Assembly: GCF_009914755.1 (NCBI RefSeq)
Contig: NC_060927.1
Strand: one strand, 5' to 3'
Source of the DNA: the human T2T-CHM13v2.0 reference genome, Homo sapiens
DNA length: 64,000 nt
Below, one piece after another: positions 1-64,000 of the stretch. Made by a program: the position numbers and the translations under genes. The number at the start of each line of letters is the position of its first letter. Position 1 is the first letter of the stretch. Below the pieces are notes generated by a model. The model was given only the letters and a program-made list of their open reading frames with translations. It did not search any database and was not told the origin of the DNA.

Positions 1-900
1 TCTTAGACAACATAAAAAAGTCATGAAGGAAACAGATCAATTAGACACATAAAACCTAAAGATATAATTTTTTTAACTTATGTAACTAAAAATAGGTAGC
101 TATAATGGTAAAAAGAATTTATTAAAGTGAACAAGAAAAAATGAATAACCAACTTAGTAAACAAGTGTACCATCTACATGGAAAGCAATTCAGAGAAGAG
201 CAAGCTTGAATGTTTAAAAAAATTAAAATTATGCCTCATCTCATAACCAAGAAAATAAAAAGTTTAAAATGCTGTATTATTTTACACCAACAAGAGTAGA
301 AAAAAAATTTAAAGTTTGACCTTTCCAAATGTAGTTTACAATGTGAATAAATAAAAACTCTTTTATACTGGGAAAAGAGTACAGACTAAGGACCAATTTA
401 TAATCCTGACAGTCTAGCACGAAACTGAAGATGCTCCTACCTGTGACTCAGCAGTTCTACTCATAAGCGTACATCCTAGAAAATGTCCTGCACATTTCAT
501 AAGGATATAAATAAAGTTGTATATTGTAGAATAATTTGTAGTAATGAAATATCAGAAACAAATGACATCAAAAGAGAAATGGATAAATAAAATGTGGTAT
601 ATTTTTACAACTGACATCAACATCAATGGATCTCAAAAATATAATGTTGAATTAAAAAAGCATTTGTAAATGATTCCACATGATATCATTTATGGAAACA
701 TGAAATATGTAATGTTTTGATAGTGACTACATATATATGAAATGAAGTGTAAGAGCATTAACTGATTAAATATACGAAGTTGTGATGGTAGTTGCCTCTG
801 GATAGTCAAGAAGTAGAATGATCGTGGGGAGAAAAAGGGATGAAGTTGATTCATGATAATTTCATTTATTTTATGAAAAAATGTCAGAAGCCAATATTAG
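1..900 (+). mobile_element. Old L1 (L1M/L1ME-type) ORF2 3' end and 3' UTR relic
   Basis: A-rich + strand; L1 motifs such as ATGGATAAATAAAATGTGGTATA and GACTCAGCAGTTCTACTC; boundaries approximate. Confidence 0.65.
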
Positions 901-1501
901 ATAAAGTTAATATTTATCATCTTGGGTAGTGGATGCAGGTATGTGTGCAGTATTTACTTACCTTTTCTCTGACTTTTAACATTTTCTCAACAAATGAAAT
1001 AATAAGCCAAACCCACTAGCATATTTGTATGATGATGTGTTTTCAACTAGTCAGCACACTCTTTAGTTGTATCATGTTACTTGCTTGAGTAATACATTAA
1101 ATTATTAGAAGAAAATGTTTTTTTAATATTTCTGGTTTCAAGGGAGAGGAATTTTCTATAAACATTCCTAGATCTTTGTCCCAACCTCTACTGCACCTCA
1201 CCTGCTTGTAATTCTGGCCTCTCTTTGTGGGAGCCAGTATCTTGCAGTTAACATGCATCCTATGATTTCTCTACATTTGTTCTCTGTTTTCTAGATTGTT
1301 AAAGCAAACTTTAAATCTGTTTGCCACATAAGAATATATCCTTTCAGGTCTTTGTTCGGAAATTTTATATTAGCAAAAGGGTTTGATAGCATGATGGCAA
1401 TTTGATGTTATGTTTTCTTTAATTCTTGGACGATAGGTGTTTCAGCTGCCTAAACAGAACCTGAATGTTGCAGATAAAATGAAGAAAATAGTCACATATT
1501 C

Positions 1502-1643
1502 AGGAAGGGATATAAAGGTACTTGAGCTAAACATAACTTTTATTTAGTTTTAAAAAGAGGCTTAATGTACCTAGGAAGGGATATAAAGTCACTTGTGCTA
1601 AACATAATTTTCTTCCATTTCTACAAAGAGTATTAATATCTAT
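1502..1643. repeat. Diverged 2-copy 71-bp tandem duplication
   Basis: AGGAAGGGATATAAAG...GCTAAACATAA begins at both 1502 and 1573. Confidence 0.85.
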
Positions 1644-2639
1644 ACATGTTGTAAGCTCTTAGCAATTTTATGAGGACTATAGTAGCTCATGTTCCCATGC
1701 ATTTTGATTAGCACAAATGGAGACATTGAAGATGCATGTAATAATAATACCCTATGCATTCTGTAATGGCTTTCTCTAAAGAATGTCCTTTTCTCTGTAA
1801 ACATTTTTATAAAAAGTCAAAGAAGTGGAAAATATGAGAAAAAATATTTTCTGGTAACTATATTTGACTTAAATATTTTGGTATGCCAAGTTCTGATATG
1901 ATGTTTAGAGATATTATAATGAATGCATGAGAATTCATTCCAGAAAAATAAATATACATTTCTTTCTATTTAAAATCTCTGTTCCTTGTATAATACCATT
2001 TGGGGATTTCTATGTTAGTCCCTCCACTGTCCTCCCACCCCCCAGAAAAGAAGCTGATAACTTCTGTATTCTCATTCATCCAAGAGTGATTAAATTACCA
2101 GAGTCCTTGCCTGACAATTTGGATGATCAATCTGAAAGTGGTTACAGCAGGACTTTTAGATGGTTCTTTGTTTTTGCTGAAAGAATTGCTACTTTCGGTA
2201 AGATAGCAGCATAAATTAACTCAGTGGTAAATATTTCTCAACTGTGATACACAAAAATGTTAATATTGTTGAAAATATACATTAGCATATAGTGCACCTG
2301 CATCCCTCCCACTATCGCCCCTCTCAGAGCCTGCAGACAGACTTCTCTGATGTCTCAATTATGCTATTAGAAGAACTATGTGTTGGGGAGACAATGCTTT
2401 CTGAGCCCCATGTGCTCCTGGTGCCAGTGCTCGCAAATGCCAGGCTTTCGGCCTGGCTGAGGAATGGACACAGAAGGCTGTGCATGGTACTGAAAGACCT
2501 CCCATTCTACTTCTCCCAACACTTACTGCCCCACCACACAATATGCCACAGAGACTATCAATCCTTTCAAGACTCAAATGCCACTTTTTGTCAGTCACCA
2601 CAAGGCACCCCCAACCCCCAAGTCCTCCCTAAGTGTTAT

Positions 2640-3130
2640 CTAAACACTCACTCATGAAGCTGAGTACCTCTCCCACTCTAACCCAGGCTTACACACTTCC
2701 CAATCCATCGAACCCTATTCTGTTTTCTGAAACTTGAGTCAGTCATCGACGTACCCTTTAAGTTTAACCTCTTGCTAAGTTTTCATTCCCCTGCTTATCG
2801 TAACACAAAAAAGTCTCCTCCCTGAGGACGCTGCTTTCTCTGTGATTCTTTCAAGTGGTAGTTGTGTTTTCTCTCCATTTAAAATTTTTTCTTTATCATG
2901 ACATTTCCAGAACATTCTCCCTGTATTCTTCCTAAAAATTCCCAGCCCTTTTAAAGATTACATCATCAAAAAAATCATTCCTCTTATTGTAGTTATGCTC
3001 AATCCTTGAAGATACAACCAGCCAAATCACAATCTTAAACTTTCTTACTTCAACATTAATCCTGGATTACACTCCTGCCCCTTTGCTAGTGCCCTTGCCA
3101 AGCTCCTGAATCTGGCTGGTGTCCAAGGTG
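2640..3130 (+). mobile_element. L2 LINE fragment from the 5' (endonuclease) part of ORF2
   Basis: CTCACTCATGAAG...CCCTGAGGACGCTGCTTTCTCTG...TCAAGTGGTAGTTGTGTTTTCTCTCC resembles the recalled 5' region of the L2 consensus. Confidence 0.6.
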
Positions 3131-3189
3131 AATCTTAAGATCTGCATATTCTATAGATTCCATACATTGTCTATACACTACTGCCCTCA

Positions 3190-3573
3190 CTTGCAGACTT
3201 AGATGGAGTGCTACACCTTTGATAACACTTGAAAGTGAGGAGTCAGCTCCCCAAGATGTGAACCTTAACTAGTGGGAAAAGGGAGATGGGAGAGAACAGA
3301 GAAGACAAATGTCTGTTTATTTCTCCCTTACATGGACTGTTCCTTGCAAAGTTTCCAGAGAAACCTCACATTCTAAGTGAAAACACTTGCTGAGAGATCT
3401 ACCTTACCTCTCTACAAAGTGCACTTCTTACTACTGCTTTTATATTACTTTGCACCTTGTTTTACCTTGTCTCTTTTCATCTTCACTGTCCTGGACTTTC
3501 ACATACTAAATAAGGTGTAAGTACTTTAATCCCTGCCTCAAGCTTTATTTTCTAGAAGCTGGAGGCAAAGACA
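3190..3573 (+). mobile_element. Ancient ERVL LTR (LTR33/LTR16-like)
   Basis: GAGTCAGCTCCCCAAG...; 3' end CCCTGCCTCAAGCTTTATTTTCTAG...GGCAAAGACA is typical of this group. Confidence 0.55.
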
Positions 3574-3995
3574 AATTGTTAGTACCTGTGAATATCTTCC
3601 GTGGAGGCCAAAGGGAAATCAATAAGAAACTTCCAAGGCAAGATAAAGAAGATATTACATTCTGTCTCAGTGGATTCTTCATTCTTAATCATGTATTTGA
3701 GAAAGATGATACTCAATCAATGTGTAATGAGCCACAAGACTATATTTTTTCTGCTTCCTTTACTAGCAGATGATCTTTGATTTTTCACCAGGGATTACAT
3801 TTTATTATTTGTTGTTTTTCTTAGTAAAAATGGAGTAAGAGTCTCACATGAAATGGATCAATGTAAGGCTGGTCACTGGCATTCCTCTGCTCCCAGCTGT
3901 CAAACCAGCACAGATTTTGATAATAGCCATTTCATGATTGAAAATTTCATTTTCTTGTGAATCGCAGATGCCAGTCTGCTTTATGAACTCTAGAC

Positions 3996-4181
3996 CAGTG
4001 CTGTCTAATAGAAATTTTGTTGGTGATAGATTTATTCTGCATCATTCAATACAGAAGCCACAGGCCAAGTGTGAAATGTGGTTAGTGAGACTAAGGAATA
4101 CAACTTTTAACTTTTTAAAAAAGTTTAATTCAAATGTAAATAGCTACATGTTGTTAGTGGCTAACATATTGAACAGCATCA
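3996..4181. mobile_element. MER3 (hAT-Charlie MITE)
   Basis: Termini CAGTGCTGTCTAATAGAA ... ATATTGAACAGCA; degenerate 8-bp TSD CTCTAGAC/TTCTAAAC. Confidence 0.8.
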
Positions 4182-4589
4182 TTCTAAACCACAGGAGTGA
4201 TGCTTTTGTAACCTAAGAAACACAGCCTAAAGTCAGTCGCCTATTCCAAAACCAGCTCTGAAGATAGCATTTTTGCTATTTCTGGCATACAACAAGAACT
4301 AAACTACAACTGAATGATGAGAAAAAAATCCTAATATAACTGGAAAAAGTGATTGTAATAATGCTTTATAATATTAACCCTCAGAATAAAATAAAGACAC
4401 TTTGTAGACATTTCTATAGCAAATGTTGCTGAAAAATTAATGTATCTGCAATGATTTACATGATTTGATAATCCAGCTTTTAAAGGGATCCTGCTTATTA
4501 AACTTTCTACTTTATAAGTTAACAAGATACAACTGACTAATCAAAGTCTCCAAGCGATAGCTAATTCTTTGTATTTCTCAACAATAGCA

Positions 4590-4850
4590 TTAAAATCATG
4601 TCCTTAGGAAAGTCTTATTTGGACCTCCCCCATCTTACTTTTCAGACAAGATCCTATTTACATGCTGTCCTAGCATCATGTTCGTTTCATTCAATTTAAT
4701 TTTCTGTTCATAATTATACATTCACTACCATGGTTATTTGATTAAAATCTATCTCTTTTAATAGACTCTTAGATCTTTATAAGCAAGAGGATGACTCACT
4801 CACCTGGCACAGGGTCTGACGTATAATAGGTGATTAATAAGTGCTGAATA
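4590..4850 (+). mobile_element. L2 3' end fragment
   Basis: CCTGGCACAGGGTCTGACGTATAATAGGTGATTAATAAGTGCTGAAT resembles the L2 3' terminus. Confidence 0.55.
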
Positions 4851-5199
4851 TAAGAGCAGAGTGTATTCATGTTTGCAGAAAAAAATTCAATATAAGTTGC
4901 TTTCCTGTATGTAAAATTGTCTGAATGCTTTCCAATGGTTAATTCAAATAATAAGCATTGCCAGTTAACTATATTTCTTTATGCCCCCTTTCCTTTTAAC
5001 CTGAAAGGATAAACCAACTCTTTTCAATCCAATGATAATTAATAGGAAACTTAGAAAACATAATCTAGCTTAATTGAAAGGTTTCAAAATAAATAATTGC
5101 CCTTGGAAAACTGAATAACGATCAAGCATTAGTTGTATAAAAATCAGCCACTTCAAGCTTCAGAACTCTGCAGTTTAGTAATAGTTTCTTGGTGTTACA

Positions 5200-5558
5200 C
5201 AGGAGTCCCCTTTTATCCACGGTTTCCTATTCTGTAGATTCAGTTACCTGAAGTGGATTCAGTCAACTACAGTCCCCAAAACAGATGAGTATAGTACAAT
5301 AAGATAGGTTAAGAGAAAGAGAGAGAGAGACCCCACATTCTCATAACTTTTATCACAGTATATTTTTATAATTGTTCCATTTTATTATTAGCTATTGATG
5401 TTAATCTCTTACCATGCCTAATTTATAAGTTAAGCCTTATAATAGGTGTATATGTATAGGAAAAAACACAGAATATAGAGGGATCAGTACTATCTATGAT
5501 TTCAGGCATCCATGGGGGTTCTTGAAACATGTCCCCTGTGGTTAAGAGGAGACTACTG
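5200..5558 (+). mobile_element. MER44A (TcMar-Tigger MITE)
   Basis: Terminal inverted repeats CAGGAGTCCCCTTTTATCC / GGTTAAGAGGAGACTACTG followed by TA; internal sequence matches MER44A. Confidence 0.85.
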
Positions 5559-5974
5559 TAATTCTTGGGACCTTAATACTCTCCCTCTTACCCTCATGCC
5601 AGAAAGAAACCCCAGACAAGAATAATTGTCTTGTGAACTGTCCCTTTCTCCATTTATATCTCATTATTTTATCAGATTACATAGTATTTTATCATTGAAA
5701 TATTTCAAATAGTGATTACAAGTTCTTACCAAATGAGAAAGTTTCTAAATTCTGTTGAAATGAGTTACTGTCTATATATACTTTCGTAGCATAAGTGCCT
5801 CATTTTTTTTTCATTTCTTGCCATTTTTTTCCTAATCCTTCCAGGGGATGAGTGTGCCTAAATATATTACAAATCAACAAAATCAGTATTTGCTAAGAGT
5901 ACTTAACATTTCAGGGCTATAATTTTATAAATCTTCAACAATAAAGCAAAACTGGGCTACTAAGGTTAAGATCC

Positions 5975-6696
<722 letters not shown>

Positions 6697-6789
6697 TAAA
6701 ATATTTCTTTTCAAGTACTAGGTGTTGCTAGTTCCTTGAAATAGGCATTGCTGCACTCTATATCTACATATCACTTAACTGTCTCAAAT

Positions 6790-8150
6790 ATATTCTTCAA
6801 TAAACTGTTAATGAATGCCTACTATGCCAGATACTGTGTTGTTCACAAGGGATAAAGAGTTAAATAGAAAACAATCTCTTGTATGCTTCTAACAGTAAGG
6901 GATATAGCATAGACTGCTAAGTGCCAATCCAATACTCATCTTGGGTTTATTCAACGCTAAGTGAACACTTGTTTGAGCAATACATTACCTAAACAAAAGA
7001 CTGTATTCTCCATCCTTACTTGTAGCTATGTGTGGTCATGTAATTATTTTTTGGCCAATGACATGCATGTAGAAATATATTATAGGACCATATGGAATAC
7101 TTCATAAAGAAAGCTGGGAGATATGTCCATTTACTACACTTACCATCTCTCTTCCTGCAACCTGGAAAACAGACTGAACAACTGGAGCTCCAGCTGGCTT
7201 CTTGGGCCGACAGGTGGCCTTGAGGATAGAAGCCACATGGAGGAAGTCACAATGGAAAAATAAAAGAAGCTTTGTTAATTTATTGCAGACATTTGAAGCT
7301 ACAACATAACCATAAGCTTTTAATCAGAGGATTTTTTGGTTCAATCCCATGATTTTTAAGATATCCTATATATGTAAATCAAGGTACTATTACCTGACAT
7401 ATGTTAACAAATAGATATATACACTGTTCTAGCTATACAAAGAACATGTTGGGGAGACAGTGGCTATATCTGCTTGGGGTCAGGGGTGGCTGTTCAGAAG
7501 CACAGCCATTTGAATTAACTCTTAAAGGCTGAGTGCTATTAGTTCCTTGAAATAGGTATTGCTGCAATCAATAGCTACATATCTCTTAACTATCTCATAA
7601 GCATTCTTTAATAAGCTATCAATGAGTGCTTACTATGCCAAACACTGTGTTGTTCATGATGGATAAAGAGATAAATAGAAAACAATTAGATAAAAAACAG
7701 AAAAAAAATGACATTACAATAGAGGAATGAGCACATGGTAAAGCACATACATTTAAAAAATATTGTTCATTTTAATAACTGGAAGTAGTTTACTAATGGT
7801 TGGCTGATGACAGATTTACATAGCTAAGTGGAAGATAGGTTAGGAGGTTAAATCAACAATGACCTTGCACGTTAAAGAGTTTTATCTGTAGATTATGGAA
7901 GTTTCTAAATCAAGGGAGTGACATGATAAGTTTGGGCTTTTACAAAGATGGATTAGAGGTATATTAAGCCAGAGGCTAAGATAATAGTTAGAAGACTAGT
8001 TAGGGTAAAATACTAGGGCAATATATTAGGAGAGATTATGCCATGTAAATTAATAAATGAGAGGCTTTAAAATGAGCATGTAAATGAATAAATCAATGAC
8101 TTTAGAGTTTGTTGGGTGAAAGAGGTGGAGAAATGGGTTTCAGCATGGAG
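6790..8150 (-). mobile_element. L2 fragment, interrupted by the MLT1J-like LTR and a duplicated segment
   Basis: TGAATGCCTACTATGCCAGATACTG (L2 3' end, antisense) continuing into degraded L2 body. Confidence 0.55.
6905..7398 (+). mobile_element. MLT1J-like LTR inside an L2 relic
   Basis: GTGTGGTCATGTAA...TGGCCAATGACATG...GGAGCTCCAGC...TGAGGATAGAAGCCAC. Confidence 0.6.
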
Positions 8151-8216
8151 CCATTTTATTTCTATATACTCTCAATAAACAATTAGAAAACAAAATTTTT
8201 AAATGATACTATTTAT

Positions 8217-8492
8217 TTATTCATTTACTTTTTTGAGACAAAGTTGCACTCTGTCACCCAGAAGGGAGTGAAGTGGTGCGATCTTGGCTCACTGCAACCC
8301 CCACCTTCCAGGTTCAAGCTATTCTCCTGAATCAGGTGTGCGCCATCATGCCCGGCTAATTTTTGTATTTTTACTAGAGACTGGGTTTCACCACGTTGGC
8401 CAGGCTGGTGTCAAACTCCTGACCTCAAGTGATCTGCCCGCCTCGGCCTCCCAAAGTGCTGGGATTACAGGCATAAGCCACCACTCCCAGCC
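8217..8492 (-). mobile_element. AluS with small internal deletion
   Basis: Alu sequence lacking the CCTCAGCCTCCCGAGTAGCTGGGATTAC segment; TSD ATGATACTATTTAT at 8203-8216 and 8494-8507. Confidence 0.92.
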
Positions 8493-8536
8493 TATGATAC
8501 TATTTATAATAGAGTAAAATAACATTAAATCCCTGA

Positions 8537-8852
<316 letters not shown>

Positions 8853-9719
8853 GAGATTTATAAGGCTCTTATACTGAAAATAACTAAACTATTGACAGAG
8901 ATTAAATAAATAAAGAAGTGAAGGGATATAGTTTGTTTACAGACTGAAGAAGCTATTGGAAAGATGTCCGTTTTCTCCAGGTTGATTTATGGATTCAATA
9001 CCATCACAATAAAAATCCCAACAATTTTTAGAAATTATTAAGTTGATTCCAAAATTATCAATTACAATTTTGAATAAAAACTTGAATATCAGGATTTATT
9101 ATAAAGCAACCACAATTAAAACGTTATGTTATTTGCAGGAGGTGAGACAAACCAGAATAGAGATAAAACAGGTCAGAGATGATATAAAGAGGCTTATATT
9201 TGTTGTTACATAATTATCACAAAGTGACAGTGGGGGAAAACATGATCTTTTCAAAAAGTAGTGCTAGATCAAGTAGATAGTTACATAAAAATGAATCTTG
9301 ACTCCTACTGTTTCACTATATAAAAAGATTAAGTATGAAAGGCAAAAAAAAGCTTATAGAATATAGAGAAATATCTTCATGAACTTAGGATAGTAAAAGA
9401 TTTCTTTAAAAGAGTACAAAAGTATTACTATAAAGACTCATAAATTGGATTACAATAATATTAGTAACTCACATTTATCAAAAAATAAAAGGCAGTCAGA
9501 GTGGGAAAATCTTTTAGCAATATAAAATACATGTAGTTTGCAATGGATTCATAGGCAAAATAGATAAATAACTTCTACAAATAATAAAAAGACAGAAAAC
9601 CCAATAAAATTATGTCTTGTAAGCAGGCCCTTTCCAAAAGTCTCAAATATACCTATAAAAAGATGGTCAACCTCATTAATTATCAGGAAAATAAAAACTG
9701 AAATCAGAATTCACAGGTT

Positions 9720-10812
9720 TCAAGAAACTTAGTAATTTTTACTAGCTGGGCACACTCCATTTGGTTTCAATGTCTAGGAATAGTCCTCTGTGGCACTAGG
9801 CTTCACCCTCTGGATTTGAGGCTGTGTCCTCAGTCATTCTTCTTTTTCACAAGTAGAACATGTTTGTAGCTGCATAGTTTTATCAGTCTGTTTCACGACT
9901 ATAGAAAGAAGGCCAGGCAGTCTTCTTTCATTTTGTATTTTCTCTCCCTCTTTCAGTTCAATCTGGCAGTGTTTCTGTTGGTATAAAACTTTCAATAAAT
10001 TTTGTGGGTCTCCTGTGTATGTCACAGGGATTCAACTCACTAGAAAAAAGGTTTATCTACAGATTTTCCTGCATACTCTCATCGATATGTTTGATTTTTG
10101 CTGAGAGGATGGGAGAGGAGGCAAAACCCTTCAATTTCTAAGATGTTCTCTTGTTTAAGAAAGTTTGTGAGCAACACCCTTAACCTCTTCAGAGAACCTT
10201 TTGTATGACTGAATACTTTTAATCTTTCTGAAATATTAGCAGAAGATTATGCAGCCATACCTCTGCTTACTCACTAGAGCATTCTTTCCTAACAATGAAT
10301 CTCTTAATATTGGTGCTTTTGTTTTTTTTTGCAACGTAGATAACTGAGAACTTTCAAAGTCCTCAATTCATAGCCTCATTTTGTTTAACAGCTTTTCCTT
10401 CAATTGTGTCTCTTTTCATACTTTAAGCAGCAAGAAGCAACGAGGCCATACGTTCAATATTTCACTCGAAAATCTCTTGAACTAAATTTCAGTTTCACTT
10501 TTTTTTTTTACAGATTCTGTTTTACACATAAATGTATAACAAAATTATGCTAAATTTTCTATCACAATATGATAAAAATCCCCTTTCCCTCAGTTTTAAA
10601 TAGCTTGTTGCTCATTTTCTACTAAGTCTTCACTGGCAGCACCTTTCATATTTGTATTTCTAGTTACAGTCTTTTCAAGACAATCTCGGCTTTTTCTCTC
10701 TGCCTTCTCAAAATTCTTCCAGTTTCCACTCAGTGCCCCATTCCAAAGTCAATTCTACTTTCACATTTTTCTACTCATTACAACAACATTCTACTTTCAG
10801 GTACCAAAATCT
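9720..10812 (-). mobile_element. MLT1 internal (MaLR-int) sequence
   Basis: Ends ...CCATTCCAAAGTC...GGTACCAAAATC directly before the LTR, as in MaLR int-LTR junctions. Confidence 0.6.
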
Positions 10813-11409
10813 ATGTTAATTTTCTATTGTAGGCCTAGCAAATTACTGTAAATGTTGTGGCTTAAGCATCACAAATTATTATATTTCTGTGGGTCACAAG
10901 TGTGGTATGGGTCTCAATAAACCAAAACCAAGGTGTCAACAGTCCTCACTGCTTTTTGAAGGATTCAGGAAATAATCTCTTTTCCATTTATTTAAGTTGG
11001 TGGTAGAAATCAGTTCCTTCAGTTTGTAAGATTGAAATCCTTGTTTTCTTTCTGGTCTTAAACTGAGAATGACTTCCAGATTCTAGCTGTCACCAGCTTT
11101 TGGCTGCCTTCCTCTATCTTTAAAGCCAGCAAGTAGCCAGTTAACTTTATCTTATCCCACATCTTCCTGAAACGTCTTCCATGTAGTGGTTATACCTCTT
11201 TCTGACCACAGCTAAGAAAAGTTCTCTGTTTTAAAGGATTTATAAAGTTAGAATGGACCGACTCAGATAATCCAGGATAATCTTTTAATTTCAAGGTCCT
11301 CAATCATAATCACCTCTTCAAAATCTCTTTTACCATGCAAGATGACATATTCATAGGTTCTGAGGATTAGGGAGTGGACATCTTTGGGGCCCTCTTTCTG
11401 CCTACCACA
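10813..11409 (-). mobile_element. MLT1E-like LTR
   Basis: GTGGCTTAAGCATCACAAATTATT ... CAGATAATCCAGGATAATC ... GGACATCTTTGGGG...CTGCCTACCACA. Confidence 0.75.
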
Positions 11410-12050
11410 CTAACCATTTCAATAATTACGTTAATCATGAATGACCCAAACATTCCAATTAAATATAAATAGGAAAGGTTTCTGAATAAATACAAAAAAG
11501 ACTCAACTATACTCTGCCTCTAAGAGACAAACAACTATGAAAATGCAGTTAAGCTGAAGGTAAATGGATAGAAAAGATATACCATGCAACCCTCAAGAAT
11601 AAGAAGGCTATATAGTAGCTATATTAATGTCAGATAAAATAGATTTCAAAACAAAAATATCATCAAGTATAAAAAGAAATACTTCAAAAAGATAATTTTA
11701 TGGTTAATTCATTAAGAAGATATACAATTATAAACAGAGCTTCAAATTATACAAAGCAAACATGTACATAATTAAAAGGAGGAATAGAGAATTGCATAAT
11801 CACCTATTTAAAACCTCTCTCACAGCAATTGATAGAGCTATACAAAAGATTTTTATATATATAGAAGGTTTAAACAACACCATCAATCAATCACCATAAT
11901 TTAATTAATATTTAATAGATTACCATATCAAACAACTGTAGAATACACACTCTTTCCAAATGCAATGGTAATTTTAGCAGAACATATCATGTTCTAGGTT
12001 ATAAAACAATCTCAATAAATGTTTAAAACATCTGCACAGATTACTTCTAA
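11410..12050 (+). mobile_element. Old L1 ORF2 endonuclease-region fragment
   Basis: TGGATAGAAAAGATATACCATGCAA; AGCTATATTAATGTCAGATAAAATAGATTTCAAA. Confidence 0.75.
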
Positions 12051-12761
12051 CAAAAGGTAATAAAGGGAAAAATGAGGAAAGCAATGGCATATAGGTCAGC
12101 AAAGAGAATAGCTACCCTGTCTTCTTTTCAATTAGAGTAGAATTTATTGTGTTTCCACAAGAAGCAGTGCACTTTTTAGCACCAAGAAATCTGTGTTAAA
12201 GGACTTTAAAAAAAAAGAAAAGAAAGAAAATTTAATGTTGTATTTTACAGCAACTGGGGAATTTTGAACACATGGATTTACTTCTCTATATCAAATATTG
12301 AAATCAATAAACACTTTAATGTTTTCTAGATGATATTTAAGAAAAATGCCTCAGAGTTTTTGTCTTTCTAGCTATAATTGCTTAAATAAAACAGACTTCC
12401 TAAGGAGTATCCCAATTATGATTTCTCTATCCTCTAAACTATTAGAAAGAACATCCAAACACCATCCACAAATGCAGTCATCAAGAGCTTTGTATTCCCA
12501 TTAGTTCTGAGACCAGTTGAAACATTTATTTCTAACAAATGAGTTTTTAATGTAAATGTTTCCCAGTAATGGAAATATCTCACTGAAAACCTACAGCTTA
12601 AAATAAGATAATGTGGATGAAAACATTTTATAAACTGTGTAGTTCTATGGAAATATAATCATTATATATTTTATTGACATAGTATCAATATGCCATGTGA
12701 GACCTTTATTTTATAAGCTCAAGTATAATATTAAATTCTCTAGGATTGTAACCTAATATAG

Positions 12762-13116
12762 TGATATGGTTTTGCTGTGTGTCTCCACCCAAATCTTATC
12801 TTGAATTTTAATCCCCATTTGTTGAAGGATAGACATGATTGGATTATGGGGGCTGTTTTCTCCATGCTGTTCCTGTGATAGTGAGTGAATTCTCACGAGA
12901 TCTGATGGTTTTATGAATGGCAGTTTTTCCTGCATTCCCACAGGCTCTCCCTTGCCTGCCACCATGTAAGACGTGCCTCTTCTCCTCCGACCATAATTGT
13001 AAGCTTCCTGAGGCTGCCTCAGCCATGCAGAACTGTGAGTCAATTAAACCTCTTTCCTTTACAAATTACCTAGTCTCAGGTATTTCTTTATAGCTGTTTG
13101 AAAATGGAGTAATAGA
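12762..13116 (+). mobile_element. THE1D/MSTA-type solo LTR
   Basis: TGATATGGTTT... TGTGAGTCAATTAAACCTCTTT ...; 5-bp TSD TATAG. Confidence 0.88.
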
Positions 13117-13309
13117 TATAGTAAAAATCCAAATCATTTCTGTTAAAATGGAAGAAAAAATGCATTTCTGAAGACACATAAATATCATATACGTTATTGA
13201 TAAAAGTTACTTATGAGAAAGTAAATTAATATTTTATTTATGAAATACTGTCCTTCAGTGTTCAGCCTAGGTGTCTTCTCCTCCAGGAATCCTTCTTAAC
13301 CTAACTGAC

Positions 13310-13786
13310 TGTGATGGTTAATTTTGTGTCAACATGATAGGGCTATGAAGTGTCCAGACACTTTATCAACCATTATTTTGGTGTGTCTGTAAGAGTATTT
13401 CTTAATGAGATTGACATTTAAATCATAAACTGAGTAAGGAGATTGCCCCCCTGAATGTGTATGGGCCTCATCCAATCAACTGAAGACCTGAATAGAACAT
13501 AAGGTTTGATTAGGAGGAAACTTCTTTAGCTTCACTTTTGGAGCTGAAACACTAGTTTTTCCTTCCCCTTAAACCAGAACTTATACCCATCAGCTCTTTT
13601 GGTTCTCTGACTTTTGGATTTGAACTGGAACTACACTATTGGCCTTCCTGGGTCTCTAGCTTGCCAATTGCAGATCTTGGGATGGATTTCTTAGCCTCTA
13701 TAATCATGTGAGCCAATTCCTTTTAATAAATTTTTTCTCTCTCAATCTTACTGGTTTGTTTTCACTGGAGAACCCAGACTACTCAC
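13310..13786 (+). mobile_element. MLT2 (ERVL) solo LTR, MLT2D-like
   Basis: TGTGATGGTTAATTTTGTGTCAAC ... GGAGAACCCAGACTA. Confidence 0.8.
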
Positions 13787-13799
13787 TATTTCCAAGGTA

Positions 13800-14000
13800 G
13801 CTACAATTTGAAATCTATGCTTTTAGCTCTTTCTCTGTCTCTCTGTATAGAACATCACTCTATATTATATTTGTCTCTTAGTTTTAAGTTCTGAGAAGTC
13901 AGGAATAATGGCCATCTTCTTTATCCTTTATCCATGGTCTTAATATGGTGCCTGACATATACTATGCACTGAATAATATTTGTTGAATAAATGAAAGAAT
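13800..14000 (+). mobile_element. L2 3' end
   Basis: GTGCCTGACATATACTATGCACTGAATAATATTTGTTGAATAAATGAA. Confidence 0.65.
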
Positions 14001-15414
14001 AGATGAAGTTTAGCATTTTCAATCACAACAGAATCAAGTTTACTTTTATAAGAGCCACTTCTTTATGTATTTTAGCTATTATTGGCAATAGGTAAGTTAA
14101 ACCCAGGTAGACATTTCTGACTCTGATTTTTATGTCATTAAATCCTTCAGGCTACGTATGTAGCAATGTATTGTTTTCTATTTGCATTTTCAGTTACAAA
14201 TCTTTTCAGGAACATGGCTTTTTGATACATACTTCTTGTGACGAAACTAGACATTCTGATGGACTTGGGCATTTCTATTCCCAGTTTGGTACAGAAGCAA
14301 TTAGAGATCAAGTGTGCGGAAAGAAAAAAAAATCAGCATGGAGGGACTATGCTCCTCTTTCATTCCACTCAGCCGCTTGTTCAAAGTGAGATGATCATCT
14401 TCCCATAATAATTAGAAGCAGTCATGGCTACAGATAAATAATTATCATTATTAAAAATTCCTGATCTTAAAATAATTTCAATTGATCATTTTTTATGATT
14501 GCATTGGTTACCCCAGATAAAAAATTAAGCATGTTAGTAAATACTTTGGCATGCAGACATACATCAATATTTTTTCCTTTTGTTTGTGTATGTGTATTAA
14601 TAGAATTTTTTAAAAGTAGGTCAAGGGTGGTTAAAATTACCCTGTTTTCTTCTTTATTTTTTTCTGTAAATTTTTTAAAACAACACTTAAAACCAAATGT
14701 CTAGATTTGGTACACATCAATAGAAAATACAAACAAGAAATAGAATGAACAGAGACCATTATTGATCCTTTACACAAAAGGAATTATTTTCTTTGGTCTT
14801 GGCTTTAAAAAGTGGTGTTTTCTCCCCCTTCCCTTCCTTTTCAATGAAGAAACCAACGAATCATTGTGTATGAGCTGAAGCTGCAAGGAATTACTGAAAA
14901 AGACCTGGAAAAAAAAAAGCATTATACCAAAGAGAGAAACACATTTCAAGTCAGGCTTATCTCCAGGATTTAGGCACATGCATCTTTTACTGTGTGCTGA
15001 ATGAATGAGGTTGAATAAAAGCCTGCATTGATGATGCCTTACACCCCCAACCACATTACTAAAATCCTTCTTTTTCTATAGAAATTGCCCAGTGTTCCAT
15101 TCCTTTTATTCTCTACATTGTTGTACCATAAACACCTAGTTTAAATGAACATGTGATGCCATTTTATAAGGCCTCTGGGGAGCGATTTATTTAAGTACGT
15201 GTTATAGCAAGAGGAAAAACTTGACACCCATTATGCCAGCATACTCCTCCATGTAAACAATGACATTTATATTCCTCTAAAGACTGATATTTATAATTCT
15301 AAATTTTAAACTAAAGTTGCAAGAAATAAGCTTTCCTTTTTTCAAAAAGACTATTCCAGTGTCTCCAGTCCATAAAGTATCATGAATGCATTTCTTTCAC
15401 TTACTTATTGTACA

Positions 15415-15823
15415 TGCTATTAGTCCATTTTCTGTTGCTTGTAACAGAATAATTGAAACTGGGTAATTTATAAAGAACAGGAATTTATTTCTTACAGTTA
15501 TGGAGGCTGAGAATTCCAAGGTCAAGGAGTCCCATCTGTTGAGACGCTTCTTGCTGATGGGGACTCTCTGAAGAGTCCTAGTGGGTATCACGTGGACAGG
15601 GGACTGAGCATGCTAATGTGCTAGCTCAAGTCTCTCTTTCTCTTTTTATAAAGCCACCAGTTCCACTGCCATGATAACCCATTGATCCACAAATGGATTT
15701 ATCTATTCATAAAGGCAGAGCCCTCATGATCCAATTACATCTTAAAGGCCCTGGTTCTCAATACTCCCACATTGAGGGTTAAGCTTCAACATGAGTTTTG
15801 TTGGGGAATATTCAAACCATAGA
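15415..15823 (-). mobile_element. MST (MSTC/D-like) solo LTR
   Basis: TATTAGTCCATTTTCTGTTGCT ... CAACATGAGTTTTG...ATTCAAACCATAG. Confidence 0.8.
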
Positions 15824-15847
15824 ATGCACATTTATCAAAAAAAATAC

Positions 15848-16143
15848 TTTTTTTTTTTTTGAGACAGAGTCTCATTCTGTCGCCCAGGCTGCTGTGCAGT
15901 GGTGCCATCTTGGCTCATGGCAAGCTCTGCCTTCCGGGTTCACGCCATTGTCCTGCCTCAGCCTCCTGAGTAGCTGGGACTACAGGCACCCGCCAGCACG
16001 CCCGGGTAATTTTTTTTGTATTTTTGGTAGAGACGGGGTTTCACTGTGTTAGCCAGGATGGTCTCAATCTCTTGACCTCGTGATCCGCCCGCCTCGGCTT
16101 CCCAAAGTGCTGGAGTTACAGGCATGAGCCACTGCACCTGGCT
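15848..16143 (-). mobile_element. AluY
   Basis: GCAAGCTCTGCC, TTCACGCCATT and GTTAGCCAGGATGG diagnostics. Confidence 0.93.
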
Positions 16144-16569
16144 CATCATACATTTTTTTTTTAAAGCTCAACCTTCGCAACTAGCATTTTTTACTATTTA
16201 CCATCATTGTTCATTTTAAGTAGAAACAGTTTTGATGTCAGCTTTCTTCACTTGATATGATATCATATACATTTTACTCTGATTTTACATTCTGTTCTTA
16301 ATATCTTATTGTAAGCATATATATATATAATTTTCAAAGCCATTAAAGCTATTTACATTTTTTTCTTATGAATCACACTGTAATAAACTGTGCAGATAAG
16401 TTTTCATAATTTGAGTGAGATAAAATTTTAGGAATAGAATGCTATTTTAATGACCTTCTTTCCTGAATGTAAGAAGTTGAGTCAGTATCTCAATTTAGTC
16501 ACTTTCTTTCTGAAATGGATAAGTAAAATCCAAGTCTTTTACACAACTTCACAACAGGTTAATAACTCA

Positions 16570-16688
16570 GCCTTAGTGTCACTAGGCTCAGGTCTTCATT
16601 CAATCTCCAACACATATATGACTTTTGGGAAGTCATGTTGTACCTCCTGTGATTCTTAGTTATCTCATTTTAAAATGGAAATGGCAAC
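16570..16688 (+). mobile_element. MIR fragment
   Basis: TGACTTTTGGGAAGTCA...CTTAGTTATCTCATTTTAAAATGG resembles the MIR core. Confidence 0.55.
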
Positions 16689-16689
16689 T

Positions 16690-17453
16690 TCTGGTTTCTG
16701 GTCCTGCATGTAAGGAGCTTAGCGATCATCACTTTATTCTAAAAACAAGTAAAAAGCCAAGGAATCAGGAACACGGCTACCCCTAAAACTGGAGAGACAT
16801 ACAGGTGGATGCAAAGAACTACTGCTCAGAGCAGAAACCCACGAGCAGAAATCTGTGGAACCGCTGTCAGGGTAGGGAAAACTGAATGTTAATTGACCAA
16901 TTGCTGGGGACTTAGTGTGTAGACAACCCTGAGAGTTAAAACCTCCAGGAGGACCCGGTCGCCACGGTCCGGCATACCTTTGTGAGTTTTACCTCCCGGA
17001 GCTCTGCCAGGTCCTCACAGTGAATACTAAAGAAAAATTCCCTTGAGCTTCTACAGAGGGAGGGAAAAGGAAACCACTTTTTAAAATGTCAGAGCTTTAT
17101 GTTCTTAACAAGGTCTGCTCCCTGGAGAAACTATTTTATCAGAACCTAACCCGCTGGGGTTTTAGCAGAGCCTACTCTACCTGGGGGAAGGGAAATACCC
17201 AATCCTAGTTCTCCCTAGCTTTCCATGTGAGGAAATTAAAACCCAGAACTCTAGCTCCCTCAGGCCACCCTGAACCATGTAAGAGGGTGATACACTGAAA
17301 ATCACTGAAGTTCAAAGTCCAGAGGCACAGGCTTCCCAAAGTGCTGAGACCTAATCATAAGATGGTAGAATGTTCCCCATCCCCCACACCTTATCACTAC
17401 AGCTCCTCTTAATCAGTATATCGTGTCCACCTTTCAACAAGAAATTATAAAGT
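16690..17453 (+). mobile_element. L1M 5' UTR, probably the 5' end of the L1MC-like copy at 23091-26975
   Basis: ACTTCTGGTTTCTGG start; GC-richer L1 5' UTR-like sequence ending in an ORF1 lead-in (CAACAAGAAATTATAA). Confidence 0.55.
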
Positions 17454-17994
17454 TGTCAGCCTAAAACAAAGACATTAGAGGAAAACATCTCTTAATATGT
17501 TGAATTTGTTCCAGAATTAGAAAAGGGGATTATAATCCAGATGCGTGGCCACTGCAAGCCACATGTGCATCTGGTGAGGGAAGTGGAAAGGGAAGCTTTT
17601 ACTGGCAAAAAGGAGTTCACATGAGCTGCTTAAAAATAGAGATCATGATCCTGAAGGCTTAAAGCCAGAATTGGCACCAGTTCATGGGTGGAGGTGCCAT
17701 TATGGGACAAGAGTTCTTTCTAGAGCATCTTATTTGAATATCGCAGTGTTAACTAATGTCTAGTAATAAACCTTGTCATAGAAATATGGGCATATGTACA
17801 AAATGTACAAGCTATGCAAAGGAGGAGATGTGTGAAAGATGTGAAGAAATTTCTTGTGGGGTTTTAGGAAAATTCTTGGAAAGAGTTTGTATCTCACACA
17901 TGCAAGCATGAGCCCCAACCTTTTGTGTCTTTCTGGCCCTATTTTGTCTGTGTCTGACAAGAGTGACTTCATGTTAGTATCTGCAACCTTTACT
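17454..17994 (-). mobile_element. ERV1 (MER4-group, MER67-like) 3' LTR
   Basis: LTR-like termini; preceded on the minus strand by polypurine tract AAAAGGAGGAAA (17995-18006). Confidence 0.65.
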
Positions 17995-19420
17995 TTCCTC
18001 CTTTTGACCAAAATCTTTTTTTCTGAAAGCATTGCTGATCAGTTAGCCTGTAGTCAGGTTTTAATTGTCTCTTGGATCTCTGATGGACATTTCCTGGTTA
18101 GTTTGATATGGTTCCACTTTGTAGGGAGGTGATGGATAGCTGGAAGTTAGTGTTAAGACCCTTTTAGCAACATTTGAGCAATAATAAGAAGGCCAGAAGG
18201 AGAACCACTCAGGCTTAATTCTGGTAGATGTTATTGTTAAATTTGATTTTTCTGTTCCATAGGTGTTGGCCATCATTTCAAAGTGCTGGGCCAACTTTTT
18301 CTTTTGTCAGGACATGTATTTTTGCAGTGATATGTCAGATAACAGCCATAAAGTTTAAAATGAAAAATATAAAGCAAAAATAACAGCAATATGATAATCC
18401 CAGTCTGTGTAATGGTTCTAAGTCATGAACCTAGACTTAAAGGCAACCAGCTGAAAGGATCAAATGACCATGGGGAACTACATGAGACTTGTAGCCAGGT
18501 GGCTGTTCTCTTATTTTCTATAACTTCTCTCTTATTTTGTCACCCTCCCCCAAGGAGCTTATCCAGGTACAGCATATAATATTAATATTAGCAAGAATAG
18601 AGACACCACCTCACTCATTAATAGATCATCAAGAACAATTCTATTATCTAAGATTACCCTGGCAAGAGAAACTAGTGCTGTTGTGCGGTGATAGCTTTTG
18701 CAGTCAAGCCTGTAAAAATTGCTAGGGTAGCAGACACATGTAAAAAAATCATTTCTTGATTAGTGGCAACACCTTACCAAGGTACAAAAGTTCTACCAAA
18801 GGATACAAATCCAGAGTCCCTGAACCCACCAGGTAAATCACATTTGACTTTTTGATGTAGTGAGAGGGGGCTAGTCTAAAGATTGCTCCAGTCATAACTT
18901 TCAGATCTATTATCTATTGACAATAGAGCAGTCAAATATCCCAACCCATTTTGGCCTTCTGTTATCCAAGTCTCTAAGTATCTGGAGGCTCATGCTGAGT
19001 TGCCCCACTGACTAAAGTAAATATGCCCAATAGGAGCACAGTTTTTTATTTTATTTTATTTGTTATTTTTTGTACAACATAGAAGTAAATCAGGGTCAGT
19101 TATTTCACCACAAGCTGTTAATAGCATCTCCTCCTTAATCTGGTCCCAATGATTGCTTTTACATATGTTAGGGAGTCCTAATAAATTGTTTAGAAAGGAG
19201 GATCCAATGCATATCTCTGAGATATAATTGGGAGGCCATCAGTTTAAGGTGAGGCAGGAAACAAGAGTTAAGAGAAATGAAGAAGCTGAATTCTACAGGA
19301 GGGTCCAATGGAGCAATTTGTAAGGTGGCTGGACCTGGGATGTTAGTAAAATCTGTTACAGGTTGAACTGGTGGGGGTGGAAGTCACTAGAATCCATCTG
19401 TTGTGTTCTGATGATAAATC
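17995..19420 (-). pseudogene. ERV1 internal region with decayed env gene
   Basis: Minus-strand translation around 18560-18672 gives SLARVILDNRIVLDDLL, then after frameshifts GGV.ILAN and CCTWI (TM immunosuppressive domain and CX6CC relic). Confidence 0.75.
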
Positions 19421-20940
19421 TGTATTAGTCACGGTTCTCTAGAACTCTCACTCACTCCCTTTCCTCAGGCTTCTCAATTTCCTGAAACACAAAAATGTGG
19501 AAAATAGGCCAGTCTATAACTTCTCAATGGCCTCTAAATGTTCAAGTGAAAGGAAGAGCTGTATGTCTTTCATTTTAAATCAAAAGCTAGAAATGATTAA
19601 GCTTAGTGAGGATGGTATGTCTAAAGCTGAGATAGGGCAAAAATAGGCCTCTTGCACCAAACAGTCAAGTTGTGAACGCAAAGAAAAAGTTCTTGAAGGA
19701 AATTAAAAGTGTTAACTCAGTGAACACATGAATGATAAGAAAGCAAAACAGCCTTATTACTGATATGGAGAAAATTTTAGTGTTCTGATTAGATCAAAGT
19801 TGCCACACCATTCCCTTAAGCCAAAGCCTAATTCAAAACAAGACCCAACTCTTCAATTCTATGAAGAGTAAGAGAGGTGAGGAAGCTGCAGAAGAAACAT
19901 CTGCAGTTAGCAGAAATTAGTTCATGAGGTTTAAGAAAAGAAGCTGTCTTCATAACAAAATGCAAGGTGAAGCAGCAAGTGCTGATGTAGAAGCTGCAGC
20001 AGGTTATCCACAAGCTAAGAAAATTGATGAATGTGACTAGACTAAACAATAGATTTTCAGTGTAGGCCAAACAGCCTTTTATTGGAAGAAGATGCCATAT
20101 AGCACTTTCGTAGCTAAGGAGAAGTCAATGCCTGGCTTCAATGCATCAAAGACAGGCTGACTCTCTTGTTAGGGACCAATGCAGATGATGACTAAGTTGA
20201 AACCAATGCTTATTTACCATTCCAAAAATCCTTGATAATTTTGCTAAATCTACTCTTCCTGTACTCTATAAATGGAACAATAAGCCTGAATTACTGAATA
20301 TTTTAAGCCCACTGTGGAGACATATTGCCTTGAAAGATTCCTTTCAAAACAGTGCTGCTCATTGGCAGTACAGCTGGTCACCCAAGAGTTCTAATGGAGT
20401 TGTGCAAGAAGATTAATGTTGTTTTCATGTCTGCTAACACAATACCCATTCTGTGGCACATGAATCAAAGAGTCATTTAAACTTTTAAGTCTTATTATTT
20501 CAGAAATACATTTCCTGAGGCTATAGCTGCCATAGATAGTGATTCCTCTGATGGATCTGGGTGAAGTAAATTGAAACCTTCTGGAAAGCATTTGCCATTC
20601 TATATGCCACTGAGAACATTATAATTCATGAGAGGAGGTCAAAATATCAACATTAAGTTTGAAGTTTGAAGAACGTGGATGTAAAACCTTATGGATGACT
20701 TTAAGGGGTTCAAGACTTCAGTAGAAGAAGTAACTGCGGATGTGGTAGACATACCAAGATAACTAGAATTAGAAGTGGAGCCTATAGATGTGACTGAATT
20801 ACTGCAACCTTATGATTAAACCTGAACAAATGAGAAGTTGCGTTTTATGGAAAAGCAAAGAAGGTGGTTTCTTGAGATGGGATCTACTCCCAGTGAAGAC
20901 ACCATGAACATCATTGAAATGACAACAAAGAATTTAGAAA

Positions 20941-21472
20941 ATAGAACTTCCATTTAGCCCAGCAATCCCACTACTGGATATCTACCCAGAGGAAATGAAA
21001 TCTTCTACTAAAAGACACATGCATCGTATTTTATTGCAGCACTGTTTGCAATAGCAAAGTCATAGAATCAACCTAAGTGCTCATCAACAGAAGATTGGAT
21101 AAAAAAAATGTAGTACATATTGACCATGGAGTACTACACAGCCACAAAAAAGAAGGAAATCATGTTATTTGCAGCAACATGGATACACCTGGAGGGCATT
21201 ATCCAAGTGAATTAATGCAGGAATAGAAAACCAATTACTACATGTTCTTATTTTTAAGTAGGCACTTAACAATGGGTACACAGGAGCATACATATGCAAA
21301 CAATAGACACTGGAACTCCAAAAGGGAGGGCAAGGGTTGAAAACTACCTATTGGACGCTGTGTACACTATTTGGGTGACGGGTTCAACAAAAGCCCAAAC
21401 CCCAACATTATACAATATACCCACATAACGAACCTGCTCATGTACACTTGAATCTAAAATAATTTTAAAAAG
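20941..21472 (+). mobile_element. L1PB-like 3' fragment inserted in Tigger1
   Basis: L1 3' UTR; flanked by AATTTAGAA on both sides (TSD-like). Confidence 0.85.
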
Positions 21473-21834
21473 AGAAATTTAGAATATTACATATTAGTTA
21501 ATAAAGAAAAAGCAGAGTTTGAAAATATTGACTTATAGTTTGAAAGAAATTCTATTGTGGGTAAAATACTGTGAAACATTGCATGCTACAGAGAAACCTT
21601 TCATGAAAGGAAGAGTCAACAGATGCAACAAACTTAATTGTTGAAGTTATTTTAAGAAATTAATTGCCACAGCCAAGCAAGCCTTCAGGAACCACCACTC
21701 TGATCACTCAGCAGCCATCGACATCAAGGTGAGACCTTCCATCAGCAAGAAGATTATGGCTCTCTAAAGGCTCAAATGATCTTTAGCATTTTTTATCCAT
21801 AAAATATTTTTAAATTAAGATATGTGCATTTGTT

Positions 21835-22612
21835 ATTGACATATAACAACATACATGTGAGTGTTTGTTACATGCATAGAATGTGAAATGAGCAAATCAG
21901 GTTATGTGGGGTATTCATCACCTTGAGTGTTTACCATTTGTATGTGTTGGTATCATTTCAAGTTCTCTCCTTTAGTTACTTTGAAATATACATAATATTG
22001 TTGCTAATTATAGTCATCCTAGTCTGCTATCAAATATTAGAACTTATTTCTTCTACCTAATTGTATGTTTGCACCCATAGCCAACCTCTCTTTACTTCCC
22101 AACCCCTGACCCTTCCCAGAATCTAGTATCTATTGTTCTATTTTGAATGTCTGTGAGCTTAAATTTTTTAGCTCCCACATGTGAGTGAGAACATGTGGTA
22201 TCTGTCTTTCTGTGCCTGGCTTATTTCACTTAACATAATGACCTCCAGCTCCATCCATGTTGCTGCAAATGATGTGATTTCATCTTTTTTTTGTGACCAA
22301 ATAGTATTCTATTGTGTATATACACCACATTTTCTTCATCCGTTTATCCACTGATGGACACTTATGTTGATTCTGTATCTTTGTTGTTTTGAATAGAACT
22401 GGGATAAATGTGCAGTTGATATTCTGATTTCTTTTCCCTTGGATAGATACCCTATAGTGAGATTTCTGGATCACGTGGTAGTTCTATTTTTAGTTTAGTT
22501 TTTTTTTTTTTTGAGAAATCTCCATACGTTTTCTATAGTGCTTGTACTAATTTACATTCCCAACAATAGTATATGAGAGTTCCCTTTTCTCTATGTCCTT
22601 GCCAGCATCTGG
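21835..22612 (-). mobile_element. L1MA4/5-like 3' fragment inserted in Tigger1
   Basis: Antisense L1MA 3' UTR (CTGTGCCTGGCTTATTTCACTTAACATAATG). Confidence 0.85.
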
Positions 22613-22657
22613 TATTAAGCACTTAATAAAATACAGTATAATGTAAACATTACTTTT

Positions 22658-22977
22658 TCTTTTTATTATTTATTTATTTATTTTTTTTTGAGATGGAGTC
22701 TCGCTCTGTCATCCAGGCTGGAGCACAGTGCACAGTGGCACCATCTCGGCTCGCTGAAACCTCCGCCTCCCTGGTTTAAGCGATTCTCCTGCCTCAGCCT
22801 CCCAAGTAGCTGGGATTACAGGTGCGTGTCACCACGTCCGGATAATTTTTTGTATTTTTAGTAGAGACGGGGTTTCACCATGTTAGCCAGGATCATCTTG
22901 ATCTCCTGACCTCGTGATCCGACTGCCTAGGCCTCCTGAAGTGCTGGGATTACAGGCGTGAGCCACCATGCCCAGCC
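22658..22977 (-). mobile_element. AluSc-like element
   Basis: Full dimer; TSD CATTACTTTT at 22648-22657 and 22978-22987. Confidence 0.93.
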
Positions 22978-23090
22978 CATTACTTTTATATGTACTGAGA
23001 AACAATAAAATTTGTGTGACTCATTTTATCACGATACTTGCTTTATTGTGGGTGGGACCAAATCCACAATAGCTTAGAGGTATGCCTGTA

Positions 23091-26975
<3,885 letters not shown>

Positions 26976-29141
26976 ATGGAAATTGTAATGCTTACTTGAC
27001 CATAGAGGTGAGTATGTATATTGGAATATGTGAGAGCAATACAAATGTAAATAATTAAGTTGTTGTAGATTCAAGATAATCATAAAATTGATAAGTTTGT
27101 TAACACTTGTGTAATTTAGACATAAAGAAAAAATCCATGACGTAAGAGAATATTAATGCAACTATTTTTCATTAAAAATTATCTAAAAAGTGAGATGATC
27201 ATGTCCTGGTAATAGTTACATTGTTGTTCTAGAGAAAGCATTATGAGCTTTTATGAAACATTTCTGAGTTTTAAAAAATCGATGCTTCCAATTTGAAAAA
27301 AGTGCTGGTAGAAAAAGATGTCAATAGAGAAACAGCTCAATGATCTTTAAATTGTGTTTGTAGGCCTCCCTTGGGCAATAGTTTTGAAAATCTTGACATT
27401 CCGAGTGTTTCTTTATGGGTTCTGAAGATCTCTGGCAGAACCAAGCATCAGAAGTATTTCAGACAGCTAAAGAGTTGTAGCCTTTATCCTCAAGGCACAT
27501 GTCATTTTTAATCATGTCTGACTTTTCCTTCATTTTCTAGTCTAAAACGGGACCAGTTTCTAACACTTAAAATAAGTACAGAGCTCTCTTGCTCTAGGAT
27601 CTATGCTAAATATAGTATAAACATTTTTTTTTTTCAGTGAAAGCTTCTATCTGATTGTCTTTGTTTTTATCAGCTTTAATTGTTCAAATCTATTATTCTA
27701 AATTATTTTCATCTTGGGAATTAATGATTACTTAACAGTCATTTGGAATATGTTTTATGAGGCATTTAAACAGCCTACAGATGTGACATGGTATTTACAT
27801 CAATGTGCATTTTCATAAAAAGTTTATGCTTCTATTTTAGTTTTCAGCAGTAACTGCCTATTTTAATTCAAATAATTAATTTGAATTAATTCAAATTAAC
27901 TCCATTACAAATGGTCTGATAAGGTTTTTCTAGCAGCTTGGTGTGAGGGAAGGAGGTATGGTTTGGTTAATAGGTACTCAGTAACCTGGCTACACTATTT
28001 TGGTGGAATAAAAACTATTTAACTTGGTTTTTACCCTGACAAACAATTGAGTATCTACATGTTATATAAAATTATTAAAATCATGTCAGATTGTTGGTTA
28101 TTGTTAATTTTAGGATTTAGCCTTGGAGAATCAAGAGATAATGTTAGGGTTTAACAGCATCTCTCTATTGTTTTCACATAATCTGAAATAAGGAAAGTCA
28201 GTGAAAAGATGAACAGGAGAGTCAGAACTATGGAGAAGCATTTGAGAACACATATATGAATAAAGGGTGTTGATAATTTTGGTTAGATGAGTATGTAGTA
28301 TCAGGATTATAGTTCAAATGAAAGTTAACATATATGAAATCTGAGAAGATTGCTGCTCCATTGGTTCTTTATTTCTCCAATTATAGGTCATCATATTTAA
28401 AGCTAACATAGAGTTACGGAGAATGAAGTGAATGTCCTGGTGGCCTTGTATGATACTCCCAGTTATGAATTCTGAGATAACGGGTTAATCTGGAGTCCTA
28501 TTTTTGTGAGTGTTTAATTGCTTCCTGAGAGCAAGGAAATATAGAGCCCAATAATCTGTCCCCTTAGAACATGAGAGAAAGAAGAAATGACTCTGATAAG
28601 GTTATGCAAGAGGTCATCCTGAGGATGACAGTGGAGTGGGGGATTTTTAAGCTTGTTTTCTTACCTGAAACAGTAGCTTATGATCAATAAGGAAAATATG
28701 CATTAGTTTGTAACCTTTAATTCTCTTTGATTTTATTTCTATAGAACTCCTTCAATTACCTAATAAACAAGACTATAAAACTGAAACCTCGGGTGGCAAT
28801 CTGGAAACCTAAAGGTCTGCAAGAGTTGGAAGGAAAAAAAAAGTTTCCTCTCTTTGTGGCAGTAGATCTAGCTCAAGAAATGAGGAGTGAGGTGTGGTAG
28901 TCTCTGTGTTTTGTGAGTAGCAAGAGAGCAAGTCAGCAGGCATGTTGGAGAGTGAGCCTGGGAAGCATGCAGAGCGGGAAGAGCTAGAGGGTTCAGAGGC
29001 CCTTTCATAATAGTAAGGACAGGGCTCAGAAGCCAGCATAGCCTAGGCAACAAACAAACAAATAAATCAACCAAAGCAAGTCCTAGAGAATTATCAAATA
29101 TTTGTTGAATTGAATTAAAATAGGTAGTTAAAATGAAAATC

Positions 29142-29200
29142 AGTATTGGTTTATTAACTTTATGAAGGTTAGTATTGGTTTATTAACTTTAGATCAGGTT
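29142..29200. repeat. 29-bp tandem duplication
   Basis: AGTATTGGTTTATTAACTTTA at 29142 and 29171. Confidence 0.85.
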
Positions 29201-29567
29201 TATTTAAGGACTTATTATTACACAGTGCTTAGACTTTTATCCTTTGCCTTTGGAGTGGGCATTTTATGCATCAACATGCCTAATGCTTGTTAGGGATTAG
29301 TGGAATTAACAGAGCATCACCTGGTTGGCCTCTGGTGCCCCCTTCTCAGTTGATATAGGCCCAAATCATCTCATAGAGTCTATAACCTCACAGGATAAGA
29401 GGAGAGAATTATCCATTCTACACTCTATACTAATAAGCTTCCAAAACTTATATTATCTTTGGAAATCCTTGCCTCTTACCTGAAGGATAAAGTGGCTGAG
29501 GGTATGGAGGCTAGTTTTCAGTGTTTTATGACAATGTTAAACAACAATGATTTTCCTCCATAATAAT

Positions 29568-29667
29568 CACCTAGATGACGGGTTGATGAGTGCAGCAAAC
29601 CACCGTGGCACATGTATACCTATGTAACAAACCTGTACGTTCAGCACGTGTATCCCAAAACGTAAAG

Positions 29668-29699
<32 letters not shown>

Positions 29700-29713
29700 C
29701 AAAAACAAAAAAA
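29568..29713 (+). mobile_element. Short L1PA 3' end with (AAAAC)n tail
   Basis: GATGACGGGTTGATGAGTGCAGCAAACCACC...ATGTAACAAACCTG. Confidence 0.88.
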
Positions 29714-32700
29714 CCCACAAGTATGCCACAAACACGCAATAGAATGAAATAAATAATCACCCAAGGGCACAATGCTATGGTTATTTTCTTGACCTCATTT
29801 CACACAATTCTTTGAAAAAGACTTGAATATTATTCTTAGATAATTTCTCACTAGCCTGCACAGAAACCTTATAATTTTGAGTTTTAAAGTTTCTACCCTG
29901 AAATTTTAGCAAAAAATTTTCCCCCAAGAACTGCTGGCAAAAAAAATCCAACATCTTTACCATTACCTTACGCTTCTTACCAAGTTAACATTGTTATGAT
30001 AAATAGCATCAGATGCTGTATGCTTGGAATTGTTTTTAATAAATCAATTTCCATTATGATGCTCTTTAAATATGGAAATACAAAGTGTTGCTAGCAAAGA
30101 TAGTCTGCTAGTTTATTAAAATTAAATTTATTAAAATTCAGAGGTGGCTAAAAGAGGAATGTTACTGGCTTATCAACATTTGAAGCTTTCAGTTTTTTCC
30201 TACAAGATTTATTTATTATACAAGCACAAAGGATTAGATGAAAGGGGAAAGTTTTATCTCGAGTTGCCCAGGTATGCATCTTTAGAAAGGCTGTGTAAAT
30301 TTGTGTGTAGAGGAGATGAAGTAGGGAGTGCTGTTATTGCTCCTCAAAACAAACTAAACTGGATTTATCTTCATTGCCACAATAAGATAAGAAAGTTGGT
30401 CAGAGGAAAAAGTTATCAGGAAGAGTTAAGTTGCAGACCTCTCACTTCAAAGAATCTCAACTCATCAGGGTTGCAGCAAACCAGTCAAATCAGATCTGAG
30501 GCTTCCACACAGAGGGGCCCTTCAAAGACTTGCCTTAAAACTGTTGGGTCTCCTCAGATCATTGTTCCTGCAGTGACTTCCTTGGCATTGATATTAGTGT
30601 CCTCTGTCCCTGCCGAATGCTGCACACAACCCTGCAGTGGTGAGTGAAACAATACAGAAATAGACTCTCTAGAATAAGCTGCTCATTCAAAAAAGCAGAA
30701 TCAAAATGCATATAAAACACAACAGACCACATTTTTATCTTCTCTCTAGTAGAACACCTGCTTTGATCATCCAGTGATAGGGAGTCTATGGACCTGAAAG
30801 AAAACAATTCTGTTATGTTATGAATGCATTCATTCATTGTTATTTTATTATGAAATATAAGATTGTGTTCCTTGTTATTGATATGAAGTCTTTTTCTAAA
30901 CTTCCATACATTGATCTATGCTTGCTTTGAGGTTGCTAATTTTAAAGTAATTCTGGTTTTGCTTTTATAAGCACCTCTTCTATATTTAAGGACTGCTCTC
31001 CTATTCTCAGAAAGTATTCCCAATTCCAGTATAAACATCCTAGTGTCTTGTAACATTTCTTACATAAAATGGCAAGGTCTCTTAGTGTTATAGTCACCAT
31101 TCTCAAAAGTCTCTACAGTTTTATCACAGTTCATTTAAAACATGGTAATCAGAAATAAATATAATACACAGTACAGTTCAGGGAAGAGGTAAAGCAAAAT
31201 GGTGGAACAGAAGGTTCTGCTCCTCCCTCAAGGACACCAATTTAACAACTGTCTACACAGTAAAAACATCTTCATAAGAACCAGAAATCAGATGAGCCTT
31301 CCTCATACCTGGTTTCATCTTTGTATCACTGAAATAGGCACAGAAGATATAGAAAAAACAAACAGCCTTAAATTGCTGATACCACTCGTCCACCAAACCC
31401 AGCTGCCAAGGCGTGGTGCAAAGAGCATCTCTGGGCCCTGCGGGAGGGCAAACACAGCAACTGGGAGACAATGAACTCAGTGCTGTCCTATTAGAGCAGA
31501 ATGGAAGACCAGACCGAATTCATCTGACACCCACCCATGGAGGGAGCATTTATACTCGCACTAACCAGAGGGCAGTTGCCAATTCCGGAGGTCTGAACGT
31601 GACTTCCCACAAACTCTGCCACCAAGGGCCACAGTGCTCTGCGTCTCTAAGTAAACTTAAAAGGTAGTGTAGGCCATAAGGACTGCAATTCTTAGGTAAG
31701 TTCTAGTCCTCAAATGAGCCCAGACACAGTGGATTCGGTGGAGTGCATGCGACCTGAGACATCAGCCAAGGTGGTTAAGGGAATGCTGGCATCACCCCCC
31801 TCCTAATCCCAGACTGCTTCACAAGAGATCCCTTCCTTCTGCTTGAGGACAGGAGAGGGAAGAGTGGGGAGAACTTTGTCTTGCATCTTGGATACCAGCT
31901 CAGCCACAGCAGGATAGGGCACTGATCTGATTTGTGAGGCCCTCATTCCAAGACCTAGCTCCTGGAAGACATTTCTAGACACACTCTTGGTGAAAAGGGC
32001 ACCCACTACCTTGAAGGGAAGGACCCAGTTCTGGCAACATTCATCATTTGCTTACTGAAGAGCTCTTGGGCCCCGAATAACCAGCAGCAATACCCAGGTA
32101 CTATACTGAGGGCCTTGAGTGAGGCTGTGAGTCTTCCCTGTTTCAGGTGAGATACAGCACATCATCAGCCGCGGTGGCTGTGGGGTGAAACTCCTTCGGC
32201 TTGTGAAAAGCAGAGGCAAAAGTAAAGGGGAATTTGTCTTACACCTTATGTACCATCATGGCCATGGGGACGTAGAGCACCAAGCAGCCTCTTGGAGTCC
32301 CAATTCCAGGACTTGACTCGTGGATGGCATTTCTGGACTTGTCCTTGGCCAGAGGGGAGCCCCCTGTCCTGAAGAGTGAATCCAGGCAGAATTCATCTTG
32401 GGCTTTAAGGGAATATTTGCAGTAGTCTTGCAGTACTCCCTGTGGCTTGTGGTGGCAGTGGGTATGGGATGAAGCTCCTCTACCTTTGGAAAGAGTGGGA
32501 AGAGCTGCATCTTGTGGTGTGAGTGCCAGCTCAGCTGCAGTACAGTAGAACACCAGGTAGACTTTTAGGGATTTTGGCTCTGGTTCCTGTCTCCTGGATA
32601 GCATCTCTGGACCCCACCCAGGGCCTGGGAGAGCTCGCTGCCCTGAAGGGAAGGACACAGGCCTGGCTGGCTTTGCTGCCTGCTGAATGCAGAGGCCCAG

Positions 32701-35700
32701 GGCCTTGAGTGAACATAGGCAGTAGCCAGGGAGTAGTTACAGTATCTCTTGTGTGAGATCCAGGGCTGTGCTGGCTTCACATCTGACCCAGCATAGTCAT
32801 AGTGGTGGTGGCCATGGGAGTGCTTTTGTCACTCTACTACAAGCTTTAGGTGGCTCAGAACAGAGAGATGAGACTGTTTGTTTAGAAGAAAGTAAGAGAC
32901 GAGAGCAAGAGTCTCTGCCTAGTAATACAGATAATTCTCCCACATTTTGTCTAAGACAATCAAGGTGGTACCCCTACAAGTCTGCAAGAATCACAGTATT
33001 ATGGGACTTGAGGTGCCTCCAAAAGCAGAAACAGCTTATATCACAACACTCAAGTCCTTTCAAATACCTGAAAAGCCTTCACAAAAAGAATGGGTACAGA
33101 TAAGCCAAGACAATGAAGACTACAATAAACACCTAACTCTTCAATGGCCAGACACCAAAGAACATCTACTAGCATCAGCACCATCCAGGAAAAGATGGCC
33201 TCACCAAATGAACTACATAAGGCACCAGGGACCAATCTTGGAGAAACAGAGATGTGTGACCGTTCAGAGACAGGATTTAAAATAGCTACGTTAAAGAAAC
33301 TAAAAAATATTAAAGATGACACAGAGGAGGAATTCGGAATGCTATTAGATACATTTAACAAAGAAATTGAAATAAAAAGAATCAAGCAGAAATTCTGGAG
33401 CTGAAAAATGCAATTGGCGTACTTAAGAATCAAAGTCATTTAATTGCAGAATTGATCAAGGAGAAGAGAGAATTAGTAAGCCTGAAAACAAGCTATTTGA
33501 AAATACATAGTCAAAGGAGACAAAGGACAAGACTAAAAAACAGAGAAGCACACCTATGAGATCTAAAAAATAATCTCAAAAGGGCAAACCTAAGAGTTAT
33601 TGGCCTTAAAGAGGAGGCAGAGAAAGAGATAGAGGTAGAAAGTTTATTCAAAGGGATAATAACCATAAAGAAAATCTGGGACTCAATGACTTCATTGCTG
33701 AATTCTACCAAACATTTAAATAACTAATAACAATCTCACTCAAACTTTTCCAGAAAATAGAGGAGGAGGTAATACTTCCAAACTCATTCTACAAGGCCAG
33801 TATTACCCTGATGCCAACACCAGACAAAGACACATCAAAAACAAAACAAACAAAACAAAACTGCAGGTCAATATACCTGACAAATATTGACACAAAAATC
33901 ATGAACAAAATACTGGTAAAACAAATTCAACAATACATTAGAAAGATCATTCATTATGACCAGGTAGGATTTATCCCTGGGATTCAAGGATAGTTCAACA
34001 TACACAAATCAATCAGTGTGATACATCATATCAACAGGATGAAGGATAAAAACCATATCATCATTTAAATTGATGCTGAAAGAGCATTTGAAAAAATTCA
34101 ACATTGCTTTGTGATTAAAAAAACTTAAAGAACTGGTATAGAAGGAACATATCTCAACATAATAAAAGCCATATATGATAGACCCACAGTTAGTATTATA
34201 CTGAATGAGGTAAAACTGAAAGCCTTTCTTCTAAGATCTGGAACATCACAAGGATGCTCACTTTCATCGCTGTTATTCAACATCATACCAGAAGTCCCAC
34301 CTACAGAAGTCAGACAAGAGAAAGATATAAAGGGCATCCAAATTGCAAAGGAAGAGATCAAATATCCTTGTTGTATCCTAATACAAGATGACGTAATCTT
34401 GTATTAGGAAAAACCTAAACAGTCCACAAAATAGCTATTAGAACTGATAAACAAATTCAGTAAAGTGGCAGGATACAAAATCAACATACAAAAATCAGTA
34501 ACATTTCTATATGTCAACAGCGAATAATGTGAAAAAGAAATTAAAAATGTAATCTCATTTATAATGTGATAATTCCTTACCAAGGAATTAGTAAAATAAG
34601 TGGAAGATCTCTATAATGAAAACTATAAAACACCGATGAAAGAAATTGAAGAAGACACAAAAAAATGGAAAATTATTTCATGTTATTGGATTGAAAGAAT
34701 AAATATTGTTAAAATGTCCATACTACCCAAAGAAATATACAGTTTCAATGCAATCCCTATCAAAATACCAATGGGATTCTTCACAGAACTAGAGAAAACA
34801 ATCCTAAAATTTCCATAGAACCACAAATGACACAGAATAGCCAAAATGATGCTAAGCAAAAATAACAAAACTGGAAGAATCACATTACCTGACTTGAAAG
34901 TATACTACAGAGCTATTATAATCCAAACAGCATGGTACTGGTGTAAAAACAGACATACAGACCAATGGAACAGGATAGAGAATGCAGAAAAAAATCCACA
35001 CACCTACAGTGAACTCATTTTTGACAAAAGTGCCAAGAACATACATTGGGGAAATGACAGTCTCTTCAATAAATAGTGCCAGACTAGATACCCAGATGCA
35101 GAATGAAACTAGACCCCTGTCTCTCACCATATTAAAAAATCAAATAAAATGGGTTAAAGATTTAAATCTAATATCTCAAACTATAAAACTACTACAAGAA
35201 AACATTGAAGAAAATATCCAGGACATTGGTCTGGACAAAGATTTCTTGAGCAACACCCCACAAGCACAGGCAACCAAGGCAAAAATGAACAAATGGGATC
35301 ACATCAAGTTAAAAAACTTCTGCACAACAAAGGATACAATCAACAAATTGAAGAGACAACACACAGAATGGGAGAAAATATTTGTGAACTACCCATCTGA
35401 GAAGGGATTAATAACCAGAATATATAAGAACCTCAAATATCTCTATAGGAAAAAAATCTAATAATCCAATTAAAAAATGAGCAAAATATTTGAATAGACA
35501 TTTCTCAAAATAAGACATATAAATGGCAAACAGGCATATGAAAAGGTGTCCAACAATCATTTATCATCAGAGAAATGCAAATCAAAACTACAATGAGATA
35601 TCATCTCACCCTAGTTAAAATGGATTACATTCAAAAGACAGGCAATAATAAATTCTGGTAAGGATGTGCAGTAAAGGGAACCCTTGTACACTGTTGGTGG

Positions 35701-35764
35701 GAATGTAAACTAGTACAACCACTATGCAGAACAGTTTGGAGGTTCCTCAAAAATACTAAAAACT

Positions 35765-36080
35765 GGCCCAGCGCAGTGGCTTACGCCATTAATCCCAGCA
35801 CTTTGGGAGTCCGAGGCGGGCAGATCACGAGGTCAAAGATTGAGACCATCCTGGCCAACATGGTGAAACCCTGTCTCTACTAAAAATACAAAAATTAGCT
35901 GGGCGTGGTGGCGCATGCCTGTAATCTCAGCTACTCAGCAGGCTGAGGTAGGAGAATCACTTGAACCCGGAGGTGGAGGTTGCAGTGAGCCAAAATCACA
36001 CCATTGCACTCCAGCCTGGGTGACAAGAGCAAAACTCTGTCTCAAAAACAAAAACAAAACAAACAAAAAAAAAACCTAAA
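35765..36080 (+). mobile_element. AluSc-like element inserted in L1MA2
   Basis: Full dimer; TSD ACTAAAAACT. Confidence 0.93.
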
Positions 36081-36278
36081 ACTAAAAACTGAGCTACCAT
36101 ATGATCCAGCAATCCCACTGATGGGTATATATCTAAAAGAAAGAAAATCAGTCAGTAGAAGAGATATCTGAACCTTTATGTTTGTTGCAGCACTGTTTAC
36201 AATAGCTAAGATTTGGAAACAACTGAAACATCCATTAACAGATGAATGAATAAAGAAAATGTGGTACATGTACACAAT

Positions 36279-36344
36279 AGAGTAAATAGTCATCTTTAAG
36301 AGAGTAAATATTTATCCTTAAAAGAGTAAATATTCATCCTTAAA
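36279..36344. repeat. 3 x 22-bp minisatellite inside the L1
   Basis: AGAGTAAATATTCATCCTTAAA-like unit at 36279, 36301 and 36323. Confidence 0.85.
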
Positions 36345-37925
36345 AGAGAATGAGATCCAGCTATTTGCAGCAACATGAATGGAGCTGGAGATTATTATGT
36401 TAAGGGAAAGAAGTCAGGCACAGAAAGACAAACATTGCATGTCTTTACTTACTTGTGGGATCTAAAAAACAAAACAACTGATTAACATAGAGACTAGAAG
36501 GATGGTTACCAGAGGATGAAAAGAGTACTAGGGGTATAGGTGGGGAGGTGTGGATGTTTAATGGGTACAAAAAAATAGGAAGAAAGAATAATATTTACTA
36601 TTTGGTGGCACAACAGAGTGACTACAGTCAATAATAACTTAATTGTACGTTTAAAAATAACTATAAGAGTATAATTGGATTGTTTGTAATATAAAGGATA
36701 AATGCTTGAGGGGATGGATACACCATTCTTCATGATGTGCTTATTTCACATTGCATACCTGTATCAAAACATCTCATGTACCCATAAATGTATATACCTA
36801 CTATGTACTCACAAAAATAAAAAAATACATATATTAACAAAATACACTACATATGATCTGACCAATATTGAGTGCACAGGTCTAAGTTCATTCTTTCCTC
36901 TTTTAGTATAGATTAGGAGTTTATGAATGTTTTTGGTAACCAGTTGCATATATTGGCTTATACTGAGTTTTAGGTAACTAAAATGCTTATTTCTTTTTCT
37001 AAGTGAATTATTTAACTGATTTACTTGAAGAGTAATGCAGAATATTACATTTATTAAATTTTACCTTGCTGGTTTTGGCCTTGATCTTGACTTGATAATT
37101 CTGGATTATTTGTTATCATCTGTGTACTTATATAGAAATATAAAACAAGAAGAAATAGTGAGTCTTGCTGTTCCAATAGAAAATAACCTGTACGTTGTCT
37201 TAATCCTCTTTACATAAGATTTTTTCAACTGGCTACAAATCCAGTAAGTTCATATATTGTTCTAGCTTATCTTACATGGACAATTCCTCAGATGCCTTGT
37301 TGAACAGACTGTCATGTCTTTACAGTATCCATACTGCTTCCTGGTGAGTACCAGCTTAACAAATCATGTATTTAAAATCCCACTCTAAATGTTTTCATGT
37401 ATGTGTGTCATAGTTTTGGACCCTCTTTCTAGAATTCAGATTTATTATAAAGAGAATTCATATTTTATCTTTTTTGAGACCAACAAGATAGGTTTTAAAC
37501 CTAACCAAACTATCATTAATAGCTTTTCCATAGTGATGTATGCAAATTCCTTCCCACACCTTGGACTATATAATTCATGATAAATTGCATGAGGGATCTG
37601 GGGCTTGAATCTGAATATAATAGTGTGATTTTAATTGGGGTCACTTAGAATGTTTGTAATATCAGTTAAATGACTTACATTCTTCGTGACTTGGTCTATA
37701 AGGATGATGAATATGAAAGCACTGATCGCAGTAACTATCAACCTTGGATTTAAATATATATACAATATATAATGTACCCATCTTTACACTTTTTCCTAAA
37801 TTCAGCCAGATAATTAATTTTATGGAATATTGCTAGATAGCATATTTCCTCTACCTCCCCATTCATAGTACCTTTGGGAATAACTACTACTAGTCACAAC
37901 TAAAATATTAATTAAATGGAAATTT

Positions 37926-38570
37926 GGCTAGACATCATGGCTCACACCTGTAATCCCAGTGCTTTGGAAGGCCAAGGAGATAAGATCATTTGATACCAGG
38001 AGTTAAGAGCAGCTGGGGCCACGTAGGGAGACCCTGTGATATGGTTTGGATTTGTCTCCACCCAAATCGCATGTTGAATGTTGCAGGTGGGGCCTAGTGG
38101 AAGGTGATTGCATCATGGGGGCAGTTTCTAATGGTTTAGTGCCATCCTCCCAGTGTTGTTCTCATAATAGAGTTCTCACAAGATCTGATTGTTTACAAGG
38201 CTGTAGCACCTCTTTTCGCCCTCTCTTTCACCTGCTCCAGCTATGGTGTGAAGCACTGGTTCCCCTTTCACCTTCCTGTCATGATTGTAAGTTTTCTGAG
38301 GCCTCCCTAGAAGCTGAACAGATGCTGCCATGCTTTCTGAACAGCCTGTAGAACCATGAGCCAATTTAACCTCTTTTCTTTATAAATTATTCAGTCTCAA
38401 GTATTTTTTATAGCAATGTAAGAATGGACTAATACACCCTATTTCTACAAAGAATAATAAAACAGAATTATCTGGGTGTGGTGGTGCATGCCTCTAGTTC
38501 TAACTACTGCACTCCAGCCTGGGTGACAGAGCAAAGCCCTGTCTCTAAAAAACAAACAAAAACCAAAAAA
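37926..38570 (+). mobile_element. AluJ split by an MST LTR; right arm internally deleted
   Basis: Left arm 37926-38036; remainder resumes at 38437. Confidence 0.85.
38037..38436 (+). mobile_element. MSTA/MSTB solo LTR
   Basis: TGATATGGTTTGGAT ... GGACTAATACA; TSD CCCTG/CCCTA. Confidence 0.88.
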
Positions 38571-41269
38571 GGTGGTGGGGGAAATACTACCTAAATTATA
38601 AAAAATTAATAGCATCATCTACATATAGACTCAAAATTCTTGGAAAAACTCACCAATGGCTTGTTCATTTTTTCATGCAGTGTAGTGAGGTTTGAGATAC
38701 CCTTACTTCTTTTTTTAGTCTCTTAGCATTTCCTAGAATTTTAATGCATGTGCTAAGCCTAGGAATTTTCTTTTCAGTTATTCTCATTTGAGTCCCAGTC
38801 CTTCTCTCTTTTGGCACTGGCCCCAGATCATTGTTTCCCTTTCCTTGCCAAAGGTTACCCATTACTGCTTACTTTCTGTGCCAATTCTACAACTGAAATA
38901 TTCTTGTTCACAAAAGCTCTAAGTCACCAGAGGGTAGGCCTTAACTCGTTTCAATGGCAATTTCCATCATATTTCTGATGTTCTCATATCCTTTTGTATT
39001 TGGAGCAGAGACTATAAGTGCTTCAACATACCATTTTAGAGTATAGTCACAAATCCATCTAACTACATATCGTTTTAGAGATTAGTACTATGTTTTGGTA
39101 GAGTTTCAGAAGAAAAAACCACAGCTGACATTAAGATTGGCAAAGCTTTGAACAATACAGCTATAAATAATTCTTTCAAGGGTGTCCTCTGTTATGAGGA
39201 TAACACCTTCACAGCCTATCTGTATGTCATTCTCTCCAAAGTGGTTTCATACTTTGGTAAGCATCTTTCTCTTTCCCTTTTGACGTCTCCAGGCACTCAG
39301 TTGCAACACATAGAAGGCCATGTTTTGAAGAATGAAAGCAATTTTCGGCCCAGAATTCTGGCTTGCTTTCCCTATCATTTTCTCTTAGAATTGAGTAATC
39401 TTTGAATTGTTCCAGAAAATATGAAAATGAACACTGTCAGTGTGGGACCCTGTTCAACACACTTAAAGATTTTGAATCACAATCTTGCTCATGTTTGGGT
39501 TTTGCATGCAATTTACATCAGACTAGAAAGATGTACGTAATAAGGATGGCAATGGCCTTCCTATTTGATAACAATAAAAACAATAATTGTTTTTTTATTT
39601 TTCCTAAAGTGAAAATTCTTTAAGCCAATTGATGGAACTAGGGATTATTGGTATTATTAAGGTATTATAAAGGGAGTGTTGATACAAACCTAATCTTTTA
39701 AGTAAAATATTGCTTCAGTGGATTGAACTGGAGATTATTGGTTATACAAAGGGCACAATAAGGCTGTGTGTCTCTGTTACAAGCCTAAATCTTTTTAATA
39801 AAGTATTTTAGACCACCATGTTTTCACATTTGCTTTTGAATAGGTAATGGCTACCATTATGCTCTTTCATGATAAATTTTCAGAGTGATCCCTAAAGGCC
39901 ATTGCATTAAAATATGAGAGTGAGTGGGAGTGATCTGTACCCTTGACTCTTATTTTTATTAGCATTAGATGATTCCTCTTAATACTTTCCACTTGAGTGG
40001 CCATTATAAAATTATAACTTTTCGGATGGAAATTTTTTAAATCACAGAAAAAAGAAATGGAGTGTACAAAAGTGGAAACTACTCATGCAGGAAGTGCCTT
40101 TCTTGCCTGGGGAATGCTATAATTTTCTGGGAAATATTGTCATAAAACACTTGATATTTTTAGAATGCTTTTACCATCAAAAACCTGCTACATTTTAACA
40201 CCGCCTCGCTCCTCTTTTATTGCAAAAAGAAAATTCCAAGTTTCATATGTTTTAAATAAATGATTACCTTCATGCTCTCCTTTTCTTGCTTCCCATTCTC
40301 TGAGTTTGTTATTACTTGGGTCTTTCCTTGGCTTTTTGTGGAGAATAAGGTTGTGCCTGGCATACATCAAACATCGACAGCAAGTGCATTAAGTCTTGGA
40401 TGTGAATGGCGTCATTTCAGCTGATGATGTCAGCCTAATGAGCACATATCCTGACTTTTGAACTTTATTAAAGCATTCCAAATTTATGTCTTTCATATAT
40501 ATATGAAAAAAATGTGATTTTTAAAAATATGAATAATCAGTCTTTAAAATAGCGGGCCTTCTAAACACAGAGAAAAATTAGTGTGATCACTACTCTCACA
40601 AATTTTATTTTAAAATAAAATGATAACAAGGACAAGAACAAACAGGGACTTTCTGATTCTGAGAATGGAAACCCACATACAAGCCCTCTAGGGACAGTGT
40701 ACGCAGATAAAAACAGTGAGAGTGGAATTTTCCTGAGTTTTATTCCTATAAATAATTAACCGAATATACTTATATAAATAAATACTTCCCTCTGGGAATT
40801 TCAGCATCATTTGAAATTTCTGAATACTAATTTTGGTTTTAGCCTCTACTCCCTATTCTCATTTTTGGCATATTTCTCTCTCCTTGTCTTTTAAGGAGAA
40901 ATCTTCCATTTTCTGAAAGACATAAAAGAGAAATTGCATAATAGTCAAAACTAATGTTTGTTATTAAGAGCAAAATGGAATTACTATAAAGGGAGGCATG
41001 ACAAAGAGTCAGGGAAAAATAACTTTACCACTGAAAATCCACAAACCTCTGGGGTTACAATTCCTAGGGAATCCCTCTGTTTCATTTTAATCTTGGGCCT
41101 TTATTCCATCACACTTTTCTTAATAAAGGAATATCACTAAACTACTAGAAGTAGCTTTTATATCAGTCATATTCTCTTCATTTTTCAATTAGTTACTGTT
41201 TTTGTAATATTGTAGAGAAAACCATGGGAGTTAGCCTATACTTCAACCATCAAGAAGTCAAAGAAAAGT

Positions 41270-41549
<280 letters not shown>

Positions 41550-42150
41550 AAGAAGTCAAAGAAGACAAGTGTTCTATTCTCTTATTTCTGAAGTCATGAT
41601 AGCCTCCTTTTTCACCCTATTATGATTTGACACGAAAGAAAAACAGATGAAAGACTGTTAAACACTTACTTCCATAAATAAGGCATTTAGCTAGTACTAG
41701 GAATAAAAGCAAAATAAGCAAGAAGACTACATTGTTTTGGCAGTAAGTCATCTAAAATAGCTGAGAGAGTCATAGAAACTGGAATATATAATTCACAAAG
41801 GTTTGCTAAGTGTATGAGCAGCGGATTTCCACTTATCGGAACTCTGTAAATCATGTGTTCCCTAAAATTGTTTAAATCCGTTTCATAACTTCATTAAGGG
41901 AGCTCTTTGTAAAAGGAGTTCTGTGTAAATTCTTTTGGATTGTGAGTAATCACTTCTTCATTGATCTGTTCTGGAAGTCAGAATTGAGTTAGTCATATTT
42001 TCTTAAATCATAGGATTACCCACGTCGTAAAAAAGCTACATTTCTCAGAAGATCCCCCTGAACTACTATGGGGCCTAGGGTGGGAGTGGAGGTAGATTGG
42101 TGGGAAGTAATGTCTAGTGAGATAGCTGACTCTTGCTTGTTCAGACCCGT

Positions 42151-42581
42151 TGAGAGGTGAAGCCAGTTGGACTTCCTGGGTGGAGTGGAGACTGGAGAAC
42201 TTTTCTGTCTTATAAGAGGATTGTAAAATGCACCGATCAGCGCTCTGTAAAAACGGCACCAATCAGCAGGATTCTAAAAGTAACCAATCACCGGGAGGAT
42301 TGAGAAAAGGGCATTCTGATAGGACAGAAATAGGACATGGGAGGGGACAAATAAGGGAATAAAAGCTGGCCACTCCAGTCAGCAGCGCCAACCTGCTTGG
42401 GTCCCCTTCCATGCTGTAGAAGCTTTGTTCTTTCACTCTTCACAATAAACCTTGCTACCACTAACTCTCTTTGGGTCTGTGCCATCTTTAAGAGTTGTAA
42501 CACTCACAGCAAAGGTCCGCGGCTCTATTTTTGAAGTTAGTGAGAACACGAACCCACCGGAAGGAACCAACTCCGGACACA
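42151..42581 (+). mobile_element. LTR12-family (ERV9-related, LTR12F-like) solo LTR
   Basis: TGAGAGGTGAAGCCAG start, CCAATCA boxes, ends GGAACCAACTCCGGACACA; 4-bp TSD CCGT/CTGT. Confidence 0.85.
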
Positions 42582-42991
42582 CTGTGATCTGGGGAGAATG
42601 ACCTCATGGACTTATTAAAGACTTCCTCACCTTCTGGCTTCTTATTAATACTGATGGAAGATCTCCAGGTGGGAGGAGAGAATGAGTGTTCATTTTGCTG
42701 GGACCCTCCCTTTTGGGCTGCTGTATGTTGCCCATGTCCCTCTACCACGGGTCATGGCTCCTGTCAGGCTGTGTTCCCTTACAACCATCCTTGTGTGATT
42801 GCCCCTTCAGTCCTAGATATAACCATGCTACTGTCATTAGCCCTGAGTACCACTCTTTCCCTCGATGGTTTCCTAAAACTCTGCCTTCGCTCATAGTTCT
42901 TTATCAAACTCTTCTCAACTGTTTGAGTGAGCCATCTTACTTCTTGACCATGTAGAAGGTTTTATGATGTGGAAAATAGTAGATTAATTTT

Positions 42992-43078
42992 TTTTTTTTC
43001 GGTGTTGAAGTCTTAATTTCGGCAATTTTGTTTTTTATTTCTACAATTTATGTTTGACATTTTTTCATATCAAGGTCA
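42992..43078 (-). other. SVA 3'-transduced sequence with second poly(A)
   Basis: Lies between the SVA tail and the left TSD copy GATTAATTTT (42982-42991; right copy 46101-46110). Confidence 0.8.
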
Positions 43079-43619
43079 TTTTTTCTTTTATTTTTTATTT
43101 TATTTTTATTTTTATTTTTATTTTTTTTTTTTATTGATCATTCTTGGGTGTTTCTCGCAGAGGGGGATTTGGCAGGGTCATAGGACAATAGTGGAGGGAA
43201 GGTCAGCAGATAAACAAGTGAACAAAGGTCTCTGGTTTTCCTAGGCAGAGGACCCTGCGGCCTTCCGCAGTGTTTGTGTCTCTGGGTACTTAAGATTAGG
43301 GAGTGGTGATGACTCTTAACGAGCATGCTGCCTTCAAGCATCTGTTTAACAAAGCACATCTTGCACCGCCCTTAATCCATTTAACCCTGAGTGGACACAG
43401 CACATGTTTCAGAGAGCACAGGGTTGGGGATAAGGTCACAGATCAACAGGATCCCAAGGCAGAAGAATTTTTCTTAGTACAGAACAAAATGAAAAGTCTC
43501 CCATGTCTACTTCTATCCACACAGACACGGCAACCATCCGATTTCTCAATTTTTTCCCCACCCTTCCCGCCTTTCTATTCCACAAAACCGCCATTGTCAT
43601 CATGGCCCATCCCCAATGA

Positions 43620-45620
43620 GCCGCTGGGCACACCTCCCAGACGGGGTCGTGGCCGGGCAGAGGGGCTCCTCACTTCCCAGTAGGGGCGGCGGGGCAGAAG
43701 CGCCCCTCACCTCCCGGATGGGGCGGCTGGCCGGGCGGGGGGCTGACCCCCCCACCACCCTCCTGGACGGGGCGGCTGGCCGGGCAGAGGGGTCCTCACT
43801 TCCCAGTAGGGGCGGCCGGGCAGAGGCGCCCCTCACCTCCCGGACGGGGCGGCCGGCCGGGCGGGGGGCTGACCCCCCCACCTCCCTCCCGGACAGGGCG
43901 GCTGGCCGACACCCCCCCCCGCCTCCCTCCCGGACGGGGCGGCTGGCCGGGCAGAGGGGCTCCTCACTTCCCAGTAGGGGCGGCCGGGCAGAGGCGCCCC
44001 TCACCTCCCGGACGGGGCGGCTGGCCAGGCGGGGGCTGATCCCCCCACCTCCCTCCCGGACGGGGCGGCTGGCCGGGCGGGGGGCTGACCCCCCACCTCC
44101 CTCCCGGACTGGGCGGCTGGCCGGGCGGGGGCTGACCCCCCCACCTCCCTCCCGGACGGGGCGGCTGGCCGGGCAGAGGGGTCCTCACTTCCCAGTAGGG
44201 GCGGCCGGGCAGAGGCGCCCCTCACCTCCCGGACGGGGCGGCTGGCCAGGCGGGGGGCTGATCCCCCCACCTCCCTCCCAGACGGGGCGGCTGGCCGGGC
44301 TGGGGGCTGACCCCCCACCTCCCTCCCGGACTGGGCGGCTGGCCGGGTGGGGGCTGACCCCCCCACCTCCCTCCCGGACGGGGCGGCTGGCCGGGCAGAG
44401 GGGCTCCTCACTTCCCAGTAGGGGCGGCCGGGCAGAGGCGCCCCTCACCTCCTGGATAGGGCGGCTGGCCGGGCGGGGGGCTGACCCCCCCACCTCCCTC
44501 CCAGACGGGGCGGCTGGCCGGGCGGGGGGCTGACCCCCCCACCTCCCTCCCGGACGGGGTGGCCGGCCGGGCGGGGGGCTGACCCCCACACCTCCCTCCC
44601 GGACAGGGCAGCTGGCCGACCCCCCCCCGCCTCCCTCCCGGACAGGGCGGCTGGCCGGGCAGAGGGGCTCCTCACTTCCCAGTAGGGGCGGCTGGGCAGA
44701 GGCGCCCCTCACCTCCCGGACGGGGCGGCTGGCCAGGCGGGGGCTGATCCCCCCACCTCCCTCCCGGACGGGGCGGCTGGCCGGGCGGGGGGCTGACCCC
44801 CCACCTCCCTCCCGGACTGGGCGGCTGGCCGGGCGGGGGGCTGACCCCCCCACCTCCCTCCCGGACGGGGCGGCTGGCCGGGCAGAGGGGTCCTCACTTC
44901 CCAGTAGGGGCGGCCGGGCAGAGGCACCCCTCACCTCCCGGACGGGGCGGCCGGCCGGGCGGGGGGCTGACCCCCCCACCTCCCTCCCGGACGGGGCTGC
45001 TGGCCGGGCGGGGGGCTGACCCCCCCACCTCCCTCCTGGATGGGGCGACTGGCCGGGCAGAGGGGCTCCTCACTTCCCAGTAGGGGCGGCCGGGCAGAGG
45101 AGCCCCTCACCTCCTGGACGGGGCGGCTGGCCGGGCGGGGGGCTGACCCCCCCCACCTCCCTCCCGGACGGGGTGGCTGCCGGGCGGAGACGCTCCTCAC
45201 TTCCCAGACGGGGTGGCTGCCGGACGGAGGGGCTCCTCACTTCTCAGACGGGGCGGTTGCCAGGCAGAGGGTTTCCTCACTTCTCAGACGGGGTGGCCGG
45301 GCAGAGACGCTCCTCACCTCCCAGACAGGGTTGCGGCCCAGCAGAGGCGCTCCTCACATCCCAGACAGGGCGGCGGGGCAGAGGTGCTCCCCACATCTCA
45401 GACGATGGGCGGCCGGGCAGAGACGCTCCTCACTTCCTAGATGGGATGGCGGCGGGGAAGAGGCGCTCCTCGCTTCCTAGATGGGATGGCGGCCGGGCAG
45501 AGACGCTCCTCACTTTCCAGACTGGGCAGCCAGGCAGAGAGGCTCCTCATATCCCAGACGTTGGGGGGCCAGGCAGAGACTCTCCTCACTTCCCAGACGG
45601 GGTGGCGGCTGGGCAGAGGC
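43620..45620. repeat. SVA VNTR (~2 kb, CpG/GC-rich)
   Basis: Mixed ~40-50 bp units such as CCTCCCGGACGGGGCGGCTGGCCGGGC... Confidence 0.95.
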
Positions 45621-45994
45621 TGCAATCTCGGCACTTTGGGGGGCCAAGGCAGGCGGCTGGGAGGTGGAGGTTGTAGCGAGCCGAGATCACGCCACTGCAC
45701 TCCAGCCTGGGCACCATTGAGCACTGAGTGAACGAGACTCCGTCTGCAATCCCGGCACCTCGGGAGGCCGAGGCTGGCGGATCACTCGTTGTTAGGAGCT
45801 GGAGACCAGCCCGGCCAACACAGCAAAACCCCGTCTCCACCAAAAAAAAACGAAAACCAGTCAGGCGTGGCGGCGCGCACCTGCAATCGCAGGCACTCGG
45901 CAAGCTGAGGCAGGAGAATCAGGCAGGGAGGTTGCAGTGAGCCGAGATGGCAGCAGTACCGTCCAGCTTTGGCTCGGCATCAGAGGGAGACCGT

Positions 45995-46100
45995 GGAGGG
46001 AGAGGGAGAGGGAGAGGGGGAGGGGGAGGGGGAGGGAGAGGGAGAGGGAGAGGGAGAGGGAGAGGGAGAGGGAGAGGGAGAGGGAGAGGGAGAGGGAGAG
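45995..46100. repeat. SVA hexamer (AGAGGG/CCCTCT)n with GGAGGG variants
   Basis: Direct reading. Confidence 0.95.
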
Positions 46101-46810
46101 GATTAATTTTCAATAAAGACTCCAAATAAAGATAATTTCCCCTAAAAAAGGATTCTGCCTTCCACGCTTATCTTCAGCCCACCTATCCTCTCAATTGTCT
46201 TGGGCTGCAGGAGAAAATGCACTTGCCAGAACTAAAGAATATTGATCCCTTTCTACAAACTAAGACGTGATAGAAAAGTTGAAGAGGTACCTTTCCTGAG
46301 AATTTCTCAGAGCCTTGGTTACATTAAAGTGTCTTCAAGAATAGGCATGAGATACAGATTCCAAAACCTGAAATATATGGAAGAGAACTGGATACCGGAA
46401 GGGACTATTCTCATAACTTTATTGATAATTACACATGTTAATTTTATTTATTTGTTCATTAATTTATGTATTTATTTAAAAATATTTGAGGGGTTATCTG
46501 TGTTTCAGGTACTTCGATAGGTATTAGGCATAAAACTGTCACATAGTAGCATCTCTATTATTAAGGAGTGTATATAGCTTTGTAAATAGGGGCCACTGAC
46601 TAGTATCAAAACACACCATGTACTCATTATAGCTTGTTAAAGGTCCTTCTCAATCTTTGTATCATCTTAATATAACATGAAGTTAAAATAAACTAACACT
46701 TTAGAGTTATTGGTATATACATGTAACTGAATATGATGGACTCTACCATCACTATTATTAACCAATTCTGGTGCTTCCCTTACCAAGTTAGGTCAGAGTG
46801 TCAAAGAGTG

Positions 46811-47016
46811 TGTATTAGTCTATTCTCGTACTGTTATAAAGAACTGCTCAAGACTGGGTAATTTATAAAGAAAAGAGGTTTAACTGACTCACAGTTCCTC
46901 ATGGCTGGAGAGGCCTCAGGAAACTTACAGTCATGGCCAAAAGGGAAGCAGGCATGTCTTACATGGCAGCAGTTGAAAAAGAGAGAGAGAAAGGGAGAGA
47001 AACACACACATACACA

Positions 47017-47065
<49 letters not shown>

Positions 47066-47289
47066 GGAGAGAGACAGACAGTGAGAGACAGTGTGTGGAG
47101 GAACTGTCAAAACTTGTAAAACCATTACATCTCGTGAGAACTCACTCACTATCATGAGAACAGCATAGGGAAAACCACCTGCATGATCCAACCCAAATCT
47201 CCCACCACGTCCCTCCCTCGACACATGGGGATTAGGGGATTACAATGTGAGATGAGATTTGGGTGAGTACACGGGGCCAAACCATATCA
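46811..47289 (-). mobile_element. THE1D-like solo LTR containing a (CA)n/(GA)n microsatellite
   Basis: TGTATTAGTC ... CAAACCATATCA; TSD GAGTG; microsatellite at ~47002-47095. Confidence 0.88.
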
Positions 47290-48954
47290 GAGTGTATTAT
47301 GTGTTAAAGGGCAGTCTCACATTTATAGTGGGGATCTGTGCTTTGTGTAGAGGCTGGTGTGGACACCTCTATTCATTGCTCCAGCAAATACTGACCACTG
47401 AGTACATATGTGTCTCCATAGCGAATGTGCAGAGTCACACATTTGGGTGCTCATTCTCTAAGAGTCTTCAGTTTTGTAATCTAGCCACACAATAAATTGT
47501 ATTTAAGTAAAAAACTGCCACAGTTATTTTCATATTTTTAAAATGCAGAAATGTTTTCTTCCATTTTTGGTCTCTATAAATATAAAAGGTAAATGAAACT
47601 GGACATAAATCTAGTCTTCCAAATTTCCCAGCACAAACACCAAGTGTAAAGAGTTTGAGCTGTAGTAATCCATACAGTTTTCTCTTTTCTTTAGGCATCT
47701 TGGAGCAATATCAGCATTGATTGTCCTGAAATCTCACCTTGTCTCCCAGAAACAAATAGACTGTACTACAGCTAGTTTTGAAGACATTATAGAATCTCGC
47801 TAGATCCAAAATAATAAAGATAGAAAATAGGTTAAAAATATTTATGGGGTTGTAACATTTTAGATGTTTCTTTTTTCAACTCTAGTAATGTGTATAGCCA
47901 CTTTCTAGCTCCTCTTCTTTTTCACACTGATTTAACCCCTCCTGTGAGATGCAAGCTGTTGATAGAGAAGGTAAGATTAAAACTCTGTAGTGGTACAGGA
48001 ATTTAACTTTATCCTTGGAGGCTTCCTTGCTTTAGTTACGGTAGGTAAAATTGCTTTTTTCCTTAAAGCAAAGCAATAATATATTCTACAAATATTGGCT
48101 GCTGTGTCTTAAAAATACATATTTTAATACATTCAAAGAGAATTTTCTGTGCTTTTTTGAGGACATAACCAAATGATACAGAATTTCTTACATTGCCAAT
48201 TTAACTCTCTGTACTGCTCTCATGGTAAAAAATGAAACTGGGCAACATAATTCAAACATGGTATATGGGGCAGGGGTAGGGGGTTGGGGGTATGAAGGGT
48301 CAGGGTCCAAAGAAGCAATTGGAAAATAGTTATTTCTACCAGTTGCTTTTAGAAAGTCTATTTTCCACTTACACCTACTTGCTTTGCCACTGCTGTACCT
48401 TTGTTATGCTACCAATTACGGGTACAAAACCTATCTAGGCTTCAAGAACTAGTTTATTGCTTTCTTAAAAAAGTATTTCATGCTTTTTACGTTATGTTAT
48501 GTCTAATTGTGTTCTTTTTATTCTCTTACATTAAACTATGAGTTTCCTGAGGACAGGTTATCCCTCTGGTTCACATTTGCATCCATAAAAACATGTAACA
48601 GAGTAAGTAACATGGTAGATGCTCAAATGACTTTGGCCAAACTAATGAATATATAAATGTGTGCTAGGCTGCATTGTAGATTGTTCTGATTTATTTAATA
48701 AAAGGATTAAAGTATTATTTAAATCAGATAATGACTTAAAAATTCCATTTAATCCTAAACAAGAATTACACCTACCCATTATTGACAAGAAAGATTGACA
48801 TAGATAATAAAAACTTTTCTGAAGGACAGAAGAATACCAAATTCTATGTACTGCTCCCTTATACAAAAGTATTTGAAAAGAAAGAGCATGACAAATTAAA
48901 TCTTCACTAACAGATTTCAATGTTTAGTCTATAGATTATATAAGCTCTTTGCCT

Positions 48955-49415
48955 TTCATTTCCTTCCTTCCTCCCTCCCTATAGATTATATAAGCTCTTT
49001 GCCTTTCATTTCCTTCCTCCCTCCCTTCCTTCTTCCTTCCTTCCTTTCTTCTTTCCTTCCTTCCTCCCCTTCCTTCCTTCCTTCTTTACTTCCTTCCTTC
49101 CCCCTTCCTTCCTTCCTCCCCTTCCTTCCTTCCATCCTCCCCTTCCTTCCTTCCTTCTTTCCTTCATTCCTTCTTCTTTCTTTCCTTCCTTCCTCCCCTT
49201 CCTTCCTTCCTCCCTCCCTCCCTCCCCTTCCTTCCTTCCTCCCCTTCCTTCCTTCCTTCCTCCCTCCCTCCCTTCTTCTCCTTCCTTCCTCTCCTTCCTT
49301 CCTCCCTCCCTCCCTCCTTCCTTCCTTCCTTCCTTCTTTCCTTCCTCCCTCCCTCCCTCCCTTCTTCTTGCTCCTTCCTTCCTTCCTTCCCTCCTTCTTT
49401 CTTTCCTTCCTTTTC
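48955..49415. repeat. Long (CCTT/CCCT/CTT)n polypyrimidine tract
   Basis: Direct reading; adjoins the 3' side of an antisense AluJ. Confidence 0.95.
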
Positions 49416-49661
49416 TGCAGTGCACCATCTTGGCTCACTGCAACCTTCACCTCCACGGCTCAAGCAATCTTCCCACCTCAGCACCCCAGTAGCTGGTTCT
49501 ACAGGCATGCACCAAGACACCTGGCTAATTTTTGTATTTTTAGTAGAGAAGGAGTTTTGCAGTGTTGGCCAGGTTGGTCTCAAACTCCTGAGCTCAAGCA
49601 ATCCTCCCATCTTAGCCTCCCAAAGTGTTGGGATTACAGGCATGAGCCACTGTAACTGGCC
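49416..49661 (-). mobile_element. AluJ with its 3' end lost into the CT-rich tract
   Basis: GGCTCAAGCAATC and CTCCTGAGCTCAAGCAATCCTCCC AluJ diagnostics. Confidence 0.88.
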
Positions 49662-49929
49662 CCCTTCCTTCTTTGAGGTACTCTATCTACTTTTTACCAT
49701 TTAATCATTAGCTGAAACAAATCAGATATTTCTTTTTCTTGTCAGAAGCCTTTATGAAATATTCAACACAAGAATAAAATGTTGAATTACATAAACAGGG
49801 ATTTAATGTATTTCTATTCCTTCTAGTATAATAGATCTTTGTAAGTACTATGGAAAAATAATTAGGTATTTTGCCAAAGAAAAAGACCCACACAACTGGA
49901 ATAAATATAAAAATTACAATTCTGAAACA

Positions 49930-50330
49930 CTTCTGGATCAGAAAACCATAAGATCTATAACTGAATATTATCACCTTGGTCAAGTCATTTATCTTCTCTG
50001 AGTCTTTCCTCTTAAATGTGAAATAATGATGGCTGAGTAACTTACAAGGTTTTGTTGAATATTTTCCCATTTTTAATTCCGAAATGAAGAGAAATTATTT
50101 AAAAATTATCTTTTGTATAACTCCTTCCATGCATCATTTTATACTCCCCTAAAGTGGATAAGGCAGGTACTATTAACTTCTTTGATAGGGAGGGAAATTA
50201 GGGGTCAGAAAGAATTTTTGAATCATTTACTCAGGGGCACATATCCACTTAATGGGACTCAAAACTAGAACACGTGAAAATTTAGTCCTTGTCCTGTGCT
50301 TTTCCTGTGTTAGCAATCTGCTTCTCCAAA
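49930..50330. mobile_element. Two MIR fragments in opposite orientations
   Basis: CCTTGGTCAAGTCATTTATCTTCTCTGAGTCTTTCC; GAGGGAAATTAGGGGTCAGA. Confidence 0.55.
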
Positions 50331-51050
50331 AGCCAGACATTACATATGCATAAAAGCTCATAGGCACACACGTATGCAGAACCTCTTTTCTACTTTATAT
50401 ACACAATGAGCTTGTGTTGATATTGACATCAGTAAGCATACAGCTCCCTGGGTCAATGACTCTACATTGAAGAAAGTTGGAAGTATTTCAATTATTGGTT
50501 TTATGCCAATGTATAACCCAAACACTCACATGAGGGCAATTATTTAAGTAGCTGCAACAGATCCAAGACGATGCATCTTCCCTTCTCTAGACTCCTTATA
50601 TTCCCAACATGTAGTTTCTACTGCACATATTGGCACATGGAAATTGATTTGTAATAAAATATGTCATAATTTTTTCTAGGGTTATGCTATTTACAATTTC
50701 CTACATAAGTTGGAACTAATAGCCCTTGCAACATTCTTGCTGTATAATTTTTAACATACTGTCTTAAATCCAAGGATGTATAAATAATTACTCTTGCTAC
50801 TGTACTAGAACACTGCAGTTACACAAGTAAAGTTTTAATAGAAATATTTGAATGTAATATTCATGCTTATAACCTTGATATAAAGAGTTTCGCTATCTTT
50901 CCCTTCTCCCCTGGAAGAGGAGATGATATAATCATATGACAATGAAAACAATGAAAAGGAAGAAATTATGTTTTTAAAAATACCTTGTTTTGTTCAAATA
51001 ATAATATAAGGCTACTTATATCAAATTATAAAATACATAAAAATGCAATG

Positions 51051-51293
51051 TTTTTAAGTTTAACTTTTATTTTAAGTTCAGGGGTACATGTGCAGGTTTG
51101 TTTTACAGGTAAACTCATGCCACGGGGGTTTGTTGCACAGATTATTTTGTCACCCAGGTACTATATCTGGTAACCATTAGTTATTTTTTCTTGATCCGAT
51201 CCTCTCCCTCCTCCCACTCTCTATCCTCTGACAGTTCCCGGTGTCTGTTGTTCCCCTCTATGTGTCCATGTGTTCTTATCATTTAATTCCCAC
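51051..51293 (-). mobile_element. L1PA13-16-like 3' end
   Basis: TTAAGTTCAGGGGTACATGTGCAGGTTTG; TSD AAAATGCAA. Confidence 0.88.
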
Positions 51294-54139
51294 AAAATGC
51301 AAAAATTTCAAAGTAGTTGGAAGGTCTCAATGGCCAATTAAAAAAAACAAAAAAGCCAAAAACCTACTCAACTAGACTTTTTCTAATAGAAACAGTACTC
51401 TATTAGACAAACTCATGGGAAAACATAAATCATTATTTCTGACTAAGAGAGGAAGGATTACTGTTTATAAAGCAGTTATTTTGGGGATTGTTTATCAAAA
51501 GCAATAAAATTAATTTCATATTAATAACTCATAACTATAATTAGAAACACAGCTCATTAAATATTATGTCCAGGCCCACTTCCCTCTTTCTGAAGAACTA
51601 AATTAACATCACAGTAAATAAAATGATAAAAAGTAACATCTGGGTATAAAAGAATATTTGTCTTTATGCTGGGATGATTCATATTCAACTCATCTTAAAA
51701 ATGTACTGAGCAATTAAGAAAAACTTAAAGAGTGAGTGAGGAGGTGCTGGTCTAGAACCAGGACTTACGGAAATCATCAAATCATTAGCAAGATGCTAAG
51801 TCCAGGCTCTTAAGAGCAGTGATGATTAGCGTTCTATGTCAAGTTCATGTAGCTTTGCCAAGCAGTGCCAGTTAACATCCAAAGACTGAGAACTTTCAAA
51901 CAATCATTTCATTACTCTTAGATTTTGCTGTAAGTTTGAAATCTACAGTGGAATAGATATGCCTAAAGTCTACTTAATTTACATGTAAAAGATTGATTTG
52001 AAAAGTCCATTTTGGTACTTTGGACAAATATTTTAATACCCTTATCTACCTGTCATTTGAGATATAAAAAATAGTGTTTCTTTGAAAAAGAATGTTATAG
52101 CTGAAACCATAATACTGAGCACGAAGTACTATACTGGTAAAAATTACAAAGATGAATAAATGAGTAATCACCAGAGCCATTATAAGTGGTCCTCGAATAG
52201 ATCTATGTGCAGGACATCTTTCCTGAATGCCTTATTCAGGTTTTGATCATTGTGAAGGACTGTTTCCAGAACTGAATCAGAACAGCCTGAAAATCTGCAA
52301 AATCAAGTCAAGAACATTGACCTATAATACTGCTAATCTTCTCAGGTACAGCAGATTAAATCTCTACAACTTCTGTCTCCAGGTTCAAAGGGTAGAAAAC
52401 AATGATCCAGATTATGCAAAAAAATGCTAACTAAATTATAGTCAACAGATATTTGTGCACTCTGACAAATGAACTTGTGGTTCTCCATTTACTCTTCCAT
52501 GATCAACAGTTAAACAAAATAGTTTTGAGAAGGATAAGTTTTTTAATATGGACTTGTCCTCCACTGTAGCAGAGTTAAATATCCTGGGGACACAAGAAAG
52601 GTAAGATTGAGATGACACATTTTAGACCTGGAATTAGCATCTATAAGTCCCATCAAGTAGAAAAATCCTCAATTTACACATTCTGTGCAGTATTTCTTAA
52701 ATGGCTATTCAAGTACGTACCCTTAAAAAAAAAAAAGTGAAGAGGAACAAAACCCCAAACACTTCTTTAGATGGGCTTCTGACTGTGCATTGTGAAACTG
52801 CACTTTGAAAAAAGCTAGCAAGTTACACTCCCACCAACAGCATACAAAAGTGACTTTATTTTGAAAATTTTCTCTTATCTCCTGAAAGATTCCACTGGGT
52901 GCCTATTCTTCTTTAATACTTTTGTTTAGTGCTTTATAAATTTACTTTTAACTAGGAAGGCAAAATACACTACAGATGGTAGTAGTTGTCAGAGTAAGAG
53001 CAAGTGATAAAGTTATATCTGACAGCTCTTCTTGGCACAGCAAATGTCTGGAACTGTGAATAACTGAATTCCTGAATCTGGAAGGTGTCTGTGCTGAAGA
53101 AATGGGCAATTGCACTAGTGAATTAAGATTGTTGTCTGAATTGCAGAGAAAATTATATGAAACGTTGTTCCTGAAATTAATTTCAGGAGCCATTGACAAC
53201 TTATAGGTTAAAACAAATTTAACTCTGATAAAAATTTACAGACATTAGAAAGAACAAAACTGCAGCAAATGCAAACATTTAATACAAAGCATAGATAGTT
53301 GGTATGACTTTGAAATCTTTGCTAGATCAAAGAGTTGAGTTTTAATACAATGAAACTATCCTAATACACACAAGGAGCCTTAATATTTCAATGATACAAA
53401 TTGGGGAGGAGTAGAAATAAAGTGGATATGAAGAAAGTTGTGAAATAATTACACAGCAGAAAATAAGTAGTTCTTGTATATTATTTCTTATTAAAGACAG
53501 TTTCATTTTGTCAGGAATTATAGCCATGATATTTTTAAAGTGATTTGCAAAGACTACATTTTAGTAATAGCAAATTGGGTTTCATTTTTGCTTTTAAAAG
53601 GACCTTGTAATGTTGAGCAATTTCGTCATGCTTTGAGAAGGGTCAATAATCATTCCAGTTTCTAAACAATCTGCAGCATTTACTAATAACCTATCATGTG
53701 ACAAGCATTGTGGCCAAACATTTTCCTGAACATAAATTAGGTGCTAAACTAACAACTCAAGTAATTCATAAGGAGGTTTAAAATGTGACAGAGACACAAA
53801 CTGGAAGCTGGTATAATTTTAGTTTCTATAAAAGTATAGGAAGACTTTACTACTATAAAGAAAGTAATGGAATAATCAGCCATTAAGAAAATGTGATCCC
53901 TTATTTGGAAAATATTTTCACAAAAATAAAAAAGGCCAACTTTATTAGGTTAGAAGGAAAGAAAGGACTCACTCACAGGCAGCAAGTACAGGTAGAGAAA
54001 TCCAGGGACACCTCGTATCAGTCACAGAAAGTGTTTAGAACCAGTGTTCCTCTCATTGTTTCATTTCCTCCCAATAGAGAATCTGCAATGTCCCTCTCCC
54101 TTTCCCATATGTGAATGATTCAGATCCTTTTTGGAAACT

Positions 54140-54420
54140 AAAACAAAGGAAAAGAAAAAGAGGAAAAAATGGAAAGAATAAAGGAAGGGAGGGAAGGAGG
54201 GAAGAAAGAAGGGAGAGAGGAAGGGATGGAGGGAGGGAGGCAGGCAGGAAGGAAACAAGGAAGGAAGGAAGAAAAGAAGGAAGGAAGGAAAGAAAGAAGG
54301 AAGGAAGGAAAGAAGGAAGGAAGGAAGGAAAGAAGGAAGGAAGGAAAGAAGGAAGGAAGGAAGGAAGGAAGGAAGGAAGGAAGGAGGGAGGGAGGGAAGG
54401 AAGGAAGCGAGGAAGGAAAT
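54140..54420. repeat. (GGAA)n-rich polypurine tract
   Basis: Direct reading; 8 uninterrupted GGAA at 54351-54382. Confidence 0.95.
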
Positions 54421-54599
54421 TTTTCTAGAAATCATGTAAGTTTTTCTACCACTGTAGAGAAAAATACTGTTGCATCTTACAGATGAACAACCATGATAAA
54501 CCACCCTAACTTCTTAAAAATTAAGAAATTAAACTATTCGACTGAACTCCAAATTTACCACTTATATTTTAATGCCTTTGAATAAGCGTTACTCTAGAT

Positions 54600-54780
54600 C
54601 ATCACAGTTTAGTAGAAATTTCCATGGTGATGGTAATCTGCACTATCAAATATAACTATTCACATGGACCTACTGAGTGTTTGAAATGTGATGAGTTCAG
54701 CTGAGGAAATACATTTTTAATCTTATTAAATTTCTATTTCAATAGCCATATGTGTCTAGTGTCTATATTAGACAGCACAG
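54600..54780. mobile_element. MER3 (hAT-Charlie)
   Basis: TTGAAATGTGATGAG...AATAGCCATATGTGTCTAGTG...ATTAGACAGCACAG. Confidence 0.7.
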
Positions 54781-54818
54781 TTCTGGACTGTAAATACTCT
54801 GAAGGCAGAGCCTATGTA

Positions 54819-54862
54819 TTAGGTTGGTGCAAAGTAATTGCAGTTTTTGCCATTACTTTCAA
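54819..54862. mobile_element. Half MADE1 (Hsmar1-derived MITE)
   Basis: TA followed by TTAGGTTGGTGCAAAGTAATTGCAGTTTTTGCCATTACTTTCAA. Confidence 0.85.
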
Positions 54863-56814
54863 CATATGAAATATAAGACTTAATCTATGACTGAGTCTTA
54901 TAAAAGAAGGAACTCATTATAAAAGTTCAAAAATTTAACTGCAATCTTTTGCCCTTTAAAATCAGTTATCTTTTCATATCTTTTAAATGTCTTTTTGTCC
55001 AAGAAAACATCAATGAAAATTTAGATGGCTCTTACCTTGAATATTTAAGAAAATAGAATATATCCCAATCATTGTATCAATTGACATAACATAAATATTT
55101 TTAAGTCACCGTGAAGTTGATTAAGAAAGAGGCCACAAGTGTTTCTCCTTGAAAGCTGTAGGCTGTGTTTGCTCTCTAGCTTTTTTGGTCTTGAGGTCAA
55201 CAGTAGAACTGGAGTCAAGTTCTATTGATACTTTGTTAATGTGTGATGTGTAACCTAGGATTCTGAGTTCTGTTTTGCCACACTGCCTCTATAGATGCCA
55301 CAGTGATGAGTTTTCATATATCTAAGGCTCAGATCCTTTGTCATCTATGAATTGCTAACGGGGTTTTAGTACAAAGGGTCTGTCGTAAGACATCTTACAA
55401 GATATTCTTTTAGGTGGCACAAAAGAAATAAAACAACATTGGCTTCTATTACAAGCCTAGGTTTAGCCTATATTTGAATGAAAAATGTGTCATTTTCGTT
55501 TAAGAAAACAGAGTATAATTATATTTTAAAGCTTCTTTCTATTTACTGCAAATTGTTACTTGGGTCACAATCACAACACTAAAAAAAACTCTAAGGAAGA
55601 AATTTTACTTCTCCTCTGGAAACCCCAGTTATTTTACTCTCAGTCATGATAGGCCATTAACAATATCGAGTATTATATGGGGTATTAAAACGCACCATCA
55701 ATAGATAAAGTGATTGAGTTAAAACTGAACAATAAGGTCTGTATTTACATACTTATATCTTAGCCTTCCACTTAGTCATAGTTTCATTATTTTTCATATT
55801 TCTTTAAAGAATTTCTATATTTCCATTTTGCAATAAAAGAATAGAGAAATGTTAGTACTGTTGAAATTAACTCACAAGACTGACTTATGCATGGAACTGC
55901 AAAGAATTATATGCTTGGTGTTGCCAAGTATCACGAATTGCAGAGAATAGGCTTGCAGACCTCTGGGTTATATGGTTCACTATGTTAGGGGTTAACTGGG
56001 CCAAATTTGGTGTCCTCTTGGGTGGTTATTTCCAAAATAAAATCTCAAGATTTGAAAACCTAGTGTACTGAAGGGTTCCAAACATGGGAAATGAGGGCAT
56101 TGACATTAGGAGGTGGAATATTTAGAGCCCCATAGAATATGAGTAATAATAAACTAACAGGGGAGCACATGATCTATCCCAATTATTCACAGCTTCTGTA
56201 TATGTGAATTTCCTACTTGCCAAAATTTATTTGTAAACCTATCCTAGTCTTTTTGGGCTTCTCTAACAAAATATCATAACTGGGTAGCTTATAAACAACA
56301 GAAGCTTATTTTTCACAGTTCTGGGGGTTGGAAATTCCAAGAAATTTGCCAGCAGATTCAGTGACTGGGGAGGTCCTGCTTCCTGGTTGACAGTGTAAAC
56401 AGCTGAGGAATCATGAGGCTCATAAATTTGGAAAGGAGAGCTTTATATCTCATAAGGAGTTGTAGCCTGCTGGCTGGCCATCCCACAGGCTGGGAAATGT
56501 TGCCTCCGGAGTGCAAGCACTTCAAGGGAGGGGTAAAGGGAATAGGAATTTGTGGTAAGTGAGATGGCCAAATATACATACTGAAGTTACAGGAGGAGTC
56601 ATGAATGTTTAAGAAAGAAAATACATATGTACATGCAGTGGCACCTCATGCTGCTTCAAAGGTTACATGTTCAAAAAATGGTGGCATCAGTGTGATCTGA
56701 GGGTGCAGTTTTTGGCTCTTTGATGTAAAAGGTGAAGTGGAGGACACAAAAACCCTCACTGTGCATCCTCTGTGAGTTGGCCAATGTCTGTCTGGAGATG
56801 GTGGTCAGTTTTTA

Positions 56815-56947
56815 AAATTTATTTTTTATTTTTTAGTTTTAAGGAGTGGAGCGTTTAATAGACAAGAAGGAAGGGAGAAGACAGAAGGAAGAAGCTACCC
56901 CGTACAGAGACAGAGGGAGGGGGCTCCAAAGCCGAAAGAGGAAACCC
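56815..56947 (-). mobile_element. Polyadenylated ERV1 LTR fragment (MER61-like) inserted as a retrocopy
   Basis: 16-bp TSD TGGTGGTCAGTTTTTA; ATTAAA followed by an A-rich tail. Confidence 0.75.
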
Positions 56948-57145
56948 TGGTGGTCAGTTTTTAGGAAGGGATGTGATGTGAAATTGGTGAGCTATCGTGT
57001 CAAAACTGCAAAGAGGATGGGAGAGTTTGGTCAAGACCTCACATTATTGGCTAAAGGTGATAAAAGAATGAGTCATCTTTTTGTTTTCTGGAGTTGGTTT
57101 CTGTCTCTTCCTTAGGAGAAATTTCTGGTTAAAGGTTAACAAAGA

Positions 57146-57492
<347 letters not shown>

Positions 57493-58519
57493 TCATACCA
57501 TTATGGCTGAAAATTCAGTTTTTAGGGTGTCTCTGGGGTTCTCTTGGCCGAGAGAGTGTCCAGTTGATTAGAAGGGCTTAGGATTTTATTTTTATTTCCC
57601 AATAGGCAACCGTCTTCTTATTGTGACCTCCCATTGTGGAAGGGGGTAAGGGAGCTCTCTAGGATCTCTTTTATAAGGTCCCTAATCCCATTCATGAGGG
57701 TTCCACCCTCATGACCTAATCACTTCCCAAAGGCTCCACCTCCTAATACCATCACAGTTGGGGTTAGGATTTTAACATATGAATTTAGGGGAGAGGCATA
57801 AACATTCAGTCCATAGTGACGCCGGAATCAATACTTGTGCTTTCATAGTTATCGTGGACATGTACAGCAAAACATTTGAGGTGTCCTACGCACGTTTCCA
57901 GTTGAGGTTGAACAAGGCAATACTCTGCCTACTTGTTTCATACTGTAAACAAGTGTCTTTTTCATGGTCTGTTTCGTGCAACATTTCACACCTTTTTATG
58001 CTTTTTGTTGTTGATTTCACTGTTTAAAATTACCCCCAGGCTTAGGGCTGATGTGCTATCTAGTTCCAAAATACATGAAGGTTGTAACGTATCTTAGGAA
58101 GAAAATGCATATGTTAGATAAGCTTCATTCAGGCATGAATTATAGGGCTGTTGGCTGTGAGTTCAATGTTAATGAGTCATCAATATATATTAAATGAGGC
58201 ATATCTAAATAGATTACACATATAAGACAAGGTTATGTATTGATCAGTAAATAGAATTGTTGTGACCAGAGGCTCTCAGGAACCTAACCCTAAATTTTCC
58301 CTAGAAGCAATGGTTCAATATTTGTAACAACTTTATGGAATGTAAATATTGTGAATAATGAAAATCAACTGTATGTATTGGAGAAATAGGGAATGTGAGA
58401 GATATTTAATTATTATTTTCCGGGAAATATTTATGCCCATAATGGGCTCTTGGCTCCAAGCTGAGCACTAGGACAGTAGAGACTGAAAAGTTTCTAAGAC
58501 ATGTTTTTGTGTTTCATTT

Positions 58520-58678
58520 TTTAAATTTAGATCCATGGGTTAGCTTTAGCAAATGCTCAAATTCCCTGAAATGGAAGATTTTATTGTGAATACATATACA
58601 GGTGCACATTTTTCTATGGAAAAGGGTTTAGAATTTCTATGAGTCCATGAGTCAAAAAATAATTAAGAATTACTGCTG
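58520..58678. mobile_element. Ancient hAT-Charlie MITE fragment (MER103-like)
   Basis: ACATTTTTCTATGGAAAAGGG...AAAAATAATTAAGAATTACTG. Confidence 0.4.
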
Positions 58679-59679
58679 TGAGATGTTGGCACGAGGCCCA
58701 GGACCATGCTACAATGTACAGAGCTTCACCTGATGAATTGCAGACTGGAGTTTGTCCTGTGGCAATGTCTCACAGGGCTTAGCAAGGACTTGGCTAACAG
58801 AGTGTGATGGGAGATGGAGCTTAGGTGGCCTGTGAGGCTCTCAGAGAAGAAAGATTAGGGAGTCTTTTACATCTAATGGCAAATAATAGCTGCTCAGTTA
58901 TGAATTTAAAAACCTGGAGAAGACAGGCTCTAAAATCCTAGAGGATTATGTGGACTTTCGTCCTTCAGTTCTATGTTCATTTTACAAAAACTGGAGGCTC
59001 AGCAAAGCCTCAGTGTAAGAAATCATCTACAAACATTTAGTCTATAGTCATAAATGTGCATATTTTAATTTATAGTTAAGCTGAAACTCAAAGAAAAATC
59101 TCCTGGTGTAGGAATTCATAGTCATCAGCAATGTTTTGTGGGTGGTGACTGGTCGTACAGTGCCATCATCCTCTCCCGGGTCCACTTTCCCCATCCTTGG
59201 CCTTCTTGGCAAGAGTACTTTCCTAGGGCTGTGAATGTCCAGAAAGCCTATGTTTACTGGTGTGGTGAGGACATTAATAGTAATTAGGATTACAAGTGAG
59301 ATAAAATGCCTGTAGGTGCCCAAAGAGAAAAGGCAAATCACGTGGTTTTGTAGGTCTCAGAAAGAACTGATCCTACAGCTGAAGGAAAGGCTCCTCTGTT
59401 CACTCATTGGCAGTCCTCTAGCTGTGCTCTTCATTTGTTCCTGTCTCAGGTCTTTACTATTAAATAACTAACAAATAACATTTGATTTTTACCTCACAAC
59501 CCCCTTAGATACATTAAATGCATTAATCTTGTTGGACCAGTAGATTCTGTTTATCAGGCCACTGCCTTAGTACCTCAAATAATAACTTGTATTTGTAGAA
59601 TTCTTTTTACTCCTAATTTATATTCATATATTAAATTAAATTTATCCTGTTCAGAACAAATAGTAACATCCTGGAATGG

Positions 59680-59860
59680 TTTAGATTAGTGATTAAGAAC
59701 ACCAGCTCTGAGTTACTCAGCCATTTACTATGTGAAAAACAGTAATTTTCACCTTATGCCATGGTTGAGAGAACTAAATAAAATAATATAACAAGAGGAC
59801 CATTTAGCCTGGTGCCTGTAGATACTTAGAGCTTGATCTATATATTATTAACCATCGGTT
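59680..59860 (+). mobile_element. MIR fragment
   Basis: AGTGATTAAGAACACCAGCTCTGAG...ATTTAGCCTGGTGCCTG. Confidence 0.5.
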
Positions 59861-62289
59861 ATTATTATTATACCAAACATTGAACACTTTTTTGACTTTT
59901 AATTATACATTTTGGAAAACTAAGACCCAACAAATTACTTTCTCCAGAGAACAAAACTAATGAAGATAGATTTGGGACAAGAACCCAAGACACCGACTTA
60001 CGGGATGGTGATCTTTTGTGTAAATCACTGTCAGATATACACATTTGTTCAATTTGAGGATTTGGTGCCTGAAATTTGGTAGTCCTGGCATGCTTTAATA
60101 AAATAGATGCCTTGAAATTGCAGTAGGGGAACTAGCATCCTGTTCATTGAGGACAGAATTGTTTTGAAAACAACTGGTCTTGTCTTTATTGCAAAATATA
60201 TCTGTAGTTCATTAACTCTCTGAAAAAGACCATTGTTATGGAAAAGTTTAAAAGCCCCTTCTTCCCTCAGGCTATGAGAGAAGGGCTAAAATGAGGACTT
60301 TGTAGGACACATCAGGCAAATACATCATTTATTCTTAATTTATTGACTGGCTCCATAGGCATGAACCTCATGCTTATAAATCAGAAGCATCCTTACAAGG
60401 TGGGAAAGCCCACGATCTTTGGTATTATGACTGGGCTTATTCCTTGTTTTCCAACTTTAGTGACTGCTGAGCATCGGTGCAGCTGGGCAGCACATGGTTA
60501 TTTAAGTATAAAATTATACACTGAAATATAAGATTACATTTTCAAGTGTACTTCACCATTGTTCTGGTATTCAGATGTTCTTACAGTGACATCAGCATCA
60601 TCTTCATTTTTGTTGGACAGTGTAAATAACTAGCCCAAGGTTATACCTGTATTACTAGATAGTTAGGGTAAACCTATATTCCTAGCTTTCACTTCAAAGT
60701 TCAAGTGATTTTTCTCCATTGTTTGAATCATGATTGTAGAAATAAATGAATCTCATTAAATCAAATTACTGTGGACTTTTTTCCTTTAACAAAGTGTGGG
60801 TTTGTAGCCTTAAAGCTAAACCTACTCCTTAAGAGATAATTTTCCTAGCAGCCTTAAGGTAAAGGAAATAATGGTAGACAGGAGGGTGTGGACCAGACTA
60901 TTCTTGTTCATTGCCAGATATTTGGCCCCATATTAATTTTCAGTAACTTTACTCTGTCACTATGAAAACCAAAGACAATAGGGCTCTCCCTTTCCCCCAA
61001 CTTTCTAGAAGTCCTTTTGAGAACCTCTGGTTTAGATTCCCTGGGAGTAAATGAAAGAACCAAAGGCCACTGATTTTTAATAAGTACTCTTCTCTAAAAG
61101 CTTTTGACACTAAATTCACCATCTTACCAGTAGAATCTGAATATTTTGTGTTTTAACCCACCAGTCCCTTTAGCAAAACTATTTTGAAGCCTATAAGGTG
61201 ACGAATATTAAACTAAAAGGGAAATATTCTTACACTTTCCTGAAACTGGGCCTAACATCTATTTAGTAAAAAACACTAAATGCCAGTAAATTGGACAAAG
61301 TGACTTCAGTGGTTAAGTAGTTTTCCTTCCTTATTTACTTTTATCTATGACTGTCTCCTGAGTTCCTTTAGCTTTTTTATAGTGCAAATACTTTTCATTT
61401 AAGATCGTGCTCACTAAAAACGCACATACATAATTCTGAAAGTTTATAAAACTGGACCTTCAATACAAAACGCAAAATAATCAGAAGAGCAGACAGGAAG
61501 GACAAAATAGAGGCCTTAAAACAATACTAAAAGGGAGGGCTTAAAACCATAGCAATAATGCAGGAATTGATCAAACTCAAAGTTAATCCATGAGAAGTCA
61601 GAGAGGAGTATTAATGCGGCTGTGCCAATGGCAAAGCCTGGTGCTGCTCCCATGTACGTGAGACTCCAAGTGAGCCCTTGTATATATGAATAATGCTTTA
61701 AAAGTTGAAATCAAGTCAAATTTCTCACAATATACAACTGAACATCTTCCCATTGTGCTCTTAATCCTCTCCCTTAAAATTAAATGGAAAAAGAGAAAAA
61801 CACCCATAAACCTTGCTACCTATCTGTGAATAAAATCTTCTTTGCCTGACTTGTCTGAGTGTTCTGTCTCAGCAGACTCAAGCAATAGGTTGAGAACCTT
61901 TAGGATGGTCTTTGGATTAGAGAGGGGCAGTGACAGTTGAATATAGGTTATGGGTTAGGAGTTAATGTTTATGTAATAAAAGTGGAGATCACTTTACCCT
62001 CTGGAGCATTCTTTTCTGGGAAATTTGGCCACACCAAGAAAAGATCTAAAAATGATAACATTCAGAATTTCCCAATAAAAGAGTCCAGCTAGATCTTCCT
62101 ACTGTGAAGTCTGCAATAGAAAAACTATGTGTATGCGCTTCTAAAAAAGCTTTTAATCTACCACTTATAATACGAACAGGTAGAGAAAAAAATAAACAAG
62201 CATCTTGGAGGAGGCAGATTTTATAAAGATTAAGGGGAACTTTAAAATAAGTGTTATTACTAAATTCAGAGTTAAGAAAAATATGTTGA

Positions 62290-62908
62290 ATCCATGGAAA
62301 AATAATGGGATGCTGTGTCAAACAAACAAGCAGAGAATGAATTATTCTTAAAAATTAAAACAGCAGAAATATACACTTGAGAAAAACTTGAAAGATAAAA
62401 ATATTCTCAGAGATAGAGCAAAACAAATTTTTTAAAAGAATCTAAGACACAAAAAATTTTTAGAAGTTAATATAAGACAATAGAGAACCACTTTAGGAGA
62501 TGTAACATCAAACTGACAGAAAATCTGGAAAGAGATAATAGAAAAACTAGAAAGTAGGAAACGATAATTCAAGAAAATTTGTCAGAAATGAAGAATATCA
62601 ATTTCCAGATTATGCCCAGCACAATAGCCAAAAATCAGCTAACACAAAGGTACATAATTATTCAATTTCAGGACTTGAAGGCAAAGGAAAGGGATTCTAA
62701 AAGCTTCCAGAAAGAATATAAACATGATCAATAATTAGAAAGGCTTGTGATCTATGGAAGTTACAGTAAAGCTAGAGGACAATGCAGAAATGCCTTCAAG
62801 ATGTGGAGAAAAAATAATTTTGAATCAATAATTACTAAACCCAGCAGAGCTATATAAGTCAAGTGTGAGGGTAGACTAAAGATATTTTCAAACCTGAAAT
62901 CTTTCAAG
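62290..62908 (+). mobile_element. HAL1 or old L1 ORF1-like relic
   Basis: ATAATTCAAGAAAATTTG; AAAGCTTCCAGA; AATGCCTTCAAG; CAAGTGTGAGGGTAGACTAAAGATATTTTCA. Confidence 0.65.
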
Positions 62909-62910
62909 TA

Positions 62911-64000
62911 TAGTCATTCATCATTTAACGACAGGGACACGTTTTGAGAAATGCATCTTTAGGCAATTTCGTTGTTGTATGAACACCATAGAGTGTACTT
63001 ACACAAACCTAGATGATGTTGCCTGCTACACACCAAGGCTAGAAGCTATGGCCTACTGCTCCTAGGCTACAAACCTGTACAGCATGTTACTGAACTGAAT
63101 ACTGTAGGTAATTGTAACATCATGATTAGTATTTGCATATCTAAATATAGAAAATACAATATAAAATATTATAGATAACACACCTGTATAGAACACTTAC
63201 CATGAATGGAGCTTATAGGAACGGATGTTGCTCTGGGTGAGTCAGAGAGTGGGTGGTGAGTGAATGAGAAGGTCTAGGATATTACTGTACACTACTATAG
63301 ACTTTATAAATACTCTACACGTAGGCTACACTAGTTGTATAAAAACATTTTTCTTTCTTTAAAAATAAATTAAAATAAATTTACTCTAACATTTTTACTT
63401 TATAAACTTTTTACTTTTTTTAACTTTTTGAATCTTTTGTAATAGCACTTAGCTTGAAACACAAGCACATTGTATAGCTGTATGAAAATATGTTTTTAAT
63501 ATACTTATTTTATAAGCTTCTTTCTATTGGTAAAGCATCTTATTATTATTATTTATTTTTTAAACATTTTTGTTAAAAACTAAGACATAAACACACAGAT
63601 TAACCTAGGCCTACTATGGGTCAGGATCATCAGTAATCTGTCTTCTACCTGCACATCTTCTGTCTTCTACCTGCACATCTTTTTTCCACTGGAAGGTCAT
63701 CAGGGGCAAAAGCATGCATGGAGCTGTCATTCCTGTGATAATATTGTCTTCTTCTGGAATAGCTACCCAAGAACCTGCCTGAGGGTTTATTACAATTAAC
63801 TATTTTTCATGTAAGTAAAAGAAGTACACTCTAGAATAATAATAAGCAAGTATAGTATAGTAAATACGTAAACCAGTAACATTATCATTTATTATCATTG
63901 TTAAGTATTATGCATTATACATGATTGTATGTGCTATACTTGTAAACAGCTGGCAGCCGGTTGGTGTAAACTGGTTTGTTTACACCAACATCAGCACAAA
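62911..64000 (+). mobile_element. Tigger3b/Golem-type DNA transposon, runs off the window
   Basis: TTAACGACAGGGACACGTTTTGAGAAATGCATC...GAGTGTACTTACACAAACCTAGATG. Confidence 0.88.
63638..63681. repeat. Perfect 22-bp tandem duplication
   Basis: CTGTCTTCTACCTGCACATCTT x2. Confidence 0.9.

What the first reader, a model, noticed from the sequence alone, without database searches (positions are those of the whole stretch)
42982..46110. SVA insertion carrying a 3' transduction (double poly(A) inside one TSD)
Seen: the SVA 5' hexamer is flanked by GATTAATTTT (46101-46110). The matching copy is not at the SVA tail (43079-43132) but further out, at 42982-42991. Between them lie a second T-run (42988-42999) and ~79 bp of non-SVA DNA (43000-43078), with a minus-strand AATAAA (43034-43039) about 33 nt before that second tail. 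The implied empty site reads TTTT/CA, an L1-endonuclease-like site. Known: SVAs read through their weak poly(A) signal and co-mobilise downstream DNA. Inference: this copy came from a specific source SVA, and the 79 bp is a barcode of that locus. The tag resembles an old L1 ORF1 coiled-coil fragment (AAATTGTAGAAATAAAAAACAAAATTGCCGAAATTAAG), suggesting the source sits inside an L1.
Basis: partly seen in the sequence, partly recalled or inferred. Interest (0 to 1): 0.8.

Follow-up and report, generated by a model that had tools for sequence, protein, structure and literature searches.

The report
SVA insertion carrying a chr1-derived tag
A young SVA jumping gene on chromosome 3 carried an 80-90 base piece of chromosome 1 with it when it copied itself, which is a genuine but well-known by-product of how these elements move.

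Summary

**The element.** A full-length, minus-strand SVA lies at 43084-46100. It has a hexamer repeat, an Alu-like part, a ~2 kb VNTR, a SINE-R and a patterned A-tail. After it come 79-88 bp of foreign DNA and a second, pure A-tail. The whole is enclosed by one 10-bp target-site duplication, GATTAATTTT.

**Where the tag comes from.**
- The tag is 88/88 identical to a single other place in T2T-CHM13, chr1:153,795,732-153,795,819. There it runs on without a break into its flanks on both sides.
- The homology begins at a TTTTT/AT site, which looks like an L1-endonuclease target.
- It ends 34-38 nt after an AATAAA.
- CHM13 has no SVA at that chr1 site or within 10 kb of it. The chr1 locus therefore looks like the empty allele of a source SVA that is polymorphic or lost.
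- No sibling copies carry the tag in CHM13.

**Age.** The element looks like SVA_E. Its SINE-R is 99-100% identical to 39 other copies.

**What is not supported.** The tag has no detectable L1 homology. It does end 5 bp before an old, 5'-truncated L1 ORF2 remnant.

**Verdict.** This is an ordinary SVA 3' transduction, a well-catalogued phenomenon. Interest is low.

The parts
42982..42991 (-). 3' copy of the target-site duplication (sense AAAATTAATC). Its four T's merge into the second tail.
42992..42999 (-). Second, pure poly(A) tail (T's on the + strand). 42996-42999 could instead be templated by the AAAA in chr1, which leaves 4-8 untemplated A's.
43000..43078 (-). Core of the transduced tag. 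The full stretch identical to chr1 is 42996-43083 (88 bp, 100%).
43034..43039 (-). AATAAA signal used by the read-through transcript, 34-38 nt upstream of the cleavage site.
43084..43132 (-). Internal A-tail inherited from the source SVA: 49 nt with 6 T and 1 G interruptions on the sense strand. A (TAAAAA)n pattern creates extra AATAAA hexamers.
43133..43630 (-). SINE-R module ending in ...GATCAATAAA. The SVA's own poly(A) signal is at 43130-43135. The boundary with the VNTR is approximate.
43631..45620 (-). VNTR, about 2 kb, with 37-49 bp units and higher-order periods.
45621..45995 (-). Alu-like module (boundaries approximate). It carries motifs seen only in SVA_E-labelled rows among those shown.
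45996..46100 (-). 5' (CCCTCT)n hexamer array, 17.7 copies. The element is full length and has no 5' transduction.
46101..46110 (-). 5' copy of the target-site duplication. The empty site reads ...AATAGTA GATTAATTTT/CAATAAAG.

Best explanation
This is a single L1-mediated retrotransposition of an SVA read-through transcript, the classic 3' transduction. The inferred steps are:
1. A source SVA, probably SVA_E, once sat on the minus strand at T2T chr1 between 153,795,819 and 153,795,820. It had inserted at a 5'-TTTTT/AT-3' site.
2. RNA polymerase II ran through the SVA's own AATAAA and its A-tract.
3. It continued 79-88 nt into the flank. The transcript was cleaved and polyadenylated 34-38 nt after the next AATAAA.
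4. L1 ORF2p, acting in trans, nicked chr3 at 5'-TTTT/CA-3'. It primed on the new poly(A) tail and copied the whole RNA.
5. Second-strand cleavage 10 bp away produced the GATTAATTTT duplication.

Shown: the anatomy, the unique chr1 origin of the tag, the empty state of chr1 in CHM13, and the signals at both junctions. Inferred: that an SVA once sat, or still sits in other people, at the chr1 site. CHM13 would then carry the unoccupied allele.
For: 1. One 10-bp duplication encloses the SVA, tail, tag and second tail.
2. The tag is 79/79 and then 88/88 identical to one other genomic place, with E 2.2e-36. An 18-mer from its start occurs at exactly those 2 places and 0 times in the reversed control.
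3. In chr1 the 88 bp run on into unique flanks on both sides. In chr3 the homology stops at the T-run on one side and at the SVA tail on the other. chr1 is therefore the parent and chr3 the retro-copy.
4. The chr1 junction reads TTTTT/AT on the nicked strand. The other end lies after AATAAA-N34, with CACCG/AAAA at the cleavage point.
5. The internal tail is patterned and the outer tail is pure. That fits a genome-encoded tract followed by a newly added tail.
6. The element is young and full length.
   - Its SINE-R is 99-100% identical to the other 39 of the 40 candidates scored, out of 2095 candidates.
   - Its Alu-like motifs occur in 90, 73 and 1 rows of Table S2 of PMC12593883. All 18 rows shown are labelled SVA_E.
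7. The literature reports that such events are common. 159 of 543 polymorphic SVAs carry a 3' transduction, 32 of these together with a 5' one (PMC12593883 section 7). [quoted passage not shown]
Against: - No SVA is present at the chr1 site or within 10 kb either side in CHM13. The only blast hits there are Alu matches to the Alu-like part and A/T-tract matches. The source itself has therefore not been seen.
- The source is not in the one catalogue of active SVA sources I could read in full. None of the 55 entries in Table S8 of PMC12593883 is on 1q21-q22. The tag and the expected duplication strings are absent from that supplement.
- No sibling carries the tag in CHM13.
- The second tail is short, with 4-8 untemplated A's.
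- The internal tail contains 7 AATAAA hexamers. All would have been bypassed if they were already in the source RNA.
- A junction at an A5 run is also what a microhomology-guided template switch would give.
Confidence: 0.92

Rival explanations
1. Template-switch chimera. L1 reverse transcriptase began on an independent polyadenylated RNA transcribed from the chr1 locus. At its A5 run it jumped onto the poly(A) end of a separate SVA RNA. No SVA ever sat at chr1.
For: The chr1 site is empty in CHM13. The junction lies in an A-run, which could supply microhomology. PMC12593883 section 7 proposes this mechanism for the SVA-CKS1BP chimera.
Against: - It needs a short transcript that happens to start exactly at an L1-endonuclease-like TTTTT/AT site.
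- The internal tail is a patterned 49-nt tract, not a pure A-tail. That fits a genome-encoded tail inside one RNA better.
- 3' transduction is far more common: 159 of 543 polymorphic SVAs carry one.
Confidence: 0.04
2. Two nested events. A short retro-copy of the chr1 piece (an 'orphan' transduction) inserted first, and an SVA later landed exactly at its 5' end.
For: Orphan, SVA-less transductions exist (PMC12593883 section 7).
Against: Only one duplication pair is present, and it encloses both parts. No second duplication flanks the SVA alone. The best local match is a 6-mer, TTTTCA, 12 bp away from the tail (my reading).
Confidence: 0.015
3. The tag is native chr3 flank, and the 10-bp match is coincidental.
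For: By count alone the 10-mer is not rare in the window. The expected number is 0.94, and 25 of 100 shuffles gave at least 2.
Against: - The tag is 88/88 identical to chr1, where it runs on into its flanks on both sides.
- In chr3 the identity ends exactly at a T-run and at the SVA tail.
- The 400 bp on either side of the insertion are single-copy in CHM13.
Confidence: 0.005

Closest known systems
SVA 3' transduction. I recall the original descriptions as Xing et al. 2006 PNAS and the Hancks and Damert 2009 papers; none was readable here. Recent catalogues seen: PMC12593883, PMC10681720, PMC9311842, PMC12350158, bioRxiv 10.1101/2021.07.12.451456.
   Same: The architecture is TSD, SVA, internal A-tail, unique DNA with its own AATAAA, second A-tail, TSD. 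The tag maps to one other locus. The tag length (79-88 bp) is within the reported range: the median is 114 bp for all transductions, 5' and 3', carried by SVA_E elements, and the overall range is 9 bp to 4 kb.
   Different: The source SVA is absent from the assembly that holds the offspring. No siblings were found. I could not confirm that this particular copy is listed in any catalogue.
L1 3' transduction (I recall the first descriptions as Moran 1999, Goodier 2000 and Pickeral 2000)
   Same: The mechanism is the same: read-through of a weak poly(A) signal, use of a downstream signal, and target-primed reverse transcription by ORF2p at a TTTT/N site.
   Different: The passenger here is a non-autonomous SVA mobilised in trans.
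Template-switch chimeric retro-copies (for example SVA-CKS1BP, PMC12593883 Fig. 3d legend)
   Same: A foreign polyadenylated sequence lies 3' of a complete SVA inside one duplication.
   Different: Those chimeras carry processed mRNA. Here the piece is non-genic flank that starts at an endonuclease-like site.

Membership tests
SVA retrotransposon (full length) | 5' (CCCTCT)n hexamer, Alu-like region, VNTR, SINE-R, AATAAA plus A-tail | tested here: met
   TRF finds the hexamer at 45996-46101 and VNTR arrays at 43631-45620. The Alu-like and SINE-R sequence was read directly. The SINE-R is 99-100% identical to 39 other copies.
SVA retrotransposon (full length) | L1-type insertion hallmarks: target-site duplication and a T-rich nick site | tested here: met
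   The duplication is the 10-bp GATTAATTTT, and the empty site reads TTTT/CA.
SVA_E subfamily | Subfamily-diagnostic positions compared with the Dfam consensus | tested here: inconclusive
   No consensus library was available. Indirect evidence: three Alu-like motifs from this copy occur in 90, 73 and 1 rows of Table S2 of PMC12593883, and all 18 rows shown are labelled E. That table holds only subfamilies D, E, F and F1. Older subfamilies are made unlikely only by the 99-100% SINE-R identities.
3' transduction | Non-element DNA between the element's own tail and the 3' duplication, ending in a second poly(A) preceded by a poly(A) signal | tested here: met
3' transduction | The transduced DNA maps to a unique parental locus where it is continuous with its flanks | tested here: met
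   88/88 identity at chr1, with only 2 genomic copies
3' transduction | A source element lies immediately upstream of the parental sequence | tested here: inconclusive
   Absent in CHM13 at the site and within +-10 kb. Only this one haploid assembly could be searched, so a polymorphic or lost source cannot be excluded or shown.
3' transduction | The parental junction looks like an L1 endonuclease target, because the tag starts with the source's 3' duplication | tested here: met
   chr1 reads ...GGTCATTTTT/ATAGTC on the nicked strand
   - phmmer in 3 frames against the PDB at E<=10 gave only unrelated hits.
- In 8 of 8 L1 copies, colinear homology starts only at L002:1492, after the tag.
- An nhmmer profile gave no hit at E<=100.
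- The adjacent DNA, L002:853-1492, does match ORF2p residues 335-516 with E 7e-4 to 3e-3.

The most novel reading that the evidence does not exclude
The 88-bp tag marks an SVA_E progenitor at T2T chr1:153,795,819/820 that is absent from CHM13. It is also absent from the 55-source catalogue I could read. That progenitor may still segregate at low frequency, or may have been lost after leaving this single offspring. If it still segregates, it would be an unrecorded, possibly still active, source element that could be found with the tag as a probe.
Probability: 0.3. Interest if true: 0.25.

Novelty: already known. Interest (0 to 1): 0.15.

Why it matters
The practical value is small.
- The tag links this chr3 SVA to one progenitor site on chr1, so it can be used to look for that progenitor in pangenome assemblies.
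- It illustrates that offspring can outlive, or be sampled without, their source.
- It adds nothing new about mechanism. SVA 3' transductions are counted in the hundreds in published surveys.

Tried and rejected

I repeated it with stops read as X.

**Catalogue look-ups for this copy or its source**
- PMC12593883 supplement, searched by my rough, recalled guess of GRCh38 coordinates: the only hit was an unrelated chr5 row.
- The same supplement, searched by tag and duplication strings: none found.
- Table S8 of that paper, read whole: no 1q21-q22 source.
- PMC12350158 supplements: no '1q21.3' or '3q13.1x' strings.
- PMC9311842 supplement: too large to read.
- The Science version of Hoyt et al. 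and Xing et al. 2006 are not held, and bioRxiv supplements are closed. Whether this copy is in their lists stays open.

**Searches in CHM13**
- Paralogous empty site: both 400-bp flanks are single-copy.
- Siblings by private variants in the Alu-like part:
  - AACAACGAG occurs only in this copy.
  - Two C-to-T variants (one at a CpG) occur in 27 and 32 copies, and the two lists share no locus other than this one.
  - No sibling could be named.

**Idea dropped**
- I first thought the tag was L1 ORF2 residues ~283-312, judging by eye. I dropped this.

Full report
**1. Observation**

Read on the minus strand, the region has this order:
- CTTTATTG
- [AAAATTAATC], 46110-46101
- (CTCTCC)n, 17.7 hexamer copies, 46100-45996
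- Alu-like part
- VNTR of about 2 kb, roughly 45620-43631
- SINE-R ending GATCAATAAA, 43630-43133
- a 49-nt patterned A-tract: A12, then T-interrupted A4-6 runs, with one G (43132-43084)
- 79-88 nt of non-SVA DNA
- a pure A-run
- [AAAATTAATC], 42991-42982
- TACTATTTTCC

The 10-mer occurs only at these two places in the window. Its count alone is unremarkable: 0.94 are expected, and 25 of 100 shuffles gave at least 2. Both copies, however, sit exactly on the boundaries of the insertion. The fixed-position chance is 4.6e-4 for the six bases that cannot be confused with the tail, and 2.8e-6 for all ten. This includes the AATAAA at 43034-43039, which lies 34 nt before the second tail.

**2. Origin of the tag**

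- A search of the whole assembly with 43000-43078 found two places: the window itself and chr1:153,795,736-153,795,814, at 79/79 identity.
- With more chr1 flank as the query, the identical stretch is 88 bp. It spans window 42996-43083 and chr1:153,795,732-153,795,819, with E 2.2e-36.
- An 18-mer from the start of the tag occurs at exactly these 2 places and 0 times in the reversed control.
- In chr1 the 88 bp are embedded in continuous unique sequence. In chr3 the identity stops at the T-run on one side and at the SVA tail on the other. chr1 is therefore the parent and chr3 the retro-copy.
No ape or other human assembly was available to test it directly.

**3. The chr1 site is empty in CHM13**

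- Where the SVA should follow, the sequence is ...TCAAGGTCATTTTT|ATAGTCTTGTTCC.
- I blasted the 3,022-bp SVA against 23 kb around the site. The only matches were Alu matches to the Alu-like part (query 2579-2913, 68-96% identity) and A/T-tract matches (query 1-59). Nothing matched the SINE-R or the VNTR.
- On the nicked strand the junction reads TTTTT/AT, an L1-endonuclease-like site.
- The other end of the tag is CACCG/AAAAGG, 34-38 nt after AATAAA.
- Both junctions fit an SVA that once sat there, with a read-through transcript ending at the next usable signal.
- PMC12593883 (section 10) describes the same situation for polymorphic SVAs. [quoted passage not shown]

**4. Age and subfamily**

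- The 508-bp SINE-R query returned 2095 candidates, of which 40 were scored. The 39 that are not the window itself are full-length matches at 99-100% identity. Their bit scores are 899-912 against 917 for the self match, which I read as about 1-4 mismatches.
- Three Alu-like motifs from this copy occur in 90, 73 and 1 rows of Table S2 of PMC12593883. All 18 rows shown carry the label SVA_E.
- That table holds only subfamilies D, E, F and F1. The E call is therefore probable, not formal.
- The zero differences in the 88-bp tag are too few bases to date the event.

**5. Siblings**

- No other copy carries the tag.
- One variant in the Alu-like part is unique to this copy.
- Two C-to-T variants (one at a CpG) are shared with 26 and 31 other copies. 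The two lists have no locus in common apart from this one, so they look recurrent.

**6. The L1 remark**

- The chr1 DNA just beyond the tag's poly(A) site (L002:853-1492, same strand) matches human L1 ORF2p residues 335-516. The top five PDB hits have E 7e-4 to 3e-3; the next five are unrelated, at E 0.6-0.8.
- That stretch also has 38 dispersed matches of about 70% identity, nearly all starting at or within a few tens of bases downstream of L002:1492 and none upstream of it.
- In 8 of 8 fetched copies the colinear homology begins at that point.
- Seven of those copies continue as mutually alignable L1 further upstream.
- A profile of that upstream L1 DNA finds nothing in the 228 bp of chr1 that include the tag.
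- The three sense frames of the tag region hit no L1 protein in the PDB at E<=10.
- So the source site abuts a 5'-truncated old L1 ORF2 fragment. The tag itself is not demonstrably L1, and the ORF1 coiled-coil idea has no support.

**7. Mechanism and rivals**

The best reading is a 3' transduction (confidence 0.92).
- A template switch from an independent chr1 transcript onto SVA RNA (0.04) would also leave chr1 empty and could use the A5 run as microhomology. It needs a transcript that starts exactly at an endonuclease-type site. It also explains the patterned internal tail less well.
- Nested insertions (0.015) are contradicted by the single pair of duplications.
- Native flank (0.005) is contradicted by the single pair of duplications and by the sharp ends of the homology.

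**8. Relation to what is known**

SVA 3' transductions are routine.
- 159 of 543 polymorphic SVAs carry one, 32 of these together with a 5' one (PMC12593883 section 7).
- 748 3' events were found among 7,554 insertions (PMC10681720 passages).
- 55 highest-confidence SVA 3' events were annotated in CHM13 itself (bioRxiv 10.1101/2021.07.12.451456 passages).
- 176 source SVAs were identified in 1,019 genomes (PMC12350158 passages).

I could not open the CHM13 list, because bioRxiv supplements are closed and the journal version is not held. Xing et al. 2006 is also not held. Whether this exact copy is listed remains unchecked. In the supplement I could read in full, neither the source nor the tag appears.

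**9. Verdict**

The finding is real, was read correctly, and is ordinary. The only mildly interesting residue is that the progenitor is missing from the assembly that carries its offspring.

Noticed in passing
window 43087-43135 (minus strand): The (TAAAAA)n pattern of the internal A-tail creates 7 AATAAA hexamers in a row, counting the SVA's own. If that pattern was already in the source, the read-through transcript skipped all seven and used the eighth, at 43034-43039. The pattern may instead have arisen after insertion.
   Followed up: no
window 42988-42999: The outer tail is only 12 T's. Four belong to the duplication, and up to four could be templated by chr1. That leaves 4-8 untemplated A's. 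This is short compared with the mean of 29 bp reported for polymorphic SVAs with 3' transductions (PMC12593883 section 7).
   Followed up: partly
window 43022-43864: The RefSeq 'enhancer' in the hub's annotation starts inside the transduced tag. It covers the SINE-R and the first VNTR units. NCBI's repeat mask starts at 43021. Because such elements are curated on GRCh38, this suggests (my inference) that the insertion is also present in GRCh38.
   Followed up: no
G000:C6:126576204-126576711 against Table S8 of PMC12593883: One of the closest SINE-R matches starts at the same number as the start coordinate of an SVA_E source listed in Table S8 (chr6:126576204-126578654). That row may therefore be in T2T rather than GRCh38 coordinates. 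Its strand is given as plus, whereas my hit is on the minus strand.
   Followed up: no
L002:1735-2040 and L002:690-745 (chr1 locus): A minus-strand Alu lies about 150 bp upstream of the inferred source insertion point. A (CT)n(GT)n microsatellite lies downstream of the old L1 fragment.
   Followed up: no
window 45776-45798 (minus strand): The Alu-like variant ...CTAACAACGAG... is found in no other place in CHM13. It could serve as a private marker of this copy or of its missing source.
   Followed up: partly
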